Sequence record: NC_049950.1
Direction: 5' to 3' (one strand)
Length of the DNA: 46,288 nucleotides
Origin: Escherichia phage 2H10
Notes under the pieces: model-generated
What the model was told of the DNA's origin: nothing
What the model saw: the letters and a program-made list of their open reading frames with translations, nothing else
Databases searched by the model: none
Shown: positions 1 to 46,288 of the stretch, one piece after another
Position numbering within the stretch: position 1 is the stretch's first letter
Layout of the letters: every line of letters begins with the position of its first letter
Program-made: the position numbers and the translations under genes

Positions 1-101
1 GTATAGAACATCAAGTGTCTCTGGAAGCATTCAGGGCAATTGAGGCAGCGTTGGTGAAGCACGATAAGAATTCGAAGGATTATTCCCTGGTGGTTGACTG
101 A
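1..101 (+). CDS. 3' part of a small ORF that starts at 46183 and crosses the window junction (positional equivalent of the Qin gene after gnsB)
   Basis: The frame opened by ATG 46183 continues through bases 1-2 and stays open to TGA 99-101. The joined product is 67 aa (68 codons counting the stop). Confidence 0.6.
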
Positions 102-351
102 TCACCATAACTGCTAACCATTCAAACTATTTCACCTGTGACAGAGTCAATATCGCATTCTGTCACTGTCAGGCTAATACAGAACTACAATTCAACTACT
201 GCAATGCCTCGTAATTAGGTGAATTTACAATATCGTCCTGTTCGGATGCCAACTGCATTTCTGAGGATAAGGCGTTTATGACTCACATATTTGTCCCACA
301 CGCTCGCCAGTCCTGTGCGGGGTGGGAGGGGAGGTAAAGAAACCGGGATAT

Positions 352-546
352 TCATTCTTCATCACTTTTGATTGATGTATATGCTCTCTTTTCTGACGTT
401 AGTCTCCGACGGCAGGCTTCAATGACCCAGGCTGAGAAATTCCCGGACCCTTTTTGATCAAGAGCGATGTTAATTTGTTCAATCATTTGGTTAGGAAAGC
501 GGATGTTGCGGGTTGTTGTTCTGCGGGTTCTGTTCTTCGTTGACAT
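352..546 (-). CDS. Small basic DNA-binding-like protein (YnfO/YlcI-like; same position as the small ORF at the lambda right end)
   Basis: 64-aa ORF with Arg/Thr-rich N-terminus MSTKNRTRRTTTRNIRFP followed by a short helical segment. It lies just upstream of cos, as in lambda and Qin. Family name is from memory. Confidence 0.6.
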   Translation of the reverse strand: MSTKNRTRRTTTRNIRFPNQMIEQINIALDQKGSGNFSAWVIEACRRRLTSEKRAYTSIKSDEE

Positions 547-713
547 GAGGTTGTCCCGTATTCAGCGTCGCTGATTTGTATTGTCTGAAGTTGTTTTTAC
601 GTTAAGTTGATGCAGATCAATTAATACGATACCTGCGTCATAATTGATTATTTGACGTGGTTTGATGGCGTAGATGCACGTTGTGACATGTAGATGATAA
701 TTATTATCATTTT

Positions 714-915
714 GCGGGTCCTTTCCGGCGATCCGACAGGTTACGGGGCGGCGACCTCGCGGGTTTTCGCTATTTATGAAAATTTTCCGGTTTAAGGTGT
801 TTCCGTTCTTCTTCGTCGTAACTTAATGTTTTTATTTAAAATACCCCCTGAAAAGAAAGGAAACGACAGGTGCTGAAAACGGGCTTTTTGGCCTTTGTCG
901 TTTCCTTTCTCTGTT
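714..915 (+). other. cos packaging site (cosQ, cosN, cosB with R3/R2/R1 terminase-binding repeats)
   Basis: Near-identical to the joined lambda ends: ...tcctttccggcgatccgacaggttacg | GGGCGGCGACCTcgcgggttttcgctatttatg... R-type repeats are gtttccgttcttc (~797-815), gaaaggaaacgac (~853-868) and gtcgtttcctttctc (~897-912). Confidence 0.9.
746..757 (+). other. cosN 12-nt cohesive-end sequence GGGCGGCGACCT
   Basis: Exact match to the lambda left cohesive end. Confidence 0.9.
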
Positions 916-934
916 TTTGTCCGTGGAATGAACA

Positions 935-1454
935 ATGGAAGTCAACAAAAAGCAGCTGGCTGACATTTTCGGTGCGAGTATCCGTACCATTCAGAACTGG
1001 CAGGAACAGGGAATGCCCGTTCTGCGAGGCGGTGGCAAGGGTAATGAGGTGCTTTATGACTCTGCCGCCGTTATAAAATGGTATGCCGAAAGGGATGCTG
1101 AAATTGAGAACGAAAAGCTGCGCCGGGAAGTTGAAGAACTGCGGCAGGCCAGCGAGACAGATCTCCAGCCAGGGACTATTGAGTACGAACGCCATCGACT
1201 TACGCGTGCGCAGGCCGACGCACAGGAACTGAAGAATGCCAGAGACTCAGCTGAAGTGGTGGAAACCGCATTCTGTACTTTCGTGCTGTCGCGGATCGCA
1301 GGTGAAATTGCCAGTATTCTCGACGGGATCCCCCTGTCGGTGCAGCGGCGTTTTCCGGAACTGGAAAACCGACATGTTGATTTCCTGAAACGGGATATCA
1401 TCAAAGCCATGAACAAAGCAGCCGCGCTGGATGAACTGATACCGGGGTTGCTGA

Positions 1455-1480
<26 letters not shown>
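935..1480 (+). CDS. nu1: Terminase small subunit
   Basis: 181 aa, MEVNKKQLADIFGASIRTIQNWQEQGMPV..., recognised as lambda Nu1. It lies directly after cosB. Confidence 0.95.
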
Positions 1481-5161
<3,681 letters not shown>

Positions 5162-5181
<20 letters not shown>

Positions 5182-6481
5182 TCTCCCGCATATTGCCAGC
5201 ATGGCTTTTAATGAGCCGCTGATGCTTGAACCCGCCTATGCGCGGGTTTTCTTTTGTGCGCTTGCAGGCCAGCTTGGGATCAGCCGCCTGACGGATGCAG
5301 TATCCGGCGACAGCCTGACTGCCGGAGAGGCACCCGCGGCGCTGGCGTTATCCGGTGATGATGACGGACCACGACAGGCCCGCAGTTATCAGGTCATGAA
5401 CGGCATCGCCGTGCTGCCGGTGTCCGGTACGCTGGTCAGCCGGACGCGGGCGCTGCAGCCGTATTCGGGAATGACCGGTTACAACGGCATTATCGCCCGT
5501 CTGCAACAGGCTGCCAGCGATCCGATGGTGGACGGCATTCTGCTGGATATGGACACACCGGGCGGGATGGTGGCGGGAGCATTTGACTGTGCTGACATCA
5601 TCGCCCGTGTGCGAGACATAAAACCGGTATGGGCGCTGGCCAACGACATGAACTGCAGTGCAGGTCAGCTGCTTGCCAGCGCCGCCTCCCGGCGTCTGGT
5701 CACGCAGACCGCCCGGACAGGCTCCATCGGCGTCATGATGGCTCACAGTAATTACGGTGCTGCGCTGGAGAAACAGGGCGTGGAAATCACGCTGATTTAC
5801 AGCGGCAGCCATAAGGTGGATGGCAACCCCTACAGCCATCTACCGGATGATGTCCGGGAAACACTGCAGTCCCGGATGGATGCAACCCGCCGGATGTTTG
5901 CACAGAAGGTGTCGGCATATACCGGCCTGTCCGTGCAGGCTGTGCTGGATACCGAGGCTGCAGTGTACAGCGGTCAGGAGGCCATTGATGCCGGACTGGC
6001 TGATGAACTTGTTAACAGTACCGATGCGATCACCGTCATGCGTGATGCACTGGATGCACGTAAATCCCGTCTCTCAGGAGGGCGAATGACCAAAGAGACT
6101 CAATCAACAACTGTTTCAGCCACTGCTTCGCAGGCTGACGTTACTGGCGTGGTGCAAGCGACGGAGGGCGAGAACGCCAGCGCTGCGCAGCCGGACGTGA
6201 ACGCGCAGATCACCGCAGCGGTTGCGGCAGAAAACAGTCGCATTATGGGGATCCTCAACTGTGAGGAGGCTCACGGACGCGAAGAACAGGCACGCGTGCT
6301 GGCCGAAACCCCCGGTATGACCGTGGAAACGGCCCGCCGTATTCTGGCTGCAGCACCACAGAGTGCACAGGCGCGCAGTGACACTGCGCTGGATCGTCTG
6401 ATGCAGGGGGCACCGGCACCGCTGGCTGCAGGTAACCCGGCATCTGATGCCGTTAACGATTTGCTGAACACACCAGTGTAA
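5162..6481 (+). CDS. C: Head maturation protease / scaffold C (S49 ClpP-like)
   Basis: GTG start at 5162 gives VTAELRNLPHIASMAFNEP... (439 aa), the same length as lambda gpC. 20-nt overlap with B as in lambda. The upstream part of the 484-aa ORF is out-of-gene read-through. Confidence 0.9.
5876..6481 (+). CDS. nu3: Scaffolding protein Nu3 (in-frame internal start within C)
   Basis: ATG at 5876 (MDATRRMFAQK...) lies 714 nt into C, the same nesting as lambda Nu3. Confidence 0.8.
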   Translation: MDATRRMFAQKVSAYTGLSVQAVLDTEAAVYSGQEAIDAGLADELVNSTDAITVMRDALDARKSRLSGGRMTKETQSTTVSATASQADVTGVVQATEGENASAAQPDVNAQITAAVAAENSRIMGILNCEEAHGREEQARVLAETPGMTVETARRILAAAPQSAQARSDTALDRLMQGAPAPLAAGNPASDAVNDLLNTPV

Positions 6482-6490
6482 GGGATGTTT

Positions 6491-6823
6491 ATGACGAGCA
6501 AAGAAACCTTTACCCATTACCAGCCGCTGGGCAACAGTGACCCGGCTCATACCGCAACCGCGCCCGGCGGATTGAGTGCGAAAGCGCCTGCAATGACCCC
6601 GCTGATGCTGAACACCTCCACCCGTAAGCTGGTTGCGTGGGATGGCACCACCGACGGTGCTGCCGTTGGCATTCTTGCGGTTGCTGCTGACCAGACCAGC
6701 ACCACACTGACGTTCTACAAGTCCGGCACGTTCCGTTATGAGGATGTGCTCTGGCCGGAGGCTGCCAGCGACGAGACGAAAAAACGGACCGCGTTTGCCG
6801 GAACGGCAATCAGCATCGTTTAA
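6491..6823 (+). CDS. D: Head decoration protein D
   Basis: [12 protein letters not shown]...AISIV, 110 aa as lambda gpD. Confidence 0.95.
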
Positions 6824-6840
6824 CCTTACCCTTCATCACT

Positions 6841-6866
6841 AAAGGCCGCCTGTGCGGCTTTTTTTA
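6841..6866 (+). terminator. Hairpin plus T-run between D and E (attenuator-like)
   Basis: aaaGGCCGCctgtGCGGCttttttt. Confidence 0.4.
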
Positions 6867-6878
6867 CGGGATTTTTTT

Positions 6879-7904
6879 ATGTCGATGTACACAACCGCCC
6901 AGCTGCTGGCGGCAAATGAGAAGAAATTTAAGTTTGATCCGCTGTTTCTGCGTCTCTTTTTCCGTGAGAGCTATCCCTTCACCACGGAGAAAGTCTATCT
7001 CTCACAAATTCCGGGACTGGTAAACATGGCGCTGTACGTTTCGCCGATTGTTTCCGGTGAGGTTATCCGCTCCCGTGGCGGCTCCACCTCTGAATTTACA
7101 CCGGGATATGTCAAGCCGAAGCATGAGGTGAATCCGCAGATGACCCTGCGTCGCCTGCCGGATGAAGATCCGCAGAATCTGGCGGACCCGGCTTACCGCC
7201 GCCGTCGCATCATCATGCAGAACATGCGAGACGAAGAGCTGGCCATTGCTCAGGTCGAAGAGATGCAGGCAGTTTCTGCCGTGCTTAAGGGCAAATACAC
7301 CATGACCGGTGAAGCCTTCGATCCGGTTGAAGTGGATATGGGCCGCAGTGCGGCGAACAACATCACACAGTCCGGCGGCACGGAGTGGAGCAAGCGTGAC
7401 AAGTCCACGTATGACCCGACCGACGATATCGAAGCCTACGCGCTGAACGCCAGCGGTGTGGTGAATATCATCGTGTTCGATCCGAAAGGCTGGGCGCTGT
7501 TCCGTTCCTTCAAAGCCGTCAGGGAGAAGCTGGATACCCGTCGCGGCTCTCATTCCGAGCTGGAGACAGCGGTAAAAGACCTGGGCGAAGCGGTGTCCTA
7601 TAAGGGGATGTATGGCGATGTGGCGATCGTCGTGTATTCCGGACAGTACGTGGAAAACGACGTCAAAAAGAACTTCCTGCCGGACAACACGATGGTGCTG
7701 GGGAACACTCAGGCACGCGGTCTGCGCACCTATGGCTGCATTCAGGATGCGGACGCACAGCGCGAAGGCATTAACGCCTCTGCCCGCTACCCGAAAAACT
7801 GGGTGACCACCGGCGATCCGGCGCGTGAGTTCACCATGATTCAGTCAGCACCGCTGATGCTGCTGGCTGACCCTGATGCGTTCGTGTCCGTACAACTGGC
7901 GTAA
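6879..7904 (+). CDS. E: Major capsid protein E
   Basis: MSMYTTAQLLAANE..., 341 aa from this start, as lambda gpE. Confidence 0.95.
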   Translation: MSMYTTAQLLAANEKKFKFDPLFLRLFFRESYPFTTEKVYLSQIPGLVNMALYVSPIVSGEVIRSRGGSTSEFTPGYVKPKHEVNPQMTLRRLPDEDPQNLADPAYRRRRIIMQNMRDEELAIAQVEEMQAVSAVLKGKYTMTGEAFDPVEVDMGRSAANNITQSGGTEWSKRDKSTYDPTDDIEAYALNASGVVNIIVFDPKGWALFRSFKAVREKLDTRRGSHSELETAVKDLGEAVSYKGMYGDVAIVVYSGQYVENDVKKNFLPDNTMVLGNTQARGLRTYGCIQDADAQREGINASARYPKNWVTTGDPAREFTMIQSAPLMLLADPDAFVSVQLA

Positions 7905-7945
7905 TCGTGGCCCTTCGGGGCCATTTTCTCTCTGTGGAGGAGTCC

Positions 7946-8341
7946 ATGACGAAAGATGAACTGATTGCCCGTCTCCGGTCGCTGGGTGAGCAACTGAACC
8001 GTGATGTCAGCCTGACGGGGACGAAAGAAGAACTGGCGCTCCGTGTGGCAGAGCTGGAAGAAGAGCTTGATGACACGGATGACGCTGCCGGTCAGGATAC
8101 CCCTCTCAGACCGGAAAATGCGATGACCGGACATGAAAATGAGGTGGTATCAGCACAGACGGATACCGTGACTGATACGGCTGCTCTGGTCACGGTTGTG
8201 GCACTGGTGACGCTGCATACCGATGCACTTCACGCCACGCGGGATGAACCTGTGGCATTTGTGCTGCCGGGAACGGCGTTTCGTGTCTCTGCCGGTGTGG
8301 CAGCCGAAATGACAGAACGTGGCCTGGCCAGAATGCAATAA
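7946..8341 (+). CDS. FI: DNA-packaging protein FI
   Basis: MTKDELIARLRSLGEQLNRDVSLTG..., lambda gpFI (131 aa here). Confidence 0.9.
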   Translation: MTKDELIARLRSLGEQLNRDVSLTGTKEELALRVAELEEELDDTDDAAGQDTPLRPENAMTGHENEVVSAQTDTVTDTAALVTVVALVTLHTDALHATRDEPVAFVLPGTAFRVSAGVAAEMTERGLARMQ

Positions 8342-8352
8342 CGGGAGGCGCT

Positions 8353-8706
8353 GTGGCTGATTTTGATAACCTGTTCGATGCTGCCATTGCCCGCGCCGAT
8401 GAAACGATACGCGGGTACATGGGAACGTCAGCCACCATGACATCCGGTGAGCAGTCCGGCGCAGTAATACGTGGTGTTTTTGATGACCCTGAAAATATCA
8501 GCTATGCCGGACAGGGCGTACGCGTTGAAGGCTCCAGCCCGTCCCTGTTTGTCCGGACTGATGATGTGCGGCAACTGCGGCGTGGAGACACGCTGACCAT
8601 CGGTGAGGAAAACTTCTGGATAGACCGGGTTTCGCCGGATGATGGTGGAAGCTGTCATCTCTGGCTTGGGCGGGGCGTACCGCCTGCCGTTAACCGTCGC
8701 CGCTGA
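8353..8706 (+). CDS. FII: Head-tail connector FII
   Basis: GTG start, ADFDNLFDAAIARADETIRGYMG..., 117 aa as lambda gpFII. Confidence 0.9.
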   Translation: MADFDNLFDAAIARADETIRGYMGTSATMTSGEQSGAVIRGVFDDPENISYAGQGVRVEGSSPSLFVRTDDVRQLRRGDTLTIGEENFWIDRVSPDDGGSCHLWLGRGVPPAVNRRR

Positions 8707-8717
8707 AAGGGGGATGT

Positions 8718-9296
8718 ATGGCCATAAAAGGTCTTGAGCAGGCCGTTGAAAACCTCAGCCGTATCAGCAAAACGGCGGTGCCTGGTGCCGCCGCAATGGC
8801 CATTAACCGCGTTGCTTCATCCGCGATATCGCAGTCGGCGTCACAGGTTGCCCGTGAGACAAAGGTACGCCGGAAACTGGTAAAGGAAAGGGCCTGGCTG
8901 AAAAGGGCCACGGTCAAAAATCCGCAGGCCAGAATCAAAGTTAACCGGGGGGATTTGCCCCTAATCAAGCTGGGTAATGCGCGGGTTGTCCTTTCGCGCC
9001 GCAGGCGTCGTAAAAAGGGGCAGCGTTCATCCCTGAAAGGTGGCGGCAGCGTGCTTGTGGTGGGAAACCGTCGTATTCCCGGCGCGTTTATTCAGCAACT
9101 GAAAAATGGCCGCTGGCATGTTATGCAGCGTGTGGCCGGGAAAAATCGTTACCCCATTGATGTGGTGAAAATTCCGATGGCGGTGCCGCTGACCACGGCG
9201 TTTAAACAGAATATTGAGCGGATACGGCGTGAGCGTCTTCCGAAAGAGCTGGGCTATGCGCTGCAGCATCAACTGAGGATGGTAATAAAGCGATGA
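8718..9296 (+). CDS. Z: Minor tail protein Z
   Basis: 192 aa, lambda gpZ position and size. Confidence 0.9.
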   Translation: MAIKGLEQAVENLSRISKTAVPGAAAMAINRVASSAISQSASQVARETKVRRKLVKERAWLKRATVKNPQARIKVNRGDLPLIKLGNARVVLSRRRRRKKGQRSSLKGGGSVLVVGNRRIPGAFIQQLKNGRWHVMQRVAGKNRYPIDVVKIPMAVPLTTAFKQNIERIRRERLPKELGYALQHQLRMVIKR

Positions 9297-9688
9297 AACA
9301 TACTGAACTCCGTGCAGCCGTACTGGATGCACTGGAGAAGCATGACACCGGGGCGACGTTTTTTGATGGTCGCCCCGCTGTTTTTGATGAGGCGGATTTT
9401 CCGGCAGTTGCCGTTTATCTCACCGGCGCTGAATACACGGGCGAAGAGCTGGACAGCGATACCTGGCAGGCGGAGCTGCATATCGAAGTTTTCCTGCCTG
9501 CTCAGGTGCCGGATTCAGAGCTGGATGCGTGGATGGAGTCCCGGATTTATCCGGTGATGAGCGATATCCCGGCACTATCAGATTTGATCACCAGTATGGT
9601 GGCCAGTGGCTATGACTACCGGCGCGACGATGATGCGGGCCTGTGGAGTTCAGCCGATCTGACGTATGTCATTACCTATGAAATGTGA
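9293..9688 (+). CDS. U: Tail terminator protein U
   Basis: 131 aa, lambda gpU position and size. Confidence 0.9.
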
Positions 9689-9695
9689 GGACGAT

Positions 9696-10436
9696 ATGCC
9701 TGTACCAAATCCAGCAATACCGGTGAAAGGTGCCGGAACCACCCTGTGGGTTTATAACGGGAGCGGCGACCCTTATGCGAACCCGCTTTCAGACGTTGAC
9801 TGGTCGCGTCTGGCTAAAGTTAAAGACCTGACGCCCGGCGAACTGACCGCTGAGTCCTATGACGACAGTTATCTCGATGATGAAGATGCGGACTGGACCG
9901 CGACCGGGCAGGGGCAGAAATCCGCCGGAGATACCAGCTTCACGCTGGCGTGGATGCCCGGAGAGCAGGGGCAGCAGGCGCTGCTGGCGTGGTTTAATGA
10001 AGGTGATACCCGTGCCTATAAAATCCGCTTCCCGAACGGCACGGTCGATGTGTTCCGTGGCTGGGTGAGCAGTATCGGTAAGGCGGTGACGGCGAAGGAA
10101 GTGATCACCCGTACGGTGAAGGTCACCAATGTGGGCCGTCCGTCAATGGCAGAAGATCGCAGTACGGTGACGGCGGCAACCGGTATGACTGTGACGCCTG
10201 CCAGCTCCTCGGTGGTGAAAGGGCAGAGCACCACGCTGACCGTGGCATTCCAGCCGGAGGGCGCAACTGACAAGAGCTTCCGTGCGGTGTCAGCGGATAA
10301 AACAAAAGCCACCGTGTCGGTCAGTGGTATGACCATCACCGTGAAAGGCGTTGCTGCAGGTAAGGTCAACATTCCGGTTGTATCCGGTAATGGTGAACTT
10401 GCTGCGGTTGCAGAAATCACTGTCACCGACAGTTAA
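9696..10436 (+). CDS. V: Major tail tube protein V (with C-terminal Ig-like domain)
   Basis: [20 protein letters not shown]..., 246 aa as lambda gpV. Confidence 0.95.
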
Positions 10437-10451
10437 TCCGGAGAGTCAGCG

Positions 10452-10874
10452 ATGTTCCTGAAAACCGAATCATTTGAACATAACGGCGTGACCGTCACGC
10501 TTTCTGAACTGTCAGCCCTGCAGCGTATTGAGCATCTCGCCCTGATGAAACGGCAGGCAGAACAGGCGGAGTCAGACAGCAACCGGAAGTTTACTGTGGA
10601 AGACGCCATCAGAACCGGCGCGTTTCTGGTGGCGATGTCCCTGTGGCATAACCATCCGCAGAAGACGCAGATGCCGTCCATGAATGAAGCCGTTAAACAG
10701 ATTGAGCAGGAAGTGCTTACCACCTGGCCCACGGAGGCAATTTCTCATGCTGAAAACGTGGTGTACCGGCTGTCTGGTATGTATGAGTTTGTGGTGAATA
10801 ATGCCCCTGAACAGACAGAGGACGCCGGGCCCGCAGAGCCTGTTTCTGCGGGAAAGTGTTCGACGGTGAGCTGA
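10452..10874 (+). CDS. G: Tail assembly chaperone G
   Basis: 140 aa, lambda gpG. Confidence 0.9.
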   Translation: MFLKTESFEHNGVTVTLSELSALQRIEHLALMKRQAEQAESDSNRKFTVEDAIRTGAFLVAMSLWHNHPQKTQMPSMNEAVKQIEQEVLTTWPTEAISHAENVVYRLSGMYEFVVNNAPEQTEDAGPAEPVSAGKCSTVS

Positions 10875-11290
10875 GTTTTGCCCTGAAACTGGCGCGTGAG
10901 ATGGGGCGACCCGACTGGCGTGCCATGCTTGCCGGGATGTCATCCACGGAGTATGCCGACTGGCACCGCTTTTACAGTACCCATTATTTTCATGATGTTC
11001 TGCTGGATATGCACTTTTCCGGGCTGACGTACACCGTGCTCAGCCTGTTTTTCAGCGATCCGGATATGCATCCGCTGGATTTCAGTCTGCTGAACCGGCG
11101 CGAGGCTGACGAAGAGCCTGAAGATGATGTGCTGATGCAGAAAGCGGCAGGGCTTGCCGGAGGCGTCCGCTTTGGCCCGGACGGGAATGAAGTTATCCCC
11201 GCTTCCCCGGATGTGGCGGACATGACGGAGGATGACGTAATGCTGATGACAGTATCAGAAGGGATCGCAGGAGGAGTCCGGTATGGCTGA
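10452..11290 (+). CDS. T: Tail assembly chaperone G-T fusion (frameshift product; T frame 10856..11290)
   Basis: The 144-aa T-frame ORF lacks its own RBS and overlaps the G end. This is the lambda gpGT architecture. Confidence 0.8.
10850..10856 (+). promoter_or_regulatory. Programmed -1 frameshift slippery heptamer GGGAAAG (G to G-T)
   Basis: G GGA AAG lies near the end of G. The T frame (10856..11290) is open in -1, exactly as in lambda. Confidence 0.85.
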
Positions 11291-13832
11291 ACCGGTAGGC
11301 GATCTGGTCGTTGATTTGAGTCTGGATGCGGCCAGATTTGACGAGCAGATGGCCAGAGTCAGGCGTCATTTTTCCGGTACGGAAAGTGATGCGAAAAAAA
11401 CAGCGGCAGTCGTTGAACAGTCGCTGAGCCGACAGGCGCTGGCTGCACAGAAAGCGGGGATTTCCGTCGGGCAGTATAAAGCCGCCATGCGTATGCTGCC
11501 TGCACAGTTCACCGACGTGGCCACGCAGCTTGCAGGCGGGCAAAGTCCGTGGCTGATCCTGCTGCAACAGGGGGGGCAGGTGAAGGACTCCTTCGGCGGG
11601 ATGATCCCCATGTTCAGGGGGCTTGCCGGTGCGATCAACCTGCCGATGGTGGGGGCCACCTCGCTGGCGGTGGCGACCGGTGCGCTGGCGTATGCCTGGT
11701 ATCAGGGCAACTCAACCCTGTCCGATTTCAACAAAACGCTGGTCCTTTCCGGCAATCAGGCGGGACTGACGGCAGATCGTATGCTGGTCCTGTCCAGAGC
11801 CGGGCAGGCGGCAGGGCTGACGTTTAACCAGACCAGCGAGTCACTCAGCGCACTGGTTAAGGCGGGAGTAAGCGGTGAGGCTCAGATTGCATCCATCAGC
11901 CAGAGTGTGGCGCGTTTCTCCTCTGCATCCGGCGTGGAGGTGGACAAGGTCGCTGAAGCCTTCGGGAAGCTGACCACAGACCCGACGTCAGGGCTGACAG
12001 CGATGGCACGCCAGTTCCATAACGTGACGGCGGAGCAGATTGCGTATGTTGCTCAGTTGCAGCGTTCCGGCGATGAAGCCGGGGCATTGCAGGCGGCGAA
12101 CGAGGCCGCGACGAAAGGGTTTGATGACCAGACCCGCCGCCTGAAAGAGAACATGGGTACGCTGGAGACCTGGGCAGACAGGACAGCACGGGCATTCAAA
12201 TCCATGTGGGATGCGGTGCTGGATATTGGTCGTCCTGATACCGCTCAGGAGATGCTGATTAAGGCAGAGGCTGCGTTTAAGAAAGCGGACGACATCTGGA
12301 ATCTGCGCAAGGATGATTATTTTGTTAACGATGAAGCGCGGGCGCGTTACTGGGATGATCGTGAAAAGGCCCGTCTTGCGCTTGAAGCCGCCCGAAAGAA
12401 GGCTGAACAGCAGAGTCAACAGGACAAAAATGCGCAGCAGCAGAGCGATACCGAAGCATCACGGCTGAAATATACCGAAGAGGCGCAGAAGGCTTACGAA
12501 CGGCTGCAGACACCGCTGGAGAAATATACCGCCCGTCAGGAAGAACTGAACAAGGCACTGAAAGACGGGAAAATCCTGCAGGCAGATTACAACACGCTGA
12601 TGGCGGCGGCGAAAAAGGATTATGAAGCGACGCTGAAAAAGCCGAAACAGTCCGGCGTGAAGGTGTCTGCGGGCGATCGTCAGGAAGACAGTGCTCATGC
12701 TGCCCTGCTGACGCTTCAGGCAGAACTCCGGACGCTGGAGAAGCATGCCGGAGCGAATGAGAAAATCAGCCAGCAGCGCCGGGATTTGTGGAAGGCGGAA
12801 AATCAGTTCGCGGTACTGGAGGAGGCGGCACAACGTCGCCAGCTATCCGCACAGGAGAAATCCCTGCTGGCGCATAAAGATGAGACGCTGGAGTACAAAC
12901 GCCAGCTGGCTGTACTTGGCGATAAGGTCACGTATCAGGAGCACCTGAACGCGCTGGCGCAGCAGGCGGATAAGTTCGCACAGCAACAACGGGCAAAACG
13001 GGCAGCCATTGAGGCGAAAAACCGGGGGCTTACTGACCGGCAGGCAGCGCGGGACGCCACGGAACAGCGTCTGAAGGAGCAGTATGGCGATAATCCGCTG
13101 GCGCTGAATAACGTCATGTCAGAGCAGAAAAAGACCTGGGCAGCTGAAGACCTGCTTCGCGGGAGCTGGATGGCTGGCCTCAAGTCCGGCTGGAGTGAGT
13201 GGGAAGAGAGCGCCACGGACAGTATGTCGCAGGTAAAAAGTGCAGCCACGCAGACCTTTGATGGTATTGCACAGAATATGGCGGCGATGCTGACCGGCAG
13301 TGAACAGAACTGGCGCAGCTTCACCCGTTCCGTGCTGTCCATGATGACAGAAATTCTGCTTAAGCAGGCAATGGTGGGGATTGTCGGGAGTATCGGCAGC
13401 GCCATTGGCGGCGGCGCATCAGCGTCAGGCGGTACAGCCATTCAGGCAGCTGCGGCGAAATTCCATTTTGCGGCCGGAGGGTTTACGGGAACCGGCGGCA
13501 AATATGAGCCAGCGGGGATTGTTCACCGTGGTGAATTTGTCTTCACGAAGGAGGCAACCAGCCGGATTGGCGTAGGAAATCTTTACCGGCTGATGCGCGG
13601 CTATGCCACCGGCGGTTATGTCGGTACACCGGGCAGCATGGCGGACAGCCGGTCGCAGGCGTCCGGGACGTTTGAGCAGAATAACCATGTGGTGATTAAC
13701 AACGACGGCACGAACGGTCAGATAGGGCCACAGGCACTGAAGGCGGTTTATGACGTAGCCCGTAAGGCGGCAATGGATGTTGTGACCGGGCAGATGCGCG
13801 ATGGTGGTCTGTTCTCCGGAGGTGGACGATGA
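11283..13832 (+). CDS. H: Tape measure protein H
   Basis: 849 aa, lambda gpH (853 aa by my recollection), same position. Confidence 0.95.
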   Translation: MAEPVGDLVVDLSLDAARFDEQMARVRRHFSGTESDAKKTAAVVEQSLSRQALAAQKAGISVGQYKAAMRMLPAQFTDVATQLAGGQSPWLILLQQGGQVKDSFGGMIPMFRGLAGAINLPMVGATSLAVATGALAYAWYQGNSTLSDFNKTLVLSGNQAGLTADRMLVLSRAGQAAGLTFNQTSESLSALVKAGVSGEAQIASISQSVARFSSASGVEVDKVAEAFGKLTTDPTSGLTAMARQFHNVTAEQIAYVAQLQRSGDEAGALQAANEAATKGFDDQTRRLKENMGTLETWADRTARAFKSMWDAVLDIGRPDTAQEMLIKAEAAFKKADDIWNLRKDDYFVNDEARARYWDDREKARLALEAARKKAEQQSQQDKNAQQQSDTEASRLKYTEEAQKAYERLQTPLEKYTARQEELNKALKDGKILQADYNTLMAAAKKDYEATLKKPKQSGVKVSAGDRQEDSAHAALLTLQAELRTLEKHAGANEKISQQRRDLWKAENQFAVLEEAAQRRQLSAQEKSLLAHKDETLEYKRQLAVLGDKVTYQEHLNALAQQADKFAQQQRAKRAAIEAKNRGLTDRQAARDATEQRLKEQYGDNPLALNNVMSEQKKTWAAEDLLRGSWMAGLKSGWSEWEESATDSMSQVKSAATQTFDGIAQNMAAMLTGSEQNWRSFTRSVLSMMTEILLKQAMVGIVGSIGSAIGGGASASGGTAIQAAAAKFHFAAGGFTGTGGKYEPAGIVHRGEFVFTKEATSRIGVGNLYRLMRGYATGGYVGTPGSMADSRSQASGTFEQNNHVVINNDGTNGQIGPQALKAVYDVARKAAMDVVTGQMRDGGLFSGGGR

Positions 13833-14158
13833 AAACCTTCCGCTGGAAAGTGAAACCCGGTATGGATGTGGCTTCGGCCCCTTCCGTAAGAAAGGTGCGC
13901 TTTGGTGATGGCTATTCCCAGCGAGCGCCTGCCGGGCTGAATGCCGACCTGAAAACGTACAGCGTGACGCTTTCTGTTCCCCGTTGGGAGGCCACGGCGC
14001 TTGAGTCGTTTCTGGCTGAGCACGGGGGCTGGAAATCCTTTCTGTGGACGCCGCCTTATGAGTGGCGGCAGATAAAGGTGACCTGCGCAAAATGGTCGTC
14101 GCGGGTCAGTATGCTGCGTGTTGAGTTCAGCGCAGAGTTTGAACAGGTGGTGAACTGA
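13829..14158 (+). CDS. M: Tail tip protein M
   Basis: 109 aa, lambda gpM. Confidence 0.9.
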   Translation: MKTFRWKVKPGMDVASAPSVRKVRFGDGYSQRAPAGLNADLKTYSVTLSVPRWEATALESFLAEHGGWKSFLWTPPYEWRQIKVTCAKWSSRVSMLRVEFSAEFEQVVN

Positions 14159-14856
14159 TGCAGGATATCCGGCAGGAAACACTGAATGAATGCACCCGTG
14201 CGGAGCAGTCGGCCAGCGTGGTGCTCTGGGAAATCGACCTGACAGAGGTCGGTGGAGAACGTTATTTTTTCTGTAATGAGCAGAACGAAAAAGGTGAGCC
14301 GGTCACCTGGCAGGGGCGACAGTATCAGCCGTATCCCATTCAGGGGAGTGGTTTTGAACTGAATGGCAAAGGCACCAGTACGCGCCCCACGCTGACGGTT
14401 TCTAACCTGTACGGTATGGTCACCGGGATGGCGGAAGATCTGCAGAGTCTGGTCGGCGGAACGGTGGTCCGGCGTAAGGTTTACGCCCGTTTTCTGGATG
14501 CGGTGAACTTCGTCAACGGAAACAGTGACGCCGATCCGGAGCAGGAGGTGATCAGCCGCTGGCGCATTGAGCAGTGCAGCGAACTGAGCGCGGTCAGTGC
14601 CTCCTTTGTACTGTCCACGCCGACGGAAACGGACGGCGCTGTTTTTCCGGGACGTATCATGCTGGCCAACACCTGCACCTGGACCTATCGCGGCGGTGAG
14701 TGCGGTTATCACGGTCCGGCGGTCGCGGATGAATATGACCAGCCAACGTCCGATATCACGAAGGATAAATGCAGCAAATGCCTGAGCGGTTGTAAGTTCC
14801 GCAATAACGTCGGCAACTTTGGCGGCTTCCTTTCCATTAACAAACTTTCGCAGTAA
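14158..14856 (+). CDS. L: Tail tip protein L
   Basis: 232 aa, lambda gpL. Confidence 0.9.
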   Translation: MQDIRQETLNECTRAEQSASVVLWEIDLTEVGGERYFFCNEQNEKGEPVTWQGRQYQPYPIQGSGFELNGKGTSTRPTLTVSNLYGMVTGMAEDLQSLVGGTVVRRKVYARFLDAVNFVNGNSDADPEQEVISRWRIEQCSELSAVSASFVLSTPTETDGAVFPGRIMLANTCTWTYRGGECGYHGPAVADEYDQPTSDITKDKCSKCLSGCKFRNNVGNFGGFLSINKLSQ

Positions 14857-14861
14857 ATCCC

Positions 14862-15605
14862 ATGACAAAGACAGAATCAGCGATTCTGGCGCACGCCCGG
14901 CGATGTGCGCCAGCGGAGTCGTGCGGCTTCGTGGTGAGAACGCCGGAGGGGGAAAGATATTTTCCCGGCGTGAATATTTCCGGTGAGCCGGAGGCGTATT
15001 TCCGTATGTCGCCGGAAGACTGGCTGCAGGCAGAAATGCAGGGTGAGATTGTGGCGCTGGTCCACAGCCACCCCGGTGGTCTGCCCTGGCTGAGTGAGGC
15101 CGACAGGCGGCTGCAGGTGCAGAGTGATTTGCCGTGGTGGCTGGTCTGCCGGGGGACGATTCATAAGTTCCGCTGTGTGCCGCATCTCACCGGGCGGCGC
15201 TTTGAGCACGGGGTGACGGACTGTTACACGCTGTTCCGGGATGCTTATCATCTGGCGGGGATTGAGATGCCGGATTTTCATCGCGGGGATGACTGGTGGC
15301 GTCACGGTCAGAATCTCTATCTGGATAATCTGGAGGCCACAGGGCTGTATCAGGTGCCGTTGTCATCAGCACAACCGGGCGATGTGCTGCTGTGCTGTTT
15401 TGGTTCATCGGTGCCGAATCATGCCGCCATTTACTGTGGTGATGGCGAGCTGCTGCACCATATTCCTGAACAACTGAGCAAACGAGAGAGGTATACCGAC
15501 AAATGGCAGCGACGCACACACTCCCTCTGGCGTCACCGGGCATGGCGCGCATCTGCCTTTACGGGGATTTGCAACGATTTGGCCGCCGCATCGACCTTCG
15601 TGTGA
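14862..15605 (+). CDS. K: Tail tip assembly protein K (MPN/JAMM-like HSHP motif plus NlpC/P60-like C-terminus)
   Basis: 247-aa ORF starting 5 nt after L. The classical lambda annotation starts at the internal Met (MSPEDW..., here 15006). I report the full ORF. Confidence 0.8.
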   Translation: MTKTESAILAHARRCAPAESCGFVVRTPEGERYFPGVNISGEPEAYFRMSPEDWLQAEMQGEIVALVHSHPGGLPWLSEADRRLQVQSDLPWWLVCRGTIHKFRCVPHLTGRRFEHGVTDCYTLFRDAYHLAGIEMPDFHRGDDWWRHGQNLYLDNLEATGLYQVPLSSAQPGDVLLCCFGSSVPNHAAIYCGDGELLHHIPEQLSKRERYTDKWQRRTHSLWRHRAWRASAFTGICNDLAAASTFV

Positions 15606-16174
15606 AAACGGGGGCTGAAGCCATCCGCGCACTGGCCACACAGCTCCCGGTGTTTCGTCAGAAACTGAGCGACGGCTGGTATCAGGTACGGATTACCGGG
15701 CGGGACGTCAGCACGTCCGGGTTAACGGCGCAGTTACATGAGACTCTGCCTGATGGCGCTGTGATTCATATTGTTCCCAGAGTCGCCGGGGCCAAGTCAG
15801 GTGGCGTATTCCAGATTGTCCTGGGGGCTGCCGCCATTGCCGGATCATTCTTTACCGCCGGAGCCACCCTTGCAGCATGGGGGGCAGCCATTGGGGCCGG
15901 TGGTATGACCGGCATCCTGTTTTCTCTCGGTGCCAGTATGGTGCTCGGTGGTGTGGCGCAGATGCTGGCACCGAAAGCCAGAACTCCCCGTACACAGACA
16001 ACGGATAACGGCAAACAGAACACCTATTTCTCCTCACTGGATAACATGGTTGCCCAGGGCAATGTTCTGCCGGTTCTGTACGGTGAAATGCGCGTGGGGT
16101 CACGCGTGGTTTCTCAGGAGATCAGCACGGCAGACGAAGGGGACGGTGGTCAGGTTGTGGTGATTGGTCGCTGA
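15503..16174 (+). CDS. I: Tail tip assembly protein I
   Basis: 223 aa. Overlaps K by ~100 nt as in lambda. Confidence 0.9.
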   Translation: MAATHTLPLASPGMARICLYGDLQRFGRRIDLRVKTGAEAIRALATQLPVFRQKLSDGWYQVRITGRDVSTSGLTAQLHETLPDGAVIHIVPRVAGAKSGGVFQIVLGAAAIAGSFFTAGATLAAWGAAIGAGGMTGILFSLGASMVLGGVAQMLAPKARTPRTQTTDNGKQNTYFSSLDNMVAQGNVLPVLYGEMRVGSRVVSQEISTADEGDGGQVVVIGR

Positions 16175-16231
16175 TGCAAAATGTTTTATGTGAAACCGCC
16201 TCCGGGCGGTTTTATCGTTTATGGAGCATGA

Positions 16232-19633
<3,402 letters not shown>

Positions 19634-19651
19634 ATTTTATAACCCATAACG

Positions 19652-19676
19652 GGCGTCAGAAATGACGCCTTTTTTA
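19652..19676 (+). terminator. Rho-independent terminator after J
   Basis: GGCGTCAgaaaTGACGCC followed by TTTTTT. Confidence 0.75.
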
Positions 19677-19699
19677 TTGCAGAAAAGCGAGAGGTAATT

Positions 19700-20299
19700 A
19701 TGCGTAAACTTTATGCCGCCATTTTGTCCGCAGCCATTTGTCTGGCCGTATCCGGTGCGCCTGCATGGGCGTCTGAACATCAGTCCACGCTGAGCGCGGG
19801 GTATCTTCATGTCTCGACGAACGTTCCCGGCAGTGATGATCTGAACGGGATTAACGTGAAATACCGTTATGAGTTTACGGACACACTGGGGATGGTGACG
19901 TCGTTCAGCGATGCAGGAGACAAGAATCGCCAGCTGACCCATTACAGCGATACCCGCTGGCATGAAGATTCCGTTCGTAACCGCTGGTTCAGCGTAATGG
20001 CGGGGCCGTCTGTGCGCGTGAATGAATGGTTCAGCGCGTATGCGATGGCGGGTGTGGCTTACAGCCGTGTGTCGACTTTCTCCGGGGATTATCTCCGCGT
20101 AACTGACAACAAGGGGAAAACGCACGACGTGCTGACCGGAAGTGATGACGGTCGCCACAGCAACACGTCTCCGGCGTGGGGAGCTGGCGTGCAGTTTAAC
20201 CCGACCGAATCCGTGGCCATTGATATTGCTTATGAAGGCTCCGGCAGTGGCGACTGGCGCACTGACGGTTTCATCGTGGGTGTCGGTTATAAGTTCTGA
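19700..20299 (+). CDS. lom: Ail/Lom-family outer-membrane protein (moron)
   Basis: 199 aa with a signal peptide (MRKLYAAILSAAICLAVSGAPAWA) and beta-barrel-type C-terminus ...VGVGYKF. Recognised as lambda Lom. Confidence 0.9.
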   Translation: MRKLYAAILSAAICLAVSGAPAWASEHQSTLSAGYLHVSTNVPGSDDLNGINVKYRYEFTDTLGMVTSFSDAGDKNRQLTHYSDTRWHEDSVRNRWFSVMAGPSVRVNEWFSAYAMAGVAYSRVSTFSGDYLRVTDNKGKTHDVLTGSDDGRHSNTSPAWGAGVQFNPTESVAIDIAYEGSGSGDWRTDGFIVGVGYKF

Positions 20300-20325
20300 T
20301 TAGCCAGGTAACACAGTGTTATGAC

Positions 20326-20353
20326 AGCCCGCCGGTTCAGGCGGGCTTTTTTG
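20326..20353 (+). terminator. Rho-independent terminator after lom
   Basis: AGCCCGCCggttcaGGCGGGCT followed by TTTTTT. Confidence 0.8.
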
Positions 20354-20363
20354 TGGGGTGAAT

Positions 20364-23300
20364 ATGGCAGTAAAGATTTCAGGTGTACTGAAAGACGGCA
20401 CAGGAAAACCGGTACAGAACTGCATAATCCAGCTGAAAGCAAAACGTAACAGCACCACGGTGGTGGTGAACACGCTGGCCTCAGAAAATCCGGATGAAGC
20501 CGGGCGTTACAGTATGGACGTTGAGTACGGTCAGTACAGCGTTATTCTGTTGGTGGAAGGGTTCCCGCCGTCACATGCCGGGACCATCACCGTGTATGAA
20601 GATTCCCGACCCGGTACGCTGAATGATTTTCTCGGTGCCATGACGGAGGATGATGCCCGTCCGGAGGCATTGCGACGTTTTGAACTGATGGTGGAAGAGG
20701 TGGCGCGTAACGCGTCCGCAGTGGCACAGAACACGGCAGCCGCGAAGAAGTCAGCCAGTGATGCCAGCACATCTGCCAGTGAGGCGGCAACCCATGCGAC
20801 TGATGCTGCAGATTCAGCACGTGCAGCCAGCACGTCAGCCGGACAGGCCGCGACGTCGGCTCAGGAGGCTTTTTCCAGCGCAGGAACGGCATCAGCAAAA
20901 GCCTCTGAGGCATCAAAAAGTGCTGCCGCTGCAGAGTCCTCAAAAAGCGCGGCGGCTACCAGTGCCGGTGCGGCGAAAACGTCAGAAACGAATGCGGCAG
21001 CGTCACAACAATCAGCAGCCACTTCTGCATCCACCGCGGCCACGAAAGCGTCAGAAGCAGCCACTTCAGCACGGGATGCGTCGGCTTCAAAAGAGGCGGC
21101 AAAATCATCAGAAACGAACGCAGCCTCGAGCGCCAGCAGCGCAACTTCCTCGGCAACGGCGGCAGCAAATTCTGCGAAGGAGGCAAAAACGTCCGAGACG
21201 AACGCTAAGTCTTCTGAAACGGCAGCGGAACAGAGTGCCTCCGCAGCAGCAGACTCAAAAACAGCGGCTGCATCATCTGCCAGCGCCGCGTCAACAAGTG
21301 CCGGGCAGGCCTCAGCCAGTGCCACCGCTGCCGGAAAGTCGGCAGAAAGTGCCGCATCATCCGCTTCAACAGCCACAACGAAGGCTGGCGAAGCCACTGA
21401 ACAGGCCAGCGCAGCAGCGAGTTCTGCTTCCGCAGCGAAGACATCCGAAACGAACGCGAAAGCGTCGGAAACCAGCGCAGAATCCTCAAAAACGGCTGCC
21501 GCATCGTCCGCCAGTTCGGCGGCGTCATCGGCATCATCTGCGTCTGCTTCAAAAGATGAGGCGACCAGACAGGCGTCAGCAGCAAAGGGCAGCGCCACGA
21601 CGGCATCCACGAAGGCGACAGAGGCAGCTGGCAGTGCGACGGCGGCAGCTCAGAGCAAAAGTACGGCGGAATCCGCGGCAACGCGCGCCGAGACAGCGGC
21701 AAAACGGGCAGAGGATATTGCATCCGCCGTGGCGCTTGAGGATGCGAGCACGACGAAAAAGGGGATAGTACAGCTCAGCAGTGCGACCAACAGTACGTCT
21801 GAAACGCTGGCGGCAACGCCAAAGGCAGTAAAATCAGCCTATGACAATGCAGAGAAACGTCTGCAGAAAGACCAGAACGGCGCTGATATACCCGATAAGG
21901 GACGCTTCCTGAACAACATTAACGCGGTCAGTAAAACAGACTTTGCTGATAAGCGTGGTATGCGTTATGTGCGGGTTAACGCTCCTGCAGGTGCAACATC
22001 TGGAAAATATTACCCTGTTGTTGTTATGCGTTCTGCTGGCTCAGTAAGCGAACTGGCATCAAGGGTCATTATCACCACGGCAACGCGAACCGCAGGCGAT
22101 CCGATGAATAACTGCGAGTTTAACGGATTTGTTATGCCTGGTGGCTGGACTGACAGGGGGCGTTATGCTTATGGAATGTTCTGGCAATATCAAAACAATG
22201 AACGAGCCATCCACTCAATAATGATGAGTAATAAGGGCGATGATTTGCGCTCTGTGTTCTATGTTGATGGCGCTGCTTTCCCTGTTTTTGCGTTTATCGA
22301 AGATGGCCTGTCAATATCCGCACCTGGTGCTGATCTCGTTGTTAATGATACGACCTATAAGTTTGGGGCAACAAATCCAGCGACTGAATGTATCGCGGCG
22401 GACGTTATCCTTGATTTTAAGAGTGGGCGTGGTTTTTATGAGTCTCATTCGTTAATCGTTAACGATAACTTGTCGTGCAAAAAACTTTTTGCCACAGACG
22501 AAATTGTAGCGCGTGGTGGTAATCAGATTCGAATGATAGGTGGGGAGTATGGTGCATTATGGCGTAATGATGGCGCTAAAACTTACCTGCTGCTTACCAA
22601 TCAAGGTGATGTTTATGGTGGCTGGAATACATTAAGACCGTTTGCTATTGATAACGCAACCGGCGAGCTGGTTATTGGAACCAAACTGTCCGCAAGTCTG
22701 AACGGTAATGCATTAACAGCAACAAAGCTGCAAACGCCAAGACTGGTTTCTGGTGTTGAGTTTGATGGTTCCAAAGATATTACTTTAACCGCCGCGCATG
22801 TGGCTGCTTTTGCCAGAAGAGCAACGGATACGTATGCCGATGCGGATGGGGGCGTTCCATGGAATGCCGAATCAGGCGCTTACAATGTCACCCGCTCTGG
22901 CGACAGCTATATTCTGGTTAACTTCTATACCGGAGTCGGAAGTTGCCGGACCCTGCAGATGAAGGCGCATTACAGAAATGGAGGTCTGTTCTACCGTTCC
23001 TCAAGAGATGGCTATGGTTTTGAGGAAGACTGGGCAGAAGTTTATACCTCGAAAAATCTTCCACCAGAAAGCTACCCAGTCGGCGCACCAATCCCGTGGC
23101 CATCAGATACCGTTCCGTCTGGTTATGCCCTGATGCAGGGGCAGACTTTTGACAAATCTGCATACCCGAAACTTGCAGCCGCTTATCCGTCAGGCGTGAT
23201 CCCTGATATGCGTAGCTGGACGATTAAGGGCAAACCTGCCAGTGGTCGGGCCGTATTGTCTCAGGAACAGGACGGCATTAAATCGCACACCCACAGCGCC

Positions 23301-23717
23301 AGCGCATCCAGTACGGATTTGGGGACGAAAACCACATCGTCGTTTGATTACGGCACTAAATCCACGAATAACACCGGGGCGCATACGCACAGTGTGAGCG
23401 GTACAGCCGCAAGTGCCGGAAACCATACTCATAGTGTCACAGGCGCATCAGCAGTCAGCCAGTGGTCACAAAATGGGTCAGTACATAAGGTAGTGTCTGC
23501 GGCCAGTGTGAATACAAGTGCTGCAGGAGCGCACACTCATAGTGTCAGCGGCACAGCTGCATCTGCAGGTGCTCACGCACATACTGTCGGTATTGGTGCT
23601 CATACGCACTCTGTTGCGATTGGCTCACATGGACACACCATCACCGTTAACGCTGCTGGTAACGCGGAAAACACCGTCAAAAACATCGCATTTAACTATA
23701 TTGTGAGGCTTGCATAA
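20364..23717 (+). CDS. stf: Side tail fibre protein (Rac StfR-type, long form)
   Basis: [19 protein letters not shown]... N-terminus and ...[19 protein letters not shown]-terminus match lambda Stf. The ~1117-aa length, Ala/Ser/Thr-rich centre and HxH repeats resemble K-12 StfR. Confidence 0.9.
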
Positions 23718-24292
23718 TGGCATTCAGAATGAGTGAACAACCACGGACCATAAAAATTTATAATCTGCTGGCCGGAACTAATGAATTTATTGGTGAAGGT
23801 GACGCATATATTCCGCCTCATACAGGTCTGCCAGCAAACAGTACCTATATTGCACCGCCAGATATTCCGGCTGGCTTCGTGGCTGTTTTCAACAGTGATG
23901 AGGCATCGTGGCATCTCGTTGAAGACCATCGGGGTAAAACGGTTTATGATGTAGCGTCAGGGGACGCGTTATTTATTTCTGAACTCGGTCCGTTACCGGA
24001 AAATGTTACCTGGTTATCGCCGGAAGGGGAGTTTCAGAAGTGGAACGGCACAGCCTGGGTGAAAGATGCAGAAGCAGAAAAACTGTTCCGGATCCGGGAG
24101 GCGGAAGAAACAAAAAACAGCCTGATGCAGGTAGCCAGTGAGCATATTGCGCCGCTTCAGGATGCTGCAGATCTGGAAATTGCAACGGAGGAAGAAATCT
24201 CGTTGCTGGAAGCATGGAAAAAGTATCGGGTATTGCTGAACCGTGTTGATACGTCAACTGCACAGGATATTGAATGGCCAGCACTGCCGTAG
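23717..24292 (+). CDS. tfa: Tail fibre assembly protein
   Basis: [34 protein letters not shown]..., lambda Tfa. Confidence 0.9.
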
Positions 24293-24389
24293 GGTAAAAC
24301 ATATAAATTCTATAATTAGATGTATCTTTCCATTTACGGCAAGGAAGGGGGCTTGGAAGACGTAAAGCATCTCACACCAAGATTATTTT

Positions 24390-24980
24390 TTATATGTCAG
24401 GTGTCTGAAGTTTTGCTTTGGCTCTTAAAATGGTTTGCCGCGAGGTTTTGAATTCCCGGGCAATGGCACTTATACTTACACCTGACTTAATCCGTTCGAA
24501 TACCACCTGTTTCTGTTCTTCATTTAACACAGGTGGTCGACCAAAACGTTTCCCTGCGCCCCGGGCTCTTACTATCCCGGAATGAGTGCGTTCAAGTAAA
24601 AGGTCTCGTTCAAATTCAGCGACTGCTGAAATTACTTGCATCATCATTTTTCCTGTTGGACTGGTCAGGTCAATGCCCCCCAATGCTAAGCAATGCACTC
24701 TGATACCTGTTTCGGTCAGTTGTTCCACTGTTTTCCTGATATCCATTGCATTACAACCAAGGCGATCCAGTTTTGTCACAATCAATTGATCACCACATTT
24801 CAGGCGAGCAAGCAACCGGTTAAAACCAGGACGCTCACTGGTTGCTGCTGAGCCGCTAATGTGTTCTTCGATTATTTGCTGAGGTTTGATTTTAAAACCT
24901 GCACTTTCGATTTCCCGGCGTTGATTTTCGGTGGTCTGATCCAGCGTTGATATCCGACAGTAAGCAAAAATTCGAGACAT
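24390..24980 (-). CDS. pin: Serine recombinase, Pin/Gin/Hin-type DNA invertase
   Basis: 196 aa, [20 protein letters not shown]... (catalytic Ser motif) with a C-terminal HTH. Recognised as PinR/PinQ-like. Convergent with tfa as in Rac. Confidence 0.9.
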
Positions 24981-25359
24981 AGTGAGACTCTATACGAAAT
25001 TGGTGTACATATCATAATGCATATCCAAAAATTATTTCGCTTATTATTGTACATATTTGTATGTATACGTTCGAAAATAAACGAATTCGGATGCAGTCCC
25101 GTAATTTTGGTGTAACCAAAAATCGATTTTTTGAAAAATGGCTTTAACTCGGTTTGTTTTTCGAACTCCGGGCGGACTCGAGGAAGACGAATAATAGTGT
25201 TGTATGTTATTTCAACCAGATTTTAAGTTGTTTGGTCGTGGAAAAGTGGAGCAAAATGTTGTTAAAGTGGAAAAATGGTAAAAAAAGTAGGTTGTTGCGG
25301 AATAACGTAGTTGTTGATATTTTTTTAATGCATTGAAAAATTATTTTTCAGGGGGGGTA

Positions 25360-25593
25360 TTACACTTTACCATTTAAATTTTGGTTGTCTTTAAGAACTG
25401 ATATCGCTGTTTGTAATAATTCTTTGTTATCCAGCCATGACTTTTTCTTTATGTTTCCTTCAATGTAATCAAGCAATGTTCTGGTATTGATAGGTCTTCC
25501 CTGTTTTGCTACTTCCACGACAGCATCTCCCAGGATAATTCTGACTTCAGGAAGCTGCGCAGGGAACCACTTTAGGGTGTCTTTTGATTTCAT
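25360..25593 (-). CDS. ynaE: YnaE/YdfK-family small protein (cold-shock-induced prophage gene family)
   Basis: MKSKDTLKWFPAQLPEVRIILGDAVVEVAKQGRPINTRTLLDYIEG... (77 aa from the internal Met). The ORF extends to 25626. Confidence 0.75.
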   Translation of the reverse strand: MKSKDTLKWFPAQLPEVRIILGDAVVEVAKQGRPINTRTLLDYIEGNIKKKSWLDNKELLQTAISVLKDNQNLNGKV

Positions 25594-25661
25594 GAAGATA
25601 TTCCTTAAAATATTATTGGTTTTCATTGCAATATTGTATGTCTGATTCAGGATATGTTGAC

Positions 25662-25775
25662 TTATACATCTGTTTTGTCCGGGTTATTGGATATGCCAAT
25701 CCCTAATTTTATTAGAGCATGACCAAAAATGCTGAATATGATAAGTAGTGAAGTGATTATCAGTATGCTGTTCAT
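25662..25775 (-). CDS. Candidate 37-aa single-pass membrane peptide
   Basis: Hand-translated (below the ORF-track cutoff): [41 protein letters not shown] lies 4 nt upstream of the ATG. It sits directly upstream of, and co-oriented with, the ynaE-like gene. Confidence 0.45.
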
Positions 25776-26091
25776 ATAGCCTCGAATTAGTATGGTGTTA
25801 TATATAATATAGTTGACAATTTTTATCCTGGGTGTTCTTAAAGTTCGTAGATGAACCCTGTAGTTTCAGGTATACAGGAATGCTTACAGATAGCGGCAAA
25901 AGTCAGGAGGTTAATGGCGCAAACTGAAGGGGGAGCTGCGAACTAACTTAGGTAGAGACTCTACACGGATTCGGTTTAAAAGTATACATAGATAACAATT
26001 TTTATCTGAAGAAGAAAAATATTAAGGTGATATGGTCATATATACTTTAATGCGGAAGAATGAATGTTATGAGAGTGCTGTATCTGAATGG

Positions 26092-26134
26092 TTGAAAAAC
26101 CGCAGACACGTCGTATGCAAGAACGTGCTGCGGT
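26092..26134 (-). terminator. Rho-independent terminator downstream of dinI homolog
   Basis: Minus strand: ACCGCAGCACGttcttgcatacgaCGTGtCTGCGGT followed by TTTTTC. Confidence 0.65.
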
Positions 26135-26201
26135 TAGCTGGTGAACTTCCGATAGTGCGAGTATTGAATGATTTCCAGCCGTTACCGATTTTACGTGTTA
26201 A

Positions 26202-26450
26202 TTAGTGAACAAACCACTCGTCAGCAGACTCCCAGGTATCTTTCAGAGTTTCCTGAACAAAAGTTTTAGCTGAATCTTTATCGGCGGTGCGCGTAACAGA
26301 AAGGCCATCGTTGCTGGTGGCTTTTACGATCACCTCTACATCGTCATAACGCTTACTGATGCGTCGAGTTAATTCTTCCTTTAATGCATCCACAGCACCG
26401 TTTGGCATTTTAGTCATTTTCTCTTTGGCTATGCAGATCTCAATACGCAT
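26202..26450 (-). CDS. dinI: DinI-family DNA-damage-inducible protein
   Basis: 82 aa, [11 protein letters not shown]...[23 protein letters not shown]...[10 protein letters not shown], typical DinI-fold sequence. SOS boxes lie upstream. Confidence 0.85.
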
Positions 26451-26465
26451 AAAAATCCCTCTACA

Positions 26466-26481
26466 CTGTGTTTGTATACAG
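26466..26481. promoter_or_regulatory. LexA (SOS) box, proximal
   Basis: CTGTgtttgtatACAG fits CTGT-N8-ACAG. It lies 16 nt upstream of the dinI start. Confidence 0.7.
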
Positions 26482-26493
26482 TGTTATTTTTAA

Positions 26494-26509
26494 CTGTATG
26501 AATAAACAG
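26494..26509. promoter_or_regulatory. LexA (SOS) box, distal
   Basis: CTGTatgaataaACAG fits CTGT-N8-ACAG with an AT-rich spacer. Confidence 0.75.
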
Positions 26510-26534
26510 TGTCAATAGAACAAAGATTGCTGCA

Positions 26535-26952
26535 TGTACAAATGTTCTTTGGCTACAAATACACCTACTGATCATGTTCTGCTATGCTCTGATACCTCCA
26601 AAATGTACAATCAGCGGCATGAATTTTTCTTTGTACATATGATTGTACATAATCAAAGAGACAACAATTATGACAAGCCTTTTGGCCGCAGAGGTAGCGA
26701 AAAGAAGAACCTTTGCAATTATTTCTCACCCCAATAATTAATCCCAAATTAAAGCTCTTTTACTCTTTCAAAATCCTTTCAGTTAATTGAGGTCTAGTTA
26801 TATAACTCATTTAAATACATATGGTTATGTGGCTTCTTTAATTGAAAATTCTTTCATGTAACTTTAAATCGATCAGGTTGCTTTCATCAAAAATCTGTAC
26901 ATATGCTTGTACATAATGTACAAAGCAGCAGAGGTGTTTTGCGATTTGTACA
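26535..26952. repeat. Array of 8 TGTACA-core motifs flanking the attP core (candidate Int arm-type sites and/or operators)
   Basis: TGTACA at 26535, 26604, 26632, 26644 (left of core) and 26896, 26908, 26917, 26947 (right of core). Includes the perfect palindrome TTGTACATAATGTACAA at 26907-26923. Confidence 0.5.
26670..26741 (+). other. attP core region carrying a surrogate 5' end of host prfC (RF3)
   Basis: The short ORF [23 protein letters not shown] shares [14 protein letters not shown] with the N-terminus of E. coli RF3 ([28 protein letters not shown], from memory). It lies 220 nt upstream of int. Confidence 0.7.
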
Positions 26953-26961
26953 AGGTGAGTA

Positions 26962-28185
26962 ATGGCGCTGTCTGATGCGTGGTTGCGTTCAGTCGTTGGA
27001 AAGGAACGTGATAAGGTTTTGGTTAAATCCGATCGTGATGGTCTGTCTGTCAGAGTATCACCGAAAGGTCGCGTAGTGTTTCAATATCGTTATCAATGGG
27101 CAGGGAAAGGTGAGCGTCTTGATATCGGAACTTACCCGGCAACTGGATTAAAAGAGGCCAGAGAAGAAGTTATCCGTCTCCGTGGTGAACTCGAGTCAAA
27201 CCGTAATCCACGATTGGTCAAGCAGGCTGAAAAACGAAAAGCTACTGAAGCCATGACGGTAGAGTCTGTGATCCGTGCCTGGTATGAAGCATATTGTGTA
27301 AAAAATAAAAAGGGTTCTGAACAGATACTCCGCTCGTTTGAGCTGCACCTGTTCTCTAAAATCGGGAATATCCCTCACGATGCAGCTACATTGCATGATT
27401 GGTTAGAAGTCCTGGAGCCTCTTAGCACTAAGACTCCAGCAATAGCAGACCGATTGCTAATTAACGCAAAGCAGGCCCATGTCTGGGCGTATAAGAGAAA
27501 GCTTATTGAAACTCGCCCGCTGTCGGATATCACGGGTAAAGATATGGATATCCGTAAAGGTCAGAAGAAACGGTTTCTGACACACGATGAAATTAAAATT
27601 CTTTATGCTGCGATCGATGGCTCTAGAATGGTTCCCAAATACCGGGCCTTCATTAAACTATTACTGCATTTTGGTTGCCGTAGTTCGGAGCTAATTACTG
27701 CTAGGGTGGGTGATTTTGATTTCATAAATAAGGTATGGACTGTACCACCTGAACGACATAAGACAGGGGACATAACAGGCGAACCGCTAAAGCGGCCCAT
27801 TATTGAACCGGTTGAAGAGCTTATAAAATACGTTATCTCTATGAACAACGGTTCCGATATGCTTTTTACTAAGGAAGGAAGCAGGGAGCCAGTCGGTAGG
27901 ACATCATTACAGTCGCTGCCTTACAATTTAATGCAGTACGCGTGGCGGCGTTTAGGATATCAATTCCCTCATTGGTCTCTTCATGACTTGAGACGGACAG
28001 CACGAACAAATTTTTCTGATCTTACTGCGCCTCATATCGCAGAAATTATGCTTGGTCATAAGCTGCCAGGGGTATGGCAAGTTTATGATAAGAGCGATTA
28101 TCTAGAAGAACAGCGTAAAGCTTACCTGGCATGGTGGAAGAGGGTTGAATCGATTGTTAATTGTACTATCTCTGATTCAAACTGA
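26962..28185 (+). CDS. int: Tyrosine integrase, P4-type (N-terminal DUF4102-like arm-binding domain)
   Basis: 407 aa. N-terminus ...GLSVRVSPKGRVVFQYRYQWAGKGERLDIGTYP. C-terminal catalytic motifs are HDLRRTARTN, LGH and a Tyr in VYDKSDY. Confidence 0.9.
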   Translation: MALSDAWLRSVVGKERDKVLVKSDRDGLSVRVSPKGRVVFQYRYQWAGKGERLDIGTYPATGLKEAREEVIRLRGELESNRNPRLVKQAEKRKATEAMTVESVIRAWYEAYCVKNKKGSEQILRSFELHLFSKIGNIPHDAATLHDWLEVLEPLSTKTPAIADRLLINAKQAHVWAYKRKLIETRPLSDITGKDMDIRKGQKKRFLTHDEIKILYAAIDGSRMVPKYRAFIKLLLHFGCRSSELITARVGDFDFINKVWTVPPERHKTGDITGEPLKRPIIEPVEELIKYVISMNNGSDMLFTKEGSREPVGRTSLQSLPYNLMQYAWRRLGYQFPHWSLHDLRRTARTNFSDLTAPHIAEIMLGHKLPGVWQVYDKSDYLEEQRKAYLAWWKRVESIVNCTISDSN

Positions 28186-28264
28186 CGGTTTGTATCACCT
28201 GAACATAACCAAATCTCCTAGCACACTTTGAGCGAGATGTGAGCGTTAAGTTTACGCCATTGTG

Positions 28265-28292
28265 TTGACATAAGAGGGCACGGGTATAGATA
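28265..28292 (+). promoter_or_regulatory. Candidate sigma70 promoter for the 239-aa gene
   Basis: TTGACA, 16 nt, TAGATA. This would give a ~170-nt leader. Confidence 0.4.
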
Positions 28293-28470
28293 TCATCACT
28301 ATCCCTATGCCCCTAAATCGCTCCTGCTATTTGATAAATGCAGATGTTTACCACCAAATGTTTTTGATACTATAGGTTGATTCATGATTTACCTAGAAAC
28401 TTAGTTGTAACGAAAACTTCTTAACGGACACTATCTGGATAAAGTTAGTTTTTTATTTAAGAGGGTTAAC

Positions 28471-29190
28471 ATGTCAAAGTTAAAAAATGAACCATTAGTA
28501 AGGGTATCAGAAGAAGACGGAATAGAAATAAGGAAGATCCAATATCCAGATAATACGATAGAAAGAGTTTATAAGCAGAAAGGTGTAATATTACCACGAA
28601 TACCTTTAAAAGGCCGCTTTGTAGAACAATATGTGGCCTTACAGTTGCTGGATAAAGATCTTCGGAATGTTATTGGTTGGGAGAATATAATAAAAAACAT
28701 TTGTAATAACATTAATAGAGAACAACACTTTATTTATCCTGATTTAGAAAAGAATCTAATATTAAAGTCTTTATTTATATCAAAAGTTGTTACTTACGGT
28801 AAGTGTTTTACAGAGGCGAAAGGGCGTCGATTCACATTGCAGAGAAAGCATGTGCCAGAAAAATACAGAGATTTACATGATTCTATTATGAATGTTAGAC
28901 ATAACTTTGCTGCCCATAAAGGTGAATTTGAATATGATCAATGTGGCTTGGTTTTAATATTGCCGGGGACCAAGAAAAAAAGGTGCTATCATATTTTTTC
29001 AGAACTCAATCAAATAAATTATGGTAATAATGAGGAAGATGATGAACGTTTTTTTATGTTATATGATTCACTGCGTAAAGTCATTAAAGAAAAACGAGAT
29101 AAATTAATTGATAAAATATACGCTGAAAAGATTCATACTCAAACAATGGAGTATTGGTTGAGCCGAACAGGAAAAGAAACAGAGATTTAA
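28471..29190 (+). CDS. Unrecognised 239-aa protein with HEPN-like R-x5-H motif (candidate Abi/defence moron)
   Basis: RBS AGAGGG 5 nt before the ATG. Strongly AT-rich codons. Contains ...IMNVRHNFAAHKGE... (R-x5-H) after a helical segment. Lies between int and xis and converges on xis. Confidence 0.7.
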   Translation: MSKLKNEPLVRVSEEDGIEIRKIQYPDNTIERVYKQKGVILPRIPLKGRFVEQYVALQLLDKDLRNVIGWENIIKNICNNINREQHFIYPDLEKNLILKSLFISKVVTYGKCFTEAKGRRFTLQRKHVPEKYRDLHDSIMNVRHNFAAHKGEFEYDQCGLVLILPGTKKKRCYHIFSELNQINYGNNEEDDERFFMLYDSLRKVIKEKRDKLIDKIYAEKIHTQTMEYWLSRTGKETEI

Positions 29191-29386
29191 TTTGTTCAGT
29201 ATATAAAAGCTAATTTTTAAGGAGTAATTTTCAGATGATTAAAGCTGATTACATTGCGATAGGTACTCTACGACTAACTTTTCAACAAGAGTAAGGGGGT
29301 AATCAATTTTATTTGTATCAATGGTATGACATTTCTTGGCGATAATGTTTTGATCTTATCGATTCATGTCATATGGTCATTGGTAA

Positions 29387-29412
29387 CGTCCGCTCTTGTT
29401 AAAGAGTGGACG
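29387..29412 (+). terminator. Hairpin between the convergent 239-aa gene and xis
   Basis: CGTCCGCTCTTgttaAAGAGTGGACG (11 bp, one G-U), then ctcagatttggttt. The U-run is weak. Confidence 0.4.
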
Positions 29413-29472
29413 CTCAGATTTGGTTTGGCATCTAATCATAGATGTGTCAGCTCACATCTAAGCTAATACATA

Positions 29473-29667
29473 TTAATCAATCACTCCCGCAAATCTGTAA
29501 ATCTTGTGTGATGCCCATTTATTTGGGCAGGATTTAATATCAGGATCTGGAAAGTCAGGCCTGTATTTCTGGCCAGTTCTCCTGTTTACGCTGTTCCAGC
29601 GAAGAACTGTCGATACTGAAACACCACAGAAATCGGCGACTTGTTTAGTTGTCATTAAGTTGTTCAT
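29473..29667 (-). CDS. xis: AlpA/MerR-type excisionase-like HTH protein
   Basis: 64 aa, ...TTKQVADFCGVSVSTVLRWN...FPDPDIK..PNKW. Last gene of the early-left operon, next to int. TAATG overlap with the upstream gene. Confidence 0.7.
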   Translation of the reverse strand: MNNLMTTKQVADFCGVSVSTVLRWNSVNRRTGQKYRPDFPDPDIKSCPNKWASHKIYRFAGVID

Positions 29668-30287
29668 TACTTCACCTCCTGCGGCGGCTCCGGTAGCGGC
29701 ATCCAGTGGGTTACTTTCGATGCCGGTTCTTCCCCATTGTCAGTAACTGCCCACCATTTGTTTCTCGAACAATCGTAATACCCTTCGAAGGTATCGTACT
29801 CAGTCCAGCCGTAAGACTTACCCCAACACCAAACATACTGTTTATCGTTCGGCATTCGCTCACTACAGCTTATCCAACCATCCGGAGTTACCGGAGAGTT
29901 GCCCGACAGCTCGTTCAACTTGTAAGTCTGGCTTACAGGTTCGGCACCATTAAGCATGGCGGCGCGGCAGGCGTTCCAGCCTTCATCAAAGCCGACTATG
30001 CCATTATTTAAAGACGGACGAGCATCTGGCACCACCGGCACTGGCTTGGCTATATATAGCGGCTGAACATACCAGCCCTTTGATAACCAACTGTCAGCAA
30101 TGTTTTTACTCCTCGTTATTGCCGGAATACCTAAGCCATTTTCTGAATGCAGCCATGCCACCGGCTCCTCTTCTAGCGATGCCAGAGCAATTTCATAAGC
30201 ACGGCGCTCAATATCGTCTCGAACCTCTAGGCTGCTGATTCGTTCTTTGATTTCTTTAATCAGTTCTTTATTGGTAAATGTGGTCAT
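29667..30287 (-). CDS. DUF551-domain protein
   Basis: 206 aa with C-terminus ...YVWCWGKSYGWTEYDTFEGYY...THWMPLPEPP, typical of DUF551. Confidence 0.65.
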   Translation of the reverse strand: MTTFTNKELIKEIKERISSLEVRDDIERRAYEIALASLEEEPVAWLHSENGLGIPAITRSKNIADSWLSKGWYVQPLYIAKPVPVVPDARPSLNNGIVGFDEGWNACRAAMLNGAEPVSQTYKLNELSGNSPVTPDGWISCSERMPNDKQYVWCWGKSYGWTEYDTFEGYYDCSRNKWWAVTDNGEEPASKVTHWMPLPEPPQEVK

Positions 30288-30649
30288 TATGCTCCAGCCT
30301 CCGGCGCTTTTGGCATTACTGCCCAGTGAGTGATATTGAAGTTTTCAAGGTCCCCGACCTGAAATGTCCACTGCCATTCTCCGGTTTCTTTTTGTCCCCA
30401 GGTGTACCAGAGAGAACGCCAGCCAATCAGCCAGCCTTCTCCGTTAGCATCAAATAACAGAACACTTTCATTTGCTGGTGGCAGTTCAGCTGACACTGGT
30501 ATTATTTTGTTTTCCAGTGCCGCACATTTAGCTTCAAGCACGTCGAATTTACGTACCAGGTACTCAGCATTTGTTTCGTTCACTTTCAGATCTCGCGGTA
30601 CACATTTACCGCGAAGAAACCCTTCCATTTCGAAAACATTCATGCGCAT
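30287..30649 (-). CDS. yfdS: YfdS-like protein (DUF551-related)
   Basis: 120 aa, MRMNVFEMEGFLRGKCVPRDLKVNETNAEYLVRKF...THWAVMPKAPEAGA. Recognised as CPS-53 YfdS. Confidence 0.75.
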   Translation of the reverse strand: MRMNVFEMEGFLRGKCVPRDLKVNETNAEYLVRKFDVLEAKCAALENKIIPVSAELPPANESVLLFDANGEGWLIGWRSLWYTWGQKETGEWQWTFQVGDLENFNITHWAVMPKAPEAGA

Positions 30650-31176
30650 TTGCGTAACTCCGATAACTCGTTAAAACGTTCCATAAACATCCCGTAGGCA
30701 TGACCCGGTGCTAGTGGAATCACGTTGAACATCTCTGTTGCCGGGATGCCTTCCAGTACAGGCCAGAAAGAGCCATCATCAAGCCCGAGATCGCGGCGTT
30801 CGGTTGCCAGCATGATGAGATCGGCATATTTCACGGGCGTACTCATAACTGGGGGTAACCCGTATTTCTCACGGATTACGGCGTCTATTTTTTCTTCCAT
30901 CCGTTTATAGTCAGGAAGAAGTCGTTTCAGTGGTGCGGGGATGTCTTGGCAATATGCTTCTGTTGCATCATGCATTAACGCTTCAAAAGCAAATTCCTGC
31001 GGTACCAGCTGGCTGCAAAGCACCGCATGTTGGGCGACGCTGTAGAAGTGTGCAAGATGCCCTGCAAAGCGACAGATATTTGAAAGGGAAACCGCGATAT
31101 CGTTAATAACGATGTCGTCTTTATTTATCTTGTCATAATAAAAATGCTTCCCGGAAAAAGTTTTAATAAATGACAT
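30640..31176 (-). CDS. yfdR: HD-domain phosphohydrolase, YfdR-like
   Basis: From the internal Met, MSFIKTFSGKHFYYDKINKDD... (178 aa). HD motif in ALMHDATEAY. The ORF extends to 31239. Confidence 0.8.
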   Translation of the reverse strand: MSFIKTFSGKHFYYDKINKDDIVINDIAVSLSNICRFAGHLAHFYSVAQHAVLCSQLVPQEFAFEALMHDATEAYCQDIPAPLKRLLPDYKRMEEKIDAVIREKYGLPPVMSTPVKYADLIMLATERRDLGLDDGSFWPVLEGIPATEMFNVIPLAPGHAYGMFMERFNELSELRKCA

Positions 31177-31304
31177 TTTGTTCTCCACGTTATGTGCGCT
31201 GCACCGCACTGAATTTTGGTAAAAAGAAGCCCTTACCATCCGGCGATTATTGAGTTAATTACGTTTCCATAAATGCCCCCGCAGGGGCATTTGCAGTAAT
31301 GAAA

Positions 31305-32129
31305 TCAGGCGGTGAAAGTACCAATAAAGGTTTCTACTTTGCTGTCTTTGAATTTCTCAACAAGCAGATCACGAAATTCGTTAGCCATTTTTTCCTGGAC
31401 TGCTTCCAACTGAATAATGCGCAGAACCAGTACAGGACGATCGCCAGTGATAATGCTGAGGCGTAATTTAAACGGACGTTCTTTCAGACCTTCAAACGGA
31501 ACGCATTTAAATTCAAATGCCACTGGCATAATATCTTTGGTTTTCGCTTCGACAGACTCCATCAGGGAGCGTTTTCCGCTGAAGTCATTATCTTCAAAAT
31601 CAGCGGTCTGGTTTGCTTCAATCGTGATTTTACGGACAGCCGCAGCCGCTTTTGTTGCCTGAATAGCGTCACCATTAGCATCAAAGCCTACAAGGTAGTC
31701 GGCCCAGTCTTCAATCCATTCTGCCAGTGACTTCTGGGAGTTACGCTCGCCGTTAACAGACAACAGAGCAGAGAACGGTGCTGTCTTTTTCAGTTTGAGA
31801 GTGGCGGTGTTATCTGCGTGACCTGGTTCATCAATAGTACCCAGGTTAAGCACACTGACGGCACGCATATTATCAGCATCGATAAAGCAGCGGGTGCCTT
31901 CATCTGCAAGATCTTTAGAATAACGGGTAAAGTCATCGATGCTGGCAGTGGAAAGCGCACCACGGAAACGGAAGCGATTTAAATTAAATTTTTCCAGATC
32001 ATGAATGCGGAAGTTCTCAGGCAATGCCACAGCATCGGCACCAATCTTACTGATAATTTCATTAACACCCTGAGCAGAAATAAGGGCATGGATTTGATTA
32101 ATTGCGGTTGCGTCTAAGTTCTGAGACAT
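31305..32129 (-). CDS. yfdQ: YfdQ-like protein (DUF2303)
   Basis: 274 aa, [21 protein letters not shown]... Recognised as CPS-53 YfdQ. Confidence 0.8.
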
Positions 32130-32194
32130 AATAAGTCCTCACTATATAAAGATATTCAGTGATGAGATAAATAATCGGTTTATTAAAAACGATA

Positions 32195-32557
32195 TTAACG
32201 ACCAGCTGCGCGGAGTTTTCCGTCAGGTTCACCGGCAAGAGTCAGTAATTGTCCCTGGTCTTCCTGCAGAATAGTCAGGCGACCACCGCGATTGACATAC
32301 ATCGGCGTTTCGGTGGTGTCTTCTTCGGAAATTTTCCCGCGGTTAGTTGGGCGAACATATGAGAGTTTGTGTTTGATTTTCACACGGTTCTCATCAAACG
32401 GTTCGATTTCCAGATTGAGTGAGACCTTCCCTTTGGTTTTCGTGTTCATCACACCGGAAGCGACTTCACTTAGAACTGCGCCGATTTTGGTTTCAAATAC
32501 GCCGCCGTCCAGCTCCCCGATAAATGCCTGCACATCAGTACTGCGTTCACTAGCCAT
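32195..32557 (-). CDS. yfdP: YfdP-like protein
   Basis: MASERSTDVQAFIGELDGGVFETKIG... (120 aa) with RBS GAGGAG 7 nt upstream. The upstream part of the 197-aa ORF is leader read-through. Confidence 0.75.
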   Translation of the reverse strand: MASERSTDVQAFIGELDGGVFETKIGAVLSEVASGVMNTKTKGKVSLNLEIEPFDENRVKIKHKLSYVRPTNRGKISEEDTTETPMYVNRGGRLTILQEDQGQLLTLAGEPDGKLRAAGR

Positions 32558-33152
32558 TTTGCTGCTCCTCATCATATCGACCCTGCAAGGTCGGTTAGTT
32601 TCTCCACAAAACAGAGAAGAACACCTGCGGTGGCAGCCGCCCGGATGGATTGGGTTATGAGCCCGTCGTCCGATGATGCTCTTCTCTGTTTTGTAAAAAG
32701 AGCGGTACCAGCCGGAAGCAAGTGTACAAACTGGTACCGCCAAAGCAGTGGCTGTTGTGGTGGGGTTGTCACTCAGGCGTATGGTCAACCTGACAATCCG
32801 GTGTCCTCAACGGGGAAAGAGTAACCCAGCCATACTTACCGCCGCGCCATTTCGCGGATGACCACAACGCTGAGAGCACTTAGCCAGTTACGGCACCACA
32901 CTTTGTCGCGGCTCCATAAATGCCCTCATCGTTGCACCCTGGTCTCTTCCCAGGCGTCAAACCGGATCGCCACGCTGGTTAGGCGTCTTATCAGCATCAT
33001 CATTGACTTGCACATTCCGGCTACCTGGTTTGTTTGCCCTAGCAAGGAGTGGATTGTCCCCTTTAACGTCCCCAGACCGCTAACGACGCATGTGCCATAC
33101 GCCGTGTTACAACCAAATTTTGTTTGAATCTTGCCTGCCTCATGTTTCTTTT
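32558..33152 (-). ncRNA. ORF-less, highly structured pL leader (~600 nt) between pL and the first early-left gene
   Basis: No minus-strand ORF with a start codon and RBS. Contains a 15-bp perfect stem (32606-32620 / 32680-32694), a terminator hairpin and several further GC-rich hairpins. Confidence 0.4.
32693..32740 (-). terminator. Rho-independent terminator inside the pL leader (tL-like)
   Basis: Minus strand: GCGGTACCAG, 19-nt loop, CTGGTACCGC, followed by TCTTTTTA. Confidence 0.7.
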
Positions 33153-33158
33153 GGATAC

Positions 33159-33186
33159 ATTATGTATCTCATGGGTACATTGTCAA
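33159..33186 (-). promoter_or_regulatory. pL candidate with overlapping operators
   Basis: Minus strand: TTGACA, 16 nt, CATAAT. The palindrome GATACATTATGTATC (33154-33168) overlaps the -10. Confidence 0.65.
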
Positions 33187-33189
33187 GTA

Positions 33190-33213
33190 TAAAAAAACCT
33201 GCCGAAGCAGGTT
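33190..33213 (-). terminator. Rho-independent terminator after the repressor gene
   Basis: Minus strand: AACCTGCttcgGCAGGTT followed by TTTTTTT. Confidence 0.8.
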
Positions 33214-33225
33214 CATAAATATTGA

Positions 33226-33900
33226 TTAGGCCTTTATTGTGTATCTTCTTGGTTTTCCCGAGAAAATCACTGTACCAATTATAGAGCAATTACCGTTAAT
33301 CTTAATGTAAGGCTCAGGCCAGTTTGGGTTTAATGCTTTGAGATAACGCTGTGTTCCATCTTCTATCAATCGCTTGAAGGTGGTTTCGCCTGTATCGTGC
33401 ATCAATGCAATAACGTCGTCACCGTGGCAGGCAGGGACTTCGGGATCAACAAAAATCATGTCTCCAGGGCGGTACTCATCAATCATTGAATCACCAATCA
33501 CCCGCAAGATATAAGTCATTTCGCCACAGGGTACAGGGCAGGGATACGTTTCTGCTGTGCTCAAATCAACCTCAGAATAGCCAACTTCTTTCCATGCTCC
33601 GGCCTGTACCCATGATATGACAGGGACTAACGTTATTTGTTTGTTAGTGATTGAAACATCAGGTTTTTTTGTGATGTTCGTTGTCTGGTGTTCTTGATCA
33701 AGCCATCCGACAGGCAGGTCGAAACATTTTTCGATGTGCCGTGCCATGCTGTCACCGATATTTTTAGTAGCGCCATCCCCCATAAACCTGCTGGTTTGGG
33801 TTGGCTCGCGATCAATCATGGTGGCAAAGGATGAATTTCCGCCAACACCATCTCTCAGTTTTCTGGCGTTAGACCGCCGGATGTCATGGATTGTTTTCAT
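33226..33900 (-). CDS. cI: CI-type prophage repressor (HTH plus S24 LexA-like autopeptidase domain)
   Basis: 224 aa. The C-terminus has VISWVQAGAW...RVIGDSM...FKRL (Ser/Lys dyad context). Divergent from the cro-like gene. Confidence 0.9.
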   Translation of the reverse strand: MKTIHDIRRSNARKLRDGVGGNSSFATMIDREPTQTSRFMGDGATKNIGDSMARHIEKCFDLPVGWLDQEHQTTNITKKPDVSITNKQITLVPVISWVQAGAWKEVGYSEVDLSTAETYPCPVPCGEMTYILRVIGDSMIDEYRPGDMIFVDPEVPACHGDDVIALMHDTGETTFKRLIEDGTQRYLKALNPNWPEPYIKINGNCSIIGTVIFSGKPRRYTIKA

Positions 33901-33906
33901 AACGAA

Positions 33907-33935
33907 ATTAAAACCTTTGTACCGATAAGGTACAA
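33907..33935 (-). promoter_or_regulatory. pRM candidate giving a leaderless repressor mRNA
   Basis: Minus strand: TTGTAC, 17 nt, TTTAAT. The A of the ATG lies 7 nt after the -10, as for lambda cI. Confidence 0.5.
33917..33935. promoter_or_regulatory. Operator palindrome in the cI-cro intergenic region
   Basis: TTGTACC-GATAA-GGTACAA, a perfect 7-bp inverted repeat. Confidence 0.6.
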
Positions 33936-33940
33936 GTATC

Positions 33941-33968
33941 TTGAAGGTTCATTTCAATCATGTAATAT
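33941..33968 (+). promoter_or_regulatory. pR candidate
   Basis: TTGAAG, 16 nt, TAATAT, 23 nt upstream of the cro ATG. Confidence 0.55.
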
Positions 33969-33990
33969 GTATACTGGAGGTACATATTGT

Positions 33991-34191
33991 ATGAAAGCGT
34001 ATTGGGACTCTTTAACCAAAGAACAGCAGGGCGAGTTGGCCGGAAAAGTTGGCTCAACACCTGGCTACTTACGGCTGGTTTTCAATGGTTATAAAAAAGC
34101 CAGTTTTGTGCTGGCGAAAAAACTTGAGCAATGCACGTCAGGTGCAATTACGAAATCTGACTTAAGACCGGATATCTATCCGAAAGATTAA
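33991..34191 (+). CDS. cro: Cro-like HTH protein
   Basis: GGAGG RBS 9 nt before the ATG. MKAYWDSLTKEQQGELAGKVGSTPGYLRLVFNGYKKASFVLAKKLE... (66 aa). Confidence 0.8.
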   Translation: MKAYWDSLTKEQQGELAGKVGSTPGYLRLVFNGYKKASFVLAKKLEQCTSGAITKSDLRPDIYPKD

Positions 34192-34222
34192 CAGAACACC
34201 TTCAATTTTTAACCACAGAACG

Positions 34223-34786
34223 ATGAGGCTAACCGTGGGTAAGTATCACTGGAAAGTAGAAAAACAGCCTGAGTGGTACGTGAAAGCTGTCAGAAAAACT
34301 ATCGCAGCGTTGCCGGGTGGTTACGCTGAAGCAGCTGACTGGCTGGATGTAACAGAGAACGCATTATTTAACCGCCTTCGTGCCGATGGCGATCAGATTT
34401 TCCCGCTGGGATGGGCAATGGTTTTACAGCGCGCGGCTGACACTCACTACATTGCGGATGCTGTCGCACAGTCTGCTGGTGGGGTGTTCGTATCGCTTCC
34501 TGAAATTGAGGAAGTAGAGAACGCCGATATAAACCAGCGCCTGCTGGAAGTCATCGAACAGATCGGGAATTACTCAAAGCAGATTCGTTCGGCAATCGAA
34601 GATGGGGTCGTGGAGCCACACGAGCAGACAGCAATTAATGATGAGTTGTATCTGTCAATTTCGAAGCTCCAAGAGCATGCAGCACTGGTCTACAAAATCT
34701 TTTGCGCTCCAGAAAAGAGTGACGCCCGCGAGTGTGCAGCTCCGGGCGTCGTGGCGTTTTGTGTCTGTGGAGAAACTAACGCATGA
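34223..34786 (+). CDS. CII-type regulatory protein (Phage_CP76 / e14 YmfL-like)
   Basis: 187 aa, ...NALFNRLRADGDQIFPLGWAMVLQRA...DINQRLLEVIEQIG... Resembles YmfL/CP76 from memory. An alternative GTG start at 34235 has a GAGG RBS. Confidence 0.65.
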   Translation: MRLTVGKYHWKVEKQPEWYVKAVRKTIAALPGGYAEAADWLDVTENALFNRLRADGDQIFPLGWAMVLQRAADTHYIADAVAQSAGGVFVSLPEIEEVENADINQRLLEVIEQIGNYSKQIRSAIEDGVVEPHEQTAINDELYLSISKLQEHAALVYKIFCAPEKSDARECAAPGVVAFCVCGETNA

Positions 34787-35619
34787 ACAGTTTAACGGCA
34801 AATAACCGTTTGTCGCAACAGCTGGTGGTCAGTGTCGCTGAACACCTGTTGTTACGGCATGAATGCAGATTACCAAATCACCTGGCTGTAAGTAACCACA
34901 GAGAACTTTACCTGACTGTGGGGGGCGAGTTGTGCGGGAACTTAACCGCTGGTTTCGTGACGGAAGAGGGCTTTATGTCCATGTTATTCGTTGGGAACCA
35001 GAAACACAGCGCGTTATCTATCTTCGCAAAGACTACCCGCATGAGTGCTTTAGTCCTTTGTGGAAATTCAGGCGTGATTTTGTTGAGTGTGAAGGACCAC
35101 CAGCACATTGATTCTGCCATTCCGGGACGTTACACTGTTCAGGCACCTTATAAAGCGGGTGACGGGATTGGCGTCCTGGAAATGTTATCGGCGATATATG
35201 ACGCGCCAGCGTCTTTTTTATCGTCTGTGTCTGTGCACACCCAAATTATGGTGGGCTGGACGGGGGCACCGAAAGGTGCGCCGGTTTCCGATAACGCCGG
35301 TTACGCCAACCCCGTTCAGTTCACCACCAGCGAAATTGGCGTTTCCGGTGGTGAAGGTAATTCACTGTTATCGGAGGCTGCCATCATGGCTACTGTCCCA
35401 GCCCTCACTCGTCTGAATGATGAAGACTTACATAAACTCAGTTATGTAACAACTGCACTACGTGCTCTGCGCAAGGTAACTCTTTCGGATCCGCAGGCGC
35501 ATCAGGTTTTGGTAGAAACCCTTCTTAACTTGCAGGCTGAACGTATTCGTCTGGCGGATAAGGCTAATTTTCATATTCACCGTCTCCTGAATATCAGCGG
35601 AGGGCATCGTCATGCTTAA
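34783..35619 (+). CDS. Unrecognised 278-aa early-right protein
   Basis: ATGA overlap with the cII-like gene. No motif I can name. Confidence 0.6.
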   Translation: MNSLTANNRLSQQLVVSVAEHLLLRHECRLPNHLAVSNHRELYLTVGGELCGNLTAGFVTEEGFMSMLFVGNQKHSALSIFAKTTRMSALVLCGNSGVILLSVKDHQHIDSAIPGRYTVQAPYKAGDGIGVLEMLSAIYDAPASFLSSVSVHTQIMVGWTGAPKGAPVSDNAGYANPVQFTTSEIGVSGGEGNSLLSEAAIMATVPALTRLNDEDLHKLSYVTTALRALRKVTLSDPQAHQVLVETLLNLQAERIRLADKANFHIHRLLNISGGHRHA

Positions 35620-35848
35620 TCCGTTGATCCTCAATATTTGCCGTTTGCTTCAGCGTAAAAAAACATCAATTCCTACAGTTGGGCAGTGGTACACCACGCC
35701 TGCAGGGCATGTTCTACGTGTTAGCCTGGTTGACCGTGAATGTCAGAAGGTGATTTGTGAACCGCTGGGCCGTAATTACCGCATCAGTATGCCGCTTATA
35801 GCCTTTTGCTCCGGAAAAAACATGAAGCATCTCGGAGGTGCAGCATGA
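35612..35848 (+). CDS. Small 78-aa protein (possibly DUF4222-like)
   Basis: Overlaps both neighbours (translational coupling). ...VGQWYTTPAGHVLRVSLVDRE... pattern. Confidence 0.5.
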   Translation: MLNPLILNICRLLQRKKTSIPTVGQWYTTPAGHVLRVSLVDRECQKVICEPLGRNYRISMPLIAFCSGKNMKHLGGAA

Positions 35849-36663
35849 GTATGGAGCTGATGGTTAAAGCGATGAAAATTCGAGTGGGTAATCCATTGCG
35901 AAAACTGGTTCTGATCAAGCTGGCTGATAATGCCAGCGATCAGGGTGAGTGCTGGCCCAGCTACCAGCATATTGCTGACCAGTGCGAGATTAGCAAACGT
36001 TCTGTGATGAATCATATTGCGGCCCTTTGTGATTCCGGGCTGGTAAAAAAAGTCACCCGGAAAGGTGAAAAAGGTAACTCAAGTAATATCTATCTCCTTC
36101 ATCTTGATGGTGCAGGAGATTCACTAGGGGGTAGTGCAAATAATTCACTATCTGGTGCAGCAAATTCACCAGGTAGTGCAGGAGTTGCACCAGGGGGTGG
36201 TGCAGGAGATTCACCCAGAACCAGTCACTCTTTTGAACCAGTCAAAGAACCAGTCAATGAACCAATAGCTGTTGGTGCATCTGCTGATGAGTCTGTGCGA
36301 GTTCGTTCAAACCGACCGGAATACTCTCCGGAGTTTGAGCAGGCATGGCTGGCATACCCCAAACGTGCTGGTGGCAATTCAAAATCTGCAGCCTTCAAAG
36401 CCTGGAAAGCCCGTTTGAATGAGGGGGTAAAACCCGAAACCATGCTGGAAGGTGTGAAACGCTACGCGGGCTGGGTATCTGCGATGGGTAACAGCGGCAC
36501 ACAATTTGTGAAACAGGCTGTCACGTTCTTTGGTCCGGATCGTCATTTCGAAGAATCCTGGGAAGTTCCTGCGGTATCTGCAGCCAGACGCGAGGACCCG
36601 TACTTCAAAGCCAGTTACGACAACGTGGACTACAGCCAGATCCCGGCAGGATTCAGGGGGTAA
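35845..36663 (+). CDS. Replication initiator (N-terminal winged-HTH, O-like, with internal ori iterons)
   Basis: GGAGG RBS and ATGA overlap with the upstream ORF. MSMELMVKAMKIRVGNPLRKLVLIKLADNASDQGECWPSYQHIADQCEISKRSV..., then a Gly/Ser/Ala linker encoded by the iterons, then a C-terminal FEQAWLAYPKRAGGNSK..AFKAWK motif. Confidence 0.7.
   Translation: MSMELMVKAMKIRVGNPLRKLVLIKLADNASDQGECWPSYQHIADQCEISKRSVMNHIAALCDSGLVKKVTRKGEKGNSSNIYLLHLDGAGDSLGGSANNSLSGAANSPGSAGVAPGGGAGDSPRTSHSFEPVKEPVNEPIAVGASADESVRVRSNRPEYSPEFEQAWLAYPKRAGGNSKSAAFKAWKARLNEGVKPETMLEGVKRYAGWVSAMGNSGTQFVKQAVTFFGPDRHFEESWEVPAVSAARREDPYFKASYDNVDYSQIPAGFRG
36109..36214 (+). repeat. Five ori-type iterons inside the initiator gene
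   Basis: GGTGCAGGAGATTCAC (36109), GTAGTGCAAATAATTCAC (36131), GGTGCAGCAAATTCAC (36154), GTAGTGCAGGAGTTGCAC (36173), GGTGCAGGAGATTCAC (36199), spaced ~21-24 bp. Followed by 3 copies of GAACCAGTCA (36218-36256). Confidence 0.7.
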
Positions 36664-36665
36664 TC

Positions 36666-37154
36666 ATGAGTCTTTTGAATGAAGTTCAGAAATTCATTGA
36701 AGCCCATCCGGGGTGTACTTCCGGAGACATTGCAGATGCTTTTGCAGGTTACTCACGGCAGCGCGTTCTGCAGTCAGCAAGCAAGTTACGTCAGAGTGGG
36801 CGTGTGGCTCACCGTTGTGAAGGAGATACACGCAGACATTTCCCGCGCCTGACTGAGAGAGCGCAGGAGCCGGAACCACAACCAGTTCGTGAAACCAGAC
36901 CTGTGCGCAATTTCTATGTCGGCACTAACGATCCCCGGGTAATTTTGTGCCTGACCCGCCAGGCTGAAGAACTGGAGTCCAGGGGCTTATACCGTCGTGC
37001 TGCAACTGTGTGGATGGCGGCATTCCGTGAAAGCCACTCCCAGTCAGAACGAAACAATTTTCTGGCGCGCCGTGAGCGGTGCTTACGGAAAAGCAGCAAG
37101 CGCGCTGTATCGGGTGATGAGTGGTATCTGTCAGGGAATTACGTGTGGGCTTAA
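36666..37154 (+). CDS. 162-aa protein with PerC/ANR-like C-terminal region
   Basis: The C-terminus AEELESRGLYRRAATVWMAAFRESHSQSERNNFLARRERCLRK resembles the PerC/Pch core from memory. The N-terminus looks like a winged helix. Confidence 0.5.
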   Translation: MSLLNEVQKFIEAHPGCTSGDIADAFAGYSRQRVLQSASKLRQSGRVAHRCEGDTRRHFPRLTERAQEPEPQPVRETRPVRNFYVGTNDPRVILCLTRQAEELESRGLYRRAATVWMAAFRESHSQSERNNFLARRERCLRKSSKRAVSGDEWYLSGNYVWA

Positions 37155-37480
37155 TGACGACGTTAACTCAATGCCAGCAGCAGGTGCTGGATATGCTGAT
37201 TTCTTATCAGAAAGAACGTGGTTTCCCGCCAACCAATCAGGAGGTGGCAGCCATGCTGGGATACCGTTCGGTGAATGCAGCGGTGGAGCATCTTCGCGCA
37301 CTGGAGAAAAAAGGCGTCATCACGATAAAGCGTGGCGTGGCCCGGGGTATCACGCTTCATACCACAGTGAAGGACGACGACAGCGAGGCAGCCGGGATTA
37401 TCCGCGCACTGCTTGCCGGTGAGGAAAACGCCAGACTGCGTGCAGCCCACTGGTTACATGAGAGGGGCCTGAAAGTATGA
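37154..37480 (+). CDS. LexA N-terminal DNA-binding-domain-only protein (no S24 peptidase domain)
   Basis: TAATG overlap with the upstream gene. MTTLTQCQQQVLDMLISYQKERGFPPTNQEVAAMLGYRSVNAAVEHLRALEKKGVITIKRGVARGITL aligns residue-for-residue with LexA 1-69 (from memory). Confidence 0.75.
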   Translation: MTTLTQCQQQVLDMLISYQKERGFPPTNQEVAAMLGYRSVNAAVEHLRALEKKGVITIKRGVARGITLHTTVKDDDSEAAGIIRALLAGEENARLRAAHWLHERGLKV

Positions 37481-37866
37481 AGCTGATCCTGCCTTTCCCG
37501 CCCAGCGTGAACACGTACTGGCGACACCCCAACAAAGGGGCGTTTGCTGGTAAGAGCCTGATAAGCGCGGCGGGGCGCAAATTCCAGAGCGCGGCGTGTG
37601 CAGCAATATTTGAGCAGTTACGTCGTCTGCCAAAACCAACGTCGGCACCTGCTTCAGTGGAGATCGTGTTGTTTCCTCCGGATAACCGGATCCGCGATCT
37701 GGACAACTATAACAAGGCGCTGTTTGACGCCCTGACCCACGCGGGTGTGTGGGAAGACGACAGTCAGGTGAAAAGAATGCTGGTGGAGTGGGGACCGGTT
37801 ATCCCGGAAGGGAAGGTCGAGATCACTATCAGTAAGTACGAGAAAACGGCGGGTGCAGCCGCCTGA
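37477..37866 (+). CDS. rusA: Holliday junction resolvase RusA
   Basis: MKLILPFPPSVNTYWRH...RDLDNYNKALFDALTHAGVWEDDSQV, the RusA signature. Confidence 0.9.
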   Translation: MKLILPFPPSVNTYWRHPNKGAFAGKSLISAAGRKFQSAACAAIFEQLRRLPKPTSAPASVEIVLFPPDNRIRDLDNYNKALFDALTHAGVWEDDSQVKRMLVEWGPVIPEGKVEITISKYEKTAGAAA

Positions 37867-37885
37867 TTAAGAGGAGAAACGAAGT

Positions 37886-38683
37886 ATGAATAATCTGATG
37901 GTTATTGATGGTATTGAAGTTCGTCGTGATGCTTATGGGCGTTACAGCCTGAACGATCTGCACAGGGCTGCTGGTTCTCTGGATAAGCATAAGCCCGCAT
38001 TCTGGCTCCGCAATGAGCAAACTGAGCGTTTAATAAGCGAGTTGCAGATTTGCAACTCGGTCAATATAGAGCCAGTTAACGTTATTCGTGGCGGAAATAA
38101 CCAGGGGACGTATGTCTGCAAAGAACTGGTGTATGCCTATGCAATGTGGATCAGCCCGTCATTCCATCTGAAGGTGATCCGTACTTTCGACATGGTAACC
38201 AGCGCACCGGAAAAATTATCCGGACAGGCTGCTGACAAGATGCAGGCTGGTGTGATTCTGCTGGACTTTATGCGCCGGGAATTAAACCTGTCTAACTCTT
38301 CAGTGCTTGGTGCCTGCCAGAAACTCCAGGAGGCTGTTGGCTTACCGAATCTGGCACCGCGCTATGCCATTGATGCTCCTGCTGATGCACACGATGGCTC
38401 AAGTCGCCCCACGCTGTCTCTGAGTGCACTGCTGAGGCAGTATGGTATCCGCCTGACGGCTAATCAGGCATATCACCAGATGGTGAAGCTGGGGATCGTT
38501 GAACAACGCGAACGATACAGCCGTACCGCGATTAACAACATCAAAAAATTCTGGTCGCTGACGGCGAAAGGCTGCATGTTCGGCAAGAACATCACCAGTC
38601 CTGCAAATCCGCGCGAGACGCAGCCGCATTTCTTCGAATCCCGATTCCCTGAGCTGTTAAAGCTGCTCGATACCGTTCATTGA
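37886..38683 (+). CDS. KilA-N domain protein (antirepressor-like)
   Basis: N-terminus ...YSLNDLHRAAG...KPAFWLRNEQT...GTYVCKELVYAYAMWISPSFHLKVIRTFD. Confidence 0.75.
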   Translation: MNNLMVIDGIEVRRDAYGRYSLNDLHRAAGSLDKHKPAFWLRNEQTERLISELQICNSVNIEPVNVIRGGNNQGTYVCKELVYAYAMWISPSFHLKVIRTFDMVTSAPEKLSGQAADKMQAGVILLDFMRRELNLSNSSVLGACQKLQEAVGLPNLAPRYAIDAPADAHDGSSRPTLSLSALLRQYGIRLTANQAYHQMVKLGIVEQRERYSRTAINNIKKFWSLTAKGCMFGKNITSPANPRETQPHFFESRFPELLKLLDTVH

Positions 38684-38684
38684 G

Positions 38685-39680
38685 GTGACCGTGAGAGCAC
38701 TACTGACCCCTGAAATTGCCCCGCGTATGGGGATTGTATTGTTCAGGCCAGGTTCAGAGCTGATGCCCCTGTTTATGCAGGGGCGTGTCCTGCTGGAGCC
38801 TGAGCCGGAACGTTATTCATCTTTCGCCAGTGGTGCCGTTCCGGCGGCATCACAACCGCTGGCGGATGATCCTGCCGTTCGGGCCGTGTTCCGCAATGAG
38901 GCAGTGATCCGTCGTGCTGGTGGCGTGGAATGTCTTGAAAGCTGGTTACTTCGTGAAAAGGGCTGTCAGTGGCCTCATTCCGACTGGCACAGCGAGAACA
39001 TGACCACAATGCGGCACGCTCCGGGAGCAATTCGTCTGTGCTGGCACTGCGATAACCAGCTGCGTGACCAGTTCACGGAACGGCTGGAATCAATGGCAAC
39101 GGATAACTGTGCCCGCTGGGTGTTGTCTGTCGTGCGTCGGGATCTCGGTTTTGATGACAGTCACGTTGTGACAATGCCGGAACTGTGCTGGTGGCTGGTT
39201 CGTAATGATTTGGCGGATGCCTTACCGGAAAGTGCAGCCCGTAAGGCACTGAGATTACCGAAGCCTGTTGTGCCATCTGTCACCCGGGAAAGTGACCTTG
39301 TGCCTTCGGTTCCTGCCACCAGCATCATCCAGGATAAAGCGAAAAAGGTGCTGGCGCTGAAAGTGGATCCGGAGTCGCCGGAGTCTTTTATGTTACGCCC
39401 CAAACGTCGCCGCTGGGTTAATGAAAAGTACACGCGCTGGGTTAAGACGCAGCCGTGCGCATGTTGTGGAAAGCCAGCTGATGATCCCCACCACCTGATA
39501 GGCCACGGTCAGGGTGGAATGGGTACAAAAGCGCATGATCTCTTTGTGTTGCCTTTGTGCAGAAAGCATCACGACGAGCTGCATGCGGATACCGTGACAT
39601 TTGAAGAGAAGTATGGCTCCCAACTGGAGCTGATATTTCGTTTTATCGATCGTGCGCTGGCAATTGGCGTACTGGCGTAA
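38685..39680 (+). CDS. DUF968 (YdfU-like) protein with C-terminal HNH-like Cys/His motif
   Basis: C-terminus ...WVKTQPCACCGKPADDPHHLIGHGQGGMGTKAHDLFVLPLCRKHHDELH. The start is uncertain (GTG 38685 or 38691). Confidence 0.7.
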   Translation: MTVRALLTPEIAPRMGIVLFRPGSELMPLFMQGRVLLEPEPERYSSFASGAVPAASQPLADDPAVRAVFRNEAVIRRAGGVECLESWLLREKGCQWPHSDWHSENMTTMRHAPGAIRLCWHCDNQLRDQFTERLESMATDNCARWVLSVVRRDLGFDDSHVVTMPELCWWLVRNDLADALPESAARKALRLPKPVVPSVTRESDLVPSVPATSIIQDKAKKVLALKVDPESPESFMLRPKRRRWVNEKYTRWVKTQPCACCGKPADDPHHLIGHGQGGMGTKAHDLFVLPLCRKHHDELHADTVTFEEKYGSQLELIFRFIDRALAIGVLA

Positions 39681-39693
39681 GTGGAGAACGAGC

Positions 39694-40446
39694 ATGAACC
39701 TTGAAGCCTTACCAAAATATTACTCCCCAAAATCTCCAAAATTGAGTGATGCCGCACCGGCGACAGGCTCAGGTGGTTTAACGATTACGGATGTGATGGC
39801 TGCGCAGGGGATGGTGCAGTCGAAAGCACCGCTTGGGTTTGCCTTATTCCTGGCAAAAGCTGGCGTTCAGGATCCTCAGTTTGCGATTGAAGGTCTGCTC
39901 AATTACGCGATGGCACTGGATAACCCGACATTGAACAAATTGAGTGAAGAAATCCGGTTACAGATCATCCCTTACCTTGTGAGTTTTGCCTTTGCTGATT
40001 ATTCCAGGTCTGCGGCAAGTAAGGCTCGCTGTGAGCCTTGTGCTGGTACTGGATTTCATAATGTATTGCGCGAAGTGGTGAAATACTCCAGAAGCGGGGA
40101 GTCTGTTATCAAGGAAGAGTGGGTGAAGGAACTATGTCAGCATTGTCATGGTAAGGGAGAAGTCAGCACAGCGTGCAGAGGGTGTAAGGGTAAAGGTATT
40201 GTCCTGGATGAAAAAAGGACCCGGCTTCATGGCGCGCCTGTTTATAAGATTTGTGGGCGTTGCAATGGAAACCGGTTTAGTCGTTTACCAACGACACTGG
40301 CGCGGTGTCATGTCCAGAAGCTGGTACCAGACCTGACTGATTATCAGTGGTACAAAGGATATGCAGATGTCATTGATAAACTGGTTACAAAGTGCTGGCA
40401 GGAAGAAGCATATGCTGAGGTGCAATTAAGAAAAGTGACGAGATAA
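39694..40446 (+). CDS. Q: Late-gene antiterminator Q (Qin QuuQ type, zinc-finger CxxC pairs)
   Basis: MNLEALPKYYSPKSPKLSD..., 250 aa, recognised as QuuQ-like. pR' follows immediately. Confidence 0.85.
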   Translation: MNLEALPKYYSPKSPKLSDAAPATGSGGLTITDVMAAQGMVQSKAPLGFALFLAKAGVQDPQFAIEGLLNYAMALDNPTLNKLSEEIRLQIIPYLVSFAFADYSRSAASKARCEPCAGTGFHNVLREVVKYSRSGESVIKEEWVKELCQHCHGKGEVSTACRGCKGKGIVLDEKRTRLHGAPVYKICGRCNGNRFSRLPTTLARCHVQKLVPDLTDYQWYKGYADVIDKLVTKCWQEEAYAEVQLRKVTR

Positions 40447-40477
40447 ATGATTTTCGCCGAAGATGGCGACGTAATGC

Positions 40478-40506
40478 TTGCATTTTTCAAAAAATATGGA
40501 TAAAAT
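40478..40506 (+). promoter_or_regulatory. Late promoter pR'
   Basis: TTGCAT, 17 nt, TAAAAT, 32 nt after the Q stop. Confidence 0.75.
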
Positions 40507-40512
40507 TTTTTC

Positions 40513-40577
40513 AACGATGGGCTTTATATACCCGACGTTAAGAAAAAGTAGAAAACCCGCTGATGAGCGGGTTTTTG
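40513..40577 (+). ncRNA. Short pR'-tR' transcript (lambda 6S-RNA analogue), ~65 nt
   Basis: Predicted start ~7 nt after the -10. It ends at the terminator at 40552-40577. Confidence 0.45.
40552..40577 (+). terminator. tR' rho-independent terminator
   Basis: AAACCCGCtgatgaGCGGGTTT followed by TTGT. Confidence 0.8.
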
Positions 40578-40861
40578 TGCTTTAAATAGGGTAATAGAGA
40601 TGTTGAATCTCATTCCGGGATTCATGTTTGTTTACTTATTATTTATCGGGTGACTTTGCCTGATGTTTAAAATGTTTTCTTCCAGTACTATGTCCCTAGA
40701 TACAATGAGTCTGCATATTACATTATTAGCAGAGCTATTACGGTCAAAGTACAGCATAAGCTTTTAAAGCCAATCAACCAGTCATCAAGACAGACGGGGT
40801 TATTCATGAAAACTCTCCATGTTTGATTCGATGGGGCCTGAAATTAAAGCTTTAATATAGC

Positions 40862-41074
40862 TCATGAAAGGTAAACATTGGCAGCTGAAGGGCCACGCAG
40901 ACCATTTATCCGGCAAAATTCCACGCGTAATCCGGTGGTAATTTCTTCTGCATCGCGGAGATTGAGCGCTGAAACATGAAGCTGGACATCGATACGACCA
41001 TCGGATGGGGTGATAAGACCCTTGCCGCTTTTGCCGTCAAAGGTTTTGACAATTCCTGTCATTTTACGGGACAA
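40862..41074 (-). CDS. cspF: CspF/CspH-type cold-shock-domain protein
   Basis: 70 aa, [27 protein letters not shown]...[19 protein letters not shown]. Confidence 0.9.
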
Positions 41075-41374
41075 AAAAATTCCTTAATACTGATAACTGG
41101 GCGCACTATACACACGTTCCTGAAGAAAGCTATAGTTTTTTGATGGGGTTGAAGATGGCTGGATGTCTAAAATAAACATTGCTTCATATGTTCAACTATG
41201 CGTTAATGATTGCGTCGGTTTGAAGAACAGACGATATACGAAGTAGTTTACTAAAGCAGTTCTCATTTCAGGTGTTATTCACTTATTCCTTCTTTGAGTC
41301 TCTCCAATTAAGTACGAAGTCGTTTCTGTTATACAAGCCATTTATGCCGAAAGGCTCAAGTTAAGGAATGTAGA

Positions 41375-41590
41375 ATGTCAAATAAAATGACTGGTTTAGT
41401 AAAATGGTTTAACGCTGATAAAGGTTTTGGCTTTATTTCTCCTGTTGATGGTAGTAAAGATGTGTTTGTGCATTTTTCTGCGATTCAGAATGATAATTTT
41501 CGAACCTTATTTGAAGGTCAAAAGGTTACCTTCTCTGTAGAGAGTGGTGCTAAAGGTCCTGCAGCAGCAAATGTCATAATTACTGATTAA
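41375..41590 (+). CDS. cspB: Cold shock protein CspB
   Basis: 71 aa, [53 protein letters not shown]... Confidence 0.95.
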
Positions 41591-41871
41591 AATTCATAGT
41601 TTGTCTGTATACGATAACGAAGAAGGCTGATGCCTGAGTGGAGATACAGACAGAGTGGTGAATATTGGATCTCTTTAATAAATAGTAAGGAGGTCCAATA
41701 CATGAAACAATGGCCAGCATATTTGGCAATAACTTAATCAGGAAAAGTATGCTAACCATTGTGGTGAAGTGCAGGTTTGCTGCATGAATAGTTTTACAGC
41801 AGAAGCTAACTGCTGGCATAGCAAAACAAAGTGCGTAAGTGGATGACTCCCACAAAAAGCACCACAATATT

Positions 41872-41895
41872 AAACCCGCTCAGGCGGGTTTTTTA
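41872..41895 (+). terminator. Rho-independent terminator ~280 nt after cspB
   Basis: AACCCGCtcagGCGGGTT followed by TTTTAT. Confidence 0.8.
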
Positions 41896-41953
41896 TTATC
41901 TGCTTTAAATATGTTATTAAAATATAAAAAATACTTGTTGCGAATAAAATCAA

Positions 41954-42124
41954 TCACGCTACAGCTTTAAGATTTGTCTGGAATACTTTGTTGCAATGAG
42001 GGCAGATCAAAAGGGCACCTTTTTGTACTCTTGAAAAACTGTGTTCTGACTCTTGGGTGCAGTTTGGGCAGGAACATTTAACGAGATAATTACGGCGTGA
42101 TTTTGAGTCTTTACGTTCTGACAT
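41954..42124 (-). CDS. 56-aa zinc-ribbon protein (CxxC...CxxC)
   Basis: MSERKDSKSRRNYLVKCSCPNCTQESEHSFSRVQKGALLICPHCNKVFQTNLKAVA. AGGA lies 8 nt upstream. The ORF extends to 42175. Confidence 0.55.
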   Translation of the reverse strand: MSERKDSKSRRNYLVKCSCPNCTQESEHSFSRVQKGALLICPHCNKVFQTNLKAVA

Positions 42125-42342
42125 AGGCTTTTCCTGTATAAATGGCCGTATACAGTACACTAAATATGAAAACATATCTCGTATTATTATTTAATACATG
42201 ATTTTCTTTTAAAATAATTACCCACATTTTTAATGTGTCTGTTTTTTAGCGCCGTTGAGAACAATGTTTGCTATAAAAACTAACCCATAGACTCCGATCT
42301 TTTCAAACATATTGCACCATCTGTGTACATCGGGGCGAGGAT

Positions 42343-42558
42343 ATGAAATCAATGGATAAGTTAACAACAGGTATCGCCTATGGCACATCGGCTGGTAATG
42401 CTGGTTTCTGGGCATTGCAGTTACTCGATAAAGTAACTCCGTCACAGTGGGCTGCAATCGGTGTGCTGGGTAGTCTGGTTTTTGGCCTGCTGACGTATCT
42501 GACAAACCTTTATTTCAAGATTAAAGAAGACAGGCGTAAGGTTGCGAGAAGAGAGTAA
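42343..42558 (+). CDS. essQ: Class II pinholin, phage 21 S type, with dual-start motif
   Basis: [26 protein letters not shown]...[15 protein letters not shown], 71 aa. Met1-Lys-Ser-Met4 as in S21 71/68. Confidence 0.9.
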
Positions 42559-42562
42559 TCCA

Positions 42563-43114
42563 ATGACACAAGACTATGAACTGGTTGTGAAAGGAGTCCG
42601 CAATTTTGAGAATAAAGTGGCGGTAACTGTAGCCTTACGGGACAAAAAACGCTTTGACGGTGAAATTTTTGACCTGGACATCTCGCTGGACCGTGTTGAA
42701 GGTGCCGCGCTTGAGTTTTATGAGGCAGCAGCGAGAAGGAGCATCAGACAGGTCTTCCTGGATGTTGCTGCCGGGTTATGTGAAGGGGATGAGCTGTCGC
42801 CGGAAAAGCGCCCCGTAATTTTAGAGGCGCAGAATGTGTGGATAACCTACAAAGGAAAGCTACCGGGAAGAATTACTGGTTCTCTGAAGACGCCACCGAC
42901 GGCATTGCGGTCAGAAAAAGATGATATTGAATCGCCCATTGAAAAACTGGAGGGCAGCGTCGCTGATCTGAATAAAAAATTGTCGGTGCTGATTCCTTCT
43001 GAAGATGAAAAAAAACGCCGCGATGAGCAGTTTGCGGCGTTTTACGATTATTGCATTGAAGTTACTCGCAGGAATTTTGTGAAGATTTTTGAGGAGGGTA
43101 AATCTCTTCAGTAA
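42563..43114 (+). CDS. DUF1327 (YdfR-like N-terminus) protein with a long unrelated C-terminal extension
   Basis: MTQDYELVVKGVRNFENKVAVTVAL...ALEFYEAAARRSIRQVFL matches K-12 YdfR from memory. 183 aa here versus ~100 aa. Confidence 0.65.
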   Translation: MTQDYELVVKGVRNFENKVAVTVALRDKKRFDGEIFDLDISLDRVEGAALEFYEAAARRSIRQVFLDVAAGLCEGDELSPEKRPVILEAQNVWITYKGKLPGRITGSLKTPPTALRSEKDDIESPIEKLEGSVADLNKKLSVLIPSEDEKKRRDEQFAAFYDYCIEVTRRNFVKIFEEGKSLQ

Positions 43115-43322
43115 GCTTAATGGCGGACGCTGCAATTAATTCAGGAAGGTCCGCAAGGTCATCTGTCAGTGGATATGATGAAAAATCGGCGGCAGTTCTG
43201 TTAAGAAGCGCTTTAACTAATTCCTTTTCCTTCTCCGGCAACAAGTTGATTAGAGCTACGACTGCTTGCCTGAGTGCGATTAAATCAGCAAAAGTTTGTT
43301 TTGGTAGATTTGTGTAATCCAT
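43062..43322 (-). CDS. Unrecognised 86-aa acidic helical protein, antisense inside the lysis cassette
   Basis: ATG 43322 with AGGTG 3 nt upstream. MDYTNLPKQTFADLIALRQAVVALINLLPEKEKELVKALL... Its 3' end overlaps the DUF1327 gene by 53 nt. Confidence 0.45.
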   Translation of the reverse strand: MDYTNLPKQTFADLIALRQAVVALINLLPEKEKELVKALLNRTAADFSSYPLTDDLADLPELIAASAIKLTEEIYPPQKSSQNSCE

Positions 43323-43435
43323 AGTCACCTCTGTGTTTATCAGATTGACATCCTCCTCCCGCCAGTGCCCATCACTGGTGAGGTAAGATTTAACATATCC
43401 GGGGATTTGAAGCCGATAAATCCTGATAAATATCC

Positions 43436-44463
<1,028 letters not shown>

Positions 44464-44826
44464 ATTAATATTAAATCGGATTATTTTTAGCGCTGAATGT
44501 GAAATTTAAATAAAAAGGACTCTTCCATGAGTCAAAATTCTTGAAATCTTAAGGGTAAGATAAAAGGTCATTAGACAGAATGACACGTTTTATTAATAAA
44601 TAAAGCTATTGTTTCATTCGTGTGTTTTTCTTTACAAAAGTAATCCTTGCTATGGTTGGTTAATCATGCGTTAATGGTGTTCTGGTTTGTTACAAAATTA
44701 TCTGAAGCAGTCATTGTTATAATTTTATTATTTGTACCTCTTGAGATTTCCTTGTTGGTTTTTCTCTCTGATATTTTTTTTCGGACCATTCTGCCCAAGG
44801 GCTAACTTCTTCAAAAGGTAATAATG

Positions 44827-45039
44827 ATGTCTAACAAAATGACTGGTTTAGTGAAATGGTTTAACCCTGAAAAAGGTTTTGGTTTCATCACGCCGAAAGA
44901 TGGTAGCAAAGATGTGTTTGTCCATTTCTCAGCTATTCAGAGCAACGATTTCAAAACGTTAACTGAGAATCAGGAAGTCGAATTTGGTATTGAGAACGGA
45001 CCTAAAGGCCCCGCGGCTGTTCATGTAGTGGCACTTTGA
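44827..45039 (+). CDS. cspI: Cold shock protein CspI
   Basis: [70 protein letters not shown], 70 aa. Confidence 0.95.
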
Positions 45040-45238
45040 GGTAGAAAATATTACAAACCATATTCACTTTAGATGCCCGTGTTGCCATGGTTCTCAGTAT
45101 AGAACATCATCTTTTGATGTTTCTGACAGGAATCCTTTCGGGGCAAAATGTATCTTTTGTAAATCAATGATGATTACATTTGATAATATTTCACAATACT
45201 TAAATGTTAGCCGTCTGTCGTTAGATTTAAGAAAGTGA
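45029..45238 (+). CDS. Zinc-ribbon ORF downstream of cspI lacking a canonical start codon (YmcF/YnfQ-like position)
   Basis: The open frame ...[59 protein letters not shown] has no ATG, GTG or TTG upstream of the CxxC pair. The nearest in-frame ATG codons lie after the second CxxC. Only ATT codons (45050, 45062) lie upstream. Confidence 0.35.
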
Positions 45239-45244
45239 AAATGA

Positions 45245-45268
45245 AGGCTCCTTCGGGAGCTTTTTTGC
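45245..45268 (+). terminator. Rho-independent terminator of the cspI unit
   Basis: AGGCTCCttcgGGAGCTT followed by TTTTG. Confidence 0.75.
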
Positions 45269-45310
45269 TTAGTGTCTAGTCGATGGATACTCACATATTA
45301 CGGTAACATT

Positions 45311-45541
45311 ATGAAAAAAATAATAGTTTTTTTTAACTCTGAACCAGCAATGGTAGTGCCAGTGATGACCGGAGTTAACACCATCATGCGTGAATATCCA
45401 AATGGCGAAACAACACACCTCACTGTAATGGCTGCAGGGTTTCCATCTCTGACCGGAGATCATAAAGTCATTTATGTAGCAGCGGATCGACATGTAACTT
45501 CAGAAGAAATTCTGGAAGCAGCAATGAGACTCTTGAATTGA
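45311..45541 (+). CDS. Unrecognised 76-aa protein
   Basis: MKKIIVFFNSEPAMVVPVMTGVNTIMREYPNGETTHLTVMAAGFPSLTGDHKVIYVAADRHVTSEEILEAAMRLLN. The ORF track starts earlier, at a non-ATG codon. Confidence 0.5.
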   Translation: MKKIIVFFNSEPAMVVPVMTGVNTIMREYPNGETTHLTVMAAGFPSLTGDHKVIYVAADRHVTSEEILEAAMRLLN

Positions 45542-45713
45542 TTTGATTCTAATGCATTGATAATAAATGATAATCATCTTTATCTGTTTGTGTGAAATTT
45601 AGACCGTCGTATGTTGATTATTGCGATGTTTCATCTTATCTTTTATACGTTTGCTCCATATAATTGACACTACTGTGTACCAGGAAAGTCATAACAGACT
45701 AAAAGAGGAAATG

Positions 45714-45887
45714 ATGAACATTGAAGAGTTAAAAACAAAAACAGAAGCAGATATTTCTGAATATATAACAAAAAAAATCATTGAGCTTAAGAAAAAGACC
45801 GGGAAAGAAGTTACCAGTATCCAGTTTACTGCACGGGAAAAAATGACTGGTCTTGAAAGCTACGATATCAAGATTGATTTAATCTAG
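45714..45887 (+). CDS. gnsB: GnsA/GnsB-family protein
   Basis: MNIEELKTKTEADISEYITKKIIELKKKTGKEVTSIQFTAREKMTGLESYDIKIDLI, 57 aa. AAGAGGAA RBS. Confidence 0.85.
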   Translation: MNIEELKTKTEADISEYITKKIIELKKKTGKEVTSIQFTAREKMTGLESYDIKIDLI

Positions 45888-46182
45888 TATGTTTATAGTA
45901 TTAGCATCAATTTCTCATCAGATGCTATTCAACAATACAAATTACCCATAAACCTCGTTTTTACGGGGTTTTGTTATATTTAAACATTACCGAATAGATA
46001 TAAATCTCGATTGTCGATGGTATTGGTTGTGTGACAATACCTAGTCTTTCCGGTATGCCTGAAGAGAATACAAACGACAGATTATGTAAGGGAAACGCGC
46101 TGAAACTTTCACTCTTTCATGCTGAGTGATTTGACGTTATATTTTTAGCCGCAAGTGAAGAGCAAACGCATGGAGCGACAAA

Positions 46183-46288
46183 ATGCATAAAGATCAATAC
46201 ACTGATGCCCCCTCCCAGGAGCAGGTTCGTGTAAAAACTATGCTTAATAGCACCATTTCGATGGGTTACCCGGATGTTGTAATTGCAT
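46183..46288 (+). CDS. 5' part of the small ORF that continues at base 1
   Basis: GGAG 7 nt before the [38 protein letters not shown]... runs off the window end in frame with 1..101. Confidence 0.6.

Follow-up and report, generated by a model that had tools for sequence, protein, structure and literature searches.

Why should a temperate phage carry, ahead of its integrase gene, a very short ORF that reads like the beginning of a host protein, release factor 3 (RF3)? The question is raised by Escherichia phage 2H10 (NC_049950.1), of which a stretch of 46,288 nt was analysed at its full length and is referred to here as the window. A first-pass annotation, made from the letters alone, had pointed out a 23-codon ORF with RF3 residues about 290 nt 5' of int and had proposed the RF3 gene, prfC, as the integration target. 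We conclude with high confidence that positions 26501-26961 are the attP of a lambda-like temperate phage whose Int recombines with the 5' end of host prfC, and that the phage-supplied 5' end restores the RF3 ORF.

The phage copy of the RF3 N-terminus and its junctions with prfC

The attachment region and the genes on its two sides contain the following features.

26202-26450, minus strand: dinI-like gene (Pfam DinI), which becomes the direct upstream neighbour of the hybrid prfC at attR
26655-26661, plus strand: AAAGAGA, a purine-rich stretch at which ribosomes likely bind for the phage-supplied start, by direct reading of the sequence
26670-26741, plus strand: replacement 5' end of prfC, a 23-codon ORF (ATG...TAA), by direct reading and translation
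26691-26717, plus strand: diverged copy of prfC codons 9-17 (EVAKRRTFA), with 8 mismatches in 27 nt against K-12, all silent
26718-26731: common core O, ATTATTTCTCACCC, 14 bp, RF3 codons I18-P22, the sole stretch identical in attP and attB
26717-26739: core-type site geometry; AATTATT (26717-23) and AATAATT (26733-39), a perfect inverted repeat of 7 bp, enclose the 9-nt TCTCACCCC (26724-32)
26962-28185, plus strand: int, tyrosine integrase of 407 aa (Pfam Arm-DNA-bind_3, PF13356; Phage_int_M, PF22022; Phage_integrase, PF00589; phrog_1)

The mini-ORF was found where it had been described, its start lying 292 nt 5' of int and 219 nt 3' of the divergent dinI-like gene, and the RF3 N-terminus that the first-pass annotation had given is an exact match to the translated prfC of K-12 (NC_000913.3). 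All 14 residues of the RF3-like block are identical to K-12 RF3 residues 9-22, and the corresponding 42 nt differ from K-12 prfC at nine positions, all of them synonymous. Upstream of the core the divergence is silent throughout (8 of 8 differences), which indicates that selection acts on the RF3 peptide. Around the ATG, AATTATGAC is the same in phage and K-12 in the att alignment, and at the other end the mini-ORF of attP enters the P' arm and stops two codons past the core.

Five sequences went into the att alignment. Besides the window and the genome of phage cdtI, these were the unoccupied K-12 site and two junctions, dinI-prfC from E. coli S88 and yjjG-prfC'-int from a Stx2c prophage record. 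The window and cdtI have the pattern POP', K-12 is BOB', S88 is POB' (attR) and the left end of the Stx2c prophage is BOP' (attL). The core, which encodes I-I-S-H-P directly ahead of the RF3 P-loop, is exactly the 14 bp that GenBank record LC727876 annotates as "duplication due to insertion" at 408-421 (attL) and 50001-50014 (attR); this single prophage record has both ends, and its right end runs from the phage ATG into the prfC body as a hybrid ORF. The crossover had previously been placed near codons 8-22, but nucleotide identity limits it to 14 bp in codons 18-22. Similarly, aligning attP with prfC, as had been suggested, does define an identical core (26718-26731), but the EVAKRRTFA stretch upstream of it uses different synonymous codons. 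The presumed overlap region, in which strand exchange would take place between the half-sites AATTATT and AATAATT, is TCTCACC(CC), i.e. codons 20-22, inside the 7-bp inverted repeat; the putative cleavage points are placed by conservation and symmetry only.

At attR in S88, RefSeq annotates an intact prfC of 528 aa that starts with MTSLLAA at the phage ATG, directly after the divergent dinI-like gene, and that matches K-12 RF3 at 521 of 521 residues from EVAKRR on. What the phage contributes to this junction, in frame with the prfC body, is an ATG with its ribosome-binding region and seven N-terminal codons. At attL the native start remains as a 24-codon stump (..HPNN*), which PGAP calls as a truncated pseudogene between yjjG and int. 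Using a 131-nt probe across the hybrid junction (coverage of at least 80%) and a corresponding native probe for the K-12-type site, we found the hybrid junction in 700 of 5426 complete E. coli genomes (~13%) and the native junction in 4717. Several earlier proposals are thereby borne out: prfC as the target, by the att alignment, the abundant lysogens and the presence of attL and attR in one record; the gain at attR of a phage start codon and seven new N-terminal residues, by the S88 gene; the position of dinI upstream of the hybrid prfC, by the S88 annotation of a dinI-like gene followed by prfC; and the idea that a genome search would uncover prophages at prfC whose ends could be inspected, by the 700 genomes and by LC727876.

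When random sets of eight substitutions were placed in the 27-nt EVAKRRTFA block, none of 300,000 kept the peptide. For this reason, and because the 700 genomes have this P arm joined to the body of prfC, the likeness of the mini-ORF to RF3 is not due to chance. In outline, Int would recombine attP with the prfC 5' end at the 14-bp core; integration leaves the host promoter-like site and the stump at attL, and joins the phage 5' end to the prfC body at attR.

Candidate arm-type repeats, integrase and spread of the module

Further features of the arms and of the region around int are listed here.

26535-40, 26604-09, 26632-37 and 26644-49: P-arm TGTACA repeats, candidate arm-type Int binding sites
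26896-901, 26908-13, 26917-22 and 26947-52: P'-arm TGTACA repeats, candidate arm-type Int sites and possible int operator
26501-28167, plus strand: portable att-int module (P arm, core, P' arm, int), common to cdtI and Ayreon (megablast)
29473-29667, minus strand: probable excisionase, or recombination directionality factor (phrog_1553 excisionase, E 6e-36; weak NCBIfam Xis matches)

Eight of the 14 TGTACA sites of the window fall within 26535-26952 (binomial P about 1e-13), and a 22-nt direct repeat, TGTACATATGnTTGTACATAAT, is present on both arms (26632-53 and 26896-917). The last two P-arm copies are a tandem pair spaced by 12 nt, which precedes the mini-ORF ATG by 25-37 nt. The GTACA repeats flanking the core are probably arm-type Int sites, which on both arms would position Int; the native K-12 prfC site has no GTACA pair, unlike unrelated prophage attR junctions, where the tandem pair stands equally far from the core.

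All three Pfam domains of Int (PF13356, PF22022, PF00589) score over the gathering threshold, and they are, in order, P4-like arm-binding, central and catalytic. In an alignment of 14 sequences no variation is seen at R240, K267, R344, H366 and Y375, and H341 is conserved to at least 90%; the R-K-H-R-H-Y catalytic roles are putative assignments made by position and motif (HDLRRT, LGH..9..Y). Among NCBIfam families none is specific for this Int, the best match, PRK09692, being far under its cut-off.

The Int alignment was used to scan one genome per species, which gave 80 loci. In 17 of these, with Int about 45-99% identical, a truncated RF3 start lies 197-235 nt upstream of int; in 16 of them the RF3 fragment runs into a stop after another 0-9 codons, and in one MAG it reads on in a non-RF3 frame. 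The hosts are gamma- and betaproteobacteria and include E. coli, Pantoea stewartii, Serratia, three Pseudomonas, Marinobacterium, Methylomonas, Burkholderiaceae, Methylibium, Variovorax, Halomonas, Microbulbifer and Marinicellulosiphila. All 17 are attL junctions at prfC. Among Int relatives that are 41-49% identical (from Xenorhabdus, Photorhabdus, Morganella, Acinetobacter and Shewanella) the RF3 fragment is absent throughout the 9-kb loci, and the target specificity of Int appears to switch at roughly 45-50% Int identity. A Rhodoferax MAG has an int remnant, covering residues 217-378 only, ~1.9 kb upstream of an apparently intact prfC start, and this locus looks like a decayed prfC-integrated element.

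The P' arms of 15 attL loci (Int 45-99% identical) could be compared. In most of them one can recognise a tandem GTACA pair, 45-65 nt 5' of the int ATG, and a third copy, 15-25 nt 5' of it, and the remaining arm sequence has diverged; a half-site NNAYAWT, loosely conserved with exceptions, is found at the same offset after CACCC in the attL loci of other species. For distant P arms a scan of IMG/VR with the Int alignment was uninformative, returning only E. coli prophage ends that start at int. A pattern search of IMG/VR for a GTACA pair, then the core, then the P-loop codons did find attR junctions, located beside tail-fibre (J-like), baseplate (P2-like) or Dam methylase genes of quite different phages. 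In these, the GTACA pair has 12-nt spacing and precedes the start codon by 22-37 nt (37-49 nt in the L168 group), and the RF3 N-terminus differs in each (MKDLSFAQQVAS.., MSNEINR.., MTNSSIADQVKR.., MSNQEFLNEINR.., MSDIQQAHEVGL..). The stored stretches of these loci contain no int. Since unrelated attR junctions share the GTACA pair and yet have their own RF3 N-termini, the order of arm sites, start codon, recoded N-terminus and core is, on the sequences compared, a conserved portable layout.

Within E. coli phages, cdtI is 95.7% identical to the window over 26093-28167 by megablast, rising to 99.6% over the P arm and mini-ORF, and the match to Ayreon begins at 26501. For the P arm (26515-26745), 31 phage records show an identity of 98.7-100%, and the module as a whole (about 26501-28167) also occurs in PhiR63_1 and in 27 Stx1a/Stx2c prophage records, where the P arm and the core-to-int segment are at opposite ends. 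Outside the module the window is a lambda-like siphovirus, and its genes for terminase, portal, tape measure and tail fibres are ~97% identical to those of phages Turner and PhiR34_1; the structural genes are nearest to Turner, PhiR34_1 and Kati, and megablast of window 1-25000 against lambda-like phages gives 92-95% coverage. A lambda-type structural module, int and xis (phrog_1, phrog_1553) and an early region were all found, as in a lambdoid temperate phage. In E. coli 13P484A an intact attP (dinI, ORF, int; NZ_CP019281.1 19850-20365, 97% identity) lies in a separate 33.7-kb record, which may represent a related phage in excised or extrachromosomal form.

Several observations concern the genes around the module. 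Directly 3' of int there is an ORF of 239 aa (28471-29190; phrog_8440, unknown function), for which we found no match in Pfam or PADLOC. The same position is taken by a dGTPase-family gene in E. coli KKo009 and by a 2.1-kb ORF in cdtI, and because these three occupy one position it looks like a variable cargo slot. On the other side, a serine invertase gene (Resolvase and HTH_7; 24390-24980, minus strand) directly follows the tail-fibre and tail-fibre-assembly genes (region 20358-24980), and together these are probably an invertible host-range switch; in the S88 counterpart of this region the tail-fibre-assembly gene is truncated.

Elements that share the prfC target or the replacement principle

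When phages integrate into genes, as phage 21 and e14 do at icd and other phages do at tRNA genes, attP contains a second, diverged version of one end of the target gene, Campbell's "replacement end", with which integration regenerates the gene intact. Phage 21 and e14 replace the 3' end, so that host promoter and start are kept, whereas the module of the window replaces the 5' end. Since it is the 5' end of prfC that is replaced, the signals for initiation of both transcription and translation must come from the phage.

The phages closest to the window at this site are cdtI and the Stx phages. According to a report of 2007, phage cdtI integrates at prfC. The gene is also a documented integration locus of Stx1a and Stx2c phages. 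Phage cdtI (AB285204 / NC_009514) and the Stx1a/Stx2c prophages at prfC have essentially the same att-int module as the window, and the same 14-bp duplication is annotated in the GenBank records; the window differs from them in cargo and in the remaining genome, and has no cdt or stx genes at the arm. The Int of cdtI clusters with IntSXT, both inserting at prfC (Smyshlyaev et al., PMC8138268), and from that placement of the cdtI Int together with the 95.7% nucleotide identity of the module to cdtI, the Int of the window would also group with IntSXT.

SXT/R391 elements integrate at the prfC 5' end (Hochhut & Waldor 1999) and, like the window, do so with a tyrosine integrase and with the ORF kept intact. 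The SXT core, ATCATCTCGCACCCTGA, covers the same I-I-S-H-P(-D) codons as the core of the window, and so does the attP of ICESh392 (ATCATCTCTCACCCTGA, I-I-S-H-P-D), for which integration is described as leaving the ORF unaltered. However, SXT/R391 are conjugative elements with tra genes and setCD/setR, whereas the window is a lambda-like siphovirus that is SXT-like at the att site and not an ICE. We recognised no SXT/R391 integrase among the 80 Int-relative genome loci, nor by a tblastn search of Int against plasmids. Integrative elements specific for dusA (IMEVchUSA3; Durand et al. 2021) likewise target a conserved housekeeping gene at its 5' end, but differ in target gene, integrase lineage and element type, being mobilisable islands; for these, the same principle at another gene has reporter evidence (Durand et al. 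2021). The att-int module of the window is thus already known: it is of the cdtI type and works like SXT/R391 at the same codons, and the principle is established for SXT/R391 and for the dusA islands. The supply of a promoter to prfC has been demonstrated by experiment for SXT only.

Expression of the hybrid gene and what it means

In K-12, a promoter-like TTGCCT-16-TAAAAT lies 63 nt upstream of the prfC ATG (2825-2852 of our locus L004). After integration this host site remains at attL, where it faces the 24-codon stump and then int. Since there is no terminator-like site in attL from the host promoter-like site to int, int may be read from the host promoter in lysogens. On the attR side, because the host promoter-like site is left behind at attL and the sole upstream neighbour is the divergent dinI-like gene, hybrid prfC needs transcription from phage DNA, which would start from a promoter inside the ~170-nt P arm. 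One weak candidate can be seen there.

26584-26611, plus strand: ATGCTC-16-TACAAT, weak candidate promoter for hybrid prfC (8 of 12 positions match; below scan threshold)

This candidate sits roughly where the K-12 TTGCCT-16-TAAAAT falls in the att alignment. A consensus promoter scan of 26150-27050 gave minus-strand sites only, including the dinI promoter, and no plus-strand P-arm site at threshold; the lone plus-strand "terminator" in the scan of the same interval is a palindromic LexA-box-like repeat. We also considered the P arm as a diverged copy of the host promoter, and rejected this, since a comparison of 26451-26669 with the 220 nt upstream of K-12 prfC gave z = 1.4, a score reached by 17 of 200 shuffles. 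The first-pass annotation had suggested a phage promoter that would bring RF3 under phage-arm control; this follows from topology and from the analogy with SXT, but no plus-strand P-arm site at scan threshold accompanies it. Phage-arm control of RF3 in lysogens is a sound topological inference, one backed by selection on the coding part. Two LexA-box-like CTGT-N8-ACAG sites (26466-81, 26494-509) overlap the minus-strand TTGACA-18-AAAAAT promoter-like site of the dinI-like gene, which suggests that an SOS-controlled gene lies back to back with hybrid prfC at attR.

One may also consider a rather unlikely extension, in which the P arm carries an outward-facing promoter overlapped by the GTACA Int sites and integration amounts to a reciprocal promoter swap with the host site, as for Pcirc of ICEclc. 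In the circular phage the P-arm promoter would then transcribe attP, the mini-ORF and int, there being no terminator-like site in 26742-26961, and once integrated it would drive hybrid prfC. If this were true, int expression would be tied to the integration state, and the RF3 level in ~13% of E. coli would be tied to Int arm occupancy.

An alternative explanation, other than restoration of RF3, is that integration effectively inactivates prfC, the hybrid ORF being without useful transcription or translation and the lysogens RF3-deficient. The gene is dispensable in E. coli, so that an intact ORF is no proof of use, and the P arm lacks a consensus promoter. Bobay et al. moreover counted prfC among the genes "disrupted" by prophages (PMC3603311). 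Nevertheless we find this scenario quite improbable, since the RF3 peptide is kept through eight silent changes, which is expected only with a translated and selected hybrid; an ATG, a ribosome-binding-like region and in-frame RF3 residues are retained in each of the unrelated phages; the hybrid, whose body is otherwise identical, occurs in 13% of complete E. coli genomes; and SXT, which inserts at the same site, reportedly brings a working promoter with it. We therefore argue that prfC is repaired, not disrupted, by prophages at this site, and the hybrid RF3, which differs from the native protein in its first residues only, would be functional.

The likeness to prfC might instead be a by-product of Int recognition, i.e. 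of extended DNA homology between attP and attB, rather than of selection to restore RF3, and the core and left half-site do fall within coding sequence. We regard this as highly improbable, since upstream of the core the DNA is not conserved (8 of 27 nt differ) while the peptide is identical at 9 of 9 residues, and recombination needs no start codon, reading frame or purine-rich ribosome-binding region. That the window is not attP at all but a chromosomal junction from a host with a native MTSLLAA RF3 deserves next to no credence, as it has the mini-ORF itself and nothing further in its favour, whereas phage DNA lies on both sides (tail-fibre genes, invertase and dinI to the left; int, xis and early genes to the right), the mini-ORF stops two codons past the core, lysogens have the left half joined to prfC and the right half joined to yjjG-prfC', and the circular cdtI genome record has the same arrangement.

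Restoration of the RF3 ORF by a phage-supplied 5' end thus remains our preferred explanation, and the analysis establishes where this phage integrates and how its att region is built. The layout, conserved in distant Proteobacteria, provides a search signature for such elements: a tandem GTACA pair is followed by a start codon and, beyond it, by the core in the P-loop codons. An RF3 with a phage N-terminus and, presumably, with phage expression signals is encoded by roughly one complete E. coli genome in eight, ExPEC, APEC and non-O157 STEC strains among them. Hybrid prfC bears on annotation, on core-genome and pseudogene calls, and possibly on translation-termination physiology in lysogens.

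Follow-up and report, generated by a model that had tools for sequence, protein, structure and literature searches.

Between the integrase gene (int) and an excisionase (xis)-like gene of Escherichia phage 2H10 lies a single gene whose 239-aa product is best described as the representative of a new, undescribed family of solo prophage HEPN-type effectors. The gene is real, constrained, foreign in composition, swappable, and solo. The evidence comes from the composition and boundaries of the locus, the conservation of an R-x5-H motif in diverse homologs, the predicted fold, and the genomic contexts in which relatives occur.

A lone AT-rich gene in a swappable cassette

The window analyzed here is the whole stretch of 46,288 nucleotides (NC_049950.1). 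The gap between the int stop codon and the stop codon of the convergent 64-aa xis-like ORF (positions 28186–29472) has a G+C content of 0.333 and contains a single substantial ORF, as the first-pass annotation of this DNA had described; a Shine-Dalgarno sequence precedes it (Table 1). That annotation had also judged the gene by eye to be strongly AT-rich, and the calculation bears this out, as the ORF has a G+C content of 0.312 and a GC3 of 0.254, versus 0.503 for the window, and is the lowest-G+C 720-bp segment of all 46 kb. A search of the window for a second family member found none.

Table 1. Features in and around the int-xis gap (window positions; strand given as +, −, or. for none assigned)
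Feature	Position	Strand	Basis
Tyrosine integrase, left flank, co-directional with the cargo gene	26962–28185	+	Pfam Phage_integrase, Arm-DNA-bind_3, Phage_int_M
Variable cargo cassette	about 28237–29385	.	Breaks in similarity versus prophages with other cargo
Candidate sigma-70 promoter, weak (TTGACA 28265–28270, 16-nt spacer, TAGATA 28287–28292)	28265–28292	+	Direct read
Shine-Dalgarno AAGAGGG, 5 nt before the ATG of the 239-aa CDS	28459–28465	+	Direct read
CDS, 239 aa, HEPN-like solo protein	28471–29190	+	ORF list; identical to WP_000040219.1 ("hypothetical protein")
N-terminal beta subdomain, residues 9–47, three main strands	28495–28611	+	AlphaFold2 model, pLDDT of strands above 90
Four-helix HEPN-like core (H1 49–79, H2 92–111, H3 130–148, H4 188–221)	28615–29133	+	
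Putative catalytic Rx5H motif, R143-H-N-F-A-A-H149	28897–28917	+	Conserved in 109 members
19-codon ORF inside the cassette	29235–29294	+	Preceded by AAGGAG at 29219–29224
Strong hairpin, 11-bp stem, GTTA loop, at right cassette edge, downstream of the xis-like gene	29388–29413	.	Folding
Second, weaker hairpin, 8-bp stem, directly past the xis-like stop codon, backbone	29439–29460	.	
64-aa HTH excisionase-like ORF, right flank, convergent	29473–29667	−	HTH_17, E 1.3e-4, under the Pfam cut-off

The edges of the cassette were located by aligning the window with E. coli prophages that have the same int and xis-like flanks and different cargo. Similarity to the window is lost at 28185, 28216, or 28236 on the left and regained at 29385, 29388, or 29451 on the right, and the cassette is therefore placed at about 28237–29385. 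The cargo found at the same spot in these prophages consists of a 331-aa gene on the opposite strand, a 413-aa gene, and a 342-aa gene, all of which are annotated as "hypothetical", are AT-rich (G+C 0.30–0.34), and have no match in Pfam or PADLOC. Counting the 239-aa ORF, the int-xis gap thus holds at least four alternative AT-rich single genes. The earlier proposals that the gene is foreign, autonomous single-gene cargo and that the gap might be a variable cargo hotspot in related phages are both borne out, the latter by the survey that found the three other unknown genes. As none of the alternative cargo genes is a recognized defense gene, the hotspot provides no guilt by association. The xis-like ORF is retained at 94–97% identity in prophages carrying unrelated cargo and is therefore part of the phage backbone, not a cognate partner of the 239-aa protein.

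Expression signals and the small downstream ORF

The gene had been proposed to have its own promoter, and both hexamers and the 16-nt spacer are indeed present just inside the left edge of the cassette; the candidate −10 element, however, matches TATAAT at only three of six positions and lacks the final T, and a consensus scan called no plus-strand promoter in the region. Because the leader is 98–100% identical among all E. coli loci, its conservation is uninformative. Convergent terminators had also been suggested, but this suggestion is not supported. A terminator scan called no canonical intrinsic terminator downstream of the 239-aa ORF. On its minus strand, the trailer has an unusually stable fold (z = −5.0), but the two hairpins located there (29388–29413 and 29439–29460) are noncanonical, as they have no U-tracts. 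The stronger of the two is also found in two loci with alternative cargo (L041 and L042), and both are elements of the phage backbone that lie outside the cargo cassette. No structured RNA was matched in the leader or trailer by Rfam.

The 19-codon ORF that follows the gene was previously put forward as a possible partner peptide. The ORF and its AAGGAG are present, but the partner role was rejected: the ORF is seen only in loci in which the surrounding DNA is 95–100% identical, L020 has a frameshifted copy, and none of the diverged loci (Cronobacter, the 75%-identity loci, and more distant ones) contains it. Nothing indicates that this ORF is a gene.

Conservation of the R-x5-H motif

The HEPN assignment in the first-pass annotation was based on the sequence IMNVRHNFAAHKGE, which is present in the 239-aa protein and contains R143-x5-H149. 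In 5000 shuffles at the composition of this protein, the chance of at least one Rx4–6H match was P = 0.78, and the protein contains a second such match, R120–H127, that is unconserved. Since a match is expected by chance, the motif in a single protein carries no weight on its own, and it is meaningful only because it is conserved in homologs. An alignment of 109 diverse members with 19–54% identity to the query was used to assess this conservation. The two residues that the earlier assignment depended on proved to be conserved, with R143 found in 109/109 members and H149 in 108/109, at a spacing of five. Position 144 is polar in every member (H in 61, N in 45, and D in three), A148 is found in 104 and G151 in 106 of the 109 sequences, and a motif of the form R-[HND]-x3-A-H-x-G is essentially invariant across a large family. 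Further invariant or near-invariant positions are D63 (108/109, in the context E61-K-D-L-R65), W70, Y109, K111, F113, G118, R119, H136, and E156.

Predicted fold and relation to HEPN proteins

An AlphaFold2 model of the query generated from 22 homologs (pLDDT 86.5, pTM 0.76) places three N-terminal strands (residues 9–15, 18–24, and 30–36) ahead of the helical core. An 18-residue loop (112–129) that carries the invariant G118-R119 separates H2 from H3, and a beta-hairpin insert (157–180, with strands 157–163 and 174–180) separates H3 from H4. The R143/H149 motif is located at the end of H3. The long amphipathic helix NLILKSLFISKVVTYGKCF (residues 92–111), which had been described as preceding the motif, is helix 2 in the model. 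An independent model of the metagenomic member P0129, which is 21% identical to the query (pLDDT 86.8, pTM 0.82), has the same order of elements, including the N-terminal beta element, with R140 at the end of H3 (127–144) and H146 just past the helix. The four-helix core, the absence of which had been named as grounds for discarding the HEPN assignment, is therefore seen in two AlphaFold2 models. The N-terminal beta subdomain is possibly a sensor or an oligomerization module. The translated sequence shows neither an evident signal peptide nor an evident membrane segment.

The HEPN domain is a four-helix up-and-down bundle with frequent inserts between helices 2 and 3 and a polar N, D, or H after the motif Arg (PMC3710099). 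Its catalysis is metal-independent, with the His acting as general base, the Arg stabilizing the transition state, and the site formed across a dimer (PMC3710099). The 239-aa protein has a four-helix up-and-down bundle in the models, a conserved Rx4–6H motif positioned where the definition requires it (at the end of H3), a polar residue after the Arg in all 109 members, and an insert between helices 2 and 3 (the loop 112–129). The fit is less clear for the second conserved acidic residue, on helix 2 near the active site (Ex3[KR]), as the conserved acid here, D63, is located on helix 1.

Matches to known HEPN families were sought by searching the query, six consensus sequences, and the 109 members against Pfam, NCBIfam, and PADLOC, and the only coherent signal was a sub-threshold one to HEPN_AbiU2. 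This was the only Pfam family to recur among the weak matches, in 5/109 members with a best E of 0.0022. Its gathering score of 26.8 bits was reached by none of the 109 members, the query itself had no match to it, the family consensus scored 9.1 bits, and in one weak consensus alignment (E 1.1) the motif region falls outside the aligned segment. The NCBIfam scan gave no coherent signal, and the defense HMMs of PADLOC-DB 2.0 gave no matches to the query and only scattered, unrelated single matches to the 109 members. Sequence searches of the PDB with the query and with profiles of 22 and 109 sequences were negative, and Foldseek searches against the PDB and BFVD returned nothing significant. 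The HEPN reading of the first pass therefore holds for the Rx5H motif and the four-helix bundle, but not for any significant sequence, profile, or structure match to a HEPN family, and the link to HEPN is weaker than the motif suggests. On balance, it is probable that the family either has the HEPN architecture by descent or closely converges on it. Extra beta elements set it apart as a distinct family, whose homology to HEPN proteins, as opposed to resemblance, is putative.

Distribution, selection, and family size

The same DNA (97.5–100% identity) is present once each in 71 of 5426 complete E. coli genomes, in every case chromosomal and annotated as a "hypothetical protein" (WP_000040219.1). 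In E. coli BEN2908, where the DNA is 100% identical, the order is yjjG, a 5′ fragment of prfC, int, the gene, and the early-left genes. Carriers include APEC, STEC, and human isolates. The gene is intact in 16 of the 18 loci examined, with the other two copies being frameshifted in A-runs, and in one genome an IS1 insertion was found. An apparent "allele swap" at L025 (a 65% identical protein between identical flanks) was rejected, as it results from a double frameshift in A7/A8 homopolymer runs. From the comparison of orthologs at 75–97% protein identity (dN/dS 0.11–0.18), the gene is under purifying selection.

The view that the product belongs to no family that can be named was upheld, as the query had no match in Pfam, NCBIfam, or PADLOC and its sole match was PHROG 8440, an entry of unknown function that aligned end to end (E 1.6e-144). 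No record of the accession, the PHROG identifier, or signature peptides was found in the literature and supplementary tables. A word-indexed protein search resulted in 25 relatives, all from Enterobacterales, and almost no further relatives were obtained when this search was repeated with a broad alignment. When 1.84 billion cluster representatives were searched exhaustively with a profile, 924 clusters were recovered at E ≤ 1e-3, and 397 clusters at the stricter cut-off of E ≤ 1e-10; the best 150 of the 924 clusters were mostly 220–260 aa in length and mostly aligned across most of the profile. Members also occur in filamentous phages of marine Vibrio, in conjugative elements, and in metagenomes from the environment.

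Relatives in other mobile elements

Four independent loci in 186/P2-like prophages, one each from Enterobacter and Citrobacter and two from read assemblies, have the family gene directly after int, overlapping it by 20 nt at one extreme and separated from it by 34 nt at the other. The family gene is the last of a co-directional array that begins with an HTH repressor, Flk_N, DUF8087 (absent in L002), and int, and it abuts the end of the prophage, with host DNA beyond it in two loci and a contig end in the other two. The repressor-int operon of such prophages would be expected, from P2/186 biology, to be transcribed in lysogens. The interval between integrase and att was recently reported as a minor defense hotspot of P2-like prophages (PMC13586616).

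Other relatives occupy a range of positions. One in Cronobacter is located at the end of a lambdoid prophage, past tail-fiber and umuDC-like genes; one adjoins an icd fragment; one in an E. coli lambdoid phage-plasmid lies between Rz and HNH/terS; and one is carried by a filamentous Vibrio prophage of 10.9 kb, for which the depositor had entered the note "endonuclease". Another lies among the cargo of a conjugative element, beside a Schlafen-like ATPase and an SNase. In most loci on IMG/VR prophage contigs the gene is within about 0–4 kb of the contig end. Neither an MNT gene nor any other conserved neighbor was found in about a dozen distinct contexts, and the protein is therefore taken to work alone.

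Comparison with known systems

The best functional analog appears to be HepS of the Salmonella prophage Gifsy-1, a solo, tetrameric protein that is activated by a tail-tip protein and cleaves tRNA anticodon loops (PMC13043305). Like the 239-aa protein, HepS is a single small HEPN-motif prophage cargo protein with no partner or inhibitor gene, presumably inactive until triggered. The two differ in motif spacing, size, extra domains, and position in the prophage, and they share no detectable similarity, which places the 239-aa protein outside the HepS family. Tha, an int-proximal HEPN defense protein of S. aureus phage 80alpha and its relatives, is activated by a tail protein (PMC11087260), and the Tha-1 and Tha-2 genes resemble the 239-aa gene in being HEPN-type genes in an int-proximal lysogeny module, beside a gene annotated as "xis". 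Tha differs in its length (301 aa), its C-terminal HEPN domain, and its RNSIMH (Rx4H) motif. It also needs a cognate inhibitor, Ith, that was mis-annotated as xis, whereas the xis-like gene here is unchanged beside other cargo. An Ith-type role for the xis-like gene was rejected on these grounds, and with the 19-codon ORF being unconserved, a Tha/Ith-type pair was rejected as well.

HEPN_AbiU2 (PF18734; AbiUii of Lactococcus), the source of the weak matches in five members, is an Abi-associated HEPN family with a conserved Rx4–6H motif; AbiUii, for its part, confers no resistance but lowers the resistance that AbiUi mediates (PMC13064643). The HEPN toxins of HEPN-MNT pairs (7ae2, 5yep, 1ylm) and an integron-cassette HEPN protein (3jrt) are 125–166 aa long, have an Rx4H motif, and are mostly encoded beside an MNT antitoxin. 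In contrast, the family described here has proteins of about 240 aa with extra beta elements and no MNT neighbor anywhere sampled, and a HEPN-MNT toxin-antitoxin pair was therefore rejected.

Proposed function and alternatives

From the fold, the motif, and the genomic position, we infer RNase activity, dimerization, a trigger, and a defense phenotype, and the most likely reading, to which we give even odds, is that the protein represents an undescribed family of cytoplasmic, solo HEPN-type RNases that are expressed in lysogeny and act in abortive-infection defense. Building on the HEPN-like fold, the conserved catalytic-type motif, and the occurrence as solo cargo in hotspots, each step of such a mechanism can be proposed as follows. 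The protein would be made from the prophage in the lysogen and, by analogy with HepS and Tha, would be kept inactive as an oligomer. The beta-hairpin insert and the N-terminal beta subdomain would detect some component of an infecting phage, upon which two Rx5H motifs (R143 and H149, aided by H/N144) would meet to form a composite RNase site that, as in established HEPN enzymology, would need no metal. Translation would then stop as tRNA, rRNA, or mRNA is cleaved, and the infection would be aborted, with the lysogen population and the prophage being protected.

If the protein is not a HEPN protein, its four-helix bundle could be of another kind, with the conserved R/H/Y/K/E residues forming a different active or binding site, such as that of a DinB-like hydrolase that binds metal, an enzyme directed at nucleotides or NAD, or a non-enzymatic superinfection-exclusion or regulatory factor. 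We regard this reading as unlikely. It is quite unlikely, in our estimation, that the protein is a HEPN-type RNase with a role other than anti-phage defense, namely a selfish or addiction toxin that stabilizes the prophage, or a nuclease that serves the phage's own cycle or targets host or satellite functions (counter-defense or host takeover). Against such a role, no antitoxin-like partner, MNT or other, is conserved in any sampled context, the small downstream ORF being unconserved and the xis-like gene being backbone. The location of relatives within the lysogenic operon in 186/P2-like prophages also points to expression in lysogens rather than in the lytic cycle.

A lysogenic-conversion or virulence factor acting on a bacterial or animal host would agree with an AT-rich moron at the prophage edge that is found in APEC, STEC, and human isolates. 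Such a role seems highly improbable, as the translation has no evident export or membrane signal and relatives in metagenomes, marine Vibrio filamentous phages, and conjugative elements do not fit a host-specific function.

A further reading, toward which we are tentative and lean slightly to the negative, is that the protein founds a large clade, comprising 900 or more clusters at 50% identity and missing from Pfam, NCBIfam, and PADLOC, that combines a HEPN-like bundle with its own beta-sheet sensor into a mobile one-gene sense-and-kill module. The sensor would then consist of the N-terminal strands and the hairpin that is inserted right after the catalytic motif, and the cassette would move among lambdoid, P2-like, and filamentous phages and conjugative elements. 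In a more radical version, the extended invariant set of D63, Y109, K111, R119, H136, R143, H149, and E156 could form an active site for a non-RNA substrate, which would be a new effector chemistry on a HEPN-like scaffold.

Significance

Every copy of the gene is labeled "hypothetical protein", and tools of the DefenseFinder or PADLOC type would miss the family. If the solo HEPN-type RNase reading is correct and the protein functions in defense, a widespread, unannotated family would join the defense catalog, and the protein would provide a compact one-gene model for the sensing of infection, and the firing in response, by a nuclease that has neither partner nor inhibitor. In E. coli prophages that integrate at prfC, the int-xis gap would likewise be a discovery hotspot, with at least three further unknown AT-rich genes. 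Another HEPN cargo gene may not surprise a specialist, yet the family is large, unannotated, and cleanly testable.

Members of the family in other elements and integrity of the gene

Relatives of the 239-residue HEPN-like cargo protein (ORF 28471-29190, plus strand) were found in two other kinds of element. A distant paralogue of 252 residues (29% identity; L040:5905-6663) is encoded on the E. coli plasmid pHNAH212872-2 (NZ_CP104632.1), where its neighbours are Rz on one side and HNH/terS on the other, a cargo site different from that in the window; the surrounding lambdoid phage region has early genes that resemble those of the window. Another member (28% identity; L039:2670-3407, PQ189351.1) is cargo on a 10.9-kb Vibrio filamentous prophage (Tubulavirales), adjoins IS-related genes, and is labelled 'endonuclease' in the depositor's note. 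Among related loci, the copy of the gene in L025 carries frameshifts that fall at its homopolymer A-runs, and the copy in L024 is likewise frameshifted. These A-run frameshifts could be genuine inactivations, sequencing errors, or slippage-prone switches.

Gene order and other cargo slots of the phage

Just upstream of int, a short ORF has a product that includes EVAKRRTFAIISHP and appears to resemble the N-terminal end of RF3 (PrfC), a release factor. This would be consistent with phage DNA that supplies a new 5' end of prfC at attP, and it suggests that the gene order of the window is that of the phage (excised or permuted) rather than that of the prophage. A second AT-rich island (24900-26000, G+C 0.32-0.36) lies between the Pin/Gin-type invertase and DinI-like genes, and the 190-residue hypothetical ORF between the putative holin and endolysin occupies another typical moron slot. 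The late region also carries three cold-shock-protein-like genes, whose equivalents beside the prophage of E. coli BEN2908 are annotated as cspF and cspB.

Alternative cargo at the int-xis hotspot

Three alternative single-gene cargos are found at the same hotspot elsewhere among E. coli prophages, at a position equivalent to 28237-29385 of the window. The region at the edge of this cassette, 3' of the xis-like gene (29385-29470, minus strand), is unusually structured (z = -5.0 relative to shuffles), and its hairpin element is common to prophages carrying other cargo. Possible roles for this structured region are as a site of processing or of sib-like retroregulation, or as the boundary at which recombination exchanges cassettes. 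The three alternative genes are AT-rich (G+C 0.30-0.34) and all annotated as hypothetical; a search of their products for Pfam and PADLOC matches returned none. These cargo genes are further candidates.

Features of the window and of related loci (window coordinates unless prefixed)
Feature	Position	Strand	Context
A-run	28690-28697		inside ORF 28471-29190
A-run	28973-28981		inside ORF 28471-29190
Invertase, Pin/Gin-type	24390-24980	-	flank of second island
Hypothetical ORF, 88 aa	25360-25626	-	inside second island
DinI-like gene	26202-26450	-	flank of second island
RF3-like short ORF	26643-26741	+	upstream of int
Hairpin, 11-bp GC-rich stem	29388-29413	- (fold)	exactly on cassette boundary
Cold-shock-like gene 1	40862-41074	-	late region
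Cold-shock-like gene 2	41375-41590	+	late region
Putative holin	42343-42558		assigned by position
Hypothetical ORF, 190 aa	42542-43114	+	between holin and endolysin
Putative endolysin	43436-43969		assigned by position
Cold-shock-like gene 3	44824-45039	+	late region
Alternative cargo, 331 aa	L041:1564-2559	-	int-xis hotspot
Alternative cargo, 413 aa	L042:1385-2626	+	int-xis hotspot
Alternative cargo, 342 aa	L043:1490-2518	+	int-xis hotspot

Follow-up and report, generated by a model that had tools for sequence, protein, structure and literature searches.

The window, by which we mean the whole 46,288-nt stretch of Escherichia phage 2H10 DNA in record NC_049950.1, carries the features described here on its minus strand, and their coordinates are given in the direction of transcription. 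A cI-like repressor gene taken from the ORF list (33900-33226; Peptidase_S24 in Pfam) is followed by its own hairpin terminator (33214-33195), which lies directly 5' of the early-left promoter pL. This promoter had been proposed by the sequence-only reading, a model's earlier annotation of the bare DNA. It is of the sigma-70 type (TTGACA, 16 nt, CATAAT; 33186-33159), agrees with the consensus at 11 of 12 positions and was the top-scoring site of the region in a consensus scan. Transcription would start near 33152. The next plausible gene start belongs to yfdP (32557-32195), the first early-left gene, named after RefSeq homologs and taken from the ORF list. Its initiation region (32605-32555), as read from the sequence, comprises the small hairpin CGACCUUGCAGGGUCG (32592-32577), a GAGGAG Shine-Dalgarno motif (32570-32565) and the ATG (32557-32555); because of the position of this ATG, the lower bound of 32558 given earlier for the ORF-less stretch is correct. 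Downstream lie yfdQ (32129-31305), yfdR (31239-30640), genes for two DUF551 proteins and, beyond these, an integrase gene. Pfam assigned DUF2303 to YfdQ, HD/YfbR-like to YfdR and no family to YfdP. Neither the ORF list nor Pfam revealed an N-like protein among the left-operon products, in line with the claim that the phage has no N gene; a comparison with the lambda N/nut system likewise yielded no N-like ORF or Pfam match in the left operon.

The leader between pL and yfdP is ~600 nt long. Folding of a 613-nt leader sequence gave a minimum free energy of -233 kcal/mol, compared with -202 ± 5.7 kcal/mol for dinucleotide shuffles (z = -5.5), and none of 20 such shuffles folded as stably. The leader had been called ORF-less and highly structured, and both descriptions hold: its three sense frames contain 14, 6 and 6 stops, no reading frame is conserved, open frames differ from homolog to homolog, and structural pairs change in a compensatory manner among the homologs. 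Two hairpins singled out at that stage, CCGCGaaatggCGCGG (32854-32839) and CCTGGgaagagaCCAGG (32954-32938), do exist. Hairpin inserts in homologous leaders have lengths that are not multiples of three. Rfam produced no match in the leader, either at gathering thresholds or in three permissive scans, and ARAGORN detected no tRNA gene in the window. Public records annotate short ORFs over the leader, and its module boundaries are recombination joints, which could suggest a decayed coding gene (e.g., a frameshifted N-like pseudogene) or conservation at the DNA level, by recombination boundaries or operators. We consider both extremely unlikely: dozens of compensatory changes together with strand-specific G-U pairs show selection on RNA, inserts and frames behave as described above, and Pfam offers no N-like product. 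The coding or pseudogene reading in particular is contradicted by the covariation counts.

When a 661-nt query was compared by BLAST with phages and with 5,426 complete E. coli genomes, it broke into pieces that recur independently. Full-length relatives (97-98% identity) were found in phage cdtI, phage Ayreon and a set of Stx2c phages, and the leader of phage mEp460 is identical to that of the window except for one swapped block. Within the homologs compared, the leader is thus shown to be a mosaic of four RNA modules, referred to here as A, B, T and C, which are swapped as cassettes at fixed joints. Alignment of the homologous leaders, a check that the sequence-only reading had suggested, revealed compensatory pairs in modules A, B and C and in a helix, P6, that closes module A; the aligned sequences show the four RNA structures to be under purifying selection.

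Module A begins ~48 nt past the inferred pL start. Its core (33104-32938) was modeled on 26 aligned homologs of diverse origin, found in lambdoid, P1-like and epsilon15-like phages. The core forms part of an RNA of ~185 nt, for which the model has five helices (P1, P2, P4 and P5 as well as the variable hairpin P3) together with the loop pairings PK1 (GGCACAU/AUGUGCC) and PK2 (AACC/GGUU). In this model, 97% of the alignment cells were paired, compared with 25 to 45% when the partners were slid; compensatory change was found in 12 pairs (61 cells), and none of 500 shuffles equaled the observed pairing values. Because of frequent G-U pairs, the functional strand can be identified as the minus strand, i.e., the one transcribed from pL. 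PK2 covaries, being AACC/GGUU in the window versus CACC/GGUG elsewhere, including a Kosakonia copy. Both strands of PK1 were invariant in the sample, partly by construction since the 16-mer used for the viral scan had fixed its 3' strand, and PK1 is therefore without covariation support. An nhmmer profile of module A matched the window at a single place (33114-32914, E = 1e-42) and gave no second copy after pR. No Rfam family matched a 231-nt module A query even at E ≤ 10.

Homologs of module A with 70 to 88% identity occur in three kinds of phages: P1-like, epsilon15-like and lambdoid. In P1, P7 and D6, the module lies directly 3' of a tRNA gene, which is tRNA-Ile in P1 and P7; in these two phages it precedes ban, and in P1 it does so directly, at a site 2.3 kb beyond the terminator of the operon. 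In the epsilon15-like phages phiV10, SPN1S, Tyrion and BUCT711, module A is located directly before tRNA-Arg and heads a self-contained unit of ~600 nt embedded between late genes, with the order promoter-like TTGACA, A, tRNA-Arg, T, second terminator and Gp49-family gene. It is also found in lambdoid pL leaders associated with quite different repressors: here, as in seven or more further immunity types, it starts 95 to 145 nt past the stop codon of the cI-like repressor gene on the same strand, and all module A-bearing lambdoid phages examined were without an N gene at the usual place. Scanning of viral contigs with one invariant 16-mer of module A returned at least 120 loci. Among 132 copies whose contexts were determined, 30 precede tRNA-Arg, 19 follow tRNA-Ile2 (CAU) and 23 precede module B; those examined from the other 60 mostly lie 95 to 145 nt downstream of a repressor gene. 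The module is present in 1,826 of the 5,426 complete E. coli genomes, with 545 copies on plasmids. A loose gapped pattern run over genome contigs returned 120 loci, 114 of which were chance matches; the six real copies were all from Enterobacterales. No annotated feature was found at the module A site among the records listed, and no gene beside it is common to the lambdoid, P1-like and epsilon15-like contexts.

Helix P6 with its variable insert (32930-32871) closes module A on its downstream side. It is formed by the tail after P5 (GAGGGCA) and a UGCUCUC segment just before the next module, with GAUGAGGGCA (32930-32921) pairing with UGCUCUCA (32878-32871), and it ends 2 nt (GC, 32870-32869) short of the cassette junction. 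Depending on the locus, the junction lies ~60 to 240 nt beyond the 5' strand of P6. Nevertheless, a perfect P6 helix of at least 8 bp was present in 85 of the 101 loci with a GUUGUR junction, and compensatory variants include GAGAGCA/UGCUCUC, GAGCGCAC/GUGCGCUC and AAGAGCAU/GUGCUCUU.

A structured RNA just after pL in a lambdoid phage without N recalls the put RNAs of HK022, and the sequence-only reading had offered two options for the leader: either a put-like antitermination RNA or a riboregulatory leader or noncoding RNA. Since put RNAs are absent from Rfam, we built a covariance model from six of them. The model recovered HK022 putR, on which it had not been trained, with 36 bits (E = 4e-8). 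It gave no hit in the window or at the other loci that carry module A or B; with filters off, the best score between 32400 and 33300 was 1.9 bits (E about 1). BLAST searches with HK022 putL or the annotated putL of HK639 found ~22 put phages, none of which carries module A, and the nhmmer profile of module A did not match the HK022 or HK639 sequences examined. Pairwise alignment as a further test of put homology, when compared with shuffles, gave p values of about 0.03 and 0.16, which likewise spoke against homology. Module A does occupy the place of a put RNA, just after the early promoter of a lambdoid phage without N; its action would likewise not depend on downstream sequence, and its first hairpin, as present in the window, shares CGGCG...CGUCG with put stem I. 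This last likeness is not family-wide, because the module A stem covaries, with one G-C pair changing to A-U. In contrast to the ~75-nt put RNAs with their two stems and highly conserved sequence, module A comprises ~185 nt, five helices and two loop pairings, and it also occurs beside tRNAs in P1-like and epsilon15-like phages. Membership in the HK022 put family is thus contradicted by the covariance model, nhmmer and BLAST, and this part of the earlier proposal falls, while the riboregulatory part is supported by the DicF-family hairpin and sRNA-17 described below. A put-like mode of action for module A keeps a low probability.

Such a mode of action would make module A a cis-acting processive antiterminator that replaces the missing N. 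As put RNAs do via the zinc-binding domain of the beta-prime subunit, the nascent RNA would bind RNA polymerase shortly past pL and carry it through the DicF-type terminator and later signals. The constant position of the module just past pL across the immunity types mentioned and the lack of N at the usual place in the lambdoid phages examined would both fit this function, as would the presence of a terminator within 500 nt downstream of module A in 85 of 106 unique loci (80%). In some loci, a convergent gene or bidirectional terminator separates module A from the early-left genes, and the module needs no fixed downstream partner, as would be expected of a polymerase-modifying element. Several observations nonetheless make antitermination an improbable role. 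Besides lacking homology to put, module A is present as a single copy, with none after pR, and it also occurs where antitermination would not be needed: in P1 it is found far beyond the operon's terminator and directly before ban, and in the epsilon15-like phages at the head of a short unit amid late genes. Moreover, efficient antitermination would block formation of a termination-dependent sRNA 3' end. The tRNA processing sites that flank module A suggest instead that it is released. Most likely, to judge from these contexts, it acts as a discrete RNA via a host factor; since the module has no phage protein gene as a constant companion in the three phage groups, a partner from the host is the simplest assumption. 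Antitermination of the boxA/Nus type was also considered. A boxA-like motif, CGCUCUUUUUACAA, is present at the terminator of the window, and locus L093 has a perfect rrn boxA, but the motif is not conserved in homologs and was dropped because it is not systematically present downstream of module A.

Module B (32868-32754) directly follows the P6 junction. As modeled on an alignment of 20 homologs, it has a closing stem, GUUGUGG/CCACAAC, around three hairpins; in addition, the segment between hairpins 1 and 2 pairs with the loop of hairpin 3 (GUAUGG/CCAUAC). In the alignment, 93.9% of the cells were paired versus 34 to 55% with slid partners, and 8 pairs showed compensatory change. Module B shows 88% identity to a 123-nt stretch directly 5' of dicF in the E. 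coli K-12 prophage Qin; its identity to the beginning of the 'dicF-like region' located after Pban in P1 is 76%. In the epsilon15-like phages, the same junction, AGUGCUCUCAGCGUU followed by GUGG, runs straight into a real tRNA-Arg, whose acceptor stem replaces the closing stem. In mEp460-type prophages, it is occupied by a third cassette, B', with the closing stem GUUGUGGUGA/UCACCACAAC; this is the block by which the mEp460 leader differs from that of the window. Module B, tRNA-Arg and B' interchange at identical boundaries, and B can be swapped for either of the others without alteration of the remaining leader. On its modeled fold, B is topologically a cloverleaf that occupies a tRNA slot. 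It is not recognized as a tRNA by ARAGORN or, at E ≤ 10, by the Rfam tRNA model, and its recognition by RNase P would therefore be by analogy only.

Behind module B lies T (32753-32694), the 3' domain and intrinsic terminator of a putative DicF-family sRNA, defined by its match to DicF and its identity to sRNA-17. The arms of its stem, GCGGTACCAG (32740-32731) and CTGGTACCGC (32711-32702), enclose a pyrimidine-rich loop and are followed by UCUUUUUA, which extends to 32694 and contains the U-tract (32699-32695). With a hairpin of about -19 to -22 kcal/mol, the intrinsic terminator postulated here is confirmed at 32740-32694. This was not so for the alternative GCTCTT/AAGAGC pairing that had been thought to sequester the U-tract. 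This pairing was rejected on kinetic grounds: one of its partners is synthesized when polymerase has already passed the U-tract and the decision to terminate has been taken, and the pairing has no regulatory meaning. T matches nucleotides 13-29 of DicF at 16 of 17 positions (94.1%) and follows B, as dicF does in Qin. All loci that contain B show the order B, variable linker, GGCGG...CCGCC hairpin and U-tract; the hairpin loop is hypervariable and pyrimidine rich, with DicF representing one version. GGCGG-type hairpins were also found in 73 of the 106 module A loci, usually 200 to 250 nt after A.

Qin, P1 and the lambdoid phages all have the conserved pseudoknotted fold of B directly 5' of an intrinsic terminator, an arrangement typical of transcriptional riboswitches. 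Module B, or module A, might accordingly be an aptamer that senses a metabolite, tRNA or protein and, by its bound state, decides on formation of the adjacent terminator and thereby gates yfdPQR and later early-left genes. We regard such a sensor-controlled attenuator as unlikely, somewhat more so than antitermination by module A. The linker between B and the terminator, ~10 to 45 nt long, has no conserved alternative pairing with B, the hypervariable terminator stem and loop are better suited to an sRNA seed than to an expression platform, a real tRNA or B' can take the place of B with the rest unchanged, and no Rfam riboswitch matched.

DicF, an sRNA of 53 nt characterized by Hfq binding and a 5' end generated by RNase E, has been under study for 30 years. 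Judged by its order of elements, the unit in the window has DicF syntax, with B on the 5' side, a GGCGG-type terminator with U-tract, a long stem on the 3' side and a position in an early-left operon. Like its Qin counterpart, it belongs to an early-left-type operon after a repressor-controlled promoter; unlike in Qin, it resides in the untranslated leader directly behind pL, with module A in place of ydfABC on its 5' side, and its loop sequence differs from that of DicF. T had no match to the Rfam DicF model (RF00039) at E ≤ 10, even with a 191-nt query, although Qin dicF, used as a positive control, scored 76.7 bits. ftsZ was likewise rejected as a target of the DicF-like hairpin, as RNAduplex gave -24.8 kcal/mol compared with -38.5 kcal/mol for DicF, and 90% of shuffles were as good or better. 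Given these two failures, T could be a terminator only.

A more direct counterpart is sRNA-17, a 193-nt RNA of E. coli K1 strain RS218 that was defined by 5'/3' RACE and Northern blotting (PMC7719688). RS218 carries a prophage similar to mEp460, in which the stretch between the first base of the closing stem and the end of the U-tract measures 194 nt. This value matches the length of sRNA-17, which identifies sRNA-17 as cassette B' plus T. The last ~70 nt of sRNA-17, including the terminator hairpin, are identical to the window. By this comparison, the counterpart in the window would be a B+T RNA of 174 nt (32868-32695), which shares with sRNA-17 its slot, a near-identical leader and the 3' ~70 nt, and whose 5' end is likewise predicted at the closing stem. 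The two differ in their bodies, as B' is unrelated in sequence to module B. sRNA-17 was described as an independent ArcA-repressed gene, and module A, the cassette and the relation to DicF were not noted (Song et al. 2020, PMC7719688); its authors ascribed the 5' end to an own ArcA-regulated promoter and not to processing (PMC7719688). Our consensus scan detected no good promoter upstream for a separate RNA of the sRNA-17 type.

Module C (32694-32606) adjoins the terminator and consists of a long stem with two inner hairpins. The perfect 15-bp stem reported here earlier, with ACAAAACAGAGAAGA (32694-32680) as the 5' arm and TCTTCTCTGTTTTGT (32620-32606) as the 3' arm, extends to 17 bp via G-U and C-G pairs. 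In an alignment of module C homologs, 92.5% of the cells were paired versus 37 to 53% with slid partners, and 7 pairs in the stem and inner hairpins showed compensatory change. The yfdP initiation region is kept together with module C in homologs. The dicF terminator of Qin is followed, at the same position, by another long stem, AAUUUUGUGAUG...CAUCACAAAAUU. DicF is made by termination as well as by RNase E and RNase III processing, and RNase III is reported to cut the Qin read-through transcript, yielding a 72-nt DicF (PMC5069750). The length of this product places the RNase III cut inside the Qin stem, and by analogy module C would be an RNase III substrate.

With a probability of roughly 55%, we conclude from these comparisons that the pL leader is a punctuated precursor of several noncoding RNA modules that also attenuates the early-left operon. 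The pL transcript would contain, in order, module A closed by P6, B, T, C and the yfdP ribosome binding site. A sizeable fraction of transcripts would end at T. Their ~460-nt product would be cut at the 5' edge of the closing stem of the cloverleaf, between GC and GUUGUGG (32869/32868), in the manner of RNase P on a tRNA precursor, with RNase E as the alternative enzyme. This cut would free the module A RNA and an RNA of ~174 nt that corresponds to B+T (32868-32695), the pyrimidine-rich loop of which may serve as a DicF-like antisense seed, not directed against ftsZ. Transcripts that read through T would continue into C, where a cut by RNase III would separate the yfdPQR message, to be translated from yfdP onward, from the sRNA; the dicBF operon of Qin provides the model. 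T would thereby attenuate the early-left operon.

A wider proposal, to which we give slightly less than even odds, concerns the RNA formed by module A and P6. It may represent an undescribed RNA class of ~185 nt, double pseudoknotted and shared by three unrelated groups of temperate enterobacterial phages, which would be made early, released by a tRNA-type punctuation cut and act on a host component; this might be, e.g., RNA polymerase, an RNA-processing enzyme or a defense factor. DicF-family sRNAs would, by the same proposal, generally come from tRNA-punctuated precursors in which B or B' stands in for the tRNA. The relation of such hairpins to DicF and the existence of sRNA-17 are already known. 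In Rfam 15 and the searchable literature, we found no description of module A, a cloverleaf 5' of dicF, the exchange between tRNA, B and B', P6 or the structure of C; part of the similarity may be covered by a study of dicF-like prophage sequences (Faubladier & Bouche 1994). Nothing relevant emerged from the literature on RNAs of the P1 ban operon, on antitermination in the mEp phages or on tRNA-like elements near dicF.

If the leader is processed as proposed, a large group of lambdoid prophages without N, among them Stx2- and Cdt-converting phages, would have an immediate-early left transcript that opens with RNA products and not with a protein. DicF would become one member of a variable-seed family that shares an undescribed cloverleaf cassette and processing syntax, and module A would add a structured RNA family to those known, with members in phage P1, itself a model system, and in one-third of the complete E. 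coli genomes. Should module A modify RNA polymerase, it would constitute a second, unrelated solution to RNA-mediated antitermination; should it target a host factor, it would add an RNA to the tools of phage takeover or antidefense.

Precedent is provided by regulatory phage RNAs that RNase P processes, namely, C4 of P1 and P7 and CI of P4, and by the stable RNAs of the T4 tRNA cluster: all are noncoding and are excised by enzymes of tRNA maturation, either from the leader of an operon or from a cluster of tRNAs. The leader of the window differs from these in that the processing of A and B is inferred, and neither module showed sequence or model similarity to C4. A C4/IsrK module is nevertheless present elsewhere in the window, where the Rfam scan located it in the pR operon.

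The cloverleaf cassette (module B) was swapped in mEp460 (L238 1466-1659) for a cassette with an alternative closing stem, B' (GUUGUGGUGAAUGCGCAGGC...CACCGGUCACCACAAC), which together with the terminator is the published 193-nt sRNA-17 of E. coli K1 RS218. B'-type cassettes with variable interiors were present in many loci (L010, L020, L029, L048, L062, L063, and L066). In a genome contig (L330 4358-4400), a B'-type cassette was represented by its 3' end (CCGGCCACCACAAC), located directly upstream of module A, the pseudoknotted RNA that follows pL in 2H10, and the order of the cassettes is therefore variable. The annotated "dicF-like region" of P1 (L003 230-383), immediately 3' of Pban, comprised the 3' half of module B and a terminator (GCCCAUCUUCGGGUGGGC). 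The sequence of this terminator is unrelated to that of DicF, and it is the cloverleaf rather than the sRNA that is homologous to Qin.

In epsilon15-like phages, as in phiV10 (L004 2384-3020), module A was also found as part of a compact unit between late genes. The unit begins with a promoter-like TTGACA site, followed in order by module A, tRNA-Arg, a small hairpin, two terminators (the first of them DicF-like), and a Gp49-family gene. It looks like a moron. In a few lambdoid loci (L093, L037, and L050), a bidirectional-looking terminator occupied the place of the P6 region, the bridging helix 3' of the module A core; in L093 it was situated ∼20-60 nt 3' of module A and was itself followed by a perfect rrn-type boxA (UGCUCUUUAACAA). 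In L031, L126, and L093, convergent genes separated module A from the early-left genes.

Public records list hypothetical proteins, one of them labelled "frameshifted," over modules A and B, the DicF-family terminator hairpin T, and the 17-bp-stem element (module C). ORFs were annotated at L002 2655-2774 and 2876-3070, L238 1171-1539 and 1581-1724, and L359 1361-1671, and as ymfH in e14. Since the modules covary as RNA and no reading frame is conserved across them, the ORF calls are probably spurious.

With filters off, the top alignment of a covariance model built from six HK022-type put antiterminator RNAs fell within the module C interior (32683-32620), at an insignificant 1.9 bits. The loose likeness of UCGGACGACGGGCUCAUAACCCAAUCCAUCCGGGCGG to GUCGAACGGCGCGACAGUAAACCAUGCGUCGGG in this alignment is probably due to chance.

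Elsewhere in the window, Rfam gathering-level matches on the plus strand identified IsrK (35143-35219, 55 bits) and C4 antisense RNA (35244-35331, 83 bits), both contained in a 278-aa ORF with a Pfam Ash domain (34783-35619). The pair lies in the pR operon and looks like an RNA module of the P1/P7 immI type; the same IsrK and C4 pair also occurs in Ayreon. Full-length plus-strand Rfam matches comprised IS009 RNA (24060-24258, 221 bits) and two cspA thermoregulator leaders (41214-41653, 156 bits; 44669-45085, 112 bits); from the two leaders, the late region would contain two genes for cold-shock proteins.

Follow-up and report, generated by a model that had tools for sequence, protein, structure and literature searches.

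An antisense-RNA immunity module probably forms the middle of a long open reading frame upstream of the replication initiator gene of Escherichia phage 2H10

The 278-codon open reading frame (ORF) that lies between the cII-type gene and the replication initiator gene of Escherichia phage 2H10 (NC_049950.1) is three different things and not one protein gene. Its 5' third combines a ymfM-like frame with an embedded gene in another frame; its middle third is probably an antisense-RNA immunity module of the P1 immI or P4 type; and its 3' third holds a separate 77-codon ORF, which the module would control. Antisense-RNA switches of the P1/P4 kind are already known, and they are often annotated as protein in databases. 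The window analysed was the whole stretch of 46,288 nucleotides, in which the features of the locus are as follows.

34223-34786, + strand: CP76/YmfL-type cII gene, its stop overlapped by the start of the long ORF (ATGA)
34783-35619, + strand: long ORF of 278 codons (MNSLTANN...), an open frame that starts at the ATGA on the cII stop
34783-35118, + strand: ymfM-homologous 5' part of the long ORF, with an MNSLT start and identity to e14 YmfM
34932-35111, + strand: DUF4222 gene (Pfam and RefSeq), 59 aa from a GTG start, nested within the long ORF in the -1 frame
35108-35136, + strand: promoter-like site, TTGATT (35108-35113), 17-nt spacer, TACACT (35131-35136), 6 nt before G35143
35143-35219, + strand: IsrK/P4 SeqA-like small RNA (Rfam RF01394), with a1, b1 and the terminator inside
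35168-35174, + strand: a1, target copy within the IsrK-like RNA
35183-35194, + strand: b1, target copy within the IsrK-like RNA
35200-35219, + strand: intrinsic terminator (from a scan), 3' end of the IsrK-like RNA
35244-35331, + strand: C4/P4 CI-like antisense RNA (Rfam RF01695)
35285-35296, + strand: b', the 12-nt C4 loop
35303-35309, + strand: a', the C4 single strand 3' of the loop
35336-35342, + strand: a2, downstream target
35366-35377, + strand: b2, downstream target, TGTTATCGGAGG, containing a GGAGG Shine-Dalgarno (SD) sequence 8 nt before the ATG at 35386
35386-35619, + strand: 77-codon ORF, coding 3' part of the long ORF, with its own SD and ATG; predicted helical hairpin
35612-35848, + strand: 78-aa gene, GGAGG 7 nt before its ATG, its stop overlapping the ATG of the replication gene
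35845-36663, + strand: replication initiator gene, HTH_36/DnaD-like N-terminus, the last link of the ORF chain

The 278- and 78-codon ORFs, with their ATGA overlaps, were found at the coordinates given in the initial annotation and are genuine open frames. The overlapping starts and stops that it described do continue to the replication initiator: the two ORFs overlap by 8 nt, and the TGA of the 78-codon ORF overlaps the ATG at 35845. Its reading of the longer frame as a single 278-aa protein, with a Gly/Ser/Ala-rich centre and a helical C-terminus, is wrong, since the centre consists of a putative promoter, RNA genes and target sites. RefSeq, on 100% identical DNA, does not call the 278-aa ORF; it calls instead a 59-aa DUF4222 gene in another frame (34932-35111) and a 181-aa 'ash family protein' (35074-35619). 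At least 17 complete E. coli genomes carry the arrangement with 100% identity. NCBIfam gave no match for any product of the region.

Coding signal was read from variable sites at codon positions 1/2/3, counted over 60 distinct near relatives. Third-position excess is clear in the cII gene (18/22/83), and is also seen in the 78-aa ORF (11/7/22), which bears out the earlier call of a real gene, and in the replication gene (3/0/10). It is absent from 34786-34931 in the ymfM-like 5' part (4/7/4) and from the RNA module at 35113-35385 (17/18/8). The 77-codon 3' part has a weak excess overall (8/5/11) and a clear one over 35453-35542 (1/0/6 and 2/0/7). The 77-codon ORF is the real coding part in the 3' third of the long ORF.

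The slot of the long ORF had been likened to that of ymfM, and the likeness holds: the MNSLT start and the ATGA overlap with a YmfL-type cII gene are both as in e14. The first ~110 codons are 32% identical to e14 YmfM over 99 aa (E 1e-8), and about half of the identities fall in the stretch overlapped by DUF4222. In the 2H10 phage type the ymfM-like part is without a stop of its own and continues in frame into the module; a few relatives have a stop inside it. Among 17 related loci, pN/pS over the first 55 codons is 0.34 in the ymfM frame vs 1.2-1.4 in the other frames. Within the stretch shared with DUF4222 the ymfM frame is not constrained in sequence (pN/pS 1.38), yet it is open in 25 of 25 loci, where the expected openness is 3-8% with E. 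coli codon usage and 18-43% with the genes' own pooled usage. The DUF4222 gene itself (Pfam PF13973, 50.9 bits vs a cut-off of 27) has a pN/pS of 0.23 in its own frame vs 1.4 in the other frames, and is better conserved than the ymfM-like frame that overlaps it. Most of 23 genome loci give it an ATG start and an upstream GGAGG, and at loci lacking an RNA module downstream, its stop codon and the replication-gene start overlap. A -1 frameshift fusing the ymfM-like N-terminal part to DUF4222 was considered, the frames being compatible and a G GGG GGC heptamer being present in the window (34918-34924). It is not supported: the heptamer is missing in 17 group-B loci, where DUF4222 has its own SD and ATG.

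Two Rfam families match in the middle third, in local and in whole-window scans alike. The C4 family (RF01695; P1/P7 c4 and P4 CI) scores 82.8 bits against a gathering score of 45 and is matched over model positions 1-87 of 87; the isrK family (RF01394) scores 55.4 bits against 50. Rfam also detects both RNAs in SfV, mEp460, cdtI and one Citrobacter locus, and finds neither in e14 and three other loci without the 'Ash' segment. The promoter-like site upstream matches 8 of 12 consensus positions, and a promoter scan of 34600-35900 returned no site at the scanner's threshold. The TTGATT-17-TACACT arrangement is conserved, and homology between modules starts there or a few bases 5' of it in at least six unrelated upstream contexts. 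The isrK gene of Gifsy-1 is served by a promoter of its own in the corresponding place (PMC4825925).

Covariation was examined in 53 distinct modules with 12 loop types, gathered by DNA pattern rather than by ORF. The three helices of the C4 fold are 100% paired in the 53 variants, with 8 compensated pairs, against 40-46% in slid controls. The loop b' is paired with b2 at 94.7% (slid controls 38-49%); 7 of the 12 pairs have changed on both sides, and none of 500 shuffles equals this value. The other intermolecular helices behave alike: b'-b1 is paired in 91.5% of cells, with 8 of 12 pairs changed on both sides; a'-a1 in 99.7% of cells, with 5 of 7; and a'-a2 at 94%, with 4 such pairs. Across the four helices, pairing in slid controls is 29-56%. 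The loop of the 2H10 window and both its targets are fully complementary. A DUF551 gene at 30649 (- strand) has a third candidate target, GTTATCGGAG, 8 nt upstream of its ATG; this sequence is unchanged with all other loop types among loci that hold this gene, and thus shows no co-evolution with the loop, and was judged a coincidence.

Downstream of the RNA genes, the SD and ATG of the 77-codon ORF are conserved across all module types. The 'helical C-terminus' once ascribed to the 278-aa protein is this separate ORF, with its own SD sequence, a predicted C4 target. The AlphaFold model of the 77-aa product (pLDDT 83.7) has helices at residues 12-29 and 36-71; a fold search with the model found only generic or designed helical hairpins, and a homology search found near-identical homologues only. 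The same slot holds a Rha antirepressor (PF09669) in mEp460, cdtI and L004. Among relatives that share a loop type, the cargo is either the Rha antirepressor or the 77-aa ORF, and the 77-aa cargo occurs with at least four loop types. The 77-aa ORF and the Rha genes have only the first ~8 codons in common. No Rha or Ant domain was found in the cargo of the window, and the idea that the 77-aa cargo is a diverged Rha domain was dropped for want of a profile match.

The 78-aa protein is predicted to form an N-terminal helix and a small SH3-like beta-barrel (pLDDT 82.5). Its 41 homologues are all enterobacterial 'hypothetical proteins' (PHROG 1153). The best fold matches, none below E 0.001, are KOW/Tudor/SH3 folds, DUF1653 and uncharacterised phage proteins; the named folds are no more than generic small barrels. 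Paralogy with DUF4222 was considered and is not significant: the profile-profile match, in the expected register, has E 0.11, and 2 of 17 members match at a Pfam E of 0.064. The replication initiator matches Pfam HTH_36 (E 2.8e-11) and PHROG 270, replication initiation protein (E 1.5e-88).

The reading of the middle third as an antisense-RNA module is based on both Rfam matches, the covariation of four helices, the layout of P1 immI and the comparison with P4, whose Ash-matching ORF overlaps an RNA gene, together with the lack of a coding signature in 35113-35385 and the swapping of cargos (Rha or the 77-aa ORF) under one loop type. Transcripts from the putative promoter at 35108-35136 would give the IsrK/SeqA-like RNA, mostly ending at the terminator at 35219. 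Read-through past this terminator would give, presumably by processing, the C4/CI-like RNA (35244-35331), whose b' and a' elements would pair with b2 and a2 just upstream of the 77-codon ORF; RNAs of the C4 family are cut from a longer transcript by RNase P and work in trans. Because b2 includes the SD sequence of this ORF, C4 would shut off its translation. As the 77-aa, 78-aa and initiator ORFs overlap start-to-stop, the block is expected to spread downstream through lost coupling and polarity. In this way C4 may keep down the replication genes of a lysogen, or those of a superinfecting phage that shares its C4 type. The decoys a1 and b1 of the IsrK-like RNA may titrate C4, lifting the block; the direction and strength of this regulation are what we infer from the arrangement. 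The suggestion of 'replication control or superinfection exclusion' made for the region was close in spirit, in that the centre appears to be an immunity-type regulatory element. What speaks against the module reading is that the promoter is a weak consensus match and none was returned by the scanner, that the long frame is stop-free and has indels in multiples of 3 in all 53 variants, and that the 77-aa cargo lacks a detectable relative beyond near-identical copies. The proposed effect on the replication gene, moreover, is drawn only from ORF overlaps, and each ORF also has a GGAGG.

The open frame is unexpected, and is not explained by a purely non-coding module. Over the 53 module variants the long-ORF frame has 0 stop sites and the other two frames have 30 distinct ones, for which (2/3)^30 = 5e-6; module lengths are only 254, 257 or 260 nt, with all indels multiples of 3; and in every context, even those without ymfM/DUF4222, the frame runs unbroken from an upstream ATG. 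Since the frame is open in every variant, ribosomes probably traverse the RNA genes at some stage. It is possible, though doubtful, that the same 250 bp are both two regulatory RNAs and a translated frame held open by selection, a proposal that complements the antisense-RNA module and does not replace it. On early-promoter transcripts, ribosomes from the ATG at 34783 (elsewhere from another upstream ATG) would read in frame into the cargo, melting both the terminator of IsrK and the C4 structure in cis and moving past the ribosome binding site that C4 blocks. Such a module would be transparent in lytic growth and repressive only on the untranslated transcripts of its own promoter. The absence of stops, the restricted lengths and the constant junction to an upstream ATG all favour such a bypass, as does Gifsy-1, where antirepressor translation needs translation of orf45 across the STnc1160 region (PMC4825925). 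They are offset by the absence of third-position excess in the module, by the coincidence of the conserved 'protein' motifs with promoter hexamers and RNA stems, and by the stop within the ymfM-like 5' part of a few relatives. The icd frame of P1 extends upstream without a stop for only 11 codons and does not reach across c4, so that the open frame is not a general feature of C4 systems.

The frame could also be taken at face value. Residues 117-210 of its translation match Pfam Phage_ASH (PF10554; 62.9 bits vs a cut-off of 26, E 4e-17), so the statement that no domain is recognisable was mistaken; PHROGs 3960 and 821, which the long ORF matches, are labelled transcriptional regulator, and in SfV the ORF (orf37) is annotated whole, as 'immunity region'. 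These matches and the open frame would suit a conventional 278-aa regulator of the 'Ash family' acting via its Ash domain. We nevertheless regard such a protein as very improbable. The Ash match is translated RNA genes, here as in P4, where the eponymous ORF overlaps the CI RNA: it coincides base for base with the promoter-like, IsrK-like and C4-like elements, and its variable blocks are the co-varying target and loop sites. The Gly/Ser/Ala-rich centre, earlier viewed as protein, is likewise the translation of two RNA genes above Rfam gathering scores. The variation is of the RNA type, without codon periodicity, an intrinsic terminator lies inside the ORF, and conservation of the 5' third is stronger in a different frame. 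A host-directed early protein, such as a division inhibitor like YmfM that would block Z-ring formation on expression, could apply only to the ymfM-like/DUF4222 5' third, where position and homology to e14 ymfM speak for it, as does the filamentation seen when the e14 ymfM ORF is expressed from pBAD24 (bioRxiv 10.1101/2020.11.19.390815). The published construct also includes nearly the whole embedded DUF4222 ORF, and there was no frame-specific mutant, so the filamentation is not assignable to either YmfM or the DUF4222 product. With the ymfM-like part here also lacking a coding signature (4/7/4) and carrying stops in a few relatives, we consider this explanation unlikely. Little credence is given to a decayed remnant, in which a Rha antirepressor module has had its cargo deleted and the RNA genes and the 77-codon ORF are functionless. 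The ~8 codons shared with Rha and the near-identity of all relatives would fit decay; full complementarity of the loop with both targets, the pairing of the cargo with at least four loop types, third-position excess in part of the 77-aa ORF and the identity of the arrangement in at least 17 complete genomes would not.

The 'Ash family protein' labels of RefSeq and Pfam cover a putative promoter and two RNA genes, and in many phage records the same elements lie beneath the names 'Rha', 'Ant', 'peptidase' and 'transcriptional regulator'. Calling the long ORF also hides the conserved DUF4222 gene, and E. coli K-12 ymfM, annotated as a division inhibitor gene, contains a better conserved, unannotated overlapping gene. 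Such annotations mislead on how antirepressor and replication genes are controlled in these prophages, many of which are Stx phages. The 12 co-varying loop/target types resemble a repertoire of RNA-based immunity specificities, freely recombined with different cargos, and RNA immunity types bear on prophage cross-talk and superinfection.

One of the closest known systems is the P1/P7 immI operon (c4 antisense RNA, icd, ant1/ant2). The P1 record has promoter(s), a1, b1, C4 RNA, a2, b2, a small ORF and an overlapping next ORF in the same order and spacing. In both, the small ORF starts ~10 nt after b2, has its ribosome binding site in b2 and overlaps the next ORF (by 8 nt in 2H10). The C4-like RNA matches the Rfam family built on P1/P7 c4 and shares its two recognition elements and two target pairs. 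The products differ: Icd has no BLASTP similarity to the 77-aa, 78-aa, DUF4222 or YmfM-like products, and in place of an antirepressor 2H10 has the 78-aa barrel protein and the replication initiator next. Unlike P1, 2H10 has an intrinsic terminator between a1/b1 and C4, and a frame that is open through C4.

The immunity system of P4 (SeqA, CI RNA, SeqC) keeps the replication gene alpha off. Rfam finds in P4 an isrK-type match (60.8 bits) followed by a C4 match (74.9 bits), the pair and order seen in 2H10, and both elements have the module placed upstream of replication genes. The former 'cI protein' ORF of P4 has a Pfam Phage_ASH match; this ORF overlaps the Rfam C4 match, and the isrK match lies upstream. 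P4 CI acts as RNA and is reported to work through premature transcription termination (PMC4825925), whereas the position of b2 on the SD sequence in 2H10 suggests, in the first place, a block of translation. The element that carries the module here is a lambdoid prophage that has a protein repressor as well.

The IsrK RNA of Gifsy-1 is made from a promoter of its own and ends at a leaky terminator, and the processed STnc1160 downstream shares complementarity with IsrK (PMC4825925). By its position in the isrK-orf45(STnc1160)-anrP array, STnc1160 corresponds to C4 and is taken to be a C4-like RNA. Rha-type antirepressors comparable to AnrP occur in relatives of the window. Gifsy-1 differs in that orf45 stops before anrP, whereas the equivalent frame of 2H10 enters the cargo without a stop; in 2H10, the cargo is a 77-aa helical protein and not an antirepressor, and the site lies between cII and the replication gene. 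The e14 prophage shares with 2H10 the slot of YmfM (SfiC) after a YmfL-type cII gene, the MNSLT start and the embedded DUF4222 ORF. The ymfM frame of e14 ends immediately ahead of the replication gene, and e14 has no RNA module, whereas in 2H10 the frame continues into the module.

The DNA between the cII-like gene and the replication initiator of phage 2H10 contains a C4/IsrK antisense immunity module, a system of a known kind that was misread here as protein. The module is marked by a cargo (the ORF after its last target site) that is not an antirepressor, and by its placement before replication genes. The initial annotation had described two coupled genes in this region, and its coordinates and start and stop overlaps for both were correct on re-examination; the Gly/Ser/Ala-rich centre that it assigned to the larger protein is a stretch of two RNA genes, matched by Rfam above gathering thresholds. 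The main features are:

34783-35619: long ORF, 278 codons, ATG overlapping the stop of a CP76/YmfL-type cII gene
35143-35219: isrK RNA (Rfam, 55.4 bits; gathering 50)
35244-35331: C4 antisense RNA (Rfam, 82.8 bits; gathering 45)
35612-35848: 78-aa ORF, 78 codons, stop overlapping the ATG of an HTH_36/DnaD-like replication gene

SfV DNA (orf37 'immunity region', orf38) is 95.7% identical to the window, and 100% identical DNA occurs in prophages of at least 17 complete E. coli genomes. On identical DNA, RefSeq leaves the 278-aa ORF uncalled and calls instead a DUF4222 gene of 59 aa in a different frame (34932-35111), together with an 'ash family protein' of 181 aa (35074-35619). Pfam backs both calls (DUF4222, 50.9 bits; Phage_ASH, residues 117-210 of the long ORF), the latter in a protein in which no domain had been recognised. 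Variable sites were counted by codon position in 60 distinct near relatives.

Variable sites at codon positions 1/2/3
cII: 18/22/83
module, 35113-35385: 17/18/8
78-aa ORF: 11/7/22
replication gene: 3/0/10

The 78-aa ORF is a real gene, with a third-position excess, a PHROG 1153 match and 41 homologues, all enterobacterial and unnamed. Its model (pLDDT 82.5) has an N-terminal helix and a small SH3-like barrel, with KOW, Tudor, SH3 and uncharacterised phage proteins as top fold matches. The alignment register suggests a link to DUF4222, in a match that is not significant.

When the window is aligned to SfV, mEp460, cdtI and a Citrobacter locus, hypervariable blocks of the 'Ash' part alternate with conserved ones, a pattern reminiscent of stems whose loops vary. 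These four relatives, which have the 'Ash' segment, each carry both RNAs (4/4), and Rfam found neither in e14 and three further loci lacking the segment. The 3' end of the isrK match is the sole intrinsic terminator found in the region. The module occurs in 332 INPHARED phage records, for the most part Stx phages, almost never with RNA annotation, and many database records share the same protein misreading. Other gathering-level Rfam matches in the window are IS009 (24060-24258, 221 bits) and two cspA thermoregulator elements (41214-41653 and 44669-45085; 156 and 112 bits).

Scanning viral contigs with a DNA pattern yielded 53 distinct modules, in which the 12-nt hairpin loop of C4 takes 12 different sequences. 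Across these, four intermolecular helices co-vary. The C4 loop, element b' (35285-35296), pairs at 94.7% with its downstream target b2 (35366-35377, TGTTATCGGAGG), directly 5' of an ATG; both partners have changed at 7 of the 12 pairs, and slid controls reach 38-49%. Pairing of b' with b1 (35183-35194), in a single-stranded part of the IsrK-like RNA, reaches 91.5% (8/12 changed on both sides). The element a' (35303-35309), single-stranded 3' of the C4 loop hairpin, is 99.7% paired with a1 in an IsrK hairpin loop (35168-35174; 5/7 changed on both sides) and 94% with a2 (35336-35342). Helices internal to C4 are 100% paired, with eight compensated pairs. On the minus strand, 30659-30668 repeats the b-target core (GTTATCGGAG) exactly, for a third time, 8 nt 5' of the start codon (ATG, 30649) of a DUF551 gene; as a C4 target it is probably a coincidence, since relatives whose C4 loop is of another type have the same sequence.

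Across differing genomic contexts, module homology starts at TTGATT (35108-35113) or a few bases 5' of it, and continues through a 17-nt spacer and TACACT to G35143, where the IsrK match begins. The conserved Ash motif IDSAIPGRYTVQ is hence a promoter-like site in translation; the remainder of the domain is IsrK and C4, likewise translated. The old 'cI gene product' ORF of P4, whose immunity is exerted by CI RNA (PMC4825925), also matches Phage_ASH, and the ORF overlaps an Rfam C4 match, with an isrK-type match upstream.

The long-ORF frame has no stop in 53/53 modules. In the remaining two frames stops occur at 30 distinct sites, of which 29 are polymorphic ((2/3)^30 = 5e-6). Module lengths are 254, 257 or 260 nt, with no others, and an upstream in-frame ATG is present in every context. 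Together these features suggest that the RNA genes are translated through, perhaps as a bypass on transcripts from the early operon.

The long ORF had been placed in the slot of the division inhibitor YmfM. Its 5' third shares the MNSLT start at ATGA with e14 ymfM, and to that extent the assignment holds; the likeness covers this third only, a few relatives have stops in it, and no coding signature is seen in the window's phage type (4/7/4, near relatives). In e14 of E. coli K-12 MG1655, ymfM (5823-6161) contains in its -1 frame a conserved 59-codon DUF4222 ORF (6002-6181), with AAGGAG upstream, a TTG start and a stop overlapping the start of the replication gene oweE/ymfN. This ORF is not annotated in NC_000913.3 and is better conserved over the overlap than the ymfM frame. 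Both frames occur in all 23 genome loci found via DUF4222. Among 17 of these, pN/pS over the first 55 ymfM codons is 0.34 in the ymfM frame versus 1.2-1.4 in the others; over the overlap it is 0.23 in the DUF4222 frame and 1.38 in the ymfM frame. The ymfM frame is stop-free over the overlap in 25/25 loci, where synonymous codon resampling predicts 3-8% open (E. coli usage) or 18-43% (the genes' own usage). Val/Leu codons before an A-starting codon end in A/G in 0/72 cases versus 27/56 in safe contexts, with few independent sites. From this openness and codon-ending bias, both frames appear to be used. Filamentation by ymfM was shown with a cloned ORF that includes nearly all of the DUF4222 ORF; frame-specific mutants were not made, and the expression and deletion experiments did not separate the two products (bioRxiv 10.1101/2020.11.19.390815). 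The DUF4222 gene is held by 113 INPHARED phage records (e.g., mEp460, Stx1a/Stx2 phages, Lys8385Vzw), in many beneath a long ORF labelled Rha, Ant, peptidase or transcriptional regulator.

A candidate OOP-like antisense RNA (~34711-34818, minus strand) lies over the cII stop. It has an invariant TTGCG(A/G) (34813-34818), an 18-nt spacer and TAAACT (34789-34794), then, ~40-50 nt on, a GC-rich hairpin (34713-34742) followed by ACUCUUUUCU. Over 15 loci, pairing in the hairpin is 99.4%, and three pairs are compensated; the folding z of the 79-nt RNA is -3.06, and it has no Rfam match. The block is kept even with a different upstream cII-type gene (L006, L026).

In the 3' third, b2 includes GGAGG, 8 nt 5' of ATG 35386, which starts a 77-codon ORF forming the final part of the 278-aa frame; 35453-35542 within it shows a third-position excess (1/0/6 and 2/0/7). 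The corresponding ORF in mEp460, cdtI and the Citrobacter locus is a Rha-domain antirepressor, and either cargo is found with the same loop types. A third cargo, neither Rha nor 77-aa type, has ~115 codons from its own ATG (~200 from the IsrK start) and ends ...RRNQWEV(R/H)P (viral contigs L146, L152, L134, L222). The 77-aa product has no homologues found beyond near-identical ones, no profile similarity to Rha and no similarity to P1 Icd; a helical hairpin is predicted (pLDDT 83.7), with generic fold matches only. Four viral contigs (L136, L144, L174, L181) have two complete modules ~865 nt apart that differ in loop type, each with a Rha gene after it; across the second, the open frame begins MIRNIFK, the N-terminus of the 78-aa-type gene.

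From this anatomy and from P1, P4 and Gifsy-1, we infer how the module may work. In a lysogen, the early promoter would be off and the module's own promoter active. Most transcripts would stop as IsrK-like RNA, and read-through would yield C4, which would pair with a2/b2 and hide the Shine-Dalgarno sequence of the 77-codon ORF. Because this ORF overlaps the 78-aa ORF start-to-stop, as the latter does the replication initiator, such a block should lower expression of the whole chain, much as P4 CI holds alpha off. IsrK-like RNA could sequester C4 through a1/b1; in Gifsy-1, downstream ORFs are activated by IsrK in trans (PMC4825925). The order of elements seen in the window recurs in the annotated P1 genome (promoters, a1, b1, c4, a2, b2, icd and the overlapping ant1); the open frame across the RNA genes is absent from P1, where the icd frame does not extend through c4.

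Follow-up and report, generated by a model that had tools for sequence, protein, structure and literature searches.

In phage 21, the holin gene S is followed by the endolysin gene R without an intervening gene, and the S-R-Rz lysis cassettes of Stx-converting and other Escherichia coli lambdoid prophages are usually viewed as a fixed unit. Lambdoid phages are also known to carry "morons" (the Hendrix/Juhala concept), for example, lambda bor beside Rz and Gifsy-2 sodCI in the tail operon. In lambda, a convergent 3' overlap accompanies the regulation of cII by OOP RNA. Here we compare these systems with the interval between the holin and endolysin genes of Escherichia phage 2H10 (NC_049950.1; the window is the whole analysed stretch of 46,288 nt, to which all coordinates refer). 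With a probability of roughly 55%, we conclude that this interval, in a Qin-like lambdoid prophage, is a variable slot occupied by an antisense moron cassette.

The gene set and order at this locus are identical to essQ-ydfR-rrrQ-rzpQ of K-12 Qin, and the neighbours cspB, cspF, cspI, ynfU, and gnsB are the same as those around Qin. The gene essQ (42343–42558, plus strand; Pfam PF04971, E=7e-34; named essQ by PGAP in identical genomes) encodes an S21-type class II holin of 71 aa, and rrrQ (43436–43969, plus strand; Pfam PF00959 and PGAP) a lysozyme with an N-terminal SAR-like hydrophobic segment. An Rz-like DUF2514 protein is encoded by rzpQ (43966–44463, plus strand; Pfam PF10721 and K-12 annotation), within which lies a rzoQ-like Rz1 gene (44159–44413, an ORF with the lipobox LTSC). 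Judged by sequence, the PF04971 holin, the SAR-like lysozyme, and Rz with its embedded Rz1 assign these genes to a phage 21-type lysis cassette. Between the essQ stop at 42558 and the rrrQ start at 43436 there are 877 bp, in agreement with the gap of ~880 bp described in the first-pass annotation. The claim made there that R directly follows S is correct for phage 21 itself, but not as a rule, since ydfR often intervenes, as in K-12 Qin. A DUF1327/X match (X is defined below) was present in 104 phage records, compared with 436 records with an S21-type holin.

The first gene in the gap occupies the position typical of the DUF1327 family, between an S21-type holin and a lysozyme in a lambdoid late operon. 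It is a YdfR-family fusion ORF of 183 aa from its ATG (42563–43114, plus strand); an alternative TTG start at 42542 would extend it to 190 aa. Codons 1–112 (42563–42898, plus strand) constitute the DUF1327/YdfR part, with residues 1–112 matching positions 1–92 of the 93 in PF07041 (144.9 bits, gathering cutoff 25) and collinear with the 114-aa YdfR of phage BP-4795, which ends in TPPLA before the stop. This gene had been described as ~75 YdfR-like residues followed by ~105 unrelated ones. Similarity to K-12 YdfR does stop near codon 69–75 in both DNA and protein, the DNA of the first ~69 codons being near-identical to K-12, but DUF1327 continues to residue 112. Because DUF1327 and the collinearity with BP-4795 cover residues 1–112, the foreign extension comprises 71 aa (113–183) and not ~105. 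By contrast, K-12 ydfR encodes 103 aa, shares 4 nt with rrrQ, and lacks a cassette, whereas here the C terminus is of the BP-4795 type and runs on into the extension, and an antisense gene precedes rrrQ.

The extension, termed X here (codons 113–183 and stop, 42899–43114, plus strand), is predicted to be a small helical or coiled-coil module fused in frame to DUF1327. It matches phrog_2091 at positions 113–183, phrog_36381, and phrog_15975. Elsewhere, X is a gene by itself, encoding 67 aa when located after S (P0061) and 73 aa when located after Rz. PGAP labels the YdfR part "incomplete, missing C-terminus". Nevertheless, the 183-aa form is a recurrent family, with an end-to-end match to phrog_2091 and an exact sequence found on at least 499 contigs, and fusions of DUF1327 to X occurred in three independent cases. 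On this sequence record, the "pseudogene" YdfR at this locus is a recurrent fusion protein, and its annotation is corrected here. The YdfR-X forms match the PHROG profiles phrog_2091, phrog_1085, and phrog_36381 end to end; these families are without functional annotation.

The second gene, termed Y (43062–43322, minus strand; WP_001306174.1, phrog_2572), encodes a protein of 86 aa. The details reported for it in the first-pass annotation all check out: a convergent minus-strand ORF that starts with an ATG at 43322, a Shine-Dalgarno sequence before it, and a 53-nt overlap with the 3' end of X (43062–43114), which measures 53 or 59 nt in all relatives. The Y stop codon occupies 43062–43064, and the Shine-Dalgarno sequence reads GAGGTG (43326–43331, minus strand) 5 nt before the ATG. 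In clades B and C, the conserved SD-like sequence is TAAGGA. The product was also correctly described as acidic and helical, with a pI of 4.6, a net charge of −5.5, and three helices in an AlphaFold2 single-sequence model (pLDDT 72). Y is acidic in all clades and would be an acidic three-helix cytoplasmic protein.

Several observations bear on whether Y encodes a protein. Across three clades (six sequences), Y is the sole stop-free frame, while the other five frames contain 2–12 stops each; Y is therefore no chance ORF, and a chance or non-coding ORF was ruled out on this basis. Amino acid identity among the three clades is 38–57%. According to the first-pass annotation, loss of the minus-strand coding frame in relatives would have refuted its reading; instead, the frame is kept in three clades down to 38–41% identity. 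Changes between clades are most frequent at third, then first, then second codon positions, with pN/pS of ~0.5, and indels comprise whole codons. Within clades, substitutions are too few for dN/dS to tell the frames of X and Y apart. PGAP calls Y as a CDS, and its exact sequence is found on at least 1000 contigs. Y matches phrog_2572, a family without functional annotation, from end to end (E=1.2e-53, 1–86 of 86), as do the homologues of clades B and C. We conclude from these sequence comparisons that Y is a real protein-coding gene.

Comparison with BP-4795 and K-12 delimits an inserted cassette of 491 bp (42899–43389) that comprises X, the terminator, Y with its Shine-Dalgarno sequence, and a palindrome. 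The insertion lies exactly at the stop codon of BP-4795 ydfR and its 50-nt spacer. As in morons, the cassette is present or absent among otherwise collinear genomes (it is missing from K-12 Qin and BP-4795), has a base composition unlike its flanks (GC 0.42–0.43 as opposed to 0.50–0.53), and lies inside a late operon. Like lambda bor, Y is oriented opposite to the lysis genes. Of 5426 complete E. coli genomes, 314 contained the Y region and none clade C, and a scan of genome representatives gave matches in E. coli only. The cassette is carried by PhiR63_1 and PhiR12_x, deposited phages whose records give E. coli K-12 or C as host. The label "DUF1823" in the PhiR12 records was not reproduced by Pfam at E≤0.1.

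A GC hairpin followed by U8, EKKRRDEQFAAF (43008–43043, minus strand), lies within the codons of X and is the predicted intrinsic terminator of Y. It begins 18 nt past the Y stop and has a 10-bp stem (RNAfold, −14.6 kcal/mol); read on the plus strand, it is followed by a weaker U-tract. As predicted from sequence, the cassette would possess its own factor-independent terminator, another feature of morons. Hairpin and U-tract are found in all Y-bearing variants, the U-tract being poor in clade B. The core AACGCC...GGCGTT is the same in each of 11 variants, and one compensatory change of GC to AU is present in clade B; a covariation test on the hairpin gave no significance, with 94 of 500 shuffles equally good. 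Conservation of the X region peaks at the hairpin, without any change over X73 positions 106–151 between L009 and L097. This hairpin within the first gene, overlooked in the earlier annotation, is more informative than the palindrome at 43362–43378, which the first-pass annotation had pointed out as a hairpin upstream of the antisense gene. The perfect palindrome CCAGTG-N5-CACTGG (43362–43378) is present, but is not specific to Y; it is the shared right boundary of all cargo types. It is common to variants with different cargo, sequences diverge directly beyond it, and its probable place in the Y transcript is close to the 5' end.

Next to the endolysin start lies a conserved spacer block with a candidate Y promoter (43390–43435, minus strand), consisting of a −35 element TTTATC (43420–43415), a 17-nt spacer, and a −10 element TATGTT (43397–43392). 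These elements match the consensus at 3/6 and 4/6 positions, respectively, and the 17-nt spacing is kept in all clades; a simple sigma-70 consensus scan upstream of Y called no site. A 19-nt block, ATATTTATCAGGNTTTATC, is almost invariant in clades A, B, and C, including clade C in which no endolysin follows. Cargo-free phages, too, have the spacer that holds the candidate promoter.

In Stx phages, two further, unrelated antisense cargo genes are enclosed by this block, the palindrome, and X. The slot thus houses three mutually unrelated antisense cargos, namely Y, a 210-aa ORF, and a phrog_1853-type ORF (104–122 aa), between the same flanks, while K-12 Qin and BP-4795 lack the cassette; the suspected variable cargo slot is borne out. 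The 210-aa family (53–65% identity) is also found at classical moron sites, in tail operons and beside sodC, the latter in Salmonella prophages. Y is one of several interchangeable moron-type cargo genes in this slot, and the locus accordingly represents no new kind of system. There are nevertheless differences from described morons. The promoter of Y is only a candidate, and Y is neither a lipoprotein nor a known virulence factor. Moreover, conserved sequences border the cassette, X and its internal terminator at one end and the palindrome with the spacer at the other, and different cargos share these borders. The insertion has also joined a sense-strand module to the preceding gene within a single reading frame.

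We propose that the cassette is a small accessory unit with its own transcription, which entered the late lysis operon at the stop codon of a ydfR gene of the 114-aa type. It would contribute X (~65–70 aa, on the late strand), the hairpin and U-tract in X, Y with its own Shine-Dalgarno sequence, and the palindromic right boundary. Transcription of Y would proceed from the conserved block beside the endolysin start, with a predicted start near 43385, and end at the hairpin near 43008, yielding an RNA of ~375 nt. Y would be expressed when late transcription is off, either early in infection or in the lysogen. Late transcription antiterminated by Q would read past the hairpin, traverse Y against its own orientation, and yield YdfR-X, R, and Rz; collision or RNA duplex formation should then silence Y. 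Lysogen expression, an activity in exclusion or immunity, and antisense control of lysis, all raised in the first-pass annotation, are conjectural; the sigma-70 scan called no consensus promoter, and defence-family searches gave no match. By comparison with lambda OOP and cII, a short convergent Y transcript with an intrinsic terminator would likewise overlap a phage mRNA at its 3' end, over ~50 nt; the Y transcript, however, encodes a conserved protein, and any RNase III dependence or regulatory effect of it would be putative.

The strict linkage of X and Y may indicate a functional two-protein pair rather than a free-standing moron, a reading that we consider unlikely. X and Y occur together in six architectures and at two genomic positions, between S and R and after Rz, always convergent and with an overlap of 53–59 nt. 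Both have moved together to the position after Rz, where a free-standing X, its start overlapping the Rz stop, accompanies Y; free-standing X with Y is also found directly after S, and there was no case of Y without X in these searches. Convergent overlap would couple the expression of X and Y inversely. Late X, alone or as YdfR-X, could neutralise lysogen-expressed Y and confer self-immunity, or Y could hold back X or YdfR until lysis. In K-12, the N-terminal ~72 residues of YdfR bind the catalytic half of RNase E and may bind RNA (PMC13232886), so that a regulating partner is conceivable; given the near-identical N-terminal ~69 codons, RNase E binding by the YdfR part encoded here is plausible. 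However, X also occurs beside the two unrelated antisense cargos and sometimes beside none, and its linkage to Y is partly forced because the Y terminator and the last 17–19 Y codons lie inside X. Between clades, X is under weak constraint and aligns poorly (pN/pS ~0.9). Matches to toxin-antitoxin or defence families were not obtained, and the convergent layout is atypical of type II toxin-antitoxin systems.

For X and Y, Pfam, NCBIfam, and PADLOC gave no match beyond DUF1327, and neither YdfR-X and Y nor the two sibling cargos had a PADLOC-DB hit at E≤1. A type II toxin-antitoxin module was rejected since the genes converge instead of being co-directional and X and Y lack such matches. Because X and Y are convergent, the earlier idea of an antitoxin-like role does not fit the layout. 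An exhaustive HMMER search for Y recovered only two true distant clades; a 975-aa TPR/CHAT protein (P0019) and P0022 were judged spurious as homologues. The anti-CRISPR AcrIIC4 was discarded as an identity for Y, with E=0.2 only in a profile search of PDB sequences and nothing relevant from Foldseek against the PDB, and a fold search of the Y model against PDB and BFVD returned nothing significant. Literature searches on YdfR/DUF1327 and on morons or antisense genes in lysis cassettes retrieved only the RNase E interaction paper (PMC13232886). For the phrog_2572 and phrog_2091/1085/36381 families, we found no mention of a linkage, an overlap, or an embedded terminator.

Still less probable, in our view, is that X and Y together form an unrecognised two-component convergent switch, in which Y, made in the lysogen or early in infection, would act on a host or phage target, and X together with collision or duplex formation at the shared terminator would turn Y off. 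If so, Y might, for example, block superinfecting relatives in their late functions, or modulate RNase E in concert with YdfR; shut-off of Y would license lysis by the phage itself, with X free or fused to YdfR, and the shared flanks would define an exchangeable cassette system for such genes.

It is distinctly improbable that the antisense RNA is itself the functional product. The Y transcript would then pair with the late mRNA between X and R, and processing by RNase III or transcriptional interference would tune endolysin expression and the timing of lysis. Complementarity to the late mRNA extends over the entire Y transcript, the terminator hairpin with its invariant core is the best conserved sequence of the X region, and R is not translationally coupled to ydfR, unlike in K-12 with its 4-nt overlap. 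Against this, the Y ORF has remained intact behind its Shine-Dalgarno sequence, its amino acid pattern and charge are conserved, and its indels comprise whole codons; other cargos of the slot, such as the 210-aa family, are clearly proteins. A search of Rfam gave nothing above noise, with cspA thermoregulators nearby as the only hits and a sub-threshold GcvB match taken as noise. Decay debris, that is, a broken ydfR pseudogene with a fortuitous or dying minus-strand ORF without function, is very improbable: the incomplete label of PGAP, the IS3 elements that interrupt the cassette in some genomes, and an unusable model of the 183-aa protein (pLDDT 36) would agree with it, but the recurrent 183-aa form, the three independent fusions, the presence in deposited, host-propagated phages, and the conservation of Y over three clades do not.

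If the interval is indeed an antisense moron cassette, it represents a recurrent holin-endolysin slot that takes up different orphan genes in reverse orientation, each framed by the same reusable elements, a sense-strand module housing the terminator on one side and the palindrome with the conserved spacer on the other. Genes in this slot would be candidates for lysogenic conversion, exclusion, anti-defence, or lysis timing in UPEC, APEC, and STEC, and the slot would offer a simple means to mine for them. Some of the "hypothetical proteins" of Stx phages are probably read-throughs over unannotated antisense genes.

An antisense gene does lie between the holin and endolysin genes of this phage, and sequence comparison best supports the view that a moron cassette in antisense orientation occupies a variable slot between these two genes. 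At its end the window covers the late genes of an E. coli prophage that is complete, lambdoid and Qin-like, in the order ydfT (Q-like)-cspF-cspB-ynfU-essQ-YdfR-family ORF-minus-strand ORF-rrrQ-rzpQ/rzoQ-cspI. The holin gene essQ (S) ends at 42558 and the endolysin gene rrrQ (R) begins at 43436. The interval holds a plus-strand ORF of the YdfR family (183 aa, 42563-43114) and, on the minus strand, an ORF of 86 aa, here called Y (ATG 43322, stop 43062-43064), with GAGGTG 5 nt upstream of its ATG. The two ORFs share 53 nt at their 3' ends, and a palindrome, CCAGTGcccatCACTGG, is located at 43362-43378. The ORFs, overlap, Shine-Dalgarno (SD) sequence and palindrome described in the first-pass annotation were all reproduced, but not its domain boundary at about residue 75: the Pfam DUF1327 match spans residues 1-112, and only residues 113-183, here called X, are foreign. 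The essQ-to-rrrQ stretch is 100% identical to that of E. coli 2014C-3061 and 99.4% identical to those of CFT073, APEC O1 and S88. Public databases already list both genes, as hypothetical proteins or as PHROGs without an assigned function; we found no description of the stop-codon insertion, the linked and overlapping X-Y pair, the embedded terminator, or common flanks with interchangeable antisense cargo.

Elsewhere in the late region, two full cspA-type thermoregulator 5'UTRs (41214-41653 and 44669-45000+; Rfam RF01766, 156 and 97 bits) sit 5' of cspB and cspI, respectively, so that cold-inducible transcription units flank the lysis cassette on the late strand. A second backwards gene, a ynfU-like zinc-ribbon ORF (41954-42175, minus strand; 73 aa by ORF call, 171 nt in the PGAP annotation), lies just upstream of essQ.

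In the Qin prophage of K-12, the order is essQ, a 103-aa ydfR and rrrQ; DNA homology of the window to Qin is lost near 42770 and regained at the rrrQ start. A cleaner comparison is phage BP-4795, in which a 50-nt spacer separates R from a YdfR of 114 aa that ends in ...GSLKTPPLA. Window and BP-4795 are collinear through codon 112 (...GSLKTPPTA in the window) and, after a break, from TTAACATATCC onwards (43390), which places a segment of 491 bp (42899-43389) precisely at the stop codon of ydfR. This segment has a GC content of 0.42-0.43, compared to 0.50-0.53 on either side. In keeping with such an insertion, PGAP annotates the YdfR part as a pseudogene 'missing C-terminus'; Y is annotated as hypothetical protein WP_001306174.1. 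Despite the pseudogene call, the complete 183-aa form is a recurrent family, covered by phrog_2091 over residues 1-183 of 183 and present as the exact sequence on at least 499 contigs. PGAP is inconsistent here, calling the window-type DUF1327-X fusion (42563-42898) a pseudogene and the corresponding fusion of a second Y clade, B (genome matches H167-H172), an intact 'DUF1327 domain-containing protein'. The 4-nt overlap of ydfR and rrrQ in K-12 (locus L002, 4055-4058) suggests translational coupling; with the cassette, the rrrQ start is 321 nt past the X stop, and there is no obvious SD within 15 nt before the rrrQ ATG of the window. In several E. coli genomes (L008 1245-2458; H1, H17), Y is disrupted by an IS3-family element that has inserted within the cassette, close to the stop of X and the 3' end of Y.

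At every Y locus, a late-strand ORF converges on Y, with an overlap of 53 nt in clade A, to which the window belongs, and of 59 nt in clades B and C. The C-terminal ~65 aa of this ORF are homologous across loci (BLASTP of the window X against a 73-aa clade C protein: E=9e-6, last 35 residues). We found six architectures: Qin/BP-type DUF1327 fused to X (183 aa; window, CFT073, PhiR63_1); X joined to a divergent DUF1327 of Stx type (169 aa; PhiR12_2, L006); the full K-12-type YdfR fused to X (174 aa; L099, L100), also in E. coli genomes and annotated by PGAP as intact; the same form with 69 aa inserted in frame (L101-L105); free-standing X, 67 aa long and immediately downstream of S (protein P0061, on at least 393 contigs; L112, L113); and free-standing X of 73 aa after Rz (L009, L094-L098), its start overlapping the Rz stop and a DUF1441 small terminase following. 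Relative to L099/L100, the 69-aa insertion in clade B YdfR-X reads VEFPGHMASREKVGKGG...YALL (e.g. L104 5224-5955, minus strand). X is thus a separable coding module. Y without X was not seen among the loci examined, and this invariable linkage, together with the relocation of both at once, favours a functional X-Y pair, a rival reading that is weakened by the promiscuity of X and by a physical linkage that is partly forced.

Relatives of Y were sought by word-indexed and exhaustive HMMER searches. The family is very small, comprising E. coli forms of 86 aa with variants 91-100% identical (clade A) and two distant clades, B (P0021; 89-93 aa, 38-41% identical to Y of the window) and C (P0020; 93 aa, identity about 49%, or 57% in the HMMER listing). 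The Y frame is free of stops in all six sequences examined, each of the other five frames containing 2-12. Between clades, nucleotide identity is 0.57-0.66, positions change in the order third > first > second, uncorrected pN/pS is ~0.5 and indels are whole codons; within clades, there were too few substitutions to be informative. Every clade retains an SD ahead of Y and an acidic product (pI about 4.6), for which a single-sequence AlphaFold2 model predicts three helices (pLDDT 72). By these sequence criteria Y is a real gene. A Foldseek search of the model against PDB and BFVD gave no significant match, and a likeness to AcrIIC4, from a weak profile match (E=0.2), was dropped when fold comparison gave no support. 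The Y transcript might alternatively act as an RNA-level regulator of R, by analogy with OOP and cII, but Y carries a strong protein-coding signature. Among 5426 complete E. coli genomes, 314 have the Y region, in each case on the chromosome; cluster records further list Y in E. albertii and the 183-aa protein in both E. albertii and E. fergusonii. Y also occurs in the deposited phages PhiR63_1, PhiR12_1, PhiR12_2, PhiR12_2_star, PhiR12_5 and PhiR5_1 (recorded hosts ECOR13, E. coli C or K-12), so that its carriers are not solely decayed prophages. This presence and the recurrence across clades contradict an interpretation of the locus as decay debris.

The antisense cassette appears to bring its own terminator, housed within X. 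On the Y strand, 18 nt beyond the Y stop, AAAACGCCGC-N12-GCGGCGUUUU, with a further four U behind it (43043 to 43008 in the window), folds at -14.6 kcal/mol. This hairpin coincides with the best-conserved codons of X, EKKRRDEQFAAF; its core AACGCC...GGCGTT is invariant in 11 variants, and the X sequences of L009 and L097 differ at 32 of 222 positions, none of them within 106-151, which correspond to the hairpin. In clade B, where the encoded peptide becomes RHHENGVA, a double change from GC to AU and additional inner pairs preserve the stem. Sequence and position make a Y terminator well supported, short of proven because a covariation test was not significant (94 of 500 shuffles equally good) and the U-tract of clade B is poor. 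On the late strand, UUUUACGAUUAUU comes after the hairpin, and thus late-strand transcription that is not antiterminated could also be impeded.

On the promoter side, the ~100 bp from the R start codon to the palindrome are common to S-R intervals with different antisense genes. Slot sequences part directly after ...CACTGGCG, and a further 44-60 nt beyond this point every cargo shows an SD and an ATG of its own. Clades A, B and C, whose coding regions are only about 60% identical, have a nearly unchanged 19-nt block in common, ATATTTATCAGGNTTTATC, including clade C, in which no endolysin follows. The block holds a candidate promoter (TTTATC, 17 nt, TATGTT or TATTGT) from which the Y transcript is predicted to start near 43385, and the 5' end of this RNA would then lie about 7 nt from the palindrome. 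We infer a Y promoter, and go no further, because the consensus match is weak, a promoter scan did not call the candidate, and BP-4795 has the same block as a plain ydfR-R spacer.

Three antisense cargo types were seen between these common flanks, which supports the earlier proposal of a variable cargo slot: Y; a 210-aa ORF, unannotated in Stx1_499 and Stx2_14744 and a called gene in L115 (1031-1663, minus strand); and a phrog_1853-type ORF of 104-122 aa (Stx2_12E129_yecE, L116). X and the hairpin lie on the opposite side of all cargo types, the hairpin being intact with U8 in L106, L115, L116 and L117 and degraded in L107 and L108 (stem mismatch, broken U-run). The 210-aa family has members at 53-65% identity in Salmonella and metagenomes. 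Homologues elsewhere are found beside sodC (Sod_Cu) and within lambda-like tail operons, opposite to the tail genes (L120/L121 2501-3133; L122 626-1258). Both are classical moron sites, and the same orphan gene thus hops between them. Searches of the cargo proteins against Pfam, NCBIfam and PADLOC gave no matches. Among phage records, 436 have an S21-type holin, 104 a DUF1327/X protein and 6 have Y.

In its orientation and its neighbours, the cassette resembles lambda bor. Its unusual traits are the reusable flanks and the donation of a sense-strand module, which contains the terminator and is able to fuse to ydfR. The neighbourhood offers a single functional lead, which concerns K-12 YdfR: residues 1-72 of this protein bind the catalytic half of RNase E, and the protein may bind RNA (PMC13232886); the window protein retains this N-terminal part. 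In Stx1_499 and Stx2_14744, a sense 'hypothetical protein' of 263 or 162 aa is annotated over the antisense 210-aa ORF (L106 2501-3292, plus strand, over 3041-3676, minus strand; L108 likewise), and the tail of this sense ORF is probably read-through, an annotation error.
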